Source: Candidatus Entotheonellaceae bacterium (GTDB taxonomy: Bacteria > Tectomicrobia > Entotheonellia > Entotheonellales > Entotheonellaceae). Taken from it: a stretch of 64,000 bases of DNA. The position numbers were made by a program, and so were the translations under genes. The stretch is taken from the NCBI GenBank assembly GCA_965238075.1, contig OZ250173.1:352001-416000 (forward strand). Direction: 5' to 3'. Under the pieces are notes generated by a model. That model had not been told where the DNA came from, ran no database searches, and worked only from the letters and a program-made list of their open reading frames with translations. Positions 1 to 64,000 of the stretch are shown here, in pieces; within the stretch, counting starts at the first letter, position 1; each line of letters begins with the position of its first letter.

Positions 1-808
1 TGTCGAGGCTCTGCAGGACAAGGGCGCGGTATTCGTCGAGGAAATTTCCGATGTCCCGGCGGGCGCCACCGCCGTCTTCAGCGCCCACGGCGTCGCCCCC
101 ACTGTCTGGGCCGAGGCTGAGGCGAGGCAATTGCACATCCTCGACGCCACCTGCCCTTTGGTCACCAAGGTGCACCTGGAAGTGCAACGCTACGCCAGGG
201 AGAACTACAGCATCATCCTCATCGGCCACCAAGACCACGACGAGGTGATCGGCACGCGCGGCGAGGCGCCGGACCGCATTCAGGTAGTCGATTCAGTGGA
301 TAGCGTGCGGGACTTGACCGTGCCCGATCCGCGCAAGCTGGTGTGCCTCACCCAGACGACCCTCAGCATGGACGACACCGCTGAGATCATGGAAGCCCTG
401 CGAACGCGCTATCCGGCCATGACGCTGCCGGCCAAGGACGACATCTGCTACGCGACGCAGAACCGTCAGCGCGCCGTCAAGGCGATGGCCAGGGCGGTGG
501 AGATGGTGCTGGTCATAGGGGCCACCAACAGCTCGAACTCCAACCGTCTGCGCGAAGTGGCCGAGATGGCCGGCGTCAAGGCGATGCTCATTCAGCAGGC
601 CTCCGACCTTGATCCTGCCGCGTTTGCGGGCGTCACGCGGGTCGGGGTGACGGCCGGTGCCTCGACGCCTGAGTTTCTGGTGCAGGAGGTAGTTGCCTAC
701 TGCCGGCGCCTGGGTGTGGAGGAGGTCGACGACCTCACCGTTACAGAGGAAAACGTCAAGTTCATGCTGCCCGCGGAACTGACACGGGCGAAAGCCGAAA
801 CCTCTTGA
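1..808 (+). CDS. ispH: 4-hydroxy-3-methylbut-2-enyl diphosphate reductase (5' end outside window)
   Basis: Motifs SAHG, DATCPLVTKVH, TQTT, DICYATQNRQ, SSNS, TAGASTP; frame is open back to the window start. Confidence 0.95.
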   Translation, partial: VEALQDKGAVFVEEISDVPAGATAVFSAHGVAPTVWAEAEARQLHILDATCPLVTKVHLEVQRYARENYSIILIGHQDHDEVIGTRGEAPDRIQVVDSVDSVRDLTVPDPRKLVCLTQTTLSMDDTAEIMEALRTRYPAMTLPAKDDICYATQNRQRAVKAMARAVEMVLVIGATNSSNSNRLREVAEMAGVKAMLIQQASDLDPAAFAGVTRVGVTAGASTPEFLVQEVVAYCRRLGVEEVDDLTVTEENVKFMLPAELTRAKAETS

Positions 809-835
809 ATTAGGCAGAGTCAGGGATATTTCAGG

Positions 836-867
836 AGGTCGGATTTACCGCAAGCATAATCCGACCT
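836..867. repeat. REP-like intergenic palindrome
   Basis: AGGTCGGATT...AATCCGACCT between convergent genes; related copies at 38893-38922 and 40354-40385. Confidence 0.6.
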
Positions 868-896
868 ACATTGTGATCCGCATAGATAGCCGCGGA

Positions 897-1886
897 TCAG
901 GATTCGGCGTAGGGCACGGGCACCAGTTGGTCCGCTGCCTCCTTTTGATCCGCCTGCCACATGGCCAGCAGTTTTCGGGCAATCGGCCCGGGCCGGCCGT
1001 CACCCACCACTTGATCGTCCCACCGCACGACCGGCGCCACCTTCAGTGAGCTGCCAAGCAGCAGAATCTCGCGCGCCGCTCTCCACTCTTGTATCGGCAC
1101 GTTCCTCAGGGCGATGCCTTCTAAATCCCCCGAATTGACGAGCTGCCTGGCGAGATGCAGCATGCGCTGTGCCGTGATGCCGGTGAGGATGGCGTCGAAC
1201 GTGGGATGGCACAGCACGTTATCCGAGTTTACGAACGCCACGTTCATGTGCGAGCTTTCGGCCACGTATCCCTGCGCGTCGAGGAACAATCCATGATCGC
1301 CGCCGCGATCCTTGGCCTCCAGCAGCACCAGCGCATTGGGCAGGTAATTATTCGACTTCACTTTGGCGAAAAACGGCGGCTTGATCGGCACGGTGCTGGT
1401 GACGAGCTTGACGCCCTCGGTGTAGAATTGTTCGGGCTCCGGTTCCGACCGGAAAATCATGACGTAGAAACTGCTGGCGACGCATTCCCGCGACGACAGG
1501 CCAAAGCCGCCGGGGCCGACCGACAGCCAGTAGCGGACCGAGGCGTTGCGCTGGCCGCTGACGGCGGCGGTGTCGATGATGATCTGGCGCAACTGATGCG
1601 GCTCGAAGGGCAGCGGAATGCGCGCCATTTCCGCCGACCGCAGCAGGCGCTCGAGATGCGGGTCGAGTTGGTAGAGCATGCCGCCGACGATGGCCGCGGT
1701 GTCGAATACGGCGTGGCCGCGATGCACCATGTGATCATCGAGCGGCAGCACCATGAGCGGCGGGTCCGTGACGATGCCACCCAGAACGCTGGAATACATG
1801 GCGTGGAAGTTGTCCGCCCTGTCATGCCGCCCGCTGCGCAAACGCGCCACGGCCTCATCGCTTGTTAATCGCAACGTCGCTCCCAT
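897..1886 (-). CDS. Class IV PLP aminotransferase (D-amino-acid transaminase / ADC-lyase-like)
   Basis: LDDHMVHRGHAVFDT, HLERL, VKSNNY (PLP lysine), ILTGIT; start placed at the ATG after a GGGAGA RBS. Confidence 0.88.
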   Translation of the reverse strand: MGATLRLTSDEAVARLRSGRHDRADNFHAMYSSVLGGIVTDPPLMVLPLDDHMVHRGHAVFDTAAIVGGMLYQLDPHLERLLRSAEMARIPLPFEPHQLRQIIIDTAAVSGQRNASVRYWLSVGPGGFGLSSRECVASSFYVMIFRSEPEPEQFYTEGVKLVTSTVPIKPPFFAKVKSNNYLPNALVLLEAKDRGGDHGLFLDAQGYVAESSHMNVAFVNSDNVLCHPTFDAILTGITAQRMLHLARQLVNSGDLEGIALRNVPIQEWRAAREILLLGSSLKVAPVVRWDDQVVGDGRPGPIARKLLAMWQADQKEAADQLVPVPYAES

Positions 1887-2115
1887 ACGTTCTCCCTGAG
1901 GTATCCAAGCACGTTTATTGTGGGTGGCCGATCCGGCGCCATTGTGACCGATCGGGCGCAACCCGTCCAGACGGCGGGGGCGTCGTTTGACCGCATGGGT
2001 TGAAGCGACTATGATTGGAACCGCTCCAACCCAGAGTCACCAACGCACGGCTTGGCCGTCCGGCCAGCCACCCCGCAAACCGCCCAATCGTTCGCAACGC
2101 GCGAGGTTTTTCCCA

Positions 2116-3108
2116 ATGTCCCAGGTCTGTATCCGTGGCGTCGGCAGCTACCTGCCGTCGGCGCGCTTGACCAATGCCGACGTCGCCGAGCGATTTGGCA
2201 TCACGGAAGAGCATATCGTCAGACTTACGGGCATCCGTGAGCGCCGCCGTGCCGCGCCTGAGGAAGCCACCTCTGACATGGCCGTCAACGCCGCCCGGGC
2301 GGCGTTGATCGACGCCGGGCTGGCGCCTGACGCCGTTGAGTGTGTCATCGTCGCAACCGCTTCGCCAGACCACCTCACCCCCTCGACGGCCAATCTGGTG
2401 CAGCAAGCGCTGCAGTTGCCGACGGTCCCGGCCTATGACCTCAACGCCGGGTGCACGGGCTCCCTCTACGCCCTGATTACGGCCACCGGGTTGGCACGCG
2501 CCGGCGTCTGCGGCACTGCATTGGTCATCGGTGCCGAACTGGTTTCGCGCATGGTGAACGACGACGATCAGGAAACCGCCCTGGTTTTCGGGGATGGCGC
2601 CGGCGCCCTGGTTCTCCAGTCCGGAGAGGGGGTGAGCGGTGATCTGCGCGTCTTGGCTCATAGTTGGGCCAGCGACGGCAGCCTATCGGAGGTCATCAAA
2701 GTGCCGGCAGGGGGATCGCGGCGACCGGCCAGTCACCAGACTGTTGATGCTGGCGAACACTATTTGCGCATGAACGGCGGGCGCGTCTTCCGCTTCGCCG
2801 TGCGCGCCCTGACCAGCCTGGTGCATGACGTTTTGGAACGCGCCGGCCGCACGCTGGCGGACCTGCGGTTGCTGATCCCGCATCAGGCAAATTTGCGTAT
2901 CATTGAGGCGGCGGCGAAAAAACTGCCGCTTGATACCGCCAATATCATGGTCAACATTGACCGGTATGGAAATACGTCGGCGGCCTCCGTCATCGTGGCT
3001 TTGCACGAGGCACGTGAACAGGGGCGCTTGCAATCGGGCGACACCGTCGTCATGGCCTCATTCGGGGCCGGGCTGACGTGGGCGGCCGTCGCATTGGAAG
3101 TGGTGTAG
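2116..3108 (+). CDS. fabH: 3-oxoacyl-ACP synthase III
   Basis: AGCTG catalytic Cys, FGDGAGA, PHQAN, YGNTSAAS, FGAGLTW. Confidence 0.92.
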   Translation: MSQVCIRGVGSYLPSARLTNADVAERFGITEEHIVRLTGIRERRRAAPEEATSDMAVNAARAALIDAGLAPDAVECVIVATASPDHLTPSTANLVQQALQLPTVPAYDLNAGCTGSLYALITATGLARAGVCGTALVIGAELVSRMVNDDDQETALVFGDGAGALVLQSGEGVSGDLRVLAHSWASDGSLSEVIKVPAGGSRRPASHQTVDAGEHYLRMNGGRVFRFAVRALTSLVHDVLERAGRTLADLRLLIPHQANLRIIEAAAKKLPLDTANIMVNIDRYGNTSAASVIVALHEAREQGRLQSGDTVVMASFGAGLTWAAVALEVV

Positions 3109-3137
3109 AGGCGGGTCGCCGCCGGGAGGAGAACAAC

Positions 3138-4987
<1,850 letters not shown>

Positions 4988-5066
4988 ACCGTCTTGTAGA
5001 GGAATGGTGGATGATGCGCCGAGCGGCGTTTCAAGTCGGGAAGGATCTAGCTTGCGGCTGGGAGCA

Positions 5067-5150
5067 TGCCGGAGGTCGGACTCGAACCGACACGAGGTTA
5101 CCCTCACGGGATTTTGAGTCCCGCGCGTCTACCAATTTCACCACTCCGGC
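5067..5150 (-). tRNA. tRNA-Leu(CAA)
   Basis: Reverse complement GCCGGAGTGGTGAAATTGGTAGAC...CTCAAAA...GGTTCGAGTCC...CTCCGGCA; long variable arm; CCA not encoded. Confidence 0.96.
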
Positions 5151-5202
5151 AATGGCTGTGAGGCCGAAACCTTAGTACGGAACCCAGGGGGCTGTCAAGG
5201 CT

Positions 5203-5317
5203 TCCCCCTCCCTAACTCTCCCCCTAATGGGGGGAGGGAATCAGAGCACTAATGCTCCTCCACGAAGAGGGTTTTGTACTCCCTCTCCCCTGGAGAGAGA
5301 GGGCTGGAATGAGGGAG
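5203..5317. repeat. Pair of CCCTC(TC)CC...GGGAGAGGG-type palindromic intergenic repeats
   Basis: Two degenerate purine/pyrimidine-tract hairpins between tRNA-Leu and the sirC-like gene. Confidence 0.45.
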
Positions 5318-5361
5318 AAATATCGTCGGGCAGCCTGCCACAGCTACGGACCTACCGCGTC

Positions 5362-5994
5362 ATGGACGTTTACCCCATCTTCCTCACCGATCTGCAGTCA
5401 CGGCGCTGCGTCGTCATCGGCGACGATGCCGAGGCCGAGCGCAAAGTGGAAGGCTTGCTGGCCGCCAACGCAGCCGTGACCGTCATCAGCAAGACCCTCA
5501 CCGACAACCTGACCCTGTGGGTAGACGAACACCGCATCACCTGGCTCCCCCGTGCCTGTCAGCCAGGTGACCTGCGGGGCGTCTGGCTGGCCATCGCCAC
5601 CACCCGCGACACCGCCCTGGCCGCCCGCCTCAAAGACGAAGCGGAAACGCATGGCGTCTTGCTGAACGTCACGGACGACGTGCCCCACAGCAACTTTGTG
5701 GCCGGCTCCGTCATGCGCCGCGGGCCGCTCGCCATTGCCGTTTCCACCAGCGGCTGCTCGCCGGCGTTGGCCGCCAGGATACGGCAGCAATTGGAGCAGA
5801 CGTTTGGCCCGGAATACGCCGATTTTCTCGAATTGCTTGGCGACCTGCGCCAGTCCGTAGCAGCGCGCCACCCCGACTTCGAGGCGAGAAAAGCGCTATG
5901 GGGGCAACTGCTGGACTCCGATGTGCTCGACCTGTTGCGAAGGGGCGATGCTGAGCACGCACGTCGTCTGGCAGCCAGCTTGGCTGGGCTGTGA
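5362..5994 (+). CDS. Precorrin-2 dehydrogenase / sirohydrochlorin ferrochelatase (SirC / CysG N-terminal-like)
   Basis: YPIFL, AERKV, LNVTD, IAVSTSGCSPALA; usual GGG motif reads GDD here. Confidence 0.85.
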   Translation: MDVYPIFLTDLQSRRCVVIGDDAEAERKVEGLLAANAAVTVISKTLTDNLTLWVDEHRITWLPRACQPGDLRGVWLAIATTRDTALAARLKDEAETHGVLLNVTDDVPHSNFVAGSVMRRGPLAIAVSTSGCSPALAARIRQQLEQTFGPEYADFLELLGDLRQSVAARHPDFEARKALWGQLLDSDVLDLLRRGDAEHARRLAASLAGL

Positions 5995-6702
5995 GCGCGA
6001 CAGCAGGAGAGCCCAGTGCTGGCGCTAATCAATTTTCAGCTGCTGTAATCCGCTGGTAATGACAGCGGCGCCGGCACCTGCCACTGCGACCGCCTGCTTG
6101 CACATCTTCGTCTCGCCTCTTCATAAGCCGGACGCCGGAATTTCCCACCCCTCACTATCATTCCCTTCACCGCACCAATGATCAGCATTGACAACAGGCC
6201 ATTCGCGTGCGTGTTTCGATTTCTTCCAGCACAGCACGATGCGACTGCATGCGTTCCTTCAGCCTAAGATGCGCTGACCTCATGAAAGCTTCGAAATGGC
6301 AGCTCGCTTACCGTGACGAGGCGTTGGCCTGCGGATCTCCAATCCCGGAGCCAGTATGGTATCCCGGGCAGCTTGGCCCAGACACGCGCTTGTGCAGAAA
6401 TTCCGACACGCCACCGAATTGACAACGATCCTTCAGCTGCCTGAATCTCCAAAAAGTGACTGCATCGACGCCGGGTCTGGAATCCCATTGCCGAAGGGGA
6501 TATTGCGCGGTACGTGATGGGCCGCTTTCGGAACGGTGCGAAGCCCGAACTGGAGTAAGGACGAGATGTTACGCAGCCTTGAGGAGCTGGAGTTCATCAA
6601 AGGCATGACGCACGGTCTTGAGATAGAGCCGTGTCCACAAGGCAACGTGATTGAGCCCATGGGTCACACTGAGCCATGTCAAGCGGCACGCGGCAAATCG
6701 CC

Positions 6703-6744
6703 AGAGCCTGCCCCGGACTTGATCCGGGGTACGGGGCAGGCTCT
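6703..6744. repeat. Palindromic repeat with a 13-bp perfect stem
   Basis: AGAGCCTGCCCCG...CGGGGCAGGCTCT; degenerate second copy at about 31474-31510 shares TGATCCGGGGT.CGGGGCAGGCT. Confidence 0.65.
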
Positions 6745-6792
6745 GTTTGGGGTCGGTTGCGGAAAAGGGCGAAATGACACGCTAAGGAGAAG

Positions 6793-9221
6793 TCAACGTC
6801 TTTTTGGCCACCTGTATTCGCCGGTAAGCAGGATGTGGCCCCATCCGAGGGGCGAGGTGTGTGGCAGGAGCTCGGGGACGACGGGCAGACCGGCGTGTCT
6901 TCGCCTGGCGACCGCTTCGCCCAGCCGGGCGATGTTCCAGTAGATGACGATGGCAGCGAGCAGGTTGAGGCCTGCCATGCGGTAGTGCTGTCCCTCCGTG
7001 CTGCGATCCCTGATTTTTCCCTGGCGGCCGATGCGCAAGGCGTTCTTCAGGGCGTGGTGGGATTCTCCCTTGTTCAGGCCGATCTGGGCACGCCGCTGCA
7101 TGGCCGGGTCCAGCGCCCAATCGATCATGAAGAGGGTGCGCTCGATGCGGCCGATTTCGCGCAGCGCCGCGGCGAGGTCATTACGGCGCGGGTAGGCGGC
7201 CAGCTTGCGCAGGATCAGACTCGGGGCGACCGTGCCGGCGGCCAGGGTCGCCCCCAGCCGCAGAACGTCGGGCCAGTTCGACGCGATCAGCGATTGTCGG
7301 AGTTTGCCGCCGATCGGGCCGCGCAGTTCCTTCGGGCAAGCGGCCGGCTCGAAGACGGAGATGCGCTTGGAAGGCAGATCGCGGATGCGCGGCACGAACC
7401 GGTAACCCAGGATCGAGGTGACGGCGAAGACGTGGTCGGTAAAACCGCCGGTGTCGGCGTACTGCTCGCGGATACGGCGGCCGGTCTCGTTCATCAGCAG
7501 GCCGTCCAGGATGTAAGGCGCTTCGTTGACCGTCGCCGGGATGATCTGCGTGGCGAAGGGTCCGAAGCGGTCCGACACGTGCGTGTACGCCTTCAGCCTG
7601 GGCTCGCTGCCGTACCTGGCATTGACCAGGTTCATGGCCTCGCCCTGGCGCGTGGTCGGAAAGAACTGGCCGTCGCTCGACGCGGTGGTTCCCATCCCCC
7701 AGAACGTCGCCATGGGCAGCTTGGCCTGTGCCTCGATCACCATCGCCAGCGCACGGTCCATGGCTTCGCCTTCGACATGCCAGCGCGACAGCCGCATGAG
7801 TTCCCAGTAGTCGTGGGTGTTGGTGGCGTCGGCCATCTTGCCGAGGCTGAGATTGATGCCTTCGGCCAGGAGCACGTTGAGCAAGCCGATCTTGTCGTTG
7901 CAGGGGGCGCCGGTGCGCAGATGGGACAGGACGGCAACCCCCCATAGCCTCTTTTCGCCCTTGGGCTGCGCATCGAGATAACGGTGCCGCTTGGAGGCCG
8001 GGCGCAGAAAGGCTCTCGGGCTGCTGTGGCTGCTGCCGTCGCGGATCAGCCTGGCGGCATCCAGCAGAGGCCGTGCAACCGGGGCGGCCTGGATATCGAG
8101 CGCCCGCAGCATTCGCGGGGCATAGCGTCGAAGGCGCCCGTGTCCCTGCGCCACGTGGGCCAGCGGGTCGTTCGACATCGTATCGGTCAAGCGTGCGGCC
8201 ACAGCCACCAGGTCGCTCAGCCCGTCCCAGCCCAGTTTTCCCGAAACGGCCTGTTCAAGCATGGCGGGTTGATGCCGGGCTTCGAGCAGTGCCTCGCCGA
8301 GATCGGCGAAGGATCGCAGGGTCCGGCGGACGGTTTTCCTGGCATCGTCGATGCGGGCATCGCAGAGTTTTTCTGCCTCGCGCCAGGTTCTGCTGACGAT
8401 GCGGTCATGGGTCTCGACGAGGGCGTCCGCAAGACCCGCCTGCCATTCCACGGCGCACACCGCCAGAATGGCCAGGCGGCGGCTGTCGAGCATCTCCCGC
8501 AGGCCGTCCGCGAAATAGCGTTCTCCCTGCCGCCTCAGGCGGGCAACGCGGTGGGCGGGTACGCCCTCGATGATCCGCTCGGAGAGACCGAGACGCTGCA
8601 GAAACTCCAGTCGATCCAGCAAGCGCCCGGCGACCGCGGCATTGTTGCCCGGCTCGGACTGCCGCAGCCAGACGAACCGCGTCACGCGGTTGTCCAGTGT
8701 TTCCGAAAGCAGCCCGTCGAGAGCCGTTCGTGCCGCGGTGTCGAGACGGCAGGCAGGATGAGTTGCCTTCGGCGGCATTCCTCGACGAGCCGTCTTGCCA
8801 GCTCCTCGTTGGACCGCGCCTCCTCGGCCTGCCCGTCGAGCCAGCCCTTCAGGTGCCGCGCCGCGCGTCCGGCGAACGTGCGGTAGCCGTAGATCGAACG
8901 CAGCGCCGTCATGTGTTCCTGGCGCGTCTGTCGCCGCGCCGCATAGGGCAGCAGCGACTCCACCGCGATGCCCAGCTGGACACCGACGAATTCCACTACC
9001 GGCGACGGGATCAGTTCGCCGGGCTGCAGCACGCGACCGGGATGGCGTAGGGCACAAAGCTGAAGGGCGAAGCCGAGGCGGTTTTCGGCGCGGCGGCGCC
9101 GGCCGATGTGTTCCAGATCATCATCAGCCAAGGTGTAGTGCTTTCGGAGCGACGTCTCATCGACCGGGAGATCGACCAAGGCGGAGCGCTGGCGGTCCGT
9201 GAGAATGGTTCGGCGGGGCAT
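6793..9221 (-). pseudogene. tnpA: Tn3-family transposase, frameshifted and internally deleted
   Basis: N-terminus (RRRAENRLGFALQLC) and C-terminus (SSDGQ, YADTGG, GLNKGE) are in different frames; about 810 codons versus roughly 1000 aa typical. Confidence 0.9.
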
Positions 9222-9263
9222 GGTTGGGTCAGTTCCGGCAAAGGTTGGACAGGCGACATGGGA

Positions 9264-9854
9264 TCAGGCGTCGAGGAGCCGTCCTTGAGCGTGCCGTCGG
9301 CGTGCAGGTAATGGTAGAGCGTGCTCGTGGGAATGCTGCCAAGCTCACGGCAGATGTCGGGTATCGAGCGCGTCTGGTCGGCCATGAGGTTCTGGGCGTA
9401 GCGCAGCTTCTCGGGGGTCATGACGCGGGGACGGCCGCCTTTGCGTCCACGCCCGCGCCGCCTTGACACCCTCGCGGATGCGCTGTCGGATGACGTTGCG
9501 TTCCATTTCCGCGAAGGCTGCCTGGATCTGCAGAAAGGCGCGGCCCGCCGGCGCGGTGGTGTCCATCGGTGAATTGAGGGCGCGGAACCCGACGCCGCGG
9601 TGGTCGAGGTCGTCGATCAGGGCGATGAGTTCGCCCGCCCGGCGGCCCAGACGGTCGAGGTCGAGGACGACAAGGACGCCGCCCTGGCGCAGGTAATCGA
9701 GACAGGCGGCCAAGTTCGGTCGGTCAGAGGCGGCGCCGGAAGCACGGTCCTCGAACACGCGCTCGCATCCAGCGTCGTTGAGGGCGTCGAGCTGGCGGTC
9801 GAGTATCTGACGGCCTTCGGCGGTGGATACGCGGGCGTAGCCAATGAGGCCCAT
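9264..9854 (-). pseudogene. tnpR: Serine resolvase, frameshifted near 9460
   Basis: IGYARVST, LDRLGR, AFAEMERN; the GRKGGRP-HTH tail is in another frame. Confidence 0.88.
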
Positions 9855-9993
9855 GGGGTGATGTCCTCGCGGTCTCGAAAACGTTGTCTTGAGCGTATTT
9901 TATCGTAAAAAGATATTTTCGGGGTTGTCGGGAAGATTTCGCAGCAAAAGGCGGGTCGTGAGGGCGTACTTCAGCGAGTCACGACAAAGAACT

Positions 9994-11666
9994 CAGACTG
10001 TGTGAAAACACCCTTTCTTGAAACCCACATACCGAACACGGGATACTGAGAACCATGGCACATATCACAGGTGATGACCGTTCTCAGATTCTGCTTCTTC
10101 CAGAAACCGTGGAAGACTATGGCGGCCCCGACAACCCGGTGCGCTTCGTCGACGCGTTCGTCGATGGCCTTGATCTGGAGGCTGCCGGCTTCCGGCGCGT
10201 ACAACCTAAAGCGACAGGACGACCGGGGTACGATCCGGGCGATCTCCTGAAGCTCTACATCTATGGGTACCTCAACCGCATCCGTTCCAGCCGGCGCCTG
10301 GAGGTGGAGACCCACCGAAACCTCGAGGTGATCTGGCTTCTGCGTCGCCTCCGGCCCGACTTCAAGACCATCGCGGATTTCCGGCGCGACAACCGCAGGG
10401 CGTTTCGCCAAGTGTTCCGGAGCTTTGTATCGCTGTGCCGCGAACTCGGCCTGTACGGACGTGAACTCCTGGCTGTCGACGGCACCCGCATCAAGGCGGT
10501 AAACAGCCGCAAGCGCAATTTCACGCGGGCGGGGCTCGACCACAGGCTCAAGAAGACTGACGAGCGCCTTGAGCGCTACCTGAAGGAAATGGACGAAGCG
10601 GACGCCCAGGATTCCGGCGGCAGCGCGAAATCCACCACCGACCTCGCGGCGAAAATCGAATCGCTGCGTAAACGCCGAGCAGCGCTTCAGGCTCATAAGA
10701 AGGCGCTCGAACAGAGCGGCGAGAGTCAACTCTCGCTCACCGACCCGGATGCCCGGGCGATGGAAGCACGCACCCGCGTTGCAGTGGGGTACAACGCCCA
10801 GATCGCGGTGGACACCAAACACAATCTGATCGCTGAACAGCAGGTCCACAGCAAGGTCTCGGACCTGGGCCTGCTGACCGAAACTGCGAGCGTGGCGCGT
10901 GGGAATCTCAAGGCGGAACGCATGGCTGTCGTGGCTGACAAAGGCTACTTCAAGATCGAGGACATCGAAGCTTGCGAAGCCGAGGGCGTAACGCCGTACG
11001 TGCCAAAGCCCAACCGCAGCCCTGCCCGTTCAGCCGGCCGCTTCCCGAAGTCGGCGTTCCATTACGACAAGGAAACCGACACCTATATATGTCCCAACGG
11101 CCAGCGCCTGTCGCCCACGTACGCCACGAAAGTCCGCAACACGCCTTTGACATGTTACGCCAATTTCCAGGCTTGTCGGGAATGCGGCATACGCGAGCGC
11201 TGCACGAAGTCATATTACCGAGGCATTGTGCGCTACGTGAACGAGGCCGTTCTGGAACGCATGGCGGAACGGCTCGCCAGGCGCCCCGAGATCCTGAAGC
11301 GCCGTGGCGAGAGCGTGGAGCATCCTTTCGGCTCCATCAAACAGTGGATGGGACAGGGCGCGTTCCTGATGCGGCGCCTTGAGAACGTGCGCGGCGAGTT
11401 CAGCCTTACCGCCCTTGCGTACAACATGCGGCGCGCGATCAACCTTGTCGGAGTTCCCACGCTCGTTGAAGCCGCGCACCCCTGATCGGGGTGTCCCCGG
11501 CCAAATCTCACCTCACACCGCGATTGAACCACCCAGTGCCTGCCATGAGCGACAAATCCGAGCCGCCTGGATTCCCCTGCAGCCGAATTATGGATGCTAC
11601 CAATCGACGACCGCATCACCTCTGAAGAGCTCAGGTCTCGCGCCCCGTGACTTTTCGCACGGTCTG
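9994..11666 (+). mobile_element. IS1182-family insertion sequence
   Basis: Ends CAGACTGTGTGAAAA and TTTTCGCACGGTCTG; 4-bp direct repeat AACT on both sides. Confidence 0.9.
10055..11485 (+). CDS. IS1182-family transposase
   Basis: RSSRRLE, PDFKTIADFR, VDGTRIKA, TDPDAR, ADKGY, VEHPFGSIK; intact 476 aa. Confidence 0.92.
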   Translation: MAHITGDDRSQILLLPETVEDYGGPDNPVRFVDAFVDGLDLEAAGFRRVQPKATGRPGYDPGDLLKLYIYGYLNRIRSSRRLEVETHRNLEVIWLLRRLRPDFKTIADFRRDNRRAFRQVFRSFVSLCRELGLYGRELLAVDGTRIKAVNSRKRNFTRAGLDHRLKKTDERLERYLKEMDEADAQDSGGSAKSTTDLAAKIESLRKRRAALQAHKKALEQSGESQLSLTDPDARAMEARTRVAVGYNAQIAVDTKHNLIAEQQVHSKVSDLGLLTETASVARGNLKAERMAVVADKGYFKIEDIEACEAEGVTPYVPKPNRSPARSAGRFPKSAFHYDKETDTYICPNGQRLSPTYATKVRNTPLTCYANFQACRECGIRERCTKSYYRGIVRYVNEAVLERMAERLARRPEILKRRGESVEHPFGSIKQWMGQGAFLMRRLENVRGEFSLTALAYNMRRAINLVGVPTLVEAAHP

Positions 11667-12078
11667 AACTGTTTGTCGTGGACCCGGAAGCGGGTTATAG
11701 GGGGCGGAAAAGAGAGCCCTCGAGGCTTAGAGTGTCATTTCGCCCTTTTCCGCAACCGACCCCGTTTTGTGAGAGGGTCCGATGCGGGTAGGCGGCATTC
11801 TGACGGTCTCGGAACCAGAGTGCCTACCCCCCGCTGTGCCTGAGGCGCCTCCGCCATCGCCGGTCCAGTTAAACGGGAAGTGCGTGAAGCTGGGCTCCAG
11901 GCTACGCCGTCTAACCCCACTGATTCGATGGGCAAGTTTCCAAGCCGAGACTTTCTTGGACCCAGCGGCCCAACATCGCGGGCAAGGCATAACTTGCTTA
12001 TCCCACAAGGTCGGGATGGATCACTTTGAGGGTGATGGCTCAGCACGGCTCATGGCGTAGATAAGCCTGCCGGACATT

Positions 12079-13167
12079 TCAGGCATGCTGAAGAGGCTTG
12101 GCAGGCCGTCTTGCCCTGTTCTGCCGTCCCGTTTTGAAGCCCACCAGTCGTTGTTGCTCCTCATCCCATAACTTGAGTGACGCCAGGCGCCAACATTGCC
12201 CGAGTTTTATGCGCGGCGGATGTTGCAACTGTGGGATGCCTCGAAAGCAGGCCTCGAGGTTGTAATTGGGAATGCGCGCGCTCAGATGGTGGATGTGGTG
12301 AAAGCCGATATTGGCGCTGAACCACTGCAGAAGACGGGGCAACTCGAGATAGCTACTTCCCAGCAGGGCCGCTTGGTGGAAATTCCACTCGTCGTGCGGG
12401 CGCCAATAGGTGTCCTCAAATTGATGCTGCACGTAAAACAACAAGCCTCCGCAACACGACGCAATCAGCATGATGGGGACCAGGATCATCAGAAAGGACG
12501 TGAAACCGATGGTGAACGCCATCACAACGGCGACCAGCGCCAGCATGGCATTCGTCAGATGGGCGCTGCGCCACTCGCGCTTCCAAGCCGACGGGATCCT
12601 CCACGGAAAGCGGTGAAACACCAGAAAAAGCAAGAAAACGCCAATGCCAAACATGAACAGCGGGTGCCGATAAAGACGGTACAGGCGCTGTCGTGCCTTG
12701 GGGAGCGCGGCGTACTCCCTGACGGTCAAGGTTTTGACATCGCCGTGCCATCTGCGATTGAGGTCGCCGGAGGTGGCATGGTGGATGAGGTGCGTTTTGC
12801 GCCAGAAGGCGAAGGGCGCCAGCGTCAGCACGCCGAGCACGAACCCCAGCACGTTATTCGCCCTGCGCGAGGAAAAGAACGACCCGTGCGCGCAATCGTG
12901 CAGGATCATGAACAACCGCAGGTAAAAGCCGGCGGCCGGCACGGCCAGCAAGCACGTCAGCCAGTAGCCGTACTGCAGGCTATGGAACATCAGGTACCAG
13001 CACATGGCGTAGGGCAGTACCGAGGTGAGGATCTGGCAGATTGCGCGGCGCCGGCTCGAACGCTGGTAGGGCGCTAACGCCCCTCCTATCGAACTGTCCG
13101 CCGGTGGCATTTTTGCGGGGCTGGCAGCGGGTTGTACGTCCTTTTCCGGGGGATGTTTGGCAGTCAT
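12079..13167 (-). CDS. Membrane fatty-acid desaturase
   Basis: Three His boxes HDCAH, HLIHH, HHIHH; RIPNYNL; hydrophobic segments. Confidence 0.92.
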   Translation of the reverse strand: MTAKHPPEKDVQPAASPAKMPPADSSIGGALAPYQRSSRRRAICQILTSVLPYAMCWYLMFHSLQYGYWLTCLLAVPAAGFYLRLFMILHDCAHGSFFSSRRANNVLGFVLGVLTLAPFAFWRKTHLIHHATSGDLNRRWHGDVKTLTVREYAALPKARQRLYRLYRHPLFMFGIGVFLLFLVFHRFPWRIPSAWKREWRSAHLTNAMLALVAVVMAFTIGFTSFLMILVPIMLIASCCGGLLFYVQHQFEDTYWRPHDEWNFHQAALLGSSYLELPRLLQWFSANIGFHHIHHLSARIPNYNLEACFRGIPQLQHPPRIKLGQCWRLASLKLWDEEQQRLVGFKTGRQNRARRPAKPLQHA

Positions 13168-13353
13168 ATGGTGGCGGCCTGTTTAGGGGCCGTTTTTTCA
13201 GGCGGCTTGCGCCCGGTGGGAGAAAAAAGTTTGAAGGTATAGAGACCTATTTGTGAGCATGGGAGATGATGTACCGGATTTCTGCCGGTATTCTCATTTT
13301 CGACGTATCGTCGACCTCGGCGAGTGCGTCCAGTTACCACAAGACGACCTCCG

Positions 13354-13794
13354 TCATCGTGTTCGGGTTTTCAGCAGGTCGGCATCACCAATCACCACAG
13401 CCAAGATTGAAGGCTCCCCAAATTCAAAAGCGGTATTCAATCTATGCGCACCGTCGAGGCGCTCATATCCGTGTAGCCCCACCTTTAGCAGCAGGATGGG
13501 CAGGTAACGGTATTTTGTCTGCCAGTCCGCCCGGACGACGGCCAGTTTCGGGGAACGCAAGAATTTGAGAAGCGGGGCGTCTAGGTCTCTCAGTAGGACG
13601 CGCTGCGCTGGCAAGAGTTCAAGAACCGCCCTCCATCCCCTCACAAATAATTCCCCGCCGTGCTGATTCATGGAACACTTCCGAACGCGGCGGCGCTCGT
13701 CGGCAGTCGGAATGTCACCAGCTTCCCACCCCTCGATTGTGCGTTCAAGGTCGGCCCATGGTCGCATAACAGGTTGCCCTCCTCGATGCGGCAA
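13354..13794 (-). CDS. Small protein with a ParB/sulfiredoxin-like motif
   Basis: PILL...LDGAHRL.TA...G...I.AVV; start uncertain. Confidence 0.5.
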   Translation of the reverse strand: MPHRGGQPVMRPWADLERTIEGWEAGDIPTADERRRVRKCSMNQHGGELFVRGWRAVLELLPAQRVLLRDLDAPLLKFLRSPKLAVVRADWQTKYRYLPILLLKVGLHGYERLDGAHRLNTAFEFGEPSILAVVIGDADLLKTRTR

Positions 13795-13932
13795 TCACCC
13801 TGCCGTCAGCACTCGGCGCTGCAATCGCTTCCGCACAGGATGTTGCGCCGCTATACTGTGGCGTCCTCGGCAAGTCTCGAATTTTGACGACTCGAACCTT
13901 CATTGCCTCACATTCTCATTGCGTCCTGCATC

Positions 13933-14253
13933 TCAATCGGCATCACCAATCGGCAGCCAGCACACCTTAATCTCCGTCTCCCCCAACTCTCGTGCCAGCA
14001 AGAGCCGCGAATGACCTTCAAGGTCGTCTATCCGTGGTGGTCGGCCTCGCCGCCGTTGCAATAGTATCGGCCAGCGGCGATGTTTCGGCCAGTTCCCCCT
14101 CATCCTGCCCTGAGTCCATTTCGGGGTCGTTTGCGGGAGAGGGCGATTTAATACCCTAAGCGCAAGGATACACTTTCCGTGTCCGCGCAGCTTGCTTCTC
14201 AGTCCAACATGGCGGTAAAGCGTGACAGGTTTGACACGGATTCTCGGTGGCAA
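13933..14253 (-). CDS. Second small ParB/sulfiredoxin-like protein
   Basis: PILL...LEGHSRLLLARELGETEIKV; start uncertain. Confidence 0.45.
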   Translation of the reverse strand: MPPRIRVKPVTLYRHVGLRSKLRGHGKCILALRVLNRPLPQTTPKWTQGRMRGNWPKHRRWPILLQRRRGRPPRIDDLEGHSRLLLARELGETEIKVCWLPIGDAD

Positions 14254-14723
14254 CGGATATGTCCCGACTTTTCATCGTAGCTTGAAGAGGCGGACTTGGA
14301 CCTTTCGTTCCCTGGCACAGGCGGCGAAGATGCCGAAAACGAGGCATCCGGTCACTATTGTCGTATCGATCCGCTCGTCGTTGAATAGCACTGGCGCCCT
14401 TAAGAGGGTATTAGCCCGATTCGTGGAAAAATGCACGGCAAGAAACGATAAAGCCAAGAATTTCAACGCCATTCTCTTGAGGTTTGCCGAGGCAACCTCC
14501 GCTCCCGGGAATCTCGTTCCCACCCGCACGGCTCGGTGTCTGCAAGAGTGCTATCGTCAAGATAACCGGCGTGTTACAGCCTCCCGTGCATCATTTCATC
14601 GACTCAAGAAACGTCAAGCCGAGTCCTTAACGGGCAAAATTACACCAATCGGGGTGGTACCCTTACAACAAGCATGCGGTGCGTTCGCACGGGGTGAGGT
14701 TGAAAGAATGAAGGGGGGATGTG

Positions 14724-14891
14724 ATGGCGAAGGATTACGAGGCGGCGGAAGCGTTGGCCGCAAGGTTGATGGAAATCGAGGCTGAGATAAGCAAGCAAGG
14801 GCACAAGTTGGACGCGGTTGCGCGGGAAGTCGAGGCGGTGGAGAACACGGTGGGGGTGCTCGTCGAGGCGCTAGAGGCGACGGGGGGGTGA
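14724..14891 (+). CDS. 55-aa coiled-coil-like small protein (below the ORF-track cutoff)
   Basis: MAKDYEAAEALAARLMEIEAEISKQGHKLDAVAREVEAVENTVGVLVEALEATGG; G-rich RBS; TGATG overlap with the next ORF. Confidence 0.55.
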   Translation: MAKDYEAAEALAARLMEIEAEISKQGHKLDAVAREVEAVENTVGVLVEALEATGG

Positions 14892-15076
14892 TGAGTGACG
14901 ATAAGGAAGTAACGCGGGCCGAACTGGAAGGCTTGTTGTGGGAGTGGATCAAAGACAGGACGCATGAGGATGACCAGAAGATAGCCGTTGCGCGTCTCTT
15001 GCATGAGTCTATCAGTGTAAGGGAGCGGATGCGCTCAGGGGCGCACAATGACGCGCGAGGGCCGCTTGCAGGATAA
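14891..15076 (+). CDS. Small hypothetical phage-like protein
   Basis: Translationally coupled to the previous ORF; lies upstream of the terminase remnant. Confidence 0.45.
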   Translation: MSDDKEVTRAELEGLLWEWIKDRTHEDDQKIAVARLLHESISVRERMRSGAHNDARGPLAG

Positions 15077-15152
15077 AATGGGAGCCCACGGCGCCAGCCG
15101 ACTAGGGAAGGTAACGGAAGGGTGGCCTTTTGTGTAACGAGAAGGGCGATAG

Positions 15153-16281
15153 AGGTGATTGAACTCCGACCTTTTCAACACCAATTCATCCGTGAGGCGA
15201 CGGCGCCGGGCATTTGGCTGCCCGTGTTCTTTCTCCTGACGACCCCCTTTTTGTCCCCGGCACTGAGTCTGTCCTATGCGCAGCGTCCATCGAACAGGCA
15301 AGAATCACGTTCAGGTTTGCCCGCGGTGAGTTAGAGCCGAGAGGCGGGTATAGGTTCCTGGATTCTCACACGCGGATTGGGATAACGCACCGGGACACCA
15401 ACACGCGCTTGCGGGTGATTGGTTCCAATGGCCGGACGGCTATGGGGCTTGTCGAGTGTCCCTGGGCGATATGCGACGAACCGGGCGCATGGGAAACCAA
15501 CGGCGGACAACTACTGCATGACGCCATAGAGACGGCGAAGGGCAAGCCGGGCTCGCCATTGCGGGCACTGCACCTTGGCACCTTGGCGCCTGCCGAAAGT
15601 GGTTGGTGGCATGACCTGGTTGACGGTGGAAGCCATAACACGACCTATGTTCAAGCCTTGCGCGGGGATCCCGAGAAGTGGGATCAGTGGCAGGAAATAC
15701 GACGATGCAATCCGTTGACGGCCGTATCGGCTGCGTTTCGCCAGAAGCTATTGCAGGAACGCGACGCGGCGCGGCGTGATAGTCGGCTCAAGGCGCGGTT
15801 CCTGTCATACCGTCTCAACATACCAAGCGCCGACGAAGCCACCATGTTGTTGCATGTAGACGATTGGCAGCGGGTGCTAGACAGACCTGTACCACGGCGC
15901 GAAGGGCGGCCCATATTTGCCTATGACCTTGGCGGCGGCCGGGCGTGGTCGGCTGCGGTGGTGTTGTGGCGCAATGGTCGAGTTGAAGCGTTGGCGGTGG
16001 CGCCCGGCATCCCTGGCATTGACGAGCAAGAAGCGGGACCGGATGGCGCGGGGAACGTACCGTATGCTGCTACAGAACGGCTCCCTGCACGTTGCTGAGG
16101 GCCTGCGGGTAACAGCCACCTGCTGCGCTTCATGGTGCTGCATGCCGAGCGTTTGGGGTGCCTGATGGCATAATCTGCGATAGGTTTCGGCTCGGAGAAT
16201 TGCGCGACGTTGTGGGCGCGGTAGGTGTTTACCCGCGTATAGCAAGATGGAGTGATGCGACGGCGGACATACGGGCCTTGC
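15153..16281 (+). pseudogene. Phage terminase large subunit remnant
   Basis: LRPFQ N-terminus, AASIEQAR, Walker-B-like ICDE, nuclease-like YDLGG; Walker A segment missing; frameshifts; cut by the Tn3 IR at 16282. Confidence 0.75.
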
Positions 16282-16301
16282 GGGGTCGGTTGCGGAAAAG
16301 G

Positions 16302-16567
16302 GTAGAGTCGGCGACTGGCGCGGTTGCGGTAGGCGGACGGGGGTAGCTGTTCCCGGCGGCTTTCGCAATGCCGGTGCCTCACTCCTCGCCGTGGCTCCGT
16401 TTCCAGTCGCCGCTCTCCGGTAGGGTCGAAAACTGGCGCGGTAGCCACAGGGGCGGGGAGTCGCAGTTGGCCGGAGGCTTTCGCCATCTCCCGGTGCCTC
16501 AGTCCGCCCCTTAACTCCGTTTCCAGCTTCCGCCACGTCGTACGCAGCATGCGGATTTCCCGCACTA
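16302..16567 (-). ncRNA. Two stacked group II intron 3' remnants (D5/D6)
   Basis: GCGGGAAATCCGCATGCTGCG...GGAAACGG...ACCGCGCCAGTTTTCGACCCTAC followed by a second ...GGAAACGG...ACCGCGCCAGTCGCCGACTCTAC. Confidence 0.8.
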
Positions 16568-16600
16568 GGCCTTTGAGTAGTAATGGAACAGAAAATAGTG

Positions 16601-17272
16601 TTAAGCGTTGCTGAGTTGACGGCCGGCGTCTTTCGGCGACCCGGTGCCGTTGGCGTATTGACCTCGGGGCATGAGATGGCGAGAGCGCATGAAATGATAG
16701 AGCGTCGAGTGGTCTACTCCGGTGATCTTGGCAATCGACGCCTTTGAGACCTTGAGGTCCAGGAGCCTTTGAATTTCGTCTTCCTTGCCATTGAATCTTG
16801 ACTGCCCCAATTGTCCCTTTGGACGCCCCAGGCGTTTACCCGAAGCCCGTGCTGCCGCCAGTCCTTCCTTCGTTCGCATGGAAATGAGTTCCCGCTCGAT
16901 TTCCGCAAACAAGCCGAACAACGTCACCATGACCTTGCTGTGCAAATCCTGCTTGCCCGCCAGACGAATGCCTTCCTTGATCGCCAGAAACCGGACCTGT
17001 TGCTTCAGCAAGGCATCCACCGTGGCAATCACCTCGCCTACCGAGCGGCCCATGCGGCTCAACTCGCTGACAACGAGGGTGTCGCCCGGCTCCAGCCGTG
17101 CCATCCAGAGGTCGATCTGTCGTGCTTTGGGCGAGCGCCTCGACGACACGCTGAGCTCCATGAAGGCGCTGACCTCGAACTTTTCCTGGCGGGCAAACTC
17201 CAGGATCGCCAGGCGTTGATTTCCGACATCCTGCGAGTCCTTCGAGACGCGTAAATAGGCGATCGTCTTCAT
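16601..17272 (-). CDS. Serine recombinase / resolvase
   Basis: IAYLRVS, SELSRMGRS, LFAEIERELIS, LGRP, C-terminal HTH. Confidence 0.92.
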   Translation of the reverse strand: MKTIAYLRVSKDSQDVGNQRLAILEFARQEKFEVSAFMELSVSSRRSPKARQIDLWMARLEPGDTLVVSELSRMGRSVGEVIATVDALLKQQVRFLAIKEGIRLAGKQDLHSKVMVTLFGLFAEIERELISMRTKEGLAAARASGKRLGRPKGQLGQSRFNGKEDEIQRLLDLKVSKASIAKITGVDHSTLYHFMRSRHLMPRGQYANGTGSPKDAGRQLSNA

Positions 17273-17624
17273 GGCGCGGCCATTCTGTGGAAGCTATCCT
17301 TTATTTGGGACTATTTCCTACGGTATGGATGGAGTAATCCTGAGCCTTTCCTTTCGGCATATCCGTTTGGAAGAAACGTTCGTTTTGTCCTGACAAGTCA
17401 TGGCCGCCATCGACCCTGAGAGCCCCTCTCGTTTGATCCGAGGCACCGGGTTCCCGGAAACTGAAGGCATGATTGATTGGAAGTTTGCCAACAGTATCCG
17501 GTCCTTTGATGACACGGCGCCCCACCGGTTGATCCATCCAGGCTTACAAGAGGTCATCCAGTCAGAGTTCGCCCCCGTGTACAATTCTTTGTACAAATCT
17601 TGCGATGATGCCAGCATCTCTACA

Positions 17625-19094
17625 TCAACGTATGTCCGTCCACGGCTGGGGGATTCTCAGCGAGATATGGAAGCTCTGAATAGGATCGAGACCGACGGTG
17701 ACCTCGATATCCAGCAGCCGGGCGAGGGCCTGCACGATTGACAGCCCCAGTCCCCCGTGCTGCTGGGCAGATCGAGCGGGATCCTTTTGCCAGAAACGGT
17801 CGAACAGGTAGGGCAGATCGGATTCGACAAGTTCGTCCGAGCGGTTGGCGATGGTCAATTTCACGCACCCCTTCTCTTGGGTAGCAAAACAGCGAATGCC
17901 TTGTCCCCGTTTGCCATGGACGATTGCGTTGGATAACAGGTTGGTGACCATAAGCCGCAACTTGTCGCGATCCGTTTCCACTGTGCAGTCATCCGCAACC
18001 TCCAGGTGCAACGAAACGGTCCGCTCGGCGGCCTGTGTCTTGAGATCCTGCCAACAGCCTTGAACCAGGGAAGCCAGTAAAAACCGGCTTTTGTCGGCCA
18101 TCTCGATGCCCGCCTCCATGCGCGATAGCGACAGCAGGTTGACGACTATGCACTCCATCTGGTTGGCGATCTCACGAGTATCCTCGAAGTACTGGCGCAC
18201 GGCCGATACGTCGTCTGGCCAACGAAAACCGATTTCCGACAAGTTGCGCAACTCAGCTATCGGGGTTCGTAATTCATGTGCGAGGTTGCTCGACAGTGCC
18301 CGTTCGCGAGCGAAGGCTATATTCAGACGTTCAAGCAAATCGTTCAGGTACTCCAAGAGCGGCACGAGTTCCTTCGGTTGGAAAAGGAGAGAAATCCGCG
18401 CGTCGAGCGATTCAGCGTCGAGTTCGCGGATCTGCCGGGTCACGATTCCCAGCGGTCGCAGTCCGATACGAAGCGCGGCTGCGACCAGCCAGGCAAGGAA
18501 AGCCAGGAAGGTGACCACAAAGCCGGCAAGGAAAAGAATCAGTGTCCTGAACTGGGCATCAAGGTGCTCCCGGCTGCGAGCCACAGCGATGGATGCCACA
18601 TGCAAACCCGTATTGGCGCCGATTCTGGTCGGATCGAGTGGAACATCGACATCCACACCGTTGTCGTCGTCAATTTGCGGTACGAAGTCCAGTTGGATCA
18701 ATCGCCCGCGATGACCATCCGGCAGTTCCAGGTTGAGAAATCTCGGCTGTGGGAGGCGAGGGCTGAGGTGAGGGAGGTTGAGGACGCCGAGGGACCGGGA
18801 ACGCTCGAGTACATGTTCGTCGTCGATCCAGAGCTGGAAGTACTCCGGCTTTTGAATTCGTTCGAACTCCGGCATGTATTCGTCGGCGAAATTGAACTCG
18901 ACTCCGGATATATCCTGCTCTGTCAGGGTCATCAACGCCCTGGCCTTACTCTCCAAAGCCTGATCGAATTCCCGTTGCAGCCAGTCCTCGATTATCAGGT
19001 ACAAGATAACGGTCACCAGCAGCAAGAGCAGACCTGCCCCGGAGAGCAGCCATCGCCTCAACCTGTGATGAATTGACCACTCTCTATGTCTCAT
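17625..19094 (-). CDS. Sensor histidine kinase (CusS/QseC-like)
   Basis: Two TM segments, HAMP, AHELRTP, NLLSNA, LFDRFW, GLGLSI. Confidence 0.92.
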   Translation of the reverse strand: MRHREWSIHHRLRRWLLSGAGLLLLLVTVILYLIIEDWLQREFDQALESKARALMTLTEQDISGVEFNFADEYMPEFERIQKPEYFQLWIDDEHVLERSRSLGVLNLPHLSPRLPQPRFLNLELPDGHRGRLIQLDFVPQIDDDNGVDVDVPLDPTRIGANTGLHVASIAVARSREHLDAQFRTLILFLAGFVVTFLAFLAWLVAAALRIGLRPLGIVTRQIRELDAESLDARISLLFQPKELVPLLEYLNDLLERLNIAFARERALSSNLAHELRTPIAELRNLSEIGFRWPDDVSAVRQYFEDTREIANQMECIVVNLLSLSRMEAGIEMADKSRFLLASLVQGCWQDLKTQAAERTVSLHLEVADDCTVETDRDKLRLMVTNLLSNAIVHGKRGQGIRCFATQEKGCVKLTIANRSDELVESDLPYLFDRFWQKDPARSAQQHGGLGLSIVQALARLLDIEVTVGLDPIQSFHISLRIPQPWTDIR

Positions 19095-19761
19095 GAAGGG
19101 TCGCTACCAGATAGCCGTAGCCGCGACGCGTGACGATGACAGGAGGCTCACCGGGGATCTGGATCTTCTTGCGCAAACTCGAAACCAGAACCTCGACAAC
19201 GTTGCTCGAAACTTCGGCATCGCTGGGATAGAGCCGATCCAGCAGAACTGACTTGGAAAAGATATGGCCAGGGCGCAGGGCAAGCACGTGGAGGAGTTTG
19301 TATTCGGATGGCGTCACATGAATGAGTTTCCCGGCTCGCTCCACCTGCTTTCGCACGATGTCTATCACGACTGGACCAATTTCAATCCGGGTTTTTTTCT
19401 GTTCGTAGCGGCGCCGAATCAGAGCGTGAAGCCGTGCGCACAGCTCGTCGAAGTCAAAAGGTTTGACCAGATAGTCATCCGCGCCCATCTCCAACCCGCA
19501 AATCCTGTCCTCGACCTGATCCCTGGCAGAGAGAATAAGCACATGAGTCTGATGGGTTTTTCTGATCGTCTCCAAGACGTCGAGGCCGCTGATGCCGGGC
19601 AGCATGAGGTCCAGCACGACGACGTCATATTCGTAGGCGCGCAAGTAGCCCAGACCTTCGACGCCGTCGGCAGCAAGATCCACCGCGAAGTTGGCTCTCT
19701 TGAGGCCGTGCCCAAGCGACCGCCGCAAGCGCTCGGAATCCTCGATTACCAGAACCTTCAT
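19084..19761 (-). CDS. OmpR-family response regulator
   Basis: VLVIED, LDLMLP, GADDYLVKPF, TRRGYGY; overlaps the kinase start. Confidence 0.93.
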   Translation of the reverse strand: MKVLVIEDSERLRRSLGHGLKRANFAVDLAADGVEGLGYLRAYEYDVVVLDLMLPGISGLDVLETIRKTHQTHVLILSARDQVEDRICGLEMGADDYLVKPFDFDELCARLHALIRRRYEQKKTRIEIGPVVIDIVRKQVERAGKLIHVTPSEYKLLHVLALRPGHIFSKSVLLDRLYPSDAEVSSNVVEVLVSSLRKKIQIPGEPPVIVTRRGYGYLVATLHET

Positions 19762-20009
19762 GGATGTCTCCTCTTGCCGACCTGGGAAATTTGCCAAGGC
19801 TCCAGGCGCTTTCGTTGCGACGCACCCGCACCAAAGCGTGCTTGTGGTCCTCCGTGCCGGCTCGGGTGGTGCGGCCAGTACTCGGCGCCGACTCCCGGAC
19901 GCCGGGTTCTCTGGTTCAAGGGCTCGAAGCGCCGGCCAACCGGCCATCTGGCGTCGACCGATGCGGGACTCCGCAACTCTCGACGATCAGACCTGCCTCC
20001 ATTTGTACG

Positions 20010-20717
20010 TCACCATGCGTATTGCAGGCCGAGGAAGAATCCAAACTCATTGTAGTTTCCGATTTCGCGGCTCAGGTTTTCATCGACGCTATCAATGGTC
20101 GTCGTTGCCGATACGTCCACCTTGCCAAAGTGGTAATCATCCTGGATGCCCAATTCCAAGCGTAGGCGATCGGATAAGTCGTAACGCAAGCCGGCACCAA
20201 ATGTCGGTACCATCTCCCACCCACTGCCGGCATGGACTCGATAGTCGCCACCGTCGACCAAATCGCCTCTCACCCCGCCATACGTGAAATAGGCCAGCCC
20301 CAGACCAGCGGACGCGAAAACGCTGGTTCTGCCGCCATCAAAAGGTCGCCATGACCTTTCTGCGCGTACGCCGAGAACGTGAAACCGGGCGCTGGAATCG
20401 ATCTCCGTCGTCTTTCCGAAAGCGTCTCTGTCGTTGGTCACCAAGCCGAGAACTCTTGTAGCGGGCACCTCGAAATCGAGCATTCGGAGACCGTAGTATA
20501 AATCGAACGCTATGCTTTCTTTCCATGGATAGCGCAGATAAATCTCACTACCCAATGCATCGTTGCCCGGCTTGCCATTGCCGAGTTGCACTATCCCCCG
20601 CAAGCCTACGGAAAATTCGTCTTCGTCTGCCGCTGCTGGGACTGCGGAAAAGGCCGCCGTGCACAGAAGAGCGATGACAAAACAGATATTCCAATGTCGT
20701 GTGATTCTCGTCTTCAT
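20010..20717 (-). CDS. Exported outer-membrane beta-barrel-like protein
   Basis: Signal peptide ending PAAA, amphipathic strands, C-terminal FFLGLQYAW. Confidence 0.7.
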   Translation of the reverse strand: MKTRITRHWNICFVIALLCTAAFSAVPAAADEDEFSVGLRGIVQLGNGKPGNDALGSEIYLRYPWKESIAFDLYYGLRMLDFEVPATRVLGLVTNDRDAFGKTTEIDSSARFHVLGVRAERSWRPFDGGRTSVFASAGLGLAYFTYGGVRGDLVDGGDYRVHAGSGWEMVPTFGAGLRYDLSDRLRLELGIQDDYHFGKVDVSATTTIDSVDENLSREIGNYNEFGFFLGLQYAW

Positions 20718-21106
20718 TTGAAGCTGTCCTCCCGTTTCCTGCCGGTATAGAAACTTGCGAACTGAACCTTGTCGCCGAAACCACGTTGGCGGTTGTCTTC
20801 TTGTATTTAATTCCATCAACCTGAAGATTTGCTGAACATTCGCGGCCCGGCAACGTCTCTGCGAACGAAAGCGGAACTGAGGTGGCGCGCGCCCCGCCCT
20901 CGACCCCGACGTTGCCCCCTGGCGCAAACGACCACGGCTACGCCCGGTACGGGGACCAAGCAGCAGGATTCCTTAACGACCAAAATTGTTCCATTGCTAT
21001 CGGAAAGCCAACATGGCCCCATTGCGTCCGGTCGGCGGCGTGTGGCAAGGTATCCGGGCGCGTGAATCGCCACGCGCCAATGGTTTGCTCACAGGGAGGA
21101 TGCAGG

Positions 21107-21550
21107 ATGCAGAAACGTCGCTTCATGGGTATTGGTATCACTGTTCTGGGTGGTCTTTTGTTGCTGTCTGTGCCCGACGAGAGCGTGGCGGGCGCCCACC
21201 TCATCTACGAAAGAATCGGTTACCAGTCTGGTGTGGAAACCGTGGTCGATTATTTCCTTGCCAATGTCGGCAGGGATAACCGGGTCAACGGTCGTTTCGC
21301 CGACACGGACATGGCCCAACTCAGAGGCTACCTGATCGACCAGGTGTGTGAAGCCACTGACGGCCCGTGCACCTATAAGGGGAAAAACATGCGGGAGGCC
21401 CATGCGGGCATGGGAATTACCGAGGCGGAGTTTGCCATCATCGCCGGGCATTTCGCCGCGGCGATGGAGAAGGCCGGTGTCAGCGCGTCGGATCACGCCG
21501 CGATTATGGGTGTGCTCTCGGGCATGCACGACGACATCGTTGGGCACTGA
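21107..21550 (+). CDS. Group I truncated hemoglobin with an N-terminal signal-like sequence
   Basis: YERIG, GPCTYKGKNMREAHAGMGITEAEF. Confidence 0.88.
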   Translation: MQKRRFMGIGITVLGGLLLLSVPDESVAGAHLIYERIGYQSGVETVVDYFLANVGRDNRVNGRFADTDMAQLRGYLIDQVCEATDGPCTYKGKNMREAHAGMGITEAEFAIIAGHFAAAMEKAGVSASDHAAIMGVLSGMHDDIVGH

Positions 21551-21799
21551 CCCTAAGCGCTTATCAGAACCTGCCCGCATCGCCCCCAGTCGGCGACGTG
21601 TGGCAGGGTATTCGGGCGCGCTTGTAGCGCGCCAATAGCTTGAAGGTATGCCGCCCCGGTCGCCGGAAGGTCGCCGACGGTGCCGGGGCGGTCGCGTCGG
21701 ATCGCGCTTTTCACCGGCCATCAAGCCGACCCCACCAGGCCGGAATGTTGACATATCATCCCTTATTGGAAGTTGGGAGAAAGTTGTGAGCGTACGTAC

Positions 21800-23055
21800 T
21801 AGTGTCCTGGTCTTGAAGTTCAAGTTGAGTGTCCTGGTCTTGAATTATGAGTACAGATTAAGAACCTGCGCGATTGCCACACATTTCGGAAGCCGGAAGC
21901 GGAGGCAACAGAGCAGAGCCTTCGAGTCGCCATACGATCTCCGGAGGCAACACATGAGCAGAGCCGCTTGTCGGCGACCGAACGGCGGGAACTCGAAAGC
22001 CTGGCACGGCGGCGCAAAACCGCCCAGGGTCTGGCACGGCGGGCGCGTATCATCTTGGCGGCCGCACAGGGACTCGAAAACAAGGCCATTGTGGAGCGCT
22101 TCGGCGCCGACGCCAACACAGTCGGCAAGTGGCGCCGACGTTTCGCCGCACAAAGGCTCGACGGCCTCTACGATGAGCCCCGGCCCGGAACGCCGAGACG
22201 CATCGGCGATGACGACATCACCGAGGCGGTTCGCCGCACCCTGGAAGAAACCCCGTCCGACGCCACCCACTGGAGCCTGCGTTCCATGGCCCGCGCCGTG
22301 GGCCATGCCCCCTCGACCATCCACCGCATCTGGCGCGCCTTCGGATTACAGCCGCAGCGCAGCGAGACCTTCAAGCTCTCCAGCGATCCTGTCGATAAAG
22401 TGCGCGATATCGTCGGCCTGTACTTGGCGCCGCCCGACCGAGCCTTGGTACTGTGCGTCGATGAAAAAAGCCAGATCCAGGCTCTGGAGCGCACCCAGCC
22501 GATCGTGCCCATGCGACCGGGCCAAGCGGAGCGGCGGAGCCACGACTACAAACGTCACGGCACGACGACGTTGTTCGCAGCCCTCGACGTCGCCACCGCT
22601 TCGGTCATCGGGCAGTGCCTGCCGCGTCACCGATCACAGGAATTCCTGACCTTCCTTGGCATGATCGAGGGCAACGTTCCCAGCGACCTCGACTTGCACT
22701 TGGTGATGGACAACTATGCAACTCACAAGACTGAGGCGGTGCAGCGTTTCTTTGCCCGCCATCCGCGCTGGCACGTCCACTTTACGCCGACCGGGGCCTC
22801 ATGGTTGAATCAGGTGGAGCGTTTCTTTGCCCTGTTGACCGAAAAACAACTTCGGCGTGGCGTGCATCGCAGCACCGAGGAACTCGAAGCGGCTATCGAG
22901 CACTACATCGCCACCGTCAATGCGGAGCCCAGGCCGTTTCGCTGGACCCAATCGGCTAACGACATTGTCGCTACGATCAAGCGTTTCTGCCTGCGAACCT
23001 TGGAGACCGCTGACCGTCAGAACATAATCAATAAAACTTCGGAATCGGAACACTA
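21800..23055 (+). mobile_element. IS630-family insertion sequence
   Basis: CTAGTGTCCTGGTCTTGAAGTT and AACTTCGGAATCGGAACACTAG ends; TA target. Confidence 0.88.
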
Positions 23056-23056
23056 G
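21968..23056 (+). CDS. IS630-family transposase
   Basis: [34 protein letters not shown]; start uncertain. Confidence 0.92.
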
Positions 23057-23078
23057 CAAGTTAATATAGATCAGGATC

Positions 23079-23116
23079 CTTAGCGTCATTCTGGGTACAA
23101 ACCTTGCGATGACGCC
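23079..23116 (-). repeat. Orphan 38-bp Tn3-like terminal repeat
   Basis: Reverse complement GGCGTCATCGCAAGGTTTGTACCCAGAATGACGCTAAG ends in the canonical ACGCTAAG. Confidence 0.5.
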
Positions 23117-23305
23117 ACTTAGCCAGTGGCTGGTTACTACGTCCATGAGTTGTTCGGGAAGTGGAATCCGGCCAGGAAGCGGACACCGGAGACTTGGGGT
23201 CTTGTAGAAGAACAAAGATCGGGTGTGATATGAAGACATTGGCAAAAGCGGTTACAGTCTGGACGACGGCCGAGATATCGGGAATTTATCTGTAAAGGAG
23301 ATCTC

Positions 23306-24349
23306 ATGGGTTTTCCGGAGTCGTTGTTGAATGCCGGTAACGTGGCGCTTTTTGTTGTCATCATCATTGGACTCATGACGCTCAAGCGGGTGGTGTACAT
23401 CGTTCCGCAATCGAAGAACTATGTTATTGAGCGTTTCGGCCGATTTCAACAGGTACTCAAGCCCGGGTTGAACGTCATTGTGCCGTTTGTTGACCGCGTG
23501 GCGTACCGTATTTCGGTGCTCGAGCGCCAGACCGACCCGTCGAGCGTCAGTGTGTTTTCGAGCGATAATGTGGAGGTTGATATTGTCACGGTCGTTTACT
23601 GGCGGGTAATCGATCCGGAACTGTCGGTTTATCGTATCGAGGACATCAACGCGGCGATCATGGTTGCTACCGGGTCGATCGTTCGCAACATCGGCGCAGG
23701 GTTGGAGCTCGACAATTTGCAAGGCAGTCGGGAAGAAATCAATTTCAAGATTCTCGCGTCGCTAGGCGAAACAGCGGAAGCGTGGGGTATTTCGATCACG
23801 CGGACGGAGATTGTAGACATTGTTCTAGACGAGAAAACCAAGCAAGCTCAGCGCCAGCAGGTGGAAGCCGAGCGTGCGAGGCGTGCTCAGGTGACCGGCG
23901 CTGAAGGGAGTGCTGCCGCCGTAAAATTGCAGGCTGACTCGGTCCTTTACCGGTCGAACCAGGAATCGGAGGCGGCGGTCGTGGCCGCACAAGCGCGGGC
24001 CAAGGAAATCGGTCTGGTTTCCGAGGCGCGGGCAAAGGAAATCGAGGTTGTAGCCGCTGCGCAGGCGAAAGAGTTTGAGCTCGTTGGTTCGGCGATACGA
24101 AACTATGGCGAGGTGGCGGCGCTTTTCGAACTGGGCAAGCGTCAGGTAAGTGCGATGGAGCAGTTGGCAGCGAGCCGTGGTGCCAAGGTCTTGGTGTTGC
24201 CGACGGACGTGACCAAGATGCTGGGAAGCCTGACTGCGGTGGTTGAGGGCTTAGGCTTTGGCGCTTTTGTCGGTGCTCAGGGAACGCTGATAGCGGAAGG
24301 AGATGTTGCTGAGGTTTCGGAGACAGGAGGTAAGGAAGGAGGAGCATGA
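23306..24349 (+). CDS. SPFH / band-7 (paraslipin/QmcA-like) protein
   Basis: TM segment, VIERFGRF..VLKPGL, WGISITRTEI, AERARRA coiled coil. Confidence 0.9.
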   Translation: MGFPESLLNAGNVALFVVIIIGLMTLKRVVYIVPQSKNYVIERFGRFQQVLKPGLNVIVPFVDRVAYRISVLERQTDPSSVSVFSSDNVEVDIVTVVYWRVIDPELSVYRIEDINAAIMVATGSIVRNIGAGLELDNLQGSREEINFKILASLGETAEAWGISITRTEIVDIVLDEKTKQAQRQQVEAERARRAQVTGAEGSAAAVKLQADSVLYRSNQESEAAVVAAQARAKEIGLVSEARAKEIEVVAAAQAKEFELVGSAIRNYGEVAALFELGKRQVSAMEQLAASRGAKVLVLPTDVTKMLGSLTAVVEGLGFGAFVGAQGTLIAEGDVAEVSETGGKEGGA

Positions 24350-24756
24350 TGAGCCAGGAATTGGTTCAGGACTGGCTGCTGAACCCGCTTTTATGGGTGG
24401 CGGTGGCGGTCGTGGTCTTGACGCTTGAGCTTTTCGTCATCAGCGGCTTCAGCTTGGCCATTGGCCTTGCGGGAATTGTTGTGGGCGTTGTCATGACCTG
24501 GTTTGTGCCGTCTCTCGAGGGCGGTTCGATGGATGCGGCAGGAAGAATGGTTCTGGTCGGTGCTGCGGTCTGGAGCCTTTTTTCGCTGGTGATGATCATG
24601 GTCTTGAAACTTTGGTTCCTGAAGTCGAAAGGAATTGAGGACCCGAATGAGTACGACCGCGGCGTAGGGGTCGAAACCGGCGATCGGAAGACGGCGGCGG
24701 TCGAGGTCCCGGGTTACGAGGATGTGCTCAAGGACTACAAACCGCGTATTGAATGA
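24346..24756 (+). CDS. NfeD/YbbJ-like membrane partner (OB fold apparently missing)
   Basis: Three hydrophobic helices with W...LE pattern; ATGA overlap with the SPFH gene. Confidence 0.6.
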   Translation: MMSQELVQDWLLNPLLWVAVAVVVLTLELFVISGFSLAIGLAGIVVGVVMTWFVPSLEGGSMDAAGRMVLVGAAVWSLFSLVMIMVLKLWFLKSKGIEDPNEYDRGVGVETGDRKTAAVEVPGYEDVLKDYKPRIE

Positions 24757-24776
24757 GAACGTTTGACATTGAATCT

Positions 24777-25638
24777 GGCCCAGTAACAACATAGCTGTCA
24801 TAGAGTGCCAAATTGACGGTGCTCGCCGCAGAGCACTCTGACTCACCCTTTGACTCATGTCTCCCACAGTCCCTCGAATCGAACGCCAGCGACACGCGTA
24901 TAGTGAACCGTGTGTTTGGGGTCTCGATGCCCAAGATGGTCCTGGATCAGCCTCAGGTCATAGCCTTGATTGGCCAGATAAAACCCACAGGAATGCCGCA
25001 GCATGTGGGGATTAGGCGCACCGAGTCCGGCACGCCGGGCAGCGCGCCGATGAGGTAGTTGACCGATTGTCGGGTCATCGGCTGCCCGCGCTCAGACAGA
25101 AACAGCCACGGCAACGCGTCGTGGCGCGTGTGCAGGTAGCGCTTGATCGCCCGCAGTTCATCGCCGGCGATCGGATGTTCCACAGACAGGCCACTTTTGA
25201 GGCGCCGAATCCACACCCAGGCGCGTTTGAGGTTCAGGTCCTGGCGCCGCATGCGGACGGCTTCGCTGACGCGCAAGCCGTGGCGATACATCATGAGCAA
25301 CAGCAGAAAATCCCGGACGCCATGGCGGTCTTTCCTGGCCGCTTCAAGGAGGGCATCCATTTCGGCATCGCTTAGGAAGTTGCGGGCGCGTTCATGCCCG
25401 TCCGTCAGCCAGACATCCTCACTTTTTACATTTCGCCTTCTGGGCACGACGTCTCACCCCCTCTCGAAGCCGCGCGGTGACTCGCCCTGTTACCCGGCAC
25501 TCTTGACAAAAGGCGTGTTAGGTAAAGAGAGTCAGGCAGCCACCTGTCTTTCAATTGACAAGCGCTCACGCATGTCCAGCTCAAAGATGCCGTAGCCCGA
25601 AGTCTGGCACCTTATGACCGCTATGTTGTTACTGGGCC
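24777..25638 (-). mobile_element. 862-bp unit bounded by 34-bp inverted repeats, carrying only a tyrosine recombinase
   Basis: GGCCCAGTAACAACATAGC(T/G)GTCATA(GA/AG)GTGCCA at 24777-24810 and 25605-25638, 31/34 identical. Confidence 0.75.
24855..25447 (-). pseudogene. FimB/FimE-like tyrosine recombinase, frameshifted near 25040
   Basis: YRHGLRVSE in one frame; [21 protein letters not shown] in another frame ending at TGA 24855. Confidence 0.85.
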
Positions 25639-25688
25639 GAAAAGGTGGGTCGTGAGAGCGTACCGCAGCGTGTCGCGACAAAGAGTTG

Positions 25689-25840
25689 GATACTGTTGGC
25701 GAACCCCAATTGAATCGCCAAGTGGCCAAGTTTGGACAATGGCCGCGAGCCCCGACATGGGCCTCACCATTGGCATTGCTGGCTCCCTCCTGTACGACAA
25801 GGGGGGCAAATGACAGTAAGCAGGGTTTGCCAACAGTATC
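25689..25840. mobile_element. 152-bp MITE
   Basis: 18-bp TIRs GATACTGTTGGC(G/A)AACCC; 6-bp direct repeat GAGTTG at 25683-25688 and 25841-25846. Confidence 0.8.
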
Positions 25841-25957
25841 GAGTTGTTTGTCGTGAATGATTCCTGCCATCCAGACCCGGTCGAGAGAGCTGCGAGGGTA
25901 GGGAAAGAGGGCTCGGGTGCGTGGAGTGTCTTTTCGCCCTTTTCCGCAACCGACCCC

Positions 25958-26070
25958 TTTAAGCGCGCCAGGATGTCACGCACGGTATCGCGGGGGTCGG
26001 CATGAATACGTCCCTTGTCGCCGCGCTCGAAAAATCGCTTGAGCCGGTTGCTCCCGAAGTTGTGTATCAT
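25958..26070 (-). pseudogene. HigB/RelE-like toxin N-terminus, truncated by the Tn3 IR
   Basis: MIHNFGSNRLKRFFERGDK...ILARL stops exactly at the IR. Confidence 0.65.
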
Positions 26071-26096
26071 GCCTGATCGTAATATGTATTGTTACG

Positions 26097-27000
26097 CTAG
26101 ACAACCTGAATGACCGGATGACATGTGGGATATTTCTGAGCAGGAAGAACGTCAGGTACCAGAGCATCTGGTTCGCGTTTACCAGCAATAAGCGGGGTCC
26201 ACGGCACTGCCTCCGCGATTCGCGTTCGGATCGCATTGCCCCATAAATCTGCTGCGTCGCTCTTGTCAGGAAGATCGGTCACCTGAACCAGCTTGACCTC
26301 GAAACCCATGCTTGCCAATGCCGTACCAATCCGATCCATATGCTTCAAACCATCGGAGTCGTGATCGGGCCATAGGGTGACGGTATCCAACCCTTCTAAG
26401 GCGCGCCTCAGTGCTCTGGACGTAGGTCTGGTTGCCGCTCCGCAGACAGTACCCAGGGCACGAACAGACGGGAGTGCACCTGCTGCGGCCTCCGTCGCTT
26501 TTTCACCCTCGGTAATGACCGCGTGGGTGCTGTCTTTGTTGCCGGAGAAATAAAGAAAGTCGACAGCCTTGCATCCAGAGGGTAGTCCCTTGGCAGTGCG
26601 GCCGTTGGCGTCTCTGTACTGCCAAAATATCCGTTTAGGGCCTTGACGATAATCAAGGCGCACGTGCTGCGCCTCAATCCCATCCAGAGTGCGGCAAACC
26701 CAAACAGTCTTGGACGATGCAGGACCTGTTATAGGTGGGGGGCGCGAAGGAGAAGAGCCTGGGCAGATATTCTCTTCAAAAGCCCGCATGATTTGTTCAA
26801 AGGTGCAACCCTCCGAAAAACACTTTACTACCGGTCTATCGTCATCCCCGCGGCGGACAGACAAGTTTTTCTTTGTGCCGTTGTGAGCCGGACAAGGGAT
26901 GGAAAATTTATCACCGGATTTACCATAATGCGATGCGATCTGCGTGAAGTTGAGCCCGCCTTTGTATTGCCGTATCCCCGCCTTTGTATTGCCGTATCAT
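26097..27000 (-). pseudogene. Zn-finger + Toprim primase (phage/satellite type), frameshifted by a 22-bp duplication
   Basis: CPAH...CFSEGC, ITEGEK, WPDHD, KSDAAD; GAGGAG RBS then ATG at 27000. Confidence 0.8.
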
Positions 27001-27432
27001 TGTGCTATCTCCTCGCGCACAGCCGGGCGAGGGCGGCGCGGTGGATGTTGGGTCGACGCCCTGGCCGTCATGGTCGGCCAGGGCGTTTCTGCGTCTGTTC
27101 CGTCTGTTCTGGAAATGGGGAATGTCAGTCCGGTCCAAACTCGACTTAAATCATGTCGGACTCGGGGCTTCCCTTCTTTATATCAAGGCGGACGTTTTCT
27201 GCGGACAATGGCCAGGATGCGCCGTTGGTTCTTCCACGACAGACTGAGCCAGGCGCTGGCAGATGCGGGCAGAGGGGGGGCGTTTTGAGGCACCCCTCCG
27301 GCACTCCGATTGCGAAATGGGTGTCGATCGGGTGGTCAGCGGATGGTGTGTGGATGCAGAGGGATACTTCTGGACAGCAAGTAACGGCGCAGAATAGCGC
27401 CGTTTTATGCGGAAATGATGGAAGAGGAAAAA

Positions 27433-27792
27433 TGGAGGCGGCGGGAATCGAACCCGCGTCCGAAAGCCTTCGGTTACAGTGTCTACATGCTTAGCATGGG
27501 GAAGATGATTTCGCCTCTCCCCGACCTCCCCAGCCGGGCAAGGAAGACGCTAGCCTGGATTAATTTCGCACCGTGCTCTCCCCAGGCAGGGGGAGCAGGG
27601 GCTATCCCACATCGTGACGCCTGATCCTGACACCGTGGGCAAGTGACAGGGAGACGCTGGCCGGGATTAAGCGGCCAGGGCTACCTCATAATCGTTGGCG
27701 ATTATGTTTTGTTCCGCTTTTTTACGAGGCCAGCGGAGTCCTCGGCATGCAACCGTAACGTCATGAACTCCCGTCGAAATCCTTTCGCCCCC
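27433..27792 (-). ncRNA. ssrA: tmRNA, tag peptide ANDYEVALAA
   Basis: 5' GGGGGCGAAAGGATTTCGAC, 3' GGTTCGATTCCCGCCGCCTCCA; tag ORF 27667-27699; adjacent to smpB. Confidence 0.96.
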
Positions 27793-27800
27793 GTTGGTGG

Positions 27801-28262
27801 TTACTCACCGGCCAGCGCCCGCGCGATGTCGCGCTGCGCGTCGCGGCGTTTCATGTCCTGCCGCTTGTCGTACTGCCGCTTACCCTTGGCGAGGCCCAGT
27901 TCGACCTTGGCTTTGCCGCGGCTGAAATACATACGGGTCGGAATCAGCGTCAGCCCTCGTTCCCGCGCCTTGCCGGCGAGACGGTGAATCTCGCGCTTGT
28001 GCAGGAGGAGCTTGCGGGGCCGTTCCGGCTCGTGGTTGAAGCGGTTGGCCTGTTCGTACTGATTGATGTGCGCATGCAGCAAAAACATCTCACCGTCACG
28101 AGCCTCGGCGTAGGCATCCTTCAAAGTCGCCCGGCCGGCCCGCAGGGATTTGACTTCCGTCCCCTGCAAAACGAGGCCCGCCTCGAATACCTCGTCGATG
28201 GCGTAGTCGAAGCGCGCCCGCCTGTTGACGCAGATGATTTTCTTTCCACCCTTGTCTGCCAT
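27801..28262 (-). CDS. smpB: SsrA-binding protein
   Basis: NRRARFDY, EAGLVLQGTEVKSLR, RKLLLHKREI, GKRQYDKR. Confidence 0.97.
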   Translation of the reverse strand: MADKGGKKIICVNRRARFDYAIDEVFEAGLVLQGTEVKSLRAGRATLKDAYAEARDGEMFLLHAHINQYEQANRFNHEPERPRKLLLHKREIHRLAGKARERGLTLIPTRMYFSRGKAKVELGLAKGKRQYDKRQDMKRRDAQRDIARALAGE

Positions 28263-28447
28263 GCGTCCGACCCTTCTCCTGAGATAAGGCAGCTACTATA
28301 TCCCGCCGACCCGGTCTTGGCAACCCAACGGCCTCGGTCGTACGGTTTACAAGTGTGTTACTCAGAATTGATAATGGACGAATCCAGCCAGAACCCCTGG
28401 CCAAGATACCCACTTGCAGGACCCCTGCAGAGGAAGGAACGGCTCAC

Positions 28448-29245
28448 ATGATCATGACCAACACGCTGCGCGAAAAGTTGAACGCCGGCAAACCCACCAT
28501 CGGCACGCATTACCTGTCGTCCGATCCCGACCTGCCCGAAATCATCGGCGACACCGGCCTGTACGACTACGGCGAATTCTGCGCCGAGTACAGCGCCTTC
28601 GACATGCAACTGCTCTACCACATGGCGCGCGCCGGCCAGTGCGGCAACCTGCCCCTGATGATCAAGCCGGATCAACGCAGCCAGGCCTTCTGGGCCCAGG
28701 CCGCCATCGGGGCGGGGTTCAAATCGGTGCTGTTTACGGACGTCCGCACCGTGGAGGACGTGCAGCTTTGCCACCAGGCAATCCGCGCCGACATGCCGGA
28801 CATTGGCGGGCACATGGGCGTCAAGCTGCGCCGCCCGGCGCTGACGAGCTACAACCCCACCGGGTACCTGGATGATCTGCAATCGGTCGTGTTTCTGATC
28901 ATGATCGAGAAGGACGTTGCGGTTGACCAACTGGACGCAATTCTTGAGACGGCTAAAGGCAAGGGCGTTGACATGAACCAGTGGGGGCCGGCGGACTTCG
29001 GCTTCTCGCGGGGCAACCCCAGCCTCATGTTCACGCCGGAGATCCGGCCCTTTGAAGAGATGGTCATCAAGAAGTCCATTGAATACGGTGTGCCGCCGCG
29101 CATGGAGATATCCGACGTGGAGCAGGCCAAGCGGTACGTGCAGTTGGGGGTGCGCCACTTCTGCATCGGCTGGGACCGCTTCATCTATCAGGCGGCGCTG
29201 ATGAATCTGGGCGAGGGACTGCGTAAGGTCATCGATACGCTCTAA
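28448..29245 (+). CDS. HpcH/HpaI aldolase family protein
   Basis: LREKL.AGKP.IG, IMIE, WGPADF. Confidence 0.75.
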   Translation: MIMTNTLREKLNAGKPTIGTHYLSSDPDLPEIIGDTGLYDYGEFCAEYSAFDMQLLYHMARAGQCGNLPLMIKPDQRSQAFWAQAAIGAGFKSVLFTDVRTVEDVQLCHQAIRADMPDIGGHMGVKLRRPALTSYNPTGYLDDLQSVVFLIMIEKDVAVDQLDAILETAKGKGVDMNQWGPADFGFSRGNPSLMFTPEIRPFEEMVIKKSIEYGVPPRMEISDVEQAKRYVQLGVRHFCIGWDRFIYQAALMNLGEGLRKVIDTL

Positions 29246-30120
29246 CCGCGGAATTTAGGTTCCGGTAGGCCGCGCACGCCAGGTTCGCAGGCGAAGAGGC
29301 TGCCGGCCTGCGGCTGGCCCGGCTGCAGGGGCGTGCTGCCGCCGGAACCAATGGTGGTGATGTACATGACCTCCAGATTGTCGCCCCCGAAGGCAGGCAT
29401 GGTCGGCTTCTGCACCGGCAGCTTCACCGTGCGGTCCACGCTGCCGTCCGGCGCAAATCGCACCATCTGCCAGCCGTCCACATTTGCCGACCAGTAGAAG
29501 CCATCGGCGTCCACACAGCCGCCGTCGGGACGGCCCGGCAGATCGTGCGTGGTGGCGAACACCCGGCGGTTGCTAAGGGTTCCGTCTTCAGCCTGGAAAT
29601 CAAACGCCCAGATGGTCTCCTGCCTGGTATCGGCGTAATACATCGTGCCGCCGTCGGGACTGAAGGCCAGGCCATTGCTGACGCCGATGTCAGGCACCAT
29701 GGTGCGCCAGCTCAGATCCGTGTCGAGGCAATACAGCGCACCGCTGCGCTGCGCCGGGTCCTGGGGGTCGCGCATGGTGCCGACCCAAAATCGCCCGCCC
29801 GGTCCGCAGCGGCCGTCGTTGAACCGATTGTCCGGCTTGTCTGCCTCCGGGTCGACGATTGCGGTGAGTGCCGCGGTGTCGAAATCGAGGAAGTGGAAGC
29901 CTGAGCGCAGTGCCGCCACCAAGCCGCCCCGCTCGCGCAGCACGAAGGAGCCAACCTGCTCGGGCAATTGGCAGACCTCGTTGTCGCCGGTCGCCGGATC
30001 GAACCGATTGACCGTGTGCCCGTTAATGTTCACCCAATACAACCGTCGCTCTTCGCTGCTCCACACCGGGCATTCGCCCAACTCGGCCCGTACGTCCAGC
30101 ACACAACTGACATCCGTCAT
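29242..30120 (-). CDS. SMP-30 / gluconolactonase / LRE family protein
   Basis: LGECPVW, RFNDG, SNGLAFSPD, PDGGCVD. Confidence 0.92.
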   Translation of the reverse strand: MTDVSCVLDVRAELGECPVWSSEERRLYWVNINGHTVNRFDPATGDNEVCQLPEQVGSFVLRERGGLVAALRSGFHFLDFDTAALTAIVDPEADKPDNRFNDGRCGPGGRFWVGTMRDPQDPAQRSGALYCLDTDLSWRTMVPDIGVSNGLAFSPDGGTMYYADTRQETIWAFDFQAEDGTLSNRRVFATTHDLPGRPDGGCVDADGFYWSANVDGWQMVRFAPDGSVDRTVKLPVQKPTMPAFGGDNLEVMYITTIGSGGSTPLQPGQPQAGSLFACEPGVRGLPEPKFRG

Positions 30121-30298
30121 GAGGCTCCCCTCTTCTGGGTTGTTTCGATCCGCGCGTTGCGGCGCGGGGGCATTCTACTTGGCCCCGTTTCTCGGGTCAA
30201 AACGCCGGGCGGGGCATCTGTGGCCGGTATTGACAACAGTTTAGCGGGCTTATAACGTGGGGCCAATCTACACATGCCATCACTCAGGGAGACCATTC

Positions 30299-31432
30299 AT
30301 GCACAAGCTTACGCTTGGATTCCTCGCGGTATGCGCCGTGACCCTTCTTCTGGCCGTGCCTTTCCCGCAACACCCCCTGACGCCCACTGACGCGATGGCG
30401 CAGGGCGATACTACCGTCCTCAAGATTCAGGCGAGCTTTCCGCCTTCCAGTTTGTTGTTCACCAACATGCTGAAATTCGCCCGGGGGGTCGAGGAGATGT
30501 CGGGCGGGCGCGTAAAGATCGACGGGTTTCCGGCGGGGGCTATCGTTGGCGCCTTCGACGTGGCCGACGCCACGCACCGCGGCGTTCTGGACGGCGCCCA
30601 TACCTGCACGTATTACTTCATGGGCAAGCACATGGCGGCGGCCCTGTTCACCTCGGTGCCCGGCGGCCCCTTCGGGATGAGCACCATCGACTTCTGGGGC
30701 TGGGAATTCCAGGGCGGCGGTTTCGAGCTGTTGAACGAGTTTTACCAACAGATTCTCGGCATGAACATCGTCGCCTTCCCCATATTCCCGACCACGCCCC
30801 AGTCACTCGGCTGGTTCAAAAAGCCGCTGACTAGCGTTGACGACCTCAAGGGTCTCAAGTACCGGGTTCCCGGCCTGGCCTCCGAGGTATACAAGGACAT
30901 GGGGCTTTCCGTCGTCACACTACCGGGTGGCGAGGTGCTGCCCGCCGGCGAACGCGGCGTGCTGGACGCCACCGAGTGGTACACCCCGGCCGAGGACCTA
31001 CGGCAGGGATTCGACACGGTATGGAAGTTTTATCATTACCCCGGCGCACACGAGATTGCCGGCTCCTGCGACTTGCTGATCAACAAGGACGTCTGGGACA
31101 ACCTGTCGCCGGAACTGCAGGCCATTGTCAAGGCGGCGGCCTTCCAGGCGGCGTTCCAGTCGCTGCTGGAATTCAACCGCATGGACGCCGAGGCGCTGAA
31201 TACTTTTACCGACAAGCGCGGTGTAACGTTGGTCAAAACGCCCGACGACATCCTTCTGGCACACTTGAAATCGTGGGACAAGATCGCGGCGCGCGAATCC
31301 GCCAAGGACCCGTTCTTCAAGAAGGTGCTGGACTCGCAGCGGGCCTACGCCGAGCTTGTGGTTCCGGCACGGTTGTTTATGAGCCCGTATGACACGATCG
31401 CCGATTACTATTGGGGCGACAAGCAACCGTAG
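30299..31432 (+). CDS. TRAP transporter solute-binding protein (DctP/TakP-like)
   Basis: Signal peptide, MSGGR, DLKGLKYR, LPGGEV, DATEW. Confidence 0.9.
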   Translation: MHKLTLGFLAVCAVTLLLAVPFPQHPLTPTDAMAQGDTTVLKIQASFPPSSLLFTNMLKFARGVEEMSGGRVKIDGFPAGAIVGAFDVADATHRGVLDGAHTCTYYFMGKHMAAALFTSVPGGPFGMSTIDFWGWEFQGGGFELLNEFYQQILGMNIVAFPIFPTTPQSLGWFKKPLTSVDDLKGLKYRVPGLASEVYKDMGLSVVTLPGGEVLPAGERGVLDATEWYTPAEDLRQGFDTVWKFYHYPGAHEIAGSCDLLINKDVWDNLSPELQAIVKAAAFQAAFQSLLEFNRMDAEALNTFTDKRGVTLVKTPDDILLAHLKSWDKIAARESAKDPFFKKVLDSQRAYAELVVPARLFMSPYDTIADYYWGDKQP

Positions 31433-31645
31433 CACTCGCAGTTGCCCTGTGCTATATAAGGGAGGTCCGACCCAAGCTCCGAACCTGATCCGGGGTCCGG
31501 GGCAGGCTTTCCACCACCGGAAAAGCCCTGCACGCCGGCAGAAGCCGGAGTGACGGCGGGCAGGCGAACCTTCCGTTTTCCCTACGAGCCGCTCGCCTCT
31601 GTCGAGGCTCTGGCGTCCATCCACCAAACTACAGGAGGCACCTCC

Positions 31646-33487
31646 ATGTTGTTCCACATTCTTCTCGCCGGCTTGGTGGCGCTGCTGACGATGCCACTGT
31701 CGCCTGCTGCAGACGCCGCCGAGCGTATCCACCTTGGCCCCGGACCGGTCGATTGGCAAGGCGACCTGTCGCCCATCGCGTCGAGCGAGTGGGGCTACGA
31801 CCGCGCGGCGCACTTGCTGGAGCGCGCCGGTTTCGGCGGTACCCCGGAGGACATCGAACGGCTGGCCGCCATGACGCCGGAACAGGCGGTGCGGCACCTG
31901 GTACACTACGAATCGATCGACAACAGCCACCTGCAGCCGTTTGACGAATCTGGCGTGCACGACCCCGGTCTGGTGCCCTTCCCGCCCAGCCGCCCGGCCA
32001 CCACCCAGCTCGCCAAGGAGAACGGCGAGGCAATCGGTGTCAAGGTGAAGGCATCGGGCAATCGGCGCCTGCAGCCGGTGGTCAACAAGTTCTTCTACTG
32101 GCTGCGTGCCAGCATGCTGGAAACCCGGCGGGTGTCGTATTGGTGGGCCAATCGCATGCTTAACACCAATCGCCCGCTCGAGGAGAAGATGGCGCTGTTC
32201 TGGCACGGCCACTTCGCCACCAGCGAGGCCAAGGTGCGTGACTACCGCAAGATGCTGCTGCAGAACGAAACCTTCCGGCGTCACGCCACCGGCAACTTCC
32301 GCGATCTGGTGGTGGCCGTGGCGCAGGATCCGGCGATGCTTTACTTCCTCGACGCCGGGGTCAACGTCAAGGGCGCCCCCAATGAGAACTTCGCCCGCGA
32401 GATTATGGAACTCTTCACCATGGGTGTGGGCAATTACACCGAAAAGGACATCCGTGAGGCGGCGCGGGCTTTCACCGGCTGGAACTCCGATGACCTGACA
32501 TTCGTGGTCAACACGTCGCAGCACGACGACGGCACCAAGAGTTTCCTTGGCAATCAGGGCGGCTTTGACGGCGTGAAGGTCATCGACCTGATCATGGCAC
32601 AAGCAGTCACCGCCGAATTCATGACCGCCAAGCTCTATGGCTACCTGGTGCGGCAGGAGCTTTCCACGGCCCTGAACGGCAAACTGGCCGCGATCTTGCG
32701 TGACAACAACTACGACATGAAGCCGCTGCTGCAGACGGTCTTCCTGTCCAGGGACTTCTTCAGCCCCGCCAGCATGGGCACCCATATCAAGAGCCCGACG
32801 GAACTGGTGGTGTCCACCTACAAGAAACTCGGCGTCGATGAGGTACCGGGCATTCCCGATTTCAACCTGGTGGTCGCCGCACTGGGGCAGGATTTGTTTT
32901 GGCCGCCCACCGTCGCGGGCTGGGCGCATGGGCGCAGCTGGATCACGCCGGGACTGCTGCTGGAGCGAGGCAATTTCGCCCGCGCCGTGCTCTTTCCGGA
33001 CATCGACTTCATCCCCCGCGACCGCTATCAAGCCAGCTTGATGCTGCGCGAGGTGCACGCCCGCATCAAGCAGGGCTTGGACATTACCAGTGCCACGCTG
33101 CCGGGATACGGCAACGGCGGTATGATGATGGCCGAATCGAACATGATGGCCGACCGCGACGAGGATTTTAATACGCGCTTCGGCAGCTACCGGGGCTGGC
33201 AGATGGCGATCGAGCGGGTAAAACCCCTGCCGCGCCACACGGCACGGCTCAACCTGAGCGCCGTGGTCATGGAAGCAGAGCTGCGCAATACCGAGGAGGT
33301 CGTGGACTACTTCCTCGAGCGCTTGATGCGGACGCCGCTCGGCAAGACGGAACGGAACCTGCTGGTTACCTTTCTGGACAGCGAGCTGGGGACCTCGGAC
33401 ATCACGATGGCCGAGACGTACCTCGAAGCGCCTCTGCGCGCGCTCGTTCATCTCATCATGAGCCAACCCGAGTACCAGCTCGGCTGA
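31646..33487 (+). CDS. DUF1800 family exported protein
   Basis: AAHLLERAGFG, EKMALFWHGHFAT, PNENFAREIMELFTMG, PPTVAGW, PEYQL. Confidence 0.9.
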   Translation: MLFHILLAGLVALLTMPLSPAADAAERIHLGPGPVDWQGDLSPIASSEWGYDRAAHLLERAGFGGTPEDIERLAAMTPEQAVRHLVHYESIDNSHLQPFDESGVHDPGLVPFPPSRPATTQLAKENGEAIGVKVKASGNRRLQPVVNKFFYWLRASMLETRRVSYWWANRMLNTNRPLEEKMALFWHGHFATSEAKVRDYRKMLLQNETFRRHATGNFRDLVVAVAQDPAMLYFLDAGVNVKGAPNENFAREIMELFTMGVGNYTEKDIREAARAFTGWNSDDLTFVVNTSQHDDGTKSFLGNQGGFDGVKVIDLIMAQAVTAEFMTAKLYGYLVRQELSTALNGKLAAILRDNNYDMKPLLQTVFLSRDFFSPASMGTHIKSPTELVVSTYKKLGVDEVPGIPDFNLVVAALGQDLFWPPTVAGWAHGRSWITPGLLLERGNFARAVLFPDIDFIPRDRYQASLMLREVHARIKQGLDITSATLPGYGNGGMMMAESNMMADRDEDFNTRFGSYRGWQMAIERVKPLPRHTARLNLSAVVMEAELRNTEEVVDYFLERLMRTPLGKTERNLLVTFLDSELGTSDITMAETYLEAPLRALVHLIMSQPEYQLG

Positions 33488-33528
33488 CCGCTCGCTGGCT
33501 GCCACATTTTCAACAAGGAGACACGGTC

Positions 33529-34776
33529 ATGAGAAACACGTTTTCTGCACAACAGGACCTGACCCGACGCGATACGCTGAAGACCGGCTTACTGGGCATG
33601 GGCGCAGCGGGTGCCCTCGGGCTGCCGCCATTCTTCGGGCGGGCCGCCAATGCCATGGTGAAATACAGCGGGAACCACAATGACAACCGCATTCTGGTGG
33701 TCCTGGAACTGTCGGGCGGCAACGACGGGCTGAACACCCTCGTTCCCTACGGCGACGATGCGTACTACCGTCAGCGGCCGACCATCGGCATCAAGCCGGA
33801 GAAGGTACTCAAAGTCGACGACCACTTTGGTTTCAATCCGGGCCTGGTGGGATTCGAGCGGCTGTACAAGGATGGCAAGATGGCCGTGGTGCACGGCTGC
33901 GGCTACGACAATCCGTCGTTTTCGCACTTCACATCCATGGCGTATTGGCACACCGCGGCGCCGAACAGCGGTGCGGAATACGGCTGGCTGGGCCGCCTGG
34001 CGGACGCCGTCAAGCCGGGCGGCGCGTCGAACTACATTGTCAACATCGACGCCACCCAATCACTGGCCGTGCGCAGCCGCGACCACGTGCCCGTGGTCTT
34101 TGACGCGCCGGACAAATTCGCCCGCGAAGGGTTCCATTCGCAACAGCCGCTGTTCCAGCACGTCGCCGATTCCAACGGCGCAGCCAATCCGTCGCGGGAC
34201 TACTTGCTGAACATTGCCCAGAGCGCCCTCGACGCCTCGGCGCTGGTACGGCAGGCCTGGACCGATTACAGCTCGCCGGTTGACTACGGCATCGTGCCGC
34301 TCGATCTGCCCAAGATCGCTTCGCTGATCCACGCCGACATGCCGACGCGGCTGTACTACACCACGTTCCGCAACAACGCCTTCGACACCCACGTGCATCA
34401 AGGCAACCTGCACCAACGTCTGCTCACCTACGCCGCCGATGCCGTTGCAGGCTTCATGGCTGACATCGAGCGAATCGGCCGCGCCGACGACGTCGTCATG
34501 CTGCTCTTTTCCGAGTTCGGTCGCCGGGTGCCGGAAAACACCAGCCTCGGAACCGACCACGGCGCTGCCGGCCTCATGTTCATGATCGGCAAGCCCGTCA
34601 AGGGCGGCCATTACGGCCAGCTCCCCAGCCTTACGGAACTGGATCCCGGCGACAATCTCATCTACACCACCGACTTCCGCCGCGTCTACGCCACCGCTAT
34701 CGACGGCTGGCTCGGCTACGAAGACACCCACACCCTCCTGGACGGCGACTTCAAGCCGTTCGATATGTTCGCGTAG
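33529..34776 (+). CDS. DUF1501 family protein with a Tat signal
   Basis: TRRDTLK, LSGGNDGLN, FDTH, SEFGRR, GTDHG. Confidence 0.9.
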   Translation: MRNTFSAQQDLTRRDTLKTGLLGMGAAGALGLPPFFGRAANAMVKYSGNHNDNRILVVLELSGGNDGLNTLVPYGDDAYYRQRPTIGIKPEKVLKVDDHFGFNPGLVGFERLYKDGKMAVVHGCGYDNPSFSHFTSMAYWHTAAPNSGAEYGWLGRLADAVKPGGASNYIVNIDATQSLAVRSRDHVPVVFDAPDKFAREGFHSQQPLFQHVADSNGAANPSRDYLLNIAQSALDASALVRQAWTDYSSPVDYGIVPLDLPKIASLIHADMPTRLYYTTFRNNAFDTHVHQGNLHQRLLTYAADAVAGFMADIERIGRADDVVMLLFSEFGRRVPENTSLGTDHGAAGLMFMIGKPVKGGHYGQLPSLTELDPGDNLIYTTDFRRVYATAIDGWLGYEDTHTLLDGDFKPFDMFA

Positions 34777-35488
34777 CGGTCGACGCCACTGCCTCACAAG
34801 CCACCGCCCCGGCAGCCTCACGGTTGCCGGGGCGGTGGCATTGGTGAACTCTGTCAGAGTCTTCACAAAATCCGCGCTTAAATTCGCCACTCTCCTACCG
34901 ATCCCATGCGGCGAAACACCTGTTCTTCCCATCCTGCTTGCGACAGTCGAAGATGATCGGGCGACAATGGTCGCTCGAACAGGTCCAGCGAGCTTATTGG
35001 GCATCCTCGTGACGGCTTAGCGCGTCGAGCACTTCGATCCGGGCGTCCTCCCGCTCGAAGTCCAGCCATCCCCGGGCGTCCCGAACAGCAGTTCTGGGCT
35101 CGCCCGCTTCATGCGCCCGCCACGCCTCTGCCGCTCTGTCCGCCGTAAGCAGCCGGCGGGCAATTTCCACCGCAACCCTCGGAATCTTCCTCGTTTCCTC
35201 GTCATGACTGAGCGATGTAGGCATCGACATCGCTCTGAGCACCTGCGACATCCATCAATGCGAGACGGCCCGCCATGCTGTCAGCGGACTGCTCAGACCG
35301 CATGCGTGGTTTCAAGCGCTCCAGCGCCTTGCGCCAGAGGGCCGACGCAAGAACGCGGATCAACGAGTCGTACTGGCTATAGTCATTCGCGTCCGATGCC
35401 TAGAAGACATCGGCGGCGAGGGTCGTTGGGCCGGGCGTCGCCGTTTTCGCAATCTCCCCGAGGGCGTGGGCGGCTTCACCGAACCGGA

Positions 35489-36181
35489 CTATTGCCGCGC
35501 CAACGTCAGAGAGAGGTCGACGATGGCGAAATCGGCGGTGGCGAAACCGGGAACGGGGTTGCCGTCCATGGTCATCTGGATGTTGGGAAACGGTGCCTGG
35601 TGGAAGGCCAGGCAGACGCGCTCAATGCCAGACACAATGAGTTGGGCAAGAGGGGAATCGCCAGCGTGCATGTAATGGGCACCAGCGCTGGTGATCATCA
35701 CCCGATCGTCAGAGGTGGCGACGCGAACCTTGATCGTGCGATCGTCGGAAAGGCCCATGGCTTCAATGCGAACGGCTAGCTCGACGGTCTGCATCGGGTC
35801 GGATGAAGCCGGTTCGTAACCAGTCAAGCTCAGGGGCGAAATGGTCCACATCGAGAACTGATTCACCAGGAAGGCGCCTTGGCGAATATTGGCGTCCCGA
35901 GCTGGATTACCGGTGTTGAACGACGTGATATCCAGCACCAGGTAGCCGCTCATCGCACCAGTCGCCGGATCGAACTCCACCGGACCCGGCTGGATGTTGA
36001 TGGCGCCGCGCACCGGAACACCCATGCGGGCCGTGGGTTTCATCTTGAAGCCGGTGGCGCCCACCTCGCCGCTGACGACGCGCAGGGTTTCGGCATAGCC
36101 AGTAGCGGTAACGAACAAAGCCGCCACAATCATCACCAAGGCCGCTCCAACAACGCGGCTTCCCAGGGTATCCCTACTCAT
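35489..36181 (-). CDS. Exported YceI-like protein
   Basis: Signal peptide; SFNTGNPARDANIR motif. Confidence 0.6.
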   Translation of the reverse strand: MSRDTLGSRVVGAALVMIVAALFVTATGYAETLRVVSGEVGATGFKMKPTARMGVPVRGAINIQPGPVEFDPATGAMSGYLVLDITSFNTGNPARDANIRQGAFLVNQFSMWTISPLSLTGYEPASSDPMQTVELAVRIEAMGLSDDRTIKVRVATSDDRVMITSAGAHYMHAGDSPLAQLIVSGIERVCLAFHQAPFPNIQMTMDGNPVPGFATADFAIVDLSLTLARQ

Positions 36182-36205
36182 GCTTCGCTCCTCTGTGGTG
36201 TCCGT

Positions 36206-36670
36206 CTATTCAACGGTTATTGTCTCGATCATCACGTCTTCGCGCGGGCGGTCTCTGCCGTCCGTTTCCACTTGGCCGGCGGTGCGGACAACGTCCAGCC
36301 CCTCCACGACCTTGCCGAACACGGCGTGCCGCCCGTCCAGCCAGTTGGTGGCCGCAAGCGTGATGAAGAACTGCGAGCCGCCCGTGTTCGGTCCGGCGTT
36401 GGCCATGGACAGAATGCCCAGGCCGTCGTGCTTCAATTCGGGGTGGAATTCGTCGTCGATGGTGTAGCCCGGGCCGCCCATGCCCGTGCCCTGCGGACAA
36501 CCGCCCTGGATCATGAATCCGTTGATGATGCGGTGAAAAATGAGGCCGTCATAAAATCCCGACTCGACCAATTGGATGAAATTCCCAGTCGTCTTGGGTG
36601 CCTTGTCTTCGTTGAGTTCCACCCGAAATACGCCTTTGGACGTCGTAAATTGTGCGTGTCGGTTTGCCAT
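36206..36670 (-). CDS. Cyclophilin-type peptidyl-prolyl isomerase
   Basis: [33 protein letters not shown]. Confidence 0.95.
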
Positions 36671-36869
36671 GGTCTCCTCGTGGGTACTCGCTGGTGAGCT
36701 GGGCGCGGAATTGAAAGAACGGATTATACGCCGAAGCACGGTGATGATCTACGTGCTCCGAACCAACTGCTGCAGGGAGACTGTGCTATGATGGAGCCGC
36801 TTTAGCAGGAGCGTTTCTGTTCTCATTTCCTTTGGCAGAATTGAGAAAAATTGAAAAAAGGAGAGCGGC

Positions 36870-37775
36870 ATGCGGGCTGAAGATATTCTGGCTCACCCAC
36901 CCAAGGTGCTGACGCAGGAACAAAGAGAATTCTATTTCCAAAACGGCTATCTGCTCGTCGAAAACTTCCTCTCCGAGGCATGGCTGGACCGCCTGTGGCA
37001 GGTCACGAACAACTTTATTGAACAAAGCCGCTCGCGCACCGATTCGGACAGCGTCTTCGATCTCGAACGCGGCCACAATGCCGACAATCCTCGCCTGCGC
37101 CGCCTGTCTTTCCCCACCGAGCAACACCCGCTTTATCGCGATTTCGCAGCCCACGGCCCCATCGTTGACGCGGCCGAAGACCTGGTTGGACCGGACGTTA
37201 AATTTCATCATTCCAAGCTCAACTTCAAATGGGCCGACGGCGGCGAGGAGATCAAGTGGCACCAGGACATCCAGTTCTGGCCGCACACCAACTACTCTCC
37301 GCTCACCATTGGCGTGTACATGCACGACGTGGACGACGAAATGGGTCCCATGGGCGTCATCCCGGGCAGCCACAACGGGGAGCTCTTCGACCTGTACGGC
37401 GACGACGGACAATGGACCGGCGCCATCAAGGACCGAGATCTGCCGCGCGTCGATCTGGACAAAGCCGTTTACCTGAAAGGCCCGCGCGGTTCGATCACCA
37501 TCCACAACAGCCGCACCATCCACGGCTCCATGCCGAACCTCTCGCACCGGTCGCGTCCCCTGCTCCTCCACACGTATGCCTCGGCGGACGCCCTGCACAT
37601 CACCAACCTCACCGACCGGTTCCAGTTTTCCAATGTCATCGTGCGCGGTCAGCCCGCCAGGTGGATTCATTTCGATCCGCGGCCGTGTCTGATACCACCG
37701 GACTGGTCGGAGGGCTACTCGTCGATTTTCGCACTGCAACAAGAAGAGGAAGCGGCCGGCCAGCCCAGCATGTAG
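36870..37775 (+). CDS. Phytanoyl-CoA dioxygenase (PhyH) family Fe/2OG enzyme
   Basis: WHQD, IPGSH, HGSMPN.S.R.R. Confidence 0.9.
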   Translation: MRAEDILAHPPKVLTQEQREFYFQNGYLLVENFLSEAWLDRLWQVTNNFIEQSRSRTDSDSVFDLERGHNADNPRLRRLSFPTEQHPLYRDFAAHGPIVDAAEDLVGPDVKFHHSKLNFKWADGGEEIKWHQDIQFWPHTNYSPLTIGVYMHDVDDEMGPMGVIPGSHNGELFDLYGDDGQWTGAIKDRDLPRVDLDKAVYLKGPRGSITIHNSRTIHGSMPNLSHRSRPLLLHTYASADALHITNLTDRFQFSNVIVRGQPARWIHFDPRPCLIPPDWSEGYSSIFALQQEEEAAGQPSM

Positions 37776-37828
37776 CCGGAACGCTCCGAACCGCAATCTG
37801 ACACGCCATCGGCGCAAGGGGAACGGGC

Positions 37829-38872
37829 ATGACGAAACGCATCGTATTCATGGGCGCGGGAGCCGTGGGTGGCTACGTCGGCGGGCACATGGCGCGCGCC
37901 GGGTTGGACGTCACCCTTATCGATCCCTGGCCGGACCATATCGAGGCCATCAAGCGCGATGGCCTTCATCTGAGCGGCACGCAGGGCGACCTTACTGTGC
38001 ATCCCAAGGCGCTGCATTTGCACGAGGTGCAGAGCCTGTTCAAGGAACCGGTGGATATCGCCTTCATCTGCACCAAGTCGTACGACACGGAATGGGCCAC
38101 GACGATGATCGCCCAATACCTGAAGCCGCACGGCGTGGTGGTGTCGCTGCAAAACAGCATCAATGAAGAGCGCATCGCCGGGCTCGTCGGCTGGGGCAAG
38201 GTGGTGGGCTGCATCGCCAGCACGATCGGCGTCGACGCCTTCAAGGCGGGGCATGTCATGCGCACCCTGCAGCCCGGCGGCGCCTCGTACACGGTGTTTC
38301 GTGTCGGCGAGCCGCACGGGCGGGTGACGCCGCGCGTGCAGGAATTGGCGGACATGCTCGGCAATGTGGACAGCGCCAAAGTCACCACCAACCTGTGGGG
38401 CGAACGGTGGTCCAAGCTGACCGTCAACGGTATGGGCAACGGCATTTCCGCGGCCACCGGCATGAACAGCCTGGCGATGACCGAACAGAAGGTGACCCGC
38501 CGCCTGTCGATCCGTCTGGCGGGGGAGGCCGTGCGCGTCGGCCAGGCGTTGGGCTATGAATTGGAAAGCATCCGCGGTATGCCGCCCGAAAAGTGGGTGG
38601 ACGCGGGTGCGGGCGATGCTGCCGCCCTGGAAGAAATCGAGGGCGTCATGCTGGCCGGCATGAAGCGCATGACCGAATCGGGGCGGCCATCCACCGGCCA
38701 GGACATCATCAAGGGCCGACGCACCGAGATCGCCTTCATCAACGGACTGGTAGCCGCCAAGGGCGAGGAAATCGGCGTCCCGGCGCCTGCACACGCGGCC
38801 CTGACGGAGGTGGTGAAGGGCGTCGAGCGCGGCGACATGGCACCCGATCCGGCCAACGTCGCGGCCATTTGA
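37829..38872 (+). CDS. Ketopantoate reductase family protein
   Basis: GAGAVG, TKSYD, LQN, WSKL..N, TEIAFING. Confidence 0.85.
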   Translation: MTKRIVFMGAGAVGGYVGGHMARAGLDVTLIDPWPDHIEAIKRDGLHLSGTQGDLTVHPKALHLHEVQSLFKEPVDIAFICTKSYDTEWATTMIAQYLKPHGVVVSLQNSINEERIAGLVGWGKVVGCIASTIGVDAFKAGHVMRTLQPGGASYTVFRVGEPHGRVTPRVQELADMLGNVDSAKVTTNLWGERWSKLTVNGMGNGISAATGMNSLAMTEQKVTRRLSIRLAGEAVRVGQALGYELESIRGMPPEKWVDAGAGDAAALEEIEGVMLAGMKRMTESGRPSTGQDIIKGRRTEIAFINGLVAAKGEEIGVPAPAHAALTEVVKGVERGDMAPDPANVAAI

Positions 38873-38944
38873 CCGCCTGCAGCGCAGCAGTTGCAGGTCG
38901 GATTACCGCAGCGTAATCCGACATTTCACTGAGGAGGTAACACC

Positions 38945-40357
38945 ATGTTGGACTATCTCATTCGCGGCGGCCAAGTGGTAACCCCCGGCGGCGTGGGGCA
39001 ATGGGACATCGGCATTCGCGGCGAGAAGATCGTCGCCATCGCGGAGGCCGGCAGCCTGACTGACGAGGTCGGACGGATCATCGACGCCAGCGGCAAAGTC
39101 GTCGTGCCCGGCGGCATCGAACCGCATGCCCACGTGGCGGCGCCGATCATGGGGCATCCCGACGCGGAAACCGCACCGCCCCCGGACGTCAGCCGCGCCG
39201 CAGTGTTTGGCGGCACCACCACCCTCGTCGATTTCGCCATCCAGTTTCCCGGCCGCGACATCTTCGCCGCCATCGAGGAACGGAACGGGCGCTGGCAGGG
39301 ACAGTCGTACAGCGACTTCACCTATCACTGCATGCTCCTCGACGCTATCCCTTCCGACATTATCCTGCAGATTCCCCAGGCTATTGAAGCCGGCTTCCCC
39401 ACCTTCAAGATTTTTACGACCAATATCCGCCCGAACGTCCACGACCGCATGGCCCGCCTCGGACACGTCGTGGCCGTCATGGAAGAGGTGGCGGCGCACA
39501 ACGGCCTGCTGGTGGTGCACGCCGAGGACGACGACATCGTCCAGTTTCTCTACACCCGCCTCAAAGACCAGGGCACCTACGACTGGACACACATGCACCG
39601 CGCCCACACCAACATGTCGGAGGATATCTCCTTCCGCCGCATCATCCGGGCGGCCGAGTGGACCGGCGCGGCGGTTTATTTCGTACACGTGAGCGCCAAG
39701 GAAGGCGTGCAGGCGATCCGCGAAGCGCGCGCCAAGGGGATGCCGGTTTACGGCGAAACCCTGCACAACTACGTGTCGTTCACCGCCAATGACTACCAGA
39801 AGACGCACGGCATGCAGTACCACACCTACCCGTCGCTTAAGTCCGAAGAGGACCGCCAGGCGCTGTGGCACGGCCTGCTGAACGGCGACCTGCACACCAT
39901 GGCCACGGACGAGTATTGCACCACCTTCGAACTGAAGATCGCCGGCGAGCAGATCGACAACGTGACCGGCGGCCATAACGGCGTCGAAACGCGGATGGGC
40001 ATTACCTACACGGAAGGCGTCGTCAAGCGTGACATGCCGTTGCAGCAATACGTCGATATCACCTCGGCAAACGCCGCCCGCCTGCTCGGCCTGTACCCGC
40101 GTAAAGGCGCTATCGCCCCCGGCAGCGACGCCGACATCGTGCTCATCGACCCGACGCTGCACAAAGCGCTGAGCATGGCAGACCTGCATATCAGCGACTA
40201 TAGCATTTGGGAAGGTTGGGAAATCCGCGGCTGGCCGGTATGGACTATGCTGCGCGGCCAGGTGATGGTCGAGGATGGCCAGCTACATGGCGACCTTGGA
40301 ACCGGCCAGTTGATCCCACGCCGCATCGACCCGACGGTGCTGACCCGGCCCATGTAG
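38945..40357 (+). CDS. Dihydropyrimidinase / hydantoinase-like amidohydrolase
   Basis: PGGIEPHAH, GGTTT, FKIF, HAED, VHVS, GSDADIV. Confidence 0.85.
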   Translation: MLDYLIRGGQVVTPGGVGQWDIGIRGEKIVAIAEAGSLTDEVGRIIDASGKVVVPGGIEPHAHVAAPIMGHPDAETAPPPDVSRAAVFGGTTTLVDFAIQFPGRDIFAAIEERNGRWQGQSYSDFTYHCMLLDAIPSDIILQIPQAIEAGFPTFKIFTTNIRPNVHDRMARLGHVVAVMEEVAAHNGLLVVHAEDDDIVQFLYTRLKDQGTYDWTHMHRAHTNMSEDISFRRIIRAAEWTGAAVYFVHVSAKEGVQAIREARAKGMPVYGETLHNYVSFTANDYQKTHGMQYHTYPSLKSEEDRQALWHGLLNGDLHTMATDEYCTTFELKIAGEQIDNVTGGHNGVETRMGITYTEGVVKRDMPLQQYVDITSANAARLLGLYPRKGAIAPGSDADIVLIDPTLHKALSMADLHISDYSIWEGWEIRGWPVWTMLRGQVMVEDGQLHGDLGTGQLIPRRIDPTVLTRPM

Positions 40358-40430
40358 GCTGGGTGAGCGCAGCCTAATCCGACCTCTGGCTTCTGTTTCA
40401 GTCACCCCGAAGCCAAACGGAATGATAGAA

Positions 40431-43124
40431 ATGAACAACAATTCCGAGTTCGTGACCCAGAACGAAGACATCGAAGCCCTCGAAACGCAGGAGTGGCTGG
40501 AATCGCTCGATGACGTGCTGAAAAGCGGCGGTCCGGCGCGCGTCAAAAACCTTCTGCAGCAGCTTCAGATGCACGCCCAACAAGCCGGCGTGTCGCTTCC
40601 CTATTCGGCCACGACGCCGTTCCTTAACACCGTGTCGGTGGAAGACCAGGCGCCATTTCCGGGCAGCCGCGAGATCGAGCGCCGCATCAAAAGTCTGGTG
40701 CGCTGGAACGCCATGGCCATGGTGGTGCGCGCCAATCGCCTCGATCCCGACATCGGCGGCCACATTTCGACCTACGCCTCGGCGGCCACGCTGTACGAAG
40801 TCGCCTTCAACCATTTCATCCGCGGCAACGGCGGCGGCCAGCGCGGCGATCAGGTGTATTTCCAGGGACACGCTTCGCCGGGCATCTACGCGCGCGCCTT
40901 TCTTGAGGGGCGGCTGTCGCAGGAGCAGCTCGAAAACTTCCGCAATGAGCTCAAGCCCGGGGGCGGTCTGGCTTCGTACCCCCACCCGTGGCTGATGCCG
41001 GATTTCTGGGAATTCCCCACCGTCTCCATGGGCCTCGGCCCCATCATGGGCATCTACCAGGCGCGCTTCAACTGTTACCTGGAAGACCGCGACCTGCTGC
41101 AGCCCGACCCGCGTACCAAGGTGTGGGTCTTCCTGGGCGACGGCGAGACCGACGAGCCCGAAGCCCTCGGCTCGATCAGCCTGGCCTACCGCGCCAAGCT
41201 CAACAACTTGATCTTCGTCGTCAATTGCAACCTGCAGCGCCTTGACGGCCCGGTACGCGGTAACGGCAAGATCATCCAGGAACTCGAAGCTGTCTTTCGC
41301 GGCGCCGGCTGGACGGTCATCAAGGTCGTGTGGGGCAGCGGCTGGGACCCCGTATTCGCCCGTGACTACGATGGCCGGCTAGCCAAGCGCCTGGGCGAAA
41401 TCGTCGACGGCGAATATCAGAAATTCTCGGTGTCTGACGGCGCCTACATCCGCGAGCACATCTGCAACGGCGACCCCCATCTGCTAGACCTGCTCAGCCA
41501 TCTTTCCGACGAGCAACTGCGGCGCATGCGGCGCGGCGGGCACGATCCCGAGAAGGTGTACGCGGCGTACAAGGTGGCCATGGAAAACGACGAGGCACCG
41601 ACGGTCATTCTGGCGCAGACGATCAAGGGCTACGGTCTCGGCGAAGGCGGCGAGGGGCGTAACATCACTCACAAGCAAAAGCTGCTCAACGAGGACGAAT
41701 TGCGCGAGTTCCGTGCCCGCTTCGGGATACCCATCTCCGACGACACTCTGGCCGGGGCGCCGTTCTACCGCCCGCCGGTAGAAAGCCCGGAAATCCAGTA
41801 TCTGCACGAGCATCGCCAGCAGCTCGGCGGCTACGTTCCGAACCGGCAGGAGTCCGCCCCGCGCCTGCGCACGCCCGCCGAATCGCTGTTCGAGGAGCTC
41901 TACCACGGTACCGGTAACCGGGCGATTTCGACCACCATGGCGTTCGTACGCTTGCTGTCCAAGCTGCTGCGCGACCGCGATGTCGGCAAGCTGATCGTGC
42001 CCATCGTGCCGGATGAAGCGCGTACTTTCGGCATGGAATCCCTGTTCCGGCAATGCGGCATCTACTCGCACATCGGCCAGCGTTACGAGCCCGTGGACGC
42101 CGACAGCCTGCTTTACTACAAGGAGTCCACCGACGGCCAGCTACTCGAAGAGGGGATCACCGAGGCCGGTTCCATGGCCTCGTTCATCGCCGCCGGCACG
42201 GCCTACGCGACCCACGGTATCAACACGATTCCATTCTTCATTTATTACTCCATGTTCGGTTTCCAGCGCATCGGCGATCTCATCTGGGCGGCGGCCGACA
42301 TGCGCTGCCGCGGCTTTCTGCTCGGCGCCACGGCCGGCCGCACCACCTTGGCGGGTGAGGGCTTACAGCACCAGGACGGCCACAGCCACCTGCTGGCCTA
42401 CCCCATTCCCAACCTGCTGGCCTACGATCCGGCGTTCGCATACGAAGTCGCGGTGATCATCCGCGACGGCATCCGCCGCATGTACGAGGAGCAGGAAAAC
42501 GTCTTCTATTACCTGACTGTGGAGAACCAGAATTACCCGATGCCGCCGATGCCCGACGACCCGGCCATCAAGGAAGGCATTCTCAAGGGCATGTACCGCT
42601 TCAAAACGGCGGAAAACCCGACAGCCCCGCTCAAGGCCCAACTCATGGGCAGCGGCGCCATCATGAACGAAGTGCTGGAGGCTCAGCAGTTGCTCGCCGA
42701 ACGCTATCACGTGGCCGCCGACGTGTGGAGCGTTACCAGCTACAAGGCGCTGCACTGGGAAGGGTTGGAGGTCGACCGCTGGAACATGCTGCATCCGGAC
42801 GAAGCGCCTCGCCAGTCCTATCTCAGCCAGTGCGTCGCTGACGCGCCGGGGGTGTTCGTAGCCGCCTCGGATTACACCAAAACGCTGCCCGATTCGGTGG
42901 CGCGCTGGTTTCCCAAACCGCTCACCGCCCTGGGAACCGACGGCTTCGGACGCAGTGACGGCCGCAAGGCGCTGCGCCATTTCTTCGAGGTCGATGCACG
43001 CTGCATTGCCTACGCCACGCTGCACGCCCTGGCGCTTGACGGACAGCTATCCGTTCAGACCGTACAACAGGCCCGGCATGACCTCGACATTGACGCCGAG
43101 AAGATCAACCCGATGATGGCCTGA
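40431..43124 (+). CDS. aceE: Pyruvate dehydrogenase E1 (homodimeric type)
   Basis: ETQEWLES, FPTVSMGLG, GDGETDE, GEGLQHQD, GTDGFGRSD. Confidence 0.95.
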   Translation: MNNNSEFVTQNEDIEALETQEWLESLDDVLKSGGPARVKNLLQQLQMHAQQAGVSLPYSATTPFLNTVSVEDQAPFPGSREIERRIKSLVRWNAMAMVVRANRLDPDIGGHISTYASAATLYEVAFNHFIRGNGGGQRGDQVYFQGHASPGIYARAFLEGRLSQEQLENFRNELKPGGGLASYPHPWLMPDFWEFPTVSMGLGPIMGIYQARFNCYLEDRDLLQPDPRTKVWVFLGDGETDEPEALGSISLAYRAKLNNLIFVVNCNLQRLDGPVRGNGKIIQELEAVFRGAGWTVIKVVWGSGWDPVFARDYDGRLAKRLGEIVDGEYQKFSVSDGAYIREHICNGDPHLLDLLSHLSDEQLRRMRRGGHDPEKVYAAYKVAMENDEAPTVILAQTIKGYGLGEGGEGRNITHKQKLLNEDELREFRARFGIPISDDTLAGAPFYRPPVESPEIQYLHEHRQQLGGYVPNRQESAPRLRTPAESLFEELYHGTGNRAISTTMAFVRLLSKLLRDRDVGKLIVPIVPDEARTFGMESLFRQCGIYSHIGQRYEPVDADSLLYYKESTDGQLLEEGITEAGSMASFIAAGTAYATHGINTIPFFIYYSMFGFQRIGDLIWAAADMRCRGFLLGATAGRTTLAGEGLQHQDGHSHLLAYPIPNLLAYDPAFAYEVAVIIRDGIRRMYEEQENVFYYLTVENQNYPMPPMPDDPAIKEGILKGMYRFKTAENPTAPLKAQLMGSGAIMNEVLEAQQLLAERYHVAADVWSVTSYKALHWEGLEVDRWNMLHPDEAPRQSYLSQCVADAPGVFVAASDYTKTLPDSVARWFPKPLTALGTDGFGRSDGRKALRHFFEVDARCIAYATLHALALDGQLSVQTVQQARHDLDIDAEKINPMMA

Positions 43125-43188
43125 TTCCCGCCCATCGACCCGTACGTACCGGTAAATCCTGACCACAGCGGCAGGGAGATAGCGCGGC

Positions 43189-44481
43189 ATGGCAACGTTT
43201 GCGTTTGCTCTTCCCGAACTCGGCGAGAGTATCGAGTCGGGTGACGTCGTACAAGTATTGGTCGCGGTGGGGGACCGGATCGCCGCCGAACAATCGGTGC
43301 TGGAACTCGAGACCGACAAGGCAATGGTTGAGGTGCCGTCGCCTGTCGGCGGCTCGGTGACAGCGATTCACGTGGCGCCGGGAGACAAAGCGGCGGTCGG
43401 GCAGTTGATTGTGACCCTGGAGACTGATGGGGCGACGGCGACGAAGAACGCCCCCTCTCCAAGCGAGCCACCGACAAAAACGGAGCCGGAGCCCCCTGCG
43501 CCGCCCGCACCAGTCGAAGCCCCCGTTGCCGACACTGCAAGTCCACCGGCAGCCGCAGCGCAGACGGCCCGCTCCGGTGCACCGGCAGCGCCTTCGGTAC
43601 GGCGGCTGGCACGTGAAATCGGCGTCGATATCCATGAGATCCCCGGCTCAGGACCCGGCGGGCGCGTGTCTACCGATGACGTCAAACGTTACGCTCGGAG
43701 GCGCCAGTCTCAAGAACCCGTTACGGCCCCAGCGGCAGCCGTCCCGGCTGCCCTGCCCTTGCCGGATTTCCGTCGCTGGGGTGTTGTCGAGCGGCGACCA
43801 ATGAGCAACGTGCGCCGCCTCACCGCCGACCAAATGGCGCGCACGTGGGCCACTGTGCCGCAAGTCACGCAATACGATCAGGCCGACATCACCGAGCTTG
43901 AGCAGTTACGGCAGAAATTTGCCCCCAAAGCCGTTGCGGCGGGCGGCAAGCTCACCATCACCGCCATCGCGCTGAAAGTGGTCGCCGCCGCCCTCAAAAC
44001 ATTCCCGCAGTTCAACGCCAGCGTCGACATGGCGACCCATGAAGTCATCTACAAGCAGTACTATCACGTCGGCGTGGCGGTGGACACCGACCGCGGCCTG
44101 TTGGTCCCCGTGATCCGCGACGTGGACAGCAAGAACATCATCGCCCTCGCCGTTGAGTTGACCGAACTCGCTGAGCGTGCCCGCAGCCGCAAAACCAGCC
44201 TGGAGGAAATGCAGGGCGGCACCTTTACCATCACCAACCTGGGCGGCATCGGCGGCACGGGCTTCTCGCCCATCCTCAACGCCCCGGAAGTGGCCATCCT
44301 CGGCATGGCGCGCAGCCGCATCGAGCCCGTGCACGAGGACGGCCAATTCGTGCCGCGTTTGATGCTGCCGCTCAGCCTGTCGTACGACCACCGGTTGATC
44401 GACGGCGCCGATGGCGCCCGTTTTCTCCGCTGGGTGGTGGAAGCCTTGTCACAGCCCTTCCTGCTCAGCCTGGAAGGTTGA
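43189..44481 (+). CDS. aceF: Dihydrolipoamide acetyltransferase (single lipoyl domain)
   Basis: ETDKA, PSVRRLARE, DHRLIDG. Confidence 0.93.
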   Translation: MATFAFALPELGESIESGDVVQVLVAVGDRIAAEQSVLELETDKAMVEVPSPVGGSVTAIHVAPGDKAAVGQLIVTLETDGATATKNAPSPSEPPTKTEPEPPAPPAPVEAPVADTASPPAAAAQTARSGAPAAPSVRRLAREIGVDIHEIPGSGPGGRVSTDDVKRYARRRQSQEPVTAPAAAVPAALPLPDFRRWGVVERRPMSNVRRLTADQMARTWATVPQVTQYDQADITELEQLRQKFAPKAVAAGGKLTITAIALKVVAAALKTFPQFNASVDMATHEVIYKQYYHVGVAVDTDRGLLVPVIRDVDSKNIIALAVELTELAERARSRKTSLEEMQGGTFTITNLGGIGGTGFSPILNAPEVAILGMARSRIEPVHEDGQFVPRLMLPLSLSYDHRLIDGADGARFLRWVVEALSQPFLLSLEG

Positions 44482-44484
44482 GAC

Positions 44485-45915
44485 GTGGCGACGGTGCCGC
44501 GCAGCACACAGGTCGCGGTCATCGGCGGCGGTCCCGGCGGCTACGCCGCGGCCTTCCAGGCCGCTGACCTCGGCCTGCAAGTCACCCTCATCGACGCCGA
44601 ACCCAATCCCGGCGGCGTCTGTCTCTACCGAGGATGTATTCCCTCCAAAGCCCTACTGCACGTCGCCAAGGTGATCGGCGAGGCGCGCCAAGCCAGCGAC
44701 TGGGGCGTGTCCTTCAGCGACCCACAGATCGACGTCGATGCCTTGCGGAACTGGAAGGAAGGCGTCGTCGGCAAACTCACCGGCGGCCTCGGCGACCTGT
44801 GCCAACGCCGCCGTGTTGCCTTCGTACAGGGACACGCCGCCTTTCGCGATGCGAATGCTCTCGTTGTGCGCACGGAATCGGGAACGGAAGAGCTGGTAGC
44901 CTTCGAGCACGCCATTGTGGCCACCGGCTCTCGCCCCGCTGCTCTGCCGAACCTTGACGTCGATTCGCCCCGCATACTCGATTCAACCGCGGCGTTGGCT
45001 CTGCCCGACATCCCGCAAAGCCTGTTGGTCATCGGCGGCGGCTACATCGGTCTCGAATTGGGCTCAGTGTACGCCGCCCTCGGCACTCGGGTCTCTGTCG
45101 TAGAAATGACCTCGGGCCTGCTTCCCGGCGTCGACCGCGACCTCGTACGCGTACTCAGCCAGCGCCTGCAGCAACGGTTCGCGGCAGTCATGCTCGACAC
45201 CACCGTCACGGCGTTACGGGAAGAATCGGACGCTATCCACGTCACTCTCGAAGGCACCGGCGCCACAGAACCGGAGCAGGTATATGAAAAGATTCTGGTT
45301 GCGGTAGGTCGCCGTCCCCAGACCGACGGTTTGGGTCTGGGGAACACCCGCATCGCGCTGGATGCGCGGGGCTTCGTGCAGGTCGACCCGCAGCGCCGTA
45401 CCCACGAACACACTACCTTTGCCATTGGCGACATCACTGGAGAACCCATGCTGGCCCACAAGGCGGCTCACGAGGGCCGCGTTGCCGCAGAGGCTATCGC
45501 CGGCAAGAAAACGGCGTTCGAGCCGCAAGCCATTCCCGCCGTCGTGTTTACCGACCCCGAAATCGCCTGGTGCGGGCTCACTGAATTGCAGGCCAAACAG
45601 CAACAGCGACAGGTCACCATCACCCGCTTTCCCTGGGCCGCCTCGGGCCGCGCCCTGACGCTTGGCCACGGCGAGGGCGTCACCAAACTCATCATCGATC
45701 CCGAAACCCAACGCGTCCTCGGTGTCGGCATCGCCGGCAGCGGCGCCGGGGAAATGATCGCTGAGGGCGTACTGGCTGTCGAAATGGCTGCCCTGGCTTC
45801 CGACCTGTCGCTCAGCATTCATCCCCACCCCACCCTCTCCGAAACCCTCATGGAAGCTGCGGATGTCTTCTTCGGTCAGAGCACCCATGTGTACCGTCCG
45901 CCCAGGGCAAGGTAG
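44485..45915 (+). CDS. lpdA: Dihydrolipoamide dehydrogenase
   Basis: GGGPGG, CLYRGCIPSK, HPHPTLSE. Confidence 0.95.
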   Translation: MATVPRSTQVAVIGGGPGGYAAAFQAADLGLQVTLIDAEPNPGGVCLYRGCIPSKALLHVAKVIGEARQASDWGVSFSDPQIDVDALRNWKEGVVGKLTGGLGDLCQRRRVAFVQGHAAFRDANALVVRTESGTEELVAFEHAIVATGSRPAALPNLDVDSPRILDSTAALALPDIPQSLLVIGGGYIGLELGSVYAALGTRVSVVEMTSGLLPGVDRDLVRVLSQRLQQRFAAVMLDTTVTALREESDAIHVTLEGTGATEPEQVYEKILVAVGRRPQTDGLGLGNTRIALDARGFVQVDPQRRTHEHTTFAIGDITGEPMLAHKAAHEGRVAAEAIAGKKTAFEPQAIPAVVFTDPEIAWCGLTELQAKQQQRQVTITRFPWAASGRALTLGHGEGVTKLIIDPETQRVLGVGIAGSGAGEMIAEGVLAVEMAALASDLSLSIHPHPTLSETLMEAADVFFGQSTHVYRPPRAR

Positions 45916-45941
45916 CGCCAGTCTTCAACCCGCTGAACTGC

Positions 45942-45970
45942 TTGACGCTAGCCGGCGAAATGACTAGAAT
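45942..45970 (+). promoter_or_regulatory. sigma70-like promoter
   Basis: TTGACG-17 bp-TAGAAT upstream of the selenoprotein gene. Confidence 0.6.
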
Positions 45971-46021
45971 CGCGTCTTTGCAACCCGACATGGCAACCGA
46001 TTTTTGCTGAGGAGGTCCAAC

Positions 46022-46252
46022 GTGGACATCTCTATTGAATACTGTGGTGAATGAAACTATTTGCCCGATGCTGCAAGTTTGCAGAGCGCGATCAAAGACA
46101 AATTCGACCATGTAGCCACCCTGATCGAGGGTGGTGGCGGCGCCTTTGAAGTCCGGGTGGACGGCAAGCTGGTTTTCTCCAAACTCAAGACCTCCCGATT
46201 CCCCGAAAACGACGAGATTTTCGACGCCATCGCCAGCCTTCAATCCGCTTAG
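46022..46252 (+). CDS. Rdx-family (SelW/SelT/SelH-like) selenoprotein, CxxU
   Basis: GAGGAGG RBS, GTG start, MDISIEYCGE-TGA-NYLP...GGGAFEV..DGKLVFSK...RFP; hairpin CTGCAAGTTTGCAG at 46071-46084. Confidence 0.88.
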
Positions 46253-46325
46253 GCGGCGTGTCGTTTCCGGTTTTCCGCCCCCGGCACACCCCACGCCGGG
46301 GCGGTTGCAATGACGTCCATCCCAT

Positions 46326-46398
<73 letters not shown>

Positions 46399-46463
46399 CC
46401 TTCCCGGTAAGACCCATCTGACAGTCGGCAGCCCGACTTTCCACAGGCCTTACACGACAAGAC

Positions 46464-46499
46464 AAAAAAAGGCGCTCGCATTGTGTCTGCGAGCGCCTT
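46464..46499 (-). terminator. Intrinsic terminator of the PQQ dehydrogenase gene
   Basis: Stem AAGGCGCTCGCA/TGCGAGCGCCTT with a T-run on the minus strand. Confidence 0.8.
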
Positions 46500-46528
46500 G
46501 ATTCCCTTCCTTGAGGCCGAACAGCGTT

Positions 46529-48244
46529 TTAACGCGACAGGGCCACGATCAGGTTGCCGTGCTCCAGGTTGTGCTCCTCGTAACCCCAGCCGGGCACGCC
46601 ACCGACAGCCTGCACGACGTACTGCTTGCCGTCCAGCATATAGGTAATCGGCCCCGACTTGGGCGTGGTGCCCAGGTTGACGGCATACAGGATTTCTCCC
46701 GAAGCCGCATCAACGGCCTGAAAATCGGCGTTCTGGCTAGTGTAGAAGACTAGGCCGCCGGCCGTCGACAACATGCCACCGGCGAAACCCCACTTGGTTT
46801 TCTGATCGCGCCAGATCTCGTTGCCGCTCTTGATGTTCAGGGCGAGATTCACCTCGTACGCGTCTTCACGGTCGAAGAGAAACTCGAACGTGGCGCCGAG
46901 ATTCCGCACGTTGCTGATGACCTTGACTTCCTCATAGCCATACATCATGCCGAGGTTTGTTGCCGGCAGAAAGATCATACCGCTGTCCGGGTTGTAGGCT
47001 GCGGGATACATGTTTACCCCGCCGAAAACGCTGGGCCACACCTCCAGCGTCTCGCCGCCCTGCTCCGGCAGCGCGATCTGGTTAAGCGGGCGGCCTTCGA
47101 CGTCGTAGCCCTCCGCCCAATTGATCTTGTCGCTGAACCTTGCCGCCCGCAGGAACTGACCGGTCGCCGCATCCAGATAGTGGATGTAACCGGTCTTGTT
47201 CGGCTGCACGATGGTTTTGCGACCGTCAATGGTGATGATCAAGGGCGTCTGCATGGTGTCGTAGTCCCACGGATCGCCCGGCACCACGGTATAGCGCCAG
47301 GGCACCTTGCCGGTATCCGTGTTGATCGCCACCACGCTGGCGGCGCCCACGTTGTCGTATTTGCCGTTGCCGCGCGGCACGGCGTTGAACGGGTAGGCGT
47401 TCGCCGTGCCCGTATAGTACATGCGCAGGTCCGGGTCCCAGGTGCCAACGATCCACGGGCCGGCGCCGCCGTAGTCGCGGCTGTCACCGGGCCAGGATTC
47501 GTAACCGGGCTCGCCCGGGCCGGGAATCATGTTGGCCTGCCAGAGCACCGCACCGTCGTCGGGACTTATCCCGGCCACGTAGCCGGGCAAGCCGCCCATG
47601 TCCGTGGCGTTCAGGGGTACGATGATTTGACCAGGAATGGCCAGCGGCCCGGCGGTGCCGAAGTAACCGTTGGAATCGTCTGACTTGTCAAACGCCTTGG
47701 GGTAGTGCATGTATTGCTGGACAAACTTCGCCACGCCGGTCTTGTAATGAATGGCGTGCACCTTCGTGTCGTTGGAAAGGAAATAAATGTACTCCCCGGA
47801 GATGGCCAGGTTGCGATGCTTCCCGGTGAAGAAATCGGCAAACTGTCCGCCCCAGTCCTCGGGCAGCTCGTGGACGTACTTCCACAGCCGGCCGCCGGAT
47901 CGAGCGTCGACGGCAAAGACCGTGTTGTCCTGCGCCTGATACACCACCCCGTCATGGTACAGCGGGGTGGCCTGAGCATCGGTTTCGCCGCCGGTGGAGA
48001 AAATCCAGGCGACTCTGAGATCGCCAACATTACTCGGGTTCAACTGGGTCAACAGGCTGTGGCGATGCCCGGCCCAGTTGCCATTGCCATGCAGCCAGGA
48101 CGCCGCCGGCGCGGATGCCAGCATCGAATCCGTGACCCCCGCCTGTGCATCCTCTTCTTGCGCTTGTACCCATCCGGCGCCGCCCACCATGCACAGCGCA
48201 ACGACCATACCTACGCCCACAAGTCGTGTGAAGATACGGTTCAT
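46529..48244 (-). CDS. PQQ-dependent dehydrogenase-like beta-propeller protein, paralog 1
   Basis: Signal peptide, HRHS.L.Q, QATPL, DPWDYD, GPITYMLDGKQYV. Confidence 0.85.
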   Translation of the reverse strand: MNRIFTRLVGVGMVVALCMVGGAGWVQAQEEDAQAGVTDSMLASAPAASWLHGNGNWAGHRHSLLTQLNPSNVGDLRVAWIFSTGGETDAQATPLYHDGVVYQAQDNTVFAVDARSGGRLWKYVHELPEDWGGQFADFFTGKHRNLAISGEYIYFLSNDTKVHAIHYKTGVAKFVQQYMHYPKAFDKSDDSNGYFGTAGPLAIPGQIIVPLNATDMGGLPGYVAGISPDDGAVLWQANMIPGPGEPGYESWPGDSRDYGGAGPWIVGTWDPDLRMYYTGTANAYPFNAVPRGNGKYDNVGAASVVAINTDTGKVPWRYTVVPGDPWDYDTMQTPLIITIDGRKTIVQPNKTGYIHYLDAATGQFLRAARFSDKINWAEGYDVEGRPLNQIALPEQGGETLEVWPSVFGGVNMYPAAYNPDSGMIFLPATNLGMMYGYEEVKVISNVRNLGATFEFLFDREDAYEVNLALNIKSGNEIWRDQKTKWGFAGGMLSTAGGLVFYTSQNADFQAVDAASGEILYAVNLGTTPKSGPITYMLDGKQYVVQAVGGVPGWGYEEHNLEHGNLIVALSR

Positions 48245-48322
48245 AGCTCCCTCCTTATTCGACTCCGGAGATTTAGCGTCTGTCCTACGTTGGTAAAGCA
48301 CACTCTTGGAAGGGACGGGCGC

Positions 48323-48351
48323 ATAGTAGGAAGGGGGATATAACGTGTCAA
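48323..48351 (-). promoter_or_regulatory. sigma70-like promoter
   Basis: TTGACA-17 bp-TACTAT. Confidence 0.65.
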
Positions 48352-48462
48352 CCAAAAACTGACCCGCCGGGGCTGAGGTGCAGCAGGCAAAAGGAATGGT
48401 TCATAGCGGACAATAGGGACAGATGCTGTCGGACGCCCGCCCGGTCACCGGCATTCACCGCG

Positions 48463-48900
48463 TCACCGAGGCCTGGTCTCGGAATCTCCCCAATAAGCGC
48501 CCTCTATTGCCAAAGTTTCGAGAAACGCGCCAATTTGGAATATAAGCTCCTCGGACAACACTTTACCCCAACTGGGCATCTTACCTATTCGGCCGGTTTC
48601 GCGACCATTCTTGACGACGTGGACGTATTGCTCAAAACCTCTTTTGAATACCCGCAAATCAGCGCCGCTTGGACCCCGCTCGGCTGCGCCGTTGGCGCGG
48701 GGGCCGTGACACGGGGCGCACACCGCTATAAACCAGGACCTGCCTTCTTTAATCGCCTTCTCATCTCCGGAAAAAGGATTGGTCGCCGGCACCTCCGACT
48801 CGGCGTGCGCCAAACGTTGCGCTACGAGCACCGCATCGAACGCCAGACAACAACCCACAACCACCATAACTACCGTTGCCACTCGAACTGCACGCCCCAT
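48463..48900 (-). CDS. Periplasmic monoheme cytochrome c
   Basis: Signal/TM segment, NPF, CAPCH, distal MP. Confidence 0.9.
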   Translation of the reverse strand: MGRAVRVATVVMVVVGCCLAFDAVLVAQRLAHAESEVPATNPFSGDEKAIKEGRSWFIAVCAPCHGPRANGAAERGPSGADLRVFKRGFEQYVHVVKNGRETGRIGKMPSWGKVLSEELIFQIGAFLETLAIEGAYWGDSETRPR

Positions 48901-49001
48901 CGCCACGCCCTTGTTTTTCTCTCCACAACGAACCAAGGCACGCACGACAAATCGTACGTGCCTTGGCACCCTTACTTTACATCACCATTCCAGAACGACG
49001 T

Positions 49002-50702
49002 TTAGCGGCTGAACGCCACCACCATGCTGCCGTGTTCCAAGTTATGCTCTTGGAAATCCCAGCCCGGCACACCGCCGACCGGCTGCACGACGTACTGCTT
49101 GCCATCCAGCATGTAGGTGATGGGGCCGGCCTTCGGCGTTACACCAAGGTTGAAGGTGTAGAGAATCTCGCCCGTGGTGGCATTCGTGGCATGGAAGATA
49201 CCCGCCTGGCTGGTGTAGAACACCAGATTGCCGGCCGTCGTCAGCATGCCGCCTGCATACCCCCACTTGCCCTTCTGATCACGCCATACTTCGGCGCCGG
49301 TCTTCACGTCGATGGCCAGTTCAACTTCGTAACCCCAGATGAACTCCACCGAGGCGCCGAAGTGACGCACGTTGGCGATGACCTTGATGTCTTCGAATTT
49401 GTACTCCATACCCGCATTCGTTGCCGCCAGATACAGGTTTCCGGTCAACGGGTTGTAGGCATTGGGATACATGTTGACGCCGCCGAACAGACTCGGCCAC
49501 ACTTCTACCGCGCCGCCGTCTTCAATGGGTAGGTCGAGCTGGCCCACCGGACGGCCTTCGACGTCGTAACCCTGGATCCAGTTGATCCGGTCGGCAAACG
49601 CCGGGGCGCGCAGGAACTCGCCGGTCGCCGCATCCAGGTAGTGGATGTAGCCGGTCTTGTTCGGATGCACGACCGTCTTGCGACCGTCAATGGTGATGAC
49701 CATGGGGGTCTGCATGGTGTCGTAGTCCCACGGATCGCCGGGAACGACAACATAGCGCCACGCCGCCTTGCCGGTGTCGGTGCTGCACGCCACCACGCTG
49801 GCAGCGCCAAGGTTGTCCATCTTGCCGTCGCCGCGGGTCTTGGGGTTCCACGGATAGGCGTTGGCCGTGCCGGTGTAGTACATCTGCAAATCGGGATCCC
49901 AGGCGCCGGTGATCCAGGGGCCGGCACCGCCGTAGTCGGCGCTGTCGCCGGGCCAGCTTTCATAGCCGGGCTCGCCGGGGCCGGGAATCATGTTGCATTC
50001 CCAGAGAATTTCGCCGTCTTCAGGATTGACGCCATAGACCCAGCCCGGCAGGCCGCCGAAGTCGGTGCCGTTCAGGGGGACCAGGATCTGGCCGGGGATG
50101 GCCGTGGGTCCGATGGTGGTGGCGTAACCGGTCGAGTCTCCGTCCTCAGTTTTCTCGAAGTCCTCGGGATAATCGAGGTATTGCTTGACGAACCTCTGCT
50201 CGCCCGTCTTGTAGTCCATGGCGTGCAGCTTGGCGTCATTCGACAGGAAGTAAATGTTATTCCCGAGGATGGCCACACCGCGGTGCTTGCCGGTGATGAA
50301 ATCGACGTTGTAGCCGCCAAACGTCTCAGGCAGCTCGTGCTCGTACTTCCAGATCCGCCGGCCGGACCGGGCGTCAATCGCGAAGACTTTGTTGTCCTGC
50401 GCGAAGTACACCAGCCCGTCGTGGTACAGCGGCGTATTCTGCGCATCGGTGTCGCCGCCCGGCGCGAACATCCAGGCAACATTGAGGTCGGCAACATTGG
50501 AAGCGTTCAGTTGCGTCAGCACGCTGTAGCGATGCCCGGCGAGATTGCCGTTGGTGTGCAGCCAAGATGCTGCCGGGTCGGCCAGCAACATTGAATCCGT
50601 CACCGCCAGATCATTCTGTGCGTTGACCCATGAGGCGGTTCCCATCAAGCAGAGCGCCAACGCGACGCCCACGCTCGTGAGCTTCGTCAACATACGGTAC
50701 AT
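49002..50702 (-). CDS. PQQ-dependent dehydrogenase-like protein, paralog 2
   Basis: Same motifs as paralog 1; long identical blocks such as MIPGPGEPGYESWPGDS. Confidence 0.85.
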   Translation of the reverse strand: MYRMLTKLTSVGVALALCLMGTASWVNAQNDLAVTDSMLLADPAASWLHTNGNLAGHRYSVLTQLNASNVADLNVAWMFAPGGDTDAQNTPLYHDGLVYFAQDNKVFAIDARSGRRIWKYEHELPETFGGYNVDFITGKHRGVAILGNNIYFLSNDAKLHAMDYKTGEQRFVKQYLDYPEDFEKTEDGDSTGYATTIGPTAIPGQILVPLNGTDFGGLPGWVYGVNPEDGEILWECNMIPGPGEPGYESWPGDSADYGGAGPWITGAWDPDLQMYYTGTANAYPWNPKTRGDGKMDNLGAASVVACSTDTGKAAWRYVVVPGDPWDYDTMQTPMVITIDGRKTVVHPNKTGYIHYLDAATGEFLRAPAFADRINWIQGYDVEGRPVGQLDLPIEDGGAVEVWPSLFGGVNMYPNAYNPLTGNLYLAATNAGMEYKFEDIKVIANVRHFGASVEFIWGYEVELAIDVKTGAEVWRDQKGKWGYAGGMLTTAGNLVFYTSQAGIFHATNATTGEILYTFNLGVTPKAGPITYMLDGKQYVVQPVGGVPGWDFQEHNLEHGSMVVAFSR

Positions 50703-50781
50703 GGCCTACTCCTTACTTGGTTGAAAAAATACGTTATGCCTTGCCGTGACACCGGCATGGCGCAATCCTGGAAGGGTGGCC

Positions 50782-50810
50782 ATGGTACGGAAGGCAATGC
50801 GGGAGGTCAA
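50782..50810 (-). promoter_or_regulatory. sigma70-like promoter
   Basis: TTGACC-17 bp-TACCAT; context similar to the paralog-1 promoter. Confidence 0.6.
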
Positions 50811-50967
50811 CCGAAAAAAGTGTCTTCGTTTCTGATGCCGCTCGACGGCGGCGCTGATCCGGCGGCTCCGTTACTTTCCCGGGATGCACGGATATAATGG
50901 TGGCCAATAGCCCTAGGGAACGCACCCCATCCCACTGTCAGACCCGCACCTCTGAAGGAGAAAACCT

Positions 50968-51396
50968 ATGCGCTTATTCGTCCTGGCGATCACCCTGGCC
51001 ATCTTTGCGAGCCTGGCGGCTACACCTCCAGCCTACACGCAAGACGCCAACCCTGAACTGACCGCGGATTTACAGAAATGGCTGGTCGGAAGCTGGATGT
51101 GCCGCTACAGCCGCTCGATGCGAATGCAGGCCATCTACGGGGCGGACAAGCAATTCGAGTGGATTTTCCATATCGGGATGGTGCCATACGCAACGACGAT
51201 TCGCATATTCGGGTCGTACGAAATCACCACGCCGGGCAACGACGGCCACGACGCCATGGTGCTGGCAACGATCCAGGGCTCGTTTCCGGAGGACCCTCAA
51301 TATCAGGCAGGCCGAGAGGAGCAGGCGGACTTCACGCGGGCCGGGCCGAACGCCTTGCGAGATGGCACCGGGGACTGCGAGCGGGGCTCGGAATAA
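50968..51396 (+). CDS. Exported hypothetical protein
   Basis: AAGGAG RBS, signal peptide, LVGSW.C motif. Confidence 0.65.
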   Translation: MRLFVLAITLAIFASLAATPPAYTQDANPELTADLQKWLVGSWMCRYSRSMRMQAIYGADKQFEWIFHIGMVPYATTIRIFGSYEITTPGNDGHDAMVLATIQGSFPEDPQYQAGREEQADFTRAGPNALRDGTGDCERGSE

Positions 51397-51470
51397 GTGG
51401 AAGCGAGGCCAGATGATCGGCTAATGATCGCTCGCTCCCTCAACATGTGGTAACTCAGAAGAGGCTCCGC

Positions 51471-52592
51471 CTAGTTCCCCCAATAATGCGGCACCAGGAT
51501 CTCCATGGGGGGCCGCAGCCGCCGGGCGTGCGGCACGGCGCGTTCGGCGAACGTCCGCTGCGACTCGAGCACCTTGGCGAAAAAGGGATTCTTGGCGGAT
51601 TCCACCTCGAACACCTTGTCCATCGCCTCCAGCTCGGCCCTCAGCACGTCGTCCGGCGTGCGCATGATTTCCACGCCGTGCTTGCTGGTCAATTCTTCGA
51701 CCGCCTTGCTTTCCATGTCTACGCTGAGCGCCGCCATGCGGATGATCTCAGCCAAGCAGGCGGATTTGACGATGGCCTTGAGGTCGTCGGGTAACGCCTC
51801 CCAGACGCTGGTGTTGATCAACAAGTCCTGGAGTGAAGCGGGCTGCCGCAGGTCGGGCATGTAGTAATACTTTGCGACATTGTGGAACCCGATGAGGATG
51901 TCGTGGCTGGGGATGGCCCACTCGGCTCCGTCCACGGCGCCGCGCTCCAGAGCCGGCAGCACCTCGCCGCCGGGCAGGGTCACCACCGATACGCCCATGT
52001 TCTGCATCATTTCCATGCCGAGGCCGGAGGTACGGTACTTCAACTGCCGCAACTCATCCAGGCTGGTAAACGGCTTGCGCACCCACCCAAATGCTTCCCA
52101 ATACGGCAGGCCGGTGGTGAACAAGGCAACGACGTCCAGGCCGAGTTCCTTCTGCAACAATTCGTTGTAGAGGCTCGCCCCATCGCCGGCGAACAGCCAG
52201 GCGATGAATTCCTCGCGCCCGAGACCGAACGGGCCACCGGGAGGCGGGCCATACAGACCAGCGGCGGGATGCTTGCCGGCCCAGTAACCCGGCCAGGCAT
52301 GCGCGGCGTCGAGGAGGCCGCGGTGCACCGCGTCCAGAACCTCGAACGCCCCAACGATGGCGCCAGCCGGCATGACTTCCCATCGGAGCCGCCCGTCGGA
52401 CATTTCTTCAACGTCCGCCGCCAGGCGCTGAATCGACTTGTGCAACAGGTTGCCCGTCGGCCAGGTGCTCTGCAGCTGCCACACGATGGGCTTGCTGCGG
52501 TTCTCGGCCGCCACCTGGGAAATCCAACCGCCGCCGACCACCAGACACGCCAGCAGCAACGCAGTCGCCTTGATGCGATTCCACCCCTTCAT
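51471..52592 (-). CDS. TRAP transporter solute-binding protein, paralog of 30299-31432
   Basis: QSTWP, PAGAIVGAF, LPGGEV, DGAEW. Confidence 0.9.
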   Translation of the reverse strand: MKGWNRIKATALLLACLVVGGGWISQVAAENRSKPIVWQLQSTWPTGNLLHKSIQRLAADVEEMSDGRLRWEVMPAGAIVGAFEVLDAVHRGLLDAAHAWPGYWAGKHPAAGLYGPPPGGPFGLGREEFIAWLFAGDGASLYNELLQKELGLDVVALFTTGLPYWEAFGWVRKPFTSLDELRQLKYRTSGLGMEMMQNMGVSVVTLPGGEVLPALERGAVDGAEWAIPSHDILIGFHNVAKYYYMPDLRQPASLQDLLINTSVWEALPDDLKAIVKSACLAEIIRMAALSVDMESKAVEELTSKHGVEIMRTPDDVLRAELEAMDKVFEVESAKNPFFAKVLESQRTFAERAVPHARRLRPPMEILVPHYWGN

Positions 52593-52811
52593 GCCATGCT
52601 CCCTCTCGGCAAACCTTATTCGTCATGCACTGCCCAGCAGTGCGAAACGGCGGGCACCTTACGCGGTGGGTTGGGCGGTGTCAACCAACCCAATCCAGGC
52701 GGGAAATGCCCGCCCGGCATCGCGGACAAGCCACTTGAATTACGCGACTGAAGAATCTACCCTCGTCATTCGTCGTCCTAGCCCTGAAGCTCTTTCACGG
52801 AGGAAGCACCC

Positions 52812-54572
52812 ATGGCCGCAGGCAGCCAGCCGCAATACCGTGTCGCCGTCCACAAAGATGTGCCGTTCCAAACCCGCGACGGCGTCACGCTGCGCGCTGA
52901 CGTGTACCGCCCGGACGCCGACGGACGCTTCCCCGTGCTGCTCACACGCCTGCCCTACGACAAGAATGGCCGCCAACGGCCCGGCGACATCGACTGCTTC
53001 GTCGAACGCGGCTATGTGGTCGTCGGGCAGGACACGCGGGGCCGTTTCGCCTCCGAGGGTGACGAGTACTACCCGCTCATCTGGGAAGCCCAGGACGGCT
53101 ACGATGCCGTGGAATGGGCCGCCGCCCTGCCCTGGTCGGACGGCAACGTCGGCACCATGGGCCAGTCCTACCTCGGTGCCACGCAGTACCTGCTACTGCC
53201 GACCCGACCGCCGCACCTGAAGACGGCGTTTCCGATTTCCGCCTCCGCCGATTTTCATCAAAGCTGGGTCTACCACACCGGCGGCGCCTTTGAATTCGGC
53301 TGGCAGATTCCCTACGCCATTCTGATGGCCCGCGACACGCTCGCTCGCGAAGGACTGACGGAATCGCTGCTGCCTGCCCTGGAACGAGAGATCACCGACC
53401 CGGTCATAGCCTTCGGCCAGCCCCTCACCGAGGAAGCCTATCGCCGCCTGCCGCTGACGGTTTGGGACGACCTGCTCAAGCCGGTGGCCCGCTACCTCGG
53501 GGAGTACCTGCGCCATCCCGACGACGGCCCTTACTGGTGGGCCATCAACCTGGAACGGCAACTGCACAACATCAACATCCCCATGTACCACGTCACCTCC
53601 TGGTACGACATCTTCCTGCGCGGCGGCCTGACGGCATTCGCCGGCCTGCGTGAGCACGCCATGGGGGAAACGGCGCGCAACCACCAAAAACTGCTCGTCG
53701 GCCCCTGGGCGCACCTGTTCCCTTACACCAGCCCCACCTCACGCGGCACCGGCGACATCGACTTCGGCGACAACGCGAAAATCGAATTGCACGAGACGCA
53801 GTTGCGCTGGTTCGATCACTGGCTGAAAGGCATCGACACGGGCATTGCCGACGAACCGCCGGTGAAGCTGTTCGTGATGGGAGAAAACGCCTGGCGCGAC
53901 GAGAACGAGTGGCCGCTGGCGCGCACCCGCTACACGCCCTATTACTTCCACAGCCGGGGCCAAGCCAACAGCGCCGCCGGCGACGGCAGCCTGAGCGCAG
54001 CGGCCCCCGGCGAGGAACCGCCGGACCGTTTCGTGTACGACCCCGATAATCCGGTGCCGACCCGCGGCGGCAATACCCTCATCATCCCCGTCGGCGTACA
54101 GGACCAGCGAGAGGTGGAATCACGGCAGGACGTTCTGGTTTACACGGGCGAACCGTTAAGCGAGCCGCTGGAGGTGACCGGCCCCGTCACCGTGACGCTC
54201 TTCGCCGCCACCAGCGCGCCGGACACCGACTTCACCGCCAAATTGGTGGACGTGCGGCCCGACGGCTACGCACGCAATCTGGCAGACGGTATCATCCGGG
54301 GCCGTTACCGCGCCTCCCGCACCCGCCCCACCCTGCTGCAACCCGACACCGTCAGCGAATTCACCATCGACTTGTGGGCAACCAGCCATGTGTTTCTGCC
54401 GGGGCACCGCATCCGGGTGGAGATTTCTTCCAGCAACTTTCCACGCTTCGACCGCAACCTCAACACCGGCGACGACCAAGCGACCAGCAGCCGGTTCCAA
54501 ACTGCGAGCCAGAGCGTGTTCCACGATCCCCGGTATCCCTCGCACATCGTGCTGCCGGTCATTCCGAGGTAG
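52812..54572 (+). CDS. CocE/NonD family hydrolase
   Basis: RDGVTLRADVYRP, GQSY, WYD, GPWAH, SSNFPRF. Confidence 0.92.
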   Translation: MAAGSQPQYRVAVHKDVPFQTRDGVTLRADVYRPDADGRFPVLLTRLPYDKNGRQRPGDIDCFVERGYVVVGQDTRGRFASEGDEYYPLIWEAQDGYDAVEWAAALPWSDGNVGTMGQSYLGATQYLLLPTRPPHLKTAFPISASADFHQSWVYHTGGAFEFGWQIPYAILMARDTLAREGLTESLLPALEREITDPVIAFGQPLTEEAYRRLPLTVWDDLLKPVARYLGEYLRHPDDGPYWWAINLERQLHNINIPMYHVTSWYDIFLRGGLTAFAGLREHAMGETARNHQKLLVGPWAHLFPYTSPTSRGTGDIDFGDNAKIELHETQLRWFDHWLKGIDTGIADEPPVKLFVMGENAWRDENEWPLARTRYTPYYFHSRGQANSAAGDGSLSAAAPGEEPPDRFVYDPDNPVPTRGGNTLIIPVGVQDQREVESRQDVLVYTGEPLSEPLEVTGPVTVTLFAATSAPDTDFTAKLVDVRPDGYARNLADGIIRGRYRASRTRPTLLQPDTVSEFTIDLWATSHVFLPGHRIRVEISSSNFPRFDRNLNTGDDQATSSRFQTASQSVFHDPRYPSHIVLPVIPR

Positions 54573-54591
54573 GAGGCCTTCGCTCGCCGCG

Positions 54592-55599
54592 TCAGCCCTG
54601 TAGCCGTTGACGCAGATCGCTGATCGTGTATTTGCCCGGCTTTTCGCGTTTTGCCGCCATGTCATTGATCAGGTCCAGCAGGAGACTGCTGTATGGCGTT
54701 GGGACATTGTGGTGGCGGCCAAGCTCAACGATCTCGCCGTTGAAATAATCGGCTTCCACCTCGCCGCGCTGGTGATACAGGTCCTGCCACAACGAGGCGC
54801 GGCCCTTGAGTTCGTCGTCCTCCGGCACATCCGGCTTGAAGTCTGGATTGCGCAACTCGGCAATGCGGTCTTCGATCGGCCCCATGTCGGGCGGCCCTTC
54901 ATAGGCGATCCCGGCGGCGCGCAGCACCCGGACGCCCTCCTCCCACACGTCCGCCATCCACAGACGCGCCTCGCTGTCCGAACGCGCTTCCTGGCTGGCC
55001 AGCCCGGTCAACCCCATGGTGGCGTTGTTGAGGTTGATCAGCATCTTGTTCCACTTAGCTTGGACAATGCGTTCGGTGGTGTAAACCAGCAAGTCGGTCT
55101 TTTCCAGAGCAGCGGCAACGTCCTGGGCCGCTTGGCTGAGTCCCTCCGGATAGGTGCCGACGCCGACCGGCCCGTTGCCGGTGTGCACGATCTCTCCCGG
55201 GTTCAGGCGCTTCGCGCCGATCAGCACCATGACGCCGTTGACGTTTCTGAAGTATTGACCCGCCGTGGGCTCGTTGGCGACCCCGTTCTGCGAACAGAAG
55301 ATCGGCAATTCCAACGCCGTGGCACGCCGCAGCTCGGCACAAGCAGCAGCGCAGTGGAACGATTTGACGGACATGAATACCGCGTCGTCGGGTCGAAAGT
55401 CGATGTCGCTGGCCTGCATGACGGCGGTGACCGGCAGGGTGTGGTTGCCGAGCACCCCCTTGAGTTGCAAACCGTGCTCGTTGAGCGCCGCAACGTGCTC
55501 GGCAATTTTATCGATAAAGATAACCTCAAAACCGGCTTTGGCCAGTTGACCGCCCAGGATTCCCCCAATCGCACCCGCACCACACATGACGAAACGCAT
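54592..55599 (-). CDS. Ketopantoate reductase family protein
   Basis: GAGAIG, QNGV, WNKMLIN, SLWQD, EADYFNG. Confidence 0.85.
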   Translation of the reverse strand: MRFVMCGAGAIGGILGGQLAKAGFEVIFIDKIAEHVAALNEHGLQLKGVLGNHTLPVTAVMQASDIDFRPDDAVFMSVKSFHCAAACAELRRATALELPIFCSQNGVANEPTAGQYFRNVNGVMVLIGAKRLNPGEIVHTGNGPVGVGTYPEGLSQAAQDVAAALEKTDLLVYTTERIVQAKWNKMLINLNNATMGLTGLASQEARSDSEARLWMADVWEEGVRVLRAAGIAYEGPPDMGPIEDRIAELRNPDFKPDVPEDDELKGRASLWQDLYHQRGEVEADYFNGEIVELGRHHNVPTPYSSLLLDLINDMAAKREKPGKYTISDLRQRLQG

Positions 55600-55698
55600 T
55601 GGTATACTCCTCCAGTGAACATTGACTGCCGCGACAACAAGGCCCGGTTGTACTCACAACAATACGACAGGTCAATAAGATGTCCGGCACCAGTAGGG

Positions 55699-56436
55699 TT
55701 AAAGGTCCGCCAGAAAATCGATAATCGCCTGGCGAAAGGCGACGACGTGGCTAGTCATGATGCCGTGACGGCCGCCCTCGATGCTGATCAAAGAGGCGTT
55801 ACGTAATCCGGCGTGCAAGCGGCGGCCTTCGGTAAACGGGACTTCTTCGTCCGCCGTGCCATGCAGGACGAGCGCCGGCGCCTCAACCTCACCCAGGCGG
55901 CTGGCAATCGGGTCGCCATGCAGGTGATAGGCCAGGTAAGTCTGCAGAATACCGCCGACGGATCCACCCGAGGCATGCCCCAGAATGTTCTGCAGATCCG
56001 ACAAAGCGATAGTGCCCAGATAGGTCGTCAGCGAAGCCAGCTCCGGCGGCACCCGCACCGTCTGCGAGGCGGTGCTGCTGAGCACCAGGCCCATGACCCG
56101 CTGCGGGTGATCCAGCGCGCACTGAAGCACCTGCGGCCCGCCGGCCGAGGTGCCCATAAGCACGGCCCGAGGGTGCCCCAAATGATCCAGCAACCCCAGG
56201 ATGTCTGCGACGAAACATTCAAACCCATAGCCGGCCGCCGGCTCCTCCGACTGCCCCGCGGCGCGGCGGTCAAAGGCGATAACCGTGGCGTGCTGCGCCA
56301 ACTCGGCCATGTGATGCTGTCGGAATACCTCGCTGCCCCTGCCGCCGCCCAAGCCGCCGTGCACGAACACAAACGGCACGCCCTCCCCGGCCACCTCGTA
56401 ATACATACCAAATCCGTTGATCCGTTCCCTCGGCAT
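55699..56436 (-). CDS. Alpha/beta hydrolase
   Basis: FVHG, GTSAGG, HGTAD, GRH. Confidence 0.85.
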   Translation of the reverse strand: MPRERINGFGMYYEVAGEGVPFVFVHGGLGGGRGSEVFRQHHMAELAQHATVIAFDRRAAGQSEEPAAGYGFECFVADILGLLDHLGHPRAVLMGTSAGGPQVLQCALDHPQRVMGLVLSSTASQTVRVPPELASLTTYLGTIALSDLQNILGHASGGSVGGILQTYLAYHLHGDPIASRLGEVEAPALVLHGTADEEVPFTEGRRLHAGLRNASLISIEGGRHGIMTSHVVAFRQAIIDFLADL

Positions 56437-56550
56437 GTACAACACCCGCCACGAGGCAATGAACGCCTCGCTTTTTTGTTACCCCGTCAGGTTTTTGCTA
56501 CAGTTGAAAATCAATCCGCACCTTAATGGGTTGGAGAAAACGAGTCTAAC

Positions 56551-59500
56551 ATGAACATTCAGGAGTTATTGCAAGAGCGCGTCCTGGTTCTGGACGGTGC
56601 AATGGGGACTTTCCTGCAGGCCAAGCCGCTCACGGCTACCGATTTCGGCGGCCCCGACTACGAGGGTTGTTACGAACATCTAAACCTCACGCGGCCCGAC
56701 GTGCTCCGCGACATCCACGGCGCCTACCTGCATGCCGGCGCCGACATTATTTGTACCAACACCTTCGGCGGCACGCGCATCGTGCTTTCCGAATACAACC
56801 TGCAACATCAGGTGCACGCCATTAACGCCGCGGCGGCGCGTCTGGCGCGAGAAGCCGTCGCTGCACACAACACGTCGGACAAGCCGCGCTTTGCCGCCGG
56901 GTCGCTGGGACCGCAGACCAAGACCATCACCGTTACCGGCGGCGTGACGTTCGACGAGGTCATTGACGCCTTCCGCGAGCAGACCCTGGGGCTGCTGGAG
57001 GGCGGCATCGATCTGCTGCTCATCGAAACGGCGCAGGACACCCTGAACCTCAAGGCCACTGTCTTGGGCGCCCGCCGTGCCATGCAGGAGGCTGGACGCC
57101 AAGTACCCTTCATGATTTCGGCGACCATCGAGCCGATGGGCACCATGCTCGGCGGCCAGAACGTCGAGGCGCTCTATACCTCCATCGCACACTATAAACC
57201 GCTGGCCATTGGCCTCAATTGCGCCACCGGCCCGGAGTTCATGACCGACCACCTGCGCAGCCTCGCCGACCTGTCATCCGTTCCCGTAAGCTGCCACCCC
57301 AACGCCGGCCTGCCGGACGAAGAGGGTCACTATCACGAGACGCCGACGTCGCTCGCCACGCAGCTCGAACGCTTCATCGACAACGGCTGGGTGCACGTCG
57401 CGGGCGGTTGCTGCGGCACCACGCCGCAACACATCGAAGTGCTGGCCGACATGGCACAGAGCAAGCGTCCCCAACCCCCTGCAGGCCGAGGCCGCACGGT
57501 CGTGGCCGTATCGGGTCTGGACTACCTGCCCTTGGAGGCCGACAACCGCCCGGTCATCGTCGGCGAGCGCACCAACGTTATCGGCTCCAAGCGTTTCCGC
57601 GACCTGATCGGCGCCAGCGAGTTTGAGCGGGCTGCCGACATCGGCCGCGCCCAGATCAAGGGAGGCGCACAAGTAGTAGACATTTGCCTGGCCAATCCAG
57701 ACCGCGACGAATACGCCGACATGCAGCACTTCCTGAAATTCGTCGCCGGCAAGATGCGCGTGCCGTTGATGATCGATTCCACCGAGGCGCCGGTCATTGA
57801 GCTGGCGCTGAAACACTCGCCCGGCAAGGCCATCGTCAACTCGATCAACCTCGAAGACGGCGAGGAGCGCTTCGCCGCTATCGTGCCGTTGCTGCGTACG
57901 TATGGCGCCGCGGTGGTGGTCGGCTGCATCGACGAGGACCCAGTGCAGGGCATGGGCGTCAGCCGCGAACGTAAACTGGCCATCGCCCAACGCGCTTATG
58001 ACCTGCTCACCGGCGAATACGGCCTGTTGCCACGGGACATCATCTTCGACCCGCTCGTCTTCCCGGTCGGCACCGGCGACGAAAACTACATCGGCTCAGC
58101 CGCCGAGACCATCGCCGGCGTCCACGCGATCAAGGAACGGTTCCCCCTGTGCAGCACCATCTTGGGTATTTCCAACGTCTCGTTCGGCCTGCCCAACGCC
58201 GGCCGCGAGGTGCTGAACGCCGTATTTCTATACCACTGCACCCGCGCCGGTCTGGACTATGCCATCGTCAACTCGGAACGGCTGGAGCGCTATGCCTCCA
58301 TTTCGGAGGCAGAACGGCGGCTTGCCGAGGATCTGCTGTTTTGGCGCGGCGACGACCCCATCGGGGCATTCAGCGGATTTTATCGAGGGAAAAAGCCCGG
58401 CGCCCGCAAGCCGACCGTCACCCTCCCCTTGGAGCAGCGGCTCCCGTCCTACGTAGTGGAGGGGAGCAAGGACGGCCTGGTTGCCGACTTGGAACAGGCC
58501 CTGCAGCAGCATGCTGCCATGGAGATTATCAACGGCCCGCTGATGGACGGCATGACGGAGGTAGGGCGGCTGTTCAACAACAACGAATTGATTATCGCCG
58601 AGGTGCTGCTTAGCGCCGAGGTGATGAAGGCGGCCGTGTCCTACCTCGAGCCCTACATGGAAAAGGGTGAGAGCAGTCTGAAAGGCAAGATCATCCTGGC
58701 TACCGTGAAGGGCGACGTGCACGACATCGGCAAGAACCTAGTGGACATCGTGCTGAGCAACAACGGCTTTGAGGTCATCAACCTGGGCATCAAGGTGTTG
58801 CCGCAGCAGTTGATCGAGGCGTACCGCGCCGAGCAGCCGGACACCATCGGCTTGTCCGGGCTGTTGGTCAAATCGGCCCAACAGATGATGTTGACGGCGC
58901 AGGACCTGCGCGAAGCCGGCGTCAAGGCTCCTATCCTGGTGGGCGGCGCAGCGCTGTCGAATCGCTTCACGGCGCTGAAAATCGCCCCGGCCTACGACGG
59001 TGCGCCGGTGCTCTACGCCAAGGACGCCATGCAGGGTCTCGACCTCGCCAACCAGCTCAGCAAGGATTCCCAGCGCGAAGACCTCGTGGCACGGGTGCAA
59101 GCGGAGCAGCAGGCGTTACGCCTCCGCGCCAGCGATGCCGAACCGCAGCGCGCCCCTGTCGCGGCCATTCGCGCCCAGCGCTCAGCGGTGCGCACCGACG
59201 TGCCGCTGCCCGGCGTCCCGACGTTCGAGCGCCTGGTGTTCCGCGGCTTGTCGCTTGACCATTTGTGGCCCTATCTGAACCCGCAGATGCTCTACGGCAA
59301 GCACATGGGCCTGCACGGCAACGTGCAGAAACGCTTCGCGCAGGGAGACCCCAAGGCCATCGCCATGAAAGAGCGCATCGACGCAGTATTCCAGGAGGTG
59401 GTAGGTGCCCAGCTGGTCAGCGCGCACGCCGTGTGCCGCTACTTTCCGGCACAGGCCGAAGGCGATTCGGTGCTCATCTACGACCCGGACAACCCCGCCA

Positions 59501-60003
59501 AGTTGATTGAGCGCTTCACGTTCCCGCGCCAAAGCGGCGGCAAGCATCTCTGCCTGGCCGACTTCGTGCGGCCCGTCGAGTCGGGCGACATGGATTCGGT
59601 CGCTTTCTTCGTCGTCACCTGCGGACTGGGCGTGCGCGACCTTGCAACCATGTACAAAGACGCCGGCGCCTACATGCGTTCCCACGCCATCCAGGCCATC
59701 GCCATTGAGCTGGCGGAGGCCTTCGCCGAAAAGCTACATCAGGATCTGAGAGCTTGGTGGGACTTCCCCGACCCGCCGGAAATGACCATGCGCGACCGCT
59801 TCCGGGCGGCGTATCGTGGCCTGCGGGTGTCGTTCGGCTACCCCGCCTGCCCGGACCTGGAGGATCAGGACAAGCTGTTTCGGCTGCTGCGCCCGGAGGC
59901 CATCGACGTGCAGTTGACCGACGGTTTCATGATGGACCCCGAGGCGTCGGTGTCGGCACTCGTGCTGCATCACCCGGAGGCGGAGTATTTTCGGGCCGAA
60001 TAA
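56551..60003 (+). CDS. metH: Cobalamin-dependent methionine synthase
   Basis: LDGAMGT, GGCCGT, GERTN, DVHDIGKN, GYPACPD. Confidence 0.96.
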   Translation: MNIQELLQERVLVLDGAMGTFLQAKPLTATDFGGPDYEGCYEHLNLTRPDVLRDIHGAYLHAGADIICTNTFGGTRIVLSEYNLQHQVHAINAAAARLAREAVAAHNTSDKPRFAAGSLGPQTKTITVTGGVTFDEVIDAFREQTLGLLEGGIDLLLIETAQDTLNLKATVLGARRAMQEAGRQVPFMISATIEPMGTMLGGQNVEALYTSIAHYKPLAIGLNCATGPEFMTDHLRSLADLSSVPVSCHPNAGLPDEEGHYHETPTSLATQLERFIDNGWVHVAGGCCGTTPQHIEVLADMAQSKRPQPPAGRGRTVVAVSGLDYLPLEADNRPVIVGERTNVIGSKRFRDLIGASEFERAADIGRAQIKGGAQVVDICLANPDRDEYADMQHFLKFVAGKMRVPLMIDSTEAPVIELALKHSPGKAIVNSINLEDGEERFAAIVPLLRTYGAAVVVGCIDEDPVQGMGVSRERKLAIAQRAYDLLTGEYGLLPRDIIFDPLVFPVGTGDENYIGSAAETIAGVHAIKERFPLCSTILGISNVSFGLPNAGREVLNAVFLYHCTRAGLDYAIVNSERLERYASISEAERRLAEDLLFWRGDDPIGAFSGFYRGKKPGARKPTVTLPLEQRLPSYVVEGSKDGLVADLEQALQQHAAMEIINGPLMDGMTEVGRLFNNNELIIAEVLLSAEVMKAAVSYLEPYMEKGESSLKGKIILATVKGDVHDIGKNLVDIVLSNNGFEVINLGIKVLPQQLIEAYRAEQPDTIGLSGLLVKSAQQMMLTAQDLREAGVKAPILVGGAALSNRFTALKIAPAYDGAPVLYAKDAMQGLDLANQLSKDSQREDLVARVQAEQQALRLRASDAEPQRAPVAAIRAQRSAVRTDVPLPGVPTFERLVFRGLSLDHLWPYLNPQMLYGKHMGLHGNVQKRFAQGDPKAIAMKERIDAVFQEVVGAQLVSAHAVCRYFPAQAEGDSVLIYDPDNPAKLIERFTFPRQSGGKHLCLADFVRPVESGDMDSVAFFVVTCGLGVRDLATMYKDAGAYMRSHAIQAIAIELAEAFAEKLHQDLRAWWDFPDPPEMTMRDRFRAAYRGLRVSFGYPACPDLEDQDKLFRLLRPEAIDVQLTDGFMMDPEASVSALVLHHPEAEYFRAE

Positions 60004-60032
60004 CGCCAAACCCGTGATTGGGGGACCGAAAC

Positions 60033-60215
60033 ATGAAGATGCTCGCCTTTTTCCTCGTGCTCTATCTCTCGCATCGCTTCATGTTGTCCCTATCGCCGGC
60101 GTACAAGGCCCGGATGCAGCGCTTCGACCGCAAAATTACCTGGCTCAACATCATGCTGGTGACATACTTGGCTATCAGCTTCCTCGTGAAGGTGGTGCGC
60201 CATTTTGTGTTCTGA
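60033..60215 (+). CDS. Small two-helix membrane protein
   Basis: 60 aa with two hydrophobic segments; fills the gap between metH and the ferredoxin. Confidence 0.55.
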   Translation: MKMLAFFLVLYLSHRFMLSLSPAYKARMQRFDRKITWLNIMLVTYLAISFLVKVVRHFVF

Positions 60216-60230
60216 CGAGGGGATTTTGGA

Positions 60231-60584
60231 ATGTCGCATCCACAGTCCGCCACGACCGTTCGTTTGGCCAGCGTGAACGAGGTGCCGGAAGGCGCCGGGC
60301 GGGAGTTCAGGGTCGGCAAGCGCTTCATCGCCGTGTTCCGGTACGGCGGCGAATTCTTCGCCTTGGAAGACGTGTGCCCGCATGCCGGAGCGCCGCTGAG
60401 CGAGGGGCCCGTGCAAAACGGCACCATTATGTGCATGTGGCATGCTTGGCGTTTCAACCTGCGCGACGGCGTTTGCGTCAACATCCCCAAGGCGCCGCCG
60501 GTGCCTACCTATCCGCTCACCGTGCAGGGTGACGATCTGTTCGTGACCCTGCCGGGTGACACCAAGGAAGCCCCCACCTTATGA
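60231..60584 (+). CDS. Rieske [2Fe-2S] ferredoxin
   Basis: CPH...CMWH. Confidence 0.9.
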   Translation: MSHPQSATTVRLASVNEVPEGAGREFRVGKRFIAVFRYGGEFFALEDVCPHAGAPLSEGPVQNGTIMCMWHAWRFNLRDGVCVNIPKAPPVPTYPLTVQGDDLFVTLPGDTKEAPTL

Positions 60585-61114
60585 TCGCCAAGGCGCCGTC
60601 AGATCGAATCCTTGGGTACCTCGGAGCCGTTTGGGGCCTCGCGGGCATCGCTTTTTTGCTGGGCTATTCCGTATGGCGGCTGGCCGGGGTCGCCGCTGAC
60701 GCCTGGTCTTACGACCTTCACGTCCATCATTGGCTGGTCCTGGCAGTGCACGTCGCCTTCATGGCCTGGTCCGAGGGCTACCGCGGCTTTCAGCAGAATT
60801 TCTCGCCGCGTATCGTGGCGCGCGCCAGGTACCTGATTGCGCATCCGCGCCCGGCGCACGTGCTGCTGGCGCCGCTGTTCTGCATGGGTTACTTCCACTC
60901 CACAAAACGGCGCATGATATCCGTGTATGCGCTGACGGTGTTCATCATTCTGCTCATCATTGCGGTGCGGTGGCTCGCGCAACCGTGGCGGGGGATCGTC
61001 GATGCCGGGGTGGTCATCGGGCTGCTGTGGGGCCTCATTTCGATGGGCGCATTCACGCTGCGGGCGCTGACCGCGGATGACTATCCGTACGCTCCCGAAG
61101 TGCCCGAAGGCTAG
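60581..61114 (+). CDS. Conserved-looking membrane protein of unknown function
   Basis: Four hydrophobic helices; EGYRGFQ..FSPR and QPWRGIVDAGVV; ATGA overlap. Confidence 0.75.
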   Translation: MIAKAPSDRILGYLGAVWGLAGIAFLLGYSVWRLAGVAADAWSYDLHVHHWLVLAVHVAFMAWSEGYRGFQQNFSPRIVARARYLIAHPRPAHVLLAPLFCMGYFHSTKRRMISVYALTVFIILLIIAVRWLAQPWRGIVDAGVVIGLLWGLISMGAFTLRALTADDYPYAPEVPEG

Positions 61115-61145
61115 ACACCGCAAGCCAACCCTGTCTTATCTGGAG

Positions 61146-62744
61146 ATGACTATGTCCTGGGTCAAGACGGTACCGTGTTCCGAGCTGCAACGTCGTCCGG
61201 TCGCGTTTCAACATCCGCCGAAGCAGGTGGCCTTGTTCAGCGTCGCCGGGTCGGTTTACGCCGTGGACAACCGCTGCCCGCACGAGGGCTATCCCTTGGT
61301 CGAGGGCCACGTTGACGACGCCTGCACCCTCACCTGCAACTGGCACAACTGGAAGTTCCGCCTTAGCGATGGCCGCTGCATCCTCGGCGGCGACCATGTG
61401 CGGTCCTACGAGACGCGCGTTGAGGACGGCTACGTATGGCTCAACCTGGCCGACCCGCCTCCCGAGGTCGTGCAATCGGAGATTCTGGACAGCCTGCACG
61501 AGGCTTTCCGGAAGCAGGAATACGACCGCATCTGCCGGGAATTAAGCCGCCTGCACTTTCACGGCCTTGAGCCGCTGGTGGCGGTGCGCCAAGCGGTCGC
61601 GTGGTCGCACGACCGCTTGGAGTTCGGCTTTGTGCACGCCTATGCCGCCGCCGCCGATTGGCTGACCCTGGCACGGCAGTTCGCCGGAGAATGGGAACCG
61701 CAACTCATCTGCCTGGCGGAATCCATCGACCACATGGCACATACGGCCCTGCGGCACCCCGTCTACTCTTTTGACGACGCCCGGGAGCCGTTTACGACTC
61801 AGGGCTTCGCCGACGCGGTCGAGGCGGAAAATCCGCAGGCCGCCGAGGGGATGGTTCTGCAAGGCCTGGCCAACGGCCTGCACTGGCACGATATGCACGA
61901 GGCACTGGCCACCACCGCGCTGGCCCACTACAACGATTTCGGCCACTCGCTGATCTACGTCTACAAGGCATCCCAACTGATCGGGCACCTGGGCGTGGAG
62001 GTCGAACCCTTTCTGCTGCCCACCCTGGCGCGACATCTGTGCTACACCACACGGGAGGATCTGCTGCCCGATTTCCGGGACTACGCCGGTGCCCTGGCTG
62101 CCTTGCAATCCGGCGCCTGGGGGACATCCAAGGCTTGTGAGCCCCTGCCCTACCCAGCGACGACCAAACAAGCGCTGGCATGGGTGGTGCGAAACGCCGT
62201 CTCGCACACCCCGGAGGCGCTCTACCAGGCGCTCCTGGAGGTCCTGGCCCGTAACTTCCTCTGCTACGACGCCACCTACGATACGCAGTACCATCGGCCC
62301 GTGAGCGACAACGTCAGCTGGCTGAGCTTCACGCACGGCATCACCTTTGCCAACGCCGTGCGGGCGCAGTGCGCCGCCGTGCCGTCGCTGTGGGCACCCG
62401 GCCTGCTGCAGATGGCCTGCTTCGTAGGGCGCAACCGCCGCTATGTGGACCTGGAACTCGCACAAACGGAAGGGGAATGGGCCGTCGCGGATCCCGGCGG
62501 CTTCTTTGGAGAGGTTACTGAGTTGCTGCTGGACCACGGCCTGCGGGAGCCCATTTACGCCGCCCACGTCGTCAAGACGGCACGGGCCGTGCGAGAGGAA
62601 CTACCCGACGCCTCTGAGACGTGCCATTTCTACCTGCTTGCCAGCCTGAATCGCTTCCTCCACTCACCCATCAAGCAGAAGCACGCCCGCCGCCTTGCTC
62701 GCCAAGCCGTAGCACTGGTCGGGCGAGACTTTCAAGCACCGTAG
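61146..62744 (+). CDS. Rieske domain fused to a large His-bearing helical domain
   Basis: NRCPH...CNWH followed by about 430 aa with recurring His motifs. Confidence 0.8.
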   Translation: MTMSWVKTVPCSELQRRPVAFQHPPKQVALFSVAGSVYAVDNRCPHEGYPLVEGHVDDACTLTCNWHNWKFRLSDGRCILGGDHVRSYETRVEDGYVWLNLADPPPEVVQSEILDSLHEAFRKQEYDRICRELSRLHFHGLEPLVAVRQAVAWSHDRLEFGFVHAYAAAADWLTLARQFAGEWEPQLICLAESIDHMAHTALRHPVYSFDDAREPFTTQGFADAVEAENPQAAEGMVLQGLANGLHWHDMHEALATTALAHYNDFGHSLIYVYKASQLIGHLGVEVEPFLLPTLARHLCYTTREDLLPDFRDYAGALAALQSGAWGTSKACEPLPYPATTKQALAWVVRNAVSHTPEALYQALLEVLARNFLCYDATYDTQYHRPVSDNVSWLSFTHGITFANAVRAQCAAVPSLWAPGLLQMACFVGRNRRYVDLELAQTEGEWAVADPGGFFGEVTELLLDHGLREPIYAAHVVKTARAVREELPDASETCHFYLLASLNRFLHSPIKQKHARRLARQAVALVGRDFQAP

Positions 62745-62945
62745 AACACGGTATGACAGCCGGTCACCGACGAAATTTCCACTGCCACGCAATATTGTTA
62801 TTTATCCACCTACATTGTTGGGTGTACACTAGCCTGCATTCCGCCTGAGCGTTTATTCGCAGCATGTGCGCCGGCAAGCTCCCAAGCGCCCTTGTCGTGC
62901 GCTCCGCACCGGCACATGCGTCAACCTCACGAGAGGACGCAGTCG

Positions 62946-63215
62946 ATGGAAATTTTCGTCAGTAACATCCCGTTTACTACCACCGAGGACGACATCCGGC
63001 AACTTTTCGACGAATTTGGCACCGTGGAACGGGTCAGCGTCATTACAGATCGGGAAACCGGTCGCTCACGCGGCTTTGGCTTTGTGGGCATGCCGAACGA
63101 CGACGAGGCACGGGCCGCCATCGAGGCCCTGAATGGCATCGAGATCCAGGGCCGCACGTTGACCATCAACGAAGCTCGCCCGCGCGAACCGCGCTCGAAC
63201 CGCCGCGATTGGTAA
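62946..63215 (+). CDS. RRM RNA-binding protein
   Basis: IFVSNI, DRETGRSRGFGFV, NEARPR. Confidence 0.93.
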   Translation: MEIFVSNIPFTTTEDDIRQLFDEFGTVERVSVITDRETGRSRGFGFVGMPNDDEARAAIEALNGIEIQGRTLTINEARPREPRSNRRDW

Positions 63216-63263
63216 ACCGAACCGCGCACCCTACAACCTTCCTGAAGCAAGGTAGCATGACGA

Positions 63264-63950
63264 ATGCACGAGGACCCTTCTATCGTGATTTGGCCAAACT
63301 ACCAGGAATTCCGACGCTGGCTGGAAACGGAAGTTCACGGCCTCAGCGACGCTCAACTCAACTTCGACTCTCAAGACCCGGGGCGCGAATGGATGTGGTG
63401 GTCCATTCGCCGCCAGGTCAGCCACATCGCCTGGGTCTTCCTGGCGGTCATGCGACGCCGTTGCCACACCTTCCTGTGGCCCGACGGCAACATCCCAACG
63501 CCAATCCGCTGGGAGGACCACCATCTCGCCAACATGAAGTCCGATCGCCGCCTCGATGAAGAACAGCACTGGGAAATCGGGGATCTGCTGGACAAAGTGA
63601 GGATTGGTGTCGGCTGGGCCACGCAGGTCGTCAGCACGGTGCCGGTCGAAACCCTGCGCGCCACGCAGTCCGTGCACCGGGCCACGGCGTTCTGGAAGCA
63701 TGTCATCCAGGTGCTGCCGCGCGGCGCCAAGGTCGAGCCGGGTGACCCCGACCGCATTCGCTACACCTTGGAAGCCTCGCTGTGGATGTTGTACTGGGAG
63801 GTATTGACGCACCTGTTCACGATTCAGCGCCTCAAGCACGCTCAGGGCTTGGCGACTCGGGTGACCATTCCGCGGGTGGGTTATCTGACCTTGCAGGAAT
63901 ACACGGGGGAAACGGAGGAAGCCGCGCCGGGTTTCGTACCCCTCACCTGA
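63264..63950 (+). CDS. DinB-like protein
   Basis: GLSDAQL, WSIRRQVSHI, E..THL..I. Confidence 0.6.
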   Translation: MHEDPSIVIWPNYQEFRRWLETEVHGLSDAQLNFDSQDPGREWMWWSIRRQVSHIAWVFLAVMRRRCHTFLWPDGNIPTPIRWEDHHLANMKSDRRLDEEQHWEIGDLLDKVRIGVGWATQVVSTVPVETLRATQSVHRATAFWKHVIQVLPRGAKVEPGDPDRIRYTLEASLWMLYWEVLTHLFTIQRLKHAQGLATRVTIPRVGYLTLQEYTGETEEAAPGFVPLT

Positions 63951-64000
63951 TTTTCTGCTCCGCCGCCGCTGCCGTTCCAAGCGGTTTCATTTATCCCGGA

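Follow-up and report, generated by a model that had tools for sequence, protein, structure and literature searches.

Two insertion elements from different branches of the IS1182 family sit exactly on the centre of homologous 24-bp palindromes in a small group of Tn3-family transposons, and related genomes hold both empty and further filled versions of the same site. The palindrome, with 9-bp arms and a 6-bp spacer, is most likely the crossover subsite (res site I) of the transposons' resolution system, and this candidate assignment is made because of its position, the repetition of its half-site and the mosaicism of its surroundings. We consider it probable that IS1182-family transposases intrinsically prefer palindromes in which an A-tract, 6 bp and a T-tract follow one another, and that they find a local hot spot in res site I. 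The window, that is, the whole 64,000-nt stretch of DNA that was analyzed, comes from a Candidatus Entotheonellaceae bacterium. Its own genome is labeled G000, two other genomes of the same genus are labeled G011 and G007, and L-numbers denote loci.

Element 1 (6749-11763) is a small Tn3-family transposon in which a Tn3-type transposase, terminal repeats of about 38 bp and a resolvase are all present. Its left terminal inverted repeat (6749-6786, 38 nt) is 97% complementary to its partner at the right end (11726-11763). The tnpA gene (6793-9057, minus strand) encodes a product that matches the Pfam profile DDE_Tnp_Tn3 at 8e-120 and the NCBIfam model NF033527 with 641 bits (cut-off 500), aligning best over model positions 577-954 of 954. 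The serine resolvase gene tnpR (9345-9854, minus strand, 169 aa) matches the Pfam Resolvase N-terminal domain at 3.7e-40, and residues 1-144 of its product are 92% identical to those of a sibling in G011 (L172), whose frame has 215 aa. The element is nevertheless decayed: TnpA is N-terminally shortened to 754 aa against a 954-position model, and the Pfam search detected no second domain in TnpR, only the catalytic one. The outer flanks read TGTTT and GTTTT, and when a 5-bp target duplication was looked for in them only a shifted 4-nt match was found. Both genes point in the same direction, and the palindrome lies between tnpR and the right repeat. The tnpR-proximal part of the candidate res region (9855-9979) holds half-sites TTGTCTTG near 9885, TTGTCGGG near 9924 and GGGTCGTG near 9953. 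Beyond it come the left palindrome arm CACGACAAA (9980-9988), a G (9989), a first AACT (9990-9993), the insertion sequence, a second AACT (11667-11670), another G (11671) and the right arm TTTGTCGTG (11672-11680).

The insertion sequence in element 1 (9994-11666, plus strand, 1673 bp) belongs to the IS1182 family. Its transposase gene (10055-11485, plus strand) encodes an apparently full-length protein of 476 aa with the Pfam domains DUF772, DDE_Tnp_1_6 and DDE_Tnp_1, which scores 408.6 bits on the curated model NF033551 (cut-off 270) over model positions 3-487 of 488. The terminal inverted repeats CAGACTGTGTGAAAA and CAGACCGTGCGAAAA match at 13 of 15 positions, and the duplicated AACT is its target site duplication. 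The element is present in a single copy in G000, and a search at the level of the order (14 genomes) returned one relative, 69% identical, in G008. Six plasmid relatives share 66-70% identity with it, the nearest being Paracoccus elements at 70% nucleotide identity. Their ends were located by motif search, and their 4-bp duplications are exact in L203, L205 and L208 and match at three of four positions in L204, L206 and L207. The window element also resembles ISPse1, an IS1182-family member from Paracoccus of 1653 bp with 16/16 inverted repeats and a 4-bp duplication (PMC3281130); the likeness concerns size and duplication.

The second palindrome lies in what we call element 2. The original prediction spoke of two sister transposons, a description that holds for element 1, decayed as it is, while element 2 is a remnant of about 160 bp without tnpA or tnpR, made up of the res-distal region and one terminal repeat. 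Its left part (25640-25688) is the homologue of 9946-9993, and the homology of the two upstream flanks that had been proposed is borne out by a shared pattern that occurs exactly twice, at 9946 and 25640, and in 0 of 100 shuffles. The left arm CGCGACAAA (25674-25682) is followed by GAGTTG (25683-25688), a miniature inverted-repeat element (MITE), a second GAGTTG (25841-25846) and the right arm TTTGTCGTG (25847-25855). Further right stands a Tn3-type terminal repeat (25926-25957), 97% complementary to 6749-6780, to which no partner repeat, tnpA or tnpR belongs. Leftward, the homology ends at an 862-bp unit (24777-25638) that is bounded by 34-nt inverted repeats and carries a truncated tyrosine recombinase ORF.

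The MITE (25689-25840, plus strand) is 152 bp long, with terminal inverted repeats GATACTGTTGGCGAA and GATACTGTTGGCAAA. It is non-coding and single-copy in G000, and five near-full copies with 89-95% identity were found in G011 and G007. Four of four copies that retain both original flanks have 6-bp direct repeats, one of them matching at five of six positions; a fifth two-flank copy, L011, is without a direct repeat, its second flank having been lost to later rearrangement. Nucleotides 53-152 of the MITE are 73-76% identical to the 3' end of an IS1182-family transposase gene and its terminal repeat in G007. In that genome the MITE's 15-nt repeat bounds IS fragments, so that the search for an autonomous element with MITE ends that the original prediction called for led to a parent type. 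One fragment (L017) encodes the C-terminal 272 aa with DDE_Tnp_1_6, and another (L026) holds a 408-aa N-terminal frame that is cut by the contig end and scores 212.9 bits on NF033551; a relative 43% identical to the parent transposase reaches 316.5 bits, above the cut-off of 270. With the 272-aa fragment as query, no match to a cognate transposase was found in G000 at E <= 1e-10. The nearest named relative of the parent is ISMno10 of Methylobacterium nodulans plasmid pMNOD02 (57% amino acid identity over 97% of the query), an element of 1749 bp with the 6-bp duplication CGACCG between A- and T-tracts and no annotated recombinase within 2 kb. The MITE has a nearly identical terminal repeat and also a 6-bp duplication but, unlike ISMno10, is not autonomous. 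With ends shared with an IS, several copies and duplications of its target, the MITE is derived from an ISMno10-like element of the IS1182 family.

The loose resemblance between the ends of the MITE and of the window IS that had been noted amounts to 9 of 15 positions. The proposal that the two form one lineage did not survive: because their transposases are only about 29% identical over 100 aa, their duplications measure 4 bp and 6 bp and their terminal repeats differ, they belong to different subgroups of the IS1182 family.

In both elements the coordinates place the insertion in the 6-bp loop, on the dyad of homologous 9-6-9 palindromes, as had been proposed, and the duplications are of 4 bp for the IS and 6 bp for the MITE. 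Palindromes of the 10-6-10 form in which 9 or more of the 10 positions pair arise at about 1e-4 of random window positions. The uninterrupted palindromes that were reconstructed on paper, by removing the IS with one AACT or the MITE with one GAGTTG, exist as natural empty sites: L172, the G011 sibling of element 1, reads CACGACAAA-GAGTTG-TTTGTCGTG without interruption. We searched the intact L172 region against 14 genomes of the family and obtained 15 matches, 10 of which could be assessed. The others were set aside since homology was lost about 25 nt before the palindrome (L215, L217), the contig ended (L218), the match was a weak one of 27 nt (L223) or it concerned the far side of element 1 (L221). 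Six of the 10 sites are empty (L172/L209, L213, L214/L156, L220, L212 and L216), some of them with degenerate arms. The other four are occupied at the dyad, by the window IS, by the window MITE, by a MITE in G011 (L011/L222) and, in G007 (L211), by a remnant of about 30 nt of an IS-type, not MITE-type, end; a search for the remainder of that IS at L211 found this 30-nt remnant alone.

These four occupied sites are independent events, as had been claimed for the two in the window. Could they instead descend from one ancestral insertion, inherited or copied among sister elements? One string, consisting of the left arm, GAGTTG and the element's first bases, is indeed common to three junctions. 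However, element 1 carries a different IS with a 4-bp duplication, the end at L211 is of the IS type, and six sister sites are empty. Orientations are split 2:2, and the two MITE copies are opposed, the left end abutting the left arm in the window and the right end doing so at L011. Furthermore, the MITE copies are 95% alike, whereas the res flanks around them are 72-86% alike. Given the differences in element, duplication length and orientation, and a divergence of the flanks well above that of the MITE copies, we regard a single ancestral insertion as highly improbable.

In transposons of the Tn3, gamma-delta and Tn21 types, res lies upstream of tnpR and comprises several subsites built from one half-site (TGTCYNNTA), with the most symmetric subsite distal to tnpR. 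The palindrome studied here follows this layout and has a different candidate half-site (CACGACAAA read inward). Its centre is located about 139 bp upstream of the tnpR ATG. Resolvase genes with 73-75% nucleotide identity on a Paracoccus plasmid and on Acidiphilium pACRY04 have palindromes in the equivalent place, one with 10-bp arms built on GCGACAA and TTGTCGC in Paracoccus and CACGAAAAA-GAAGTG-TTTGTCGTG in Acidiphilium. Offsets upstream of the resolvase gene are +118 to +151 in L172, L213 and Acidiphilium and +136 to +165 in Paracoccus. The half-site 8-mer TTGTCGTG, with up to one mismatch and on both strands, has 4, 4, 2 and 4 matches per 215 bp in the four loci, while shuffling predicts 0.12-0.20 (for L172, 4 against 0.18). 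These half-sites recur at conserved offsets in the four diverged loci, at about +24-30, +71-80 and +118-127 paired with +134-143, so that the half-site of the palindrome is repeated in two tnpR-proximal sites. Moreover, two left-flank and two right-flank types occur among the sisters in all four combinations, with the switch at the palindrome, although homologous recombination within the conserved 24 bp could also generate such a mosaic. The conserved distance, and the fact that the palindrome is the most symmetric of the subsites that share the half-site, are what would be expected of res site I. Thus the res-like character attributed to the palindrome gains support from its conserved offset, its repeated half-sites and the mosaic boundary, and we infer that resolvase binds there.

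It is conceivable that the palindrome is no resolvase site at all but, for example, the operator of another protein or a structural hairpin, and that the elements recognize purely a hairpin or cruciform. The intact palindrome folds as single-stranded DNA at -8.3 kcal/mol (z = -4.2) and its Paracoccus version at -15.6 kcal/mol, and the targeting of hairpins by IS1182-family elements is documented (PMC4923244). However, the offset from tnpR is kept in four diverged loci, the half-site is repeated at two proximal positions, and the mosaic boundary coincides with the palindrome. The weaker versions, in L156 (-5.0 kcal/mol) and Acidiphilium (-5.8 kcal/mol), have retained sequence rather than stability. 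We therefore regard a non-resolvase hairpin as quite improbable. A transcriptional terminator was also considered and ruled out, there being no T-run after the palindrome and its position being upstream of tnpR.

The distribution of the elements beyond this palindrome bears on how they choose their targets. Fifteen insertion sites of the MITE subgroup were collected in the family genomes, of which six are associated with res sites. Three are in this palindrome and three are upstream of other serine recombinase genes, at about 147 bp (L013), 14 bp (L026) and 225 bp. The last is a solo end of the MITE/IS type in the window, TTTGCCAACAGTATC (17484-17504, minus strand), with an adjacent CGGTCC; it lies upstream of an invertase-like serine recombinase ORF (16601-17272), and a search for the rest of an IS at 17484 found a remnant of 16-26 nt as all that is left. 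The other nine sites lie outside this palindrome, and none of them falls in the 300 bp upstream of a serine recombinase gene. For eight of these nine no recombinase was found within about 4 kb, and for L011, at its second flank, the nearest is 3.4 kb away. In three of the nine (L014, L016 and L018), an arm matches the arm of a resolvase-upstream site at 10-12 of 12 nt. Flanks of the branch agree on an A-tract and a T-tract on either side of a 6-bp core, for which CGNCCG is frequent. In non-res targets of the subgroup, the numbers of complementary arm positions out of 10 are 2, 6, 6, 6, 9, 2 and 5 (null expectation 2.6 +/- 1.4), and in the targets of the plasmid relatives of the window IS they are 5, 4, 8, 3, 5 and 6 against the same null. 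Copies in unrelated, non-palindromic sites had been named as the outcome that would count against a lineage homing to resolvase sites. Unrelated sites are indeed frequent, yet their arms are mostly more complementary than the null; the two sampled non-res targets that are hardly palindromic, at 2 of 10, do run counter to a palindrome preference.

Of the family's 29 resolvase genes, six have an unoccupied site of the form AAA-N6-TTT, often with a CGNNCG core, at 101-135 bp upstream, and three of the 29 score at least 7 of 10, compared with 0.3% of random 300-bp windows. G000 has four AAA-CGNNCG-TTT sites where 1.4 are expected, two of them within 300 bp of its four serine-recombinase loci; one of the four is at window positions 17377-17382, 105 bp upstream of the invertase-like ORF. 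With the two disrupted res palindromes excluded, it also has only seven AAA-N6-TTT sites whose arms pair at 8 or more of 10 positions.

Metagenomes were scanned with AAACGNNCG joined to the terminal repeat, which gave at least 121 stretches, from which 80 loci were taken, yielding 85 junctions in 79 loci. Although the searched pattern fixed only AAACGNNCG, the 76 distinct flanks extend the consensus before the CGNNCG core to TGTCCARAAAA: the bases T, G, T, C, C and A at -17 to -12 are found in 39, 36, 43, 30, 31 and 35 flanks, and A at -10 in 43. In 15 complete sites the mean symmetry is 4.1 of 8, against an expected 2.0. A serine recombinase gene is present anywhere in the locus in 4 of the 79 loci taken from at least 121 stretches, and its start lies within 150 bp of the target in two of them (L264 at about 141 bp, L271 at about 20 bp). 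At 66 junctions the outer flank extends for 400 bp or more, and one of these has a recombinase start within 450 bp on the outer side. On these counts we dropped the notion that res sites make up most of the consensus sites in the metagenomes. Scanning with the 29-nt left end of the MITE gave no metagenome matches. A contig scan with the 16-nt terminal repeat, for which about 280 chance matches are expected in 596 Gb, gave 82 matches in 80 loci that mostly look like chance or distant ones, and only its two-end pairs were used (L058, L075, L063/64 and L092/93). L055/56 were left out of the counts, their flanks being an inverted extension of the terminal repeat with no duplication.

The reading we favor, an intrinsic taste for a palindromic shape, can be laid out as follows. 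In this group of small Tn3-family elements the candidate site I is distal to tnpR and adjoins the inner side of the terminal repeat, and two IS1182-family elements, an autonomous IS with a 4-bp duplication and an ISMno10-like-derived MITE with a 6-bp one, have inserted exactly on its dyad. Their transposases would select symmetric targets composed of an A-tract, a short core and a T-tract within imperfect inverted arms, a mode of recognition that we infer from the flanks. Staggered cuts would fall symmetrically about the centre, so that either the whole spacer or the four bases at its middle would be duplicated. As an unusually good instance of the target shape, the res palindrome would then be a hot spot in the genus. 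Each insertion would split the candidate crossover site and then travel inside the Tn3 remnant. Among the sequences in these genomes that suit the transposases, resolvase sites account for a large fraction, and this by itself can explain the local clustering. Note however that the spacers hit here, GAGTTG and GAACTG, are outside the usual core CGNNCG of the MITE subgroup, and therefore sequence preference alone does not fully predict the hot spot. The excess near recombinases, in 6 of 15 sites and at two of the four G000 consensus sites, could reflect something more specific than a preference for shape.

Two such more specific explanations can be weighed against an intrinsic palindrome preference. 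In one, the transposase or a host factor would sense the resolvase-DNA complex at site I, as in Tn5053 and Tn402. The occupancy of 4 of 10 sister sites, the copies upstream of other serine recombinase genes (L013, L026 and window 17484) and the metagenome loci L264 and L271, which fall in the same two offset classes, are in keeping with it, as are the unoccupied sites upstream of 6 of 29 family resolvase genes, the arm adjoining L018, which shares 12 identical nt with the arm of one of them, and the two of four AAA-CGNNCG-TTT sites of G000 that are recombinase-associated. The metagenome loci, with a serine recombinase in only 4 of 79 and within 150 bp in only two, speak against it, and so do the plasmid relatives of the window IS, none of which (0/6) adjoins an annotated recombinase, and the 9 of 15 family sites found elsewhere. 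Insertion precisely on the dyad in both orientations fits direct recognition of symmetric DNA, and elements 1 and 2 look decayed and may have lacked a working resolvase when they were hit. A res-site hunter in the Tn5053 sense would concentrate at resolvase sites wherever it occurs, and the elements studied here do not. Of the homing to resolvase sites that the original prediction envisaged, the local part stands, in the 6 of 15 family sites, but it does not extend to the metagenome loci or the plasmid relatives, and we consider recognition of bound resolvase unlikely. Were it the case, resolvase sites would be the adaptive target and the palindromic consensus merely their reflection.

The other explanation holds that the ISMno10-like branch has a symmetric target of about 28 bp (TGTCCARAAAA, CGNNCG and a mirror arm) that copies the architecture of a resolvase crossover site, so that its members and their MITEs would be res-site hunters directed by sequence, disabling the resolution of cointegrates or multimers precisely where crossover takes place and spreading as passengers of Tn3 elements and plasmids, with the branch of the window IS behaving alike through 4-bp cuts. 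We regard it as rather unlikely.

Several known systems resemble the one described here. Tn5053 and Tn402 use Tn7-like machinery and require resolvase to be bound; their insertions share a single orientation, are spread over several neighboring positions and carry 5-bp duplications. Their res-site hunting was reportedly described by Minakhina et al. in 1999. These 'res site hunters' land in the res regions of Tn21-type transposons and of plasmids and travel along with them (PMC7765201, PMC12217951). The elements studied here likewise land in a (candidate) res region and then travel with the host element. In contrast, they are single-gene DDE insertion sequences and MITEs that use one exact position in both orientations, and most of their copies elsewhere are not at resolvase genes. 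IS4321 and IS5075, members of the IS1111 family with a DEDD transposase, target the 38-bp terminal repeat of Tn21-family transposons without duplication. They too are insertion sequences that home to a conserved feature of Tn3-family transposons, but they differ in the feature that is used, in the type of transposase, in an RNA-guided choice of target and in the lack of a duplication. Targeting in the IS1111/IS110 group is guided by seekRNAs (PMC11187229).

IS1272 and TnSha1 are themselves of the IS1182 family and insert into hairpins, with several independent insertions in one hairpin and in both orientations; IS1272 deletes part of the hairpin, leaves no duplication and has targets that are mostly terminators without sequence consensus (PMC4923244, PMC5678879). 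The same papers credit palindrome targeting by other IS1182-family members to Siguier et al. 2015, so that the family trait invoked in the original prediction was already in print (PMC4923244, PMC5678879). The family, the inverted-repeat targets and the repeated hits in two orientations are common to those elements and ours. Unlike IS1272, the elements described here insert precisely, the duplicated bases being the 6-bp spacer or the 4 bp at its middle, and the sequence they enter is a candidate site for a recombinase and follows an A-tract/T-tract consensus. Among the titles and abstracts that literature searches on IS1182, resolvase targets and res-site hunters brought up, none links IS1182-family elements to res sites.

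The taste of the IS1182 family for palindromes was thus known, and most of the targets described were terminators. In the present case the favored palindrome probably serves a transposon's own resolution system as its crossover site, and in at least four sister elements insertions from two branches of the family have struck the same base pair. Such target choice determines where insertion sequences accumulate and what carries them. The extended target consensus of the ISMno10-like branch may help to annotate the boundaries of MITEs and insertion sequences in metagenomes. If the link to resolvase sites fails, the case would be an ordinary example of a known family preference. If it holds, these elements would provide a simple, single-protein counterpart to the res hunters of the Tn5053 type, and a way for Tn3-family elements to lose resolution and gather nested insertion sequences.

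Relatives of element 1, the decayed Tn3-family transposon that carries the IS1182-family element of the window (the window IS), include a short form in a same-genus genome. This ~410-bp element (L156 313-722, G007:C125) is bounded by the same Tn3-type repeats as element 1 and element 2, the Tn3 remnant holding the 152-bp MITE. Since these repeats enclose only the res-distal region, with the palindrome (the candidate res site I upstream of tnpR) intact, the element is a miniature, non-autonomous Tn3 derivative. Two more copies of the region upstream of tnpR are present, in the source genome (L215, G000:C1:167116-167219) and in a second same-genus genome, G011 (L217, G011:C1:1644829-1644933); in both, homology ends at a common point, ~+103, some 25 nt short of the palindrome, and the DNA downstream is unrelated. 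A sibling of element 1 in G011 (L172) has its right terminal repeat interrupted by a ~362-bp insert (2147-2508), whose junctions read ...CATTTCGC on one side and CCTTTTCC... on the other. Element 1 itself is flanked by TGTTT (6744-6748) and GTTTT (11764-11768), and a clean 5-bp duplication is absent at these flanks.

Elements related to the window IS are found on Agrobacterium and Lichenihabitans plasmids (L204 1191-3413 and L205 1183-3411). They are ~2.2 kb in length, have 4-bp duplications, and appear to hold a GNAT acetyltransferase gene within their terminal repeats. The targets of L205 and L208, another plasmid relative, are homologous palindromes located on different plasmids. In Methylobacterium nodulans pMNOD02, ISMno10, the nearest named relative of the MITE's parent transposase, is directly followed by a 121-bp mini element whose ends are the same as those of ISMno10 (together L237 1946-3821). 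The two share the intervening CGACCG duplication, which indicates tandem insertion into this duplicated target.

Within the window, an unoccupied AAA-CGTTCG-TTT site (17365-17394), of a type that occurs only 4 times in the 3.35-Mb source genome, lies 105 bp upstream of an invertase-like serine recombinase ORF (16601-17272). Seen from this ORF, a solo IS/MITE end lies ~110 bp farther out than the site.

An 862-bp unit (24777-25638), with 34-nt inverted repeats at its ends (91% complementary), adjoins the end point of the homology between elements 1 and 2. It encloses a minus-strand tyrosine recombinase ORF of 164 aa (24953-25447) whose match to the Phage_integrase profile is confined to the first two thirds of that profile, and whose matches to tyrosine-invertase models score below the cut-offs. 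In G011, repeats resembling the 34-nt ends occur at a distance of 21-23 bp from copies of the MITE (L013, L016).

The window also contains an IS630-type transposase ORF (DDE_3; 21968-23056), as well as fatty-acid desaturase and globin genes (12079-13167 and 20882-21550). Counterparts of the latter two genes adjoin MITE-bearing loci in G011 (L231, L232), which suggests that the window and G011 have in common an island that was rearranged between the genomes.
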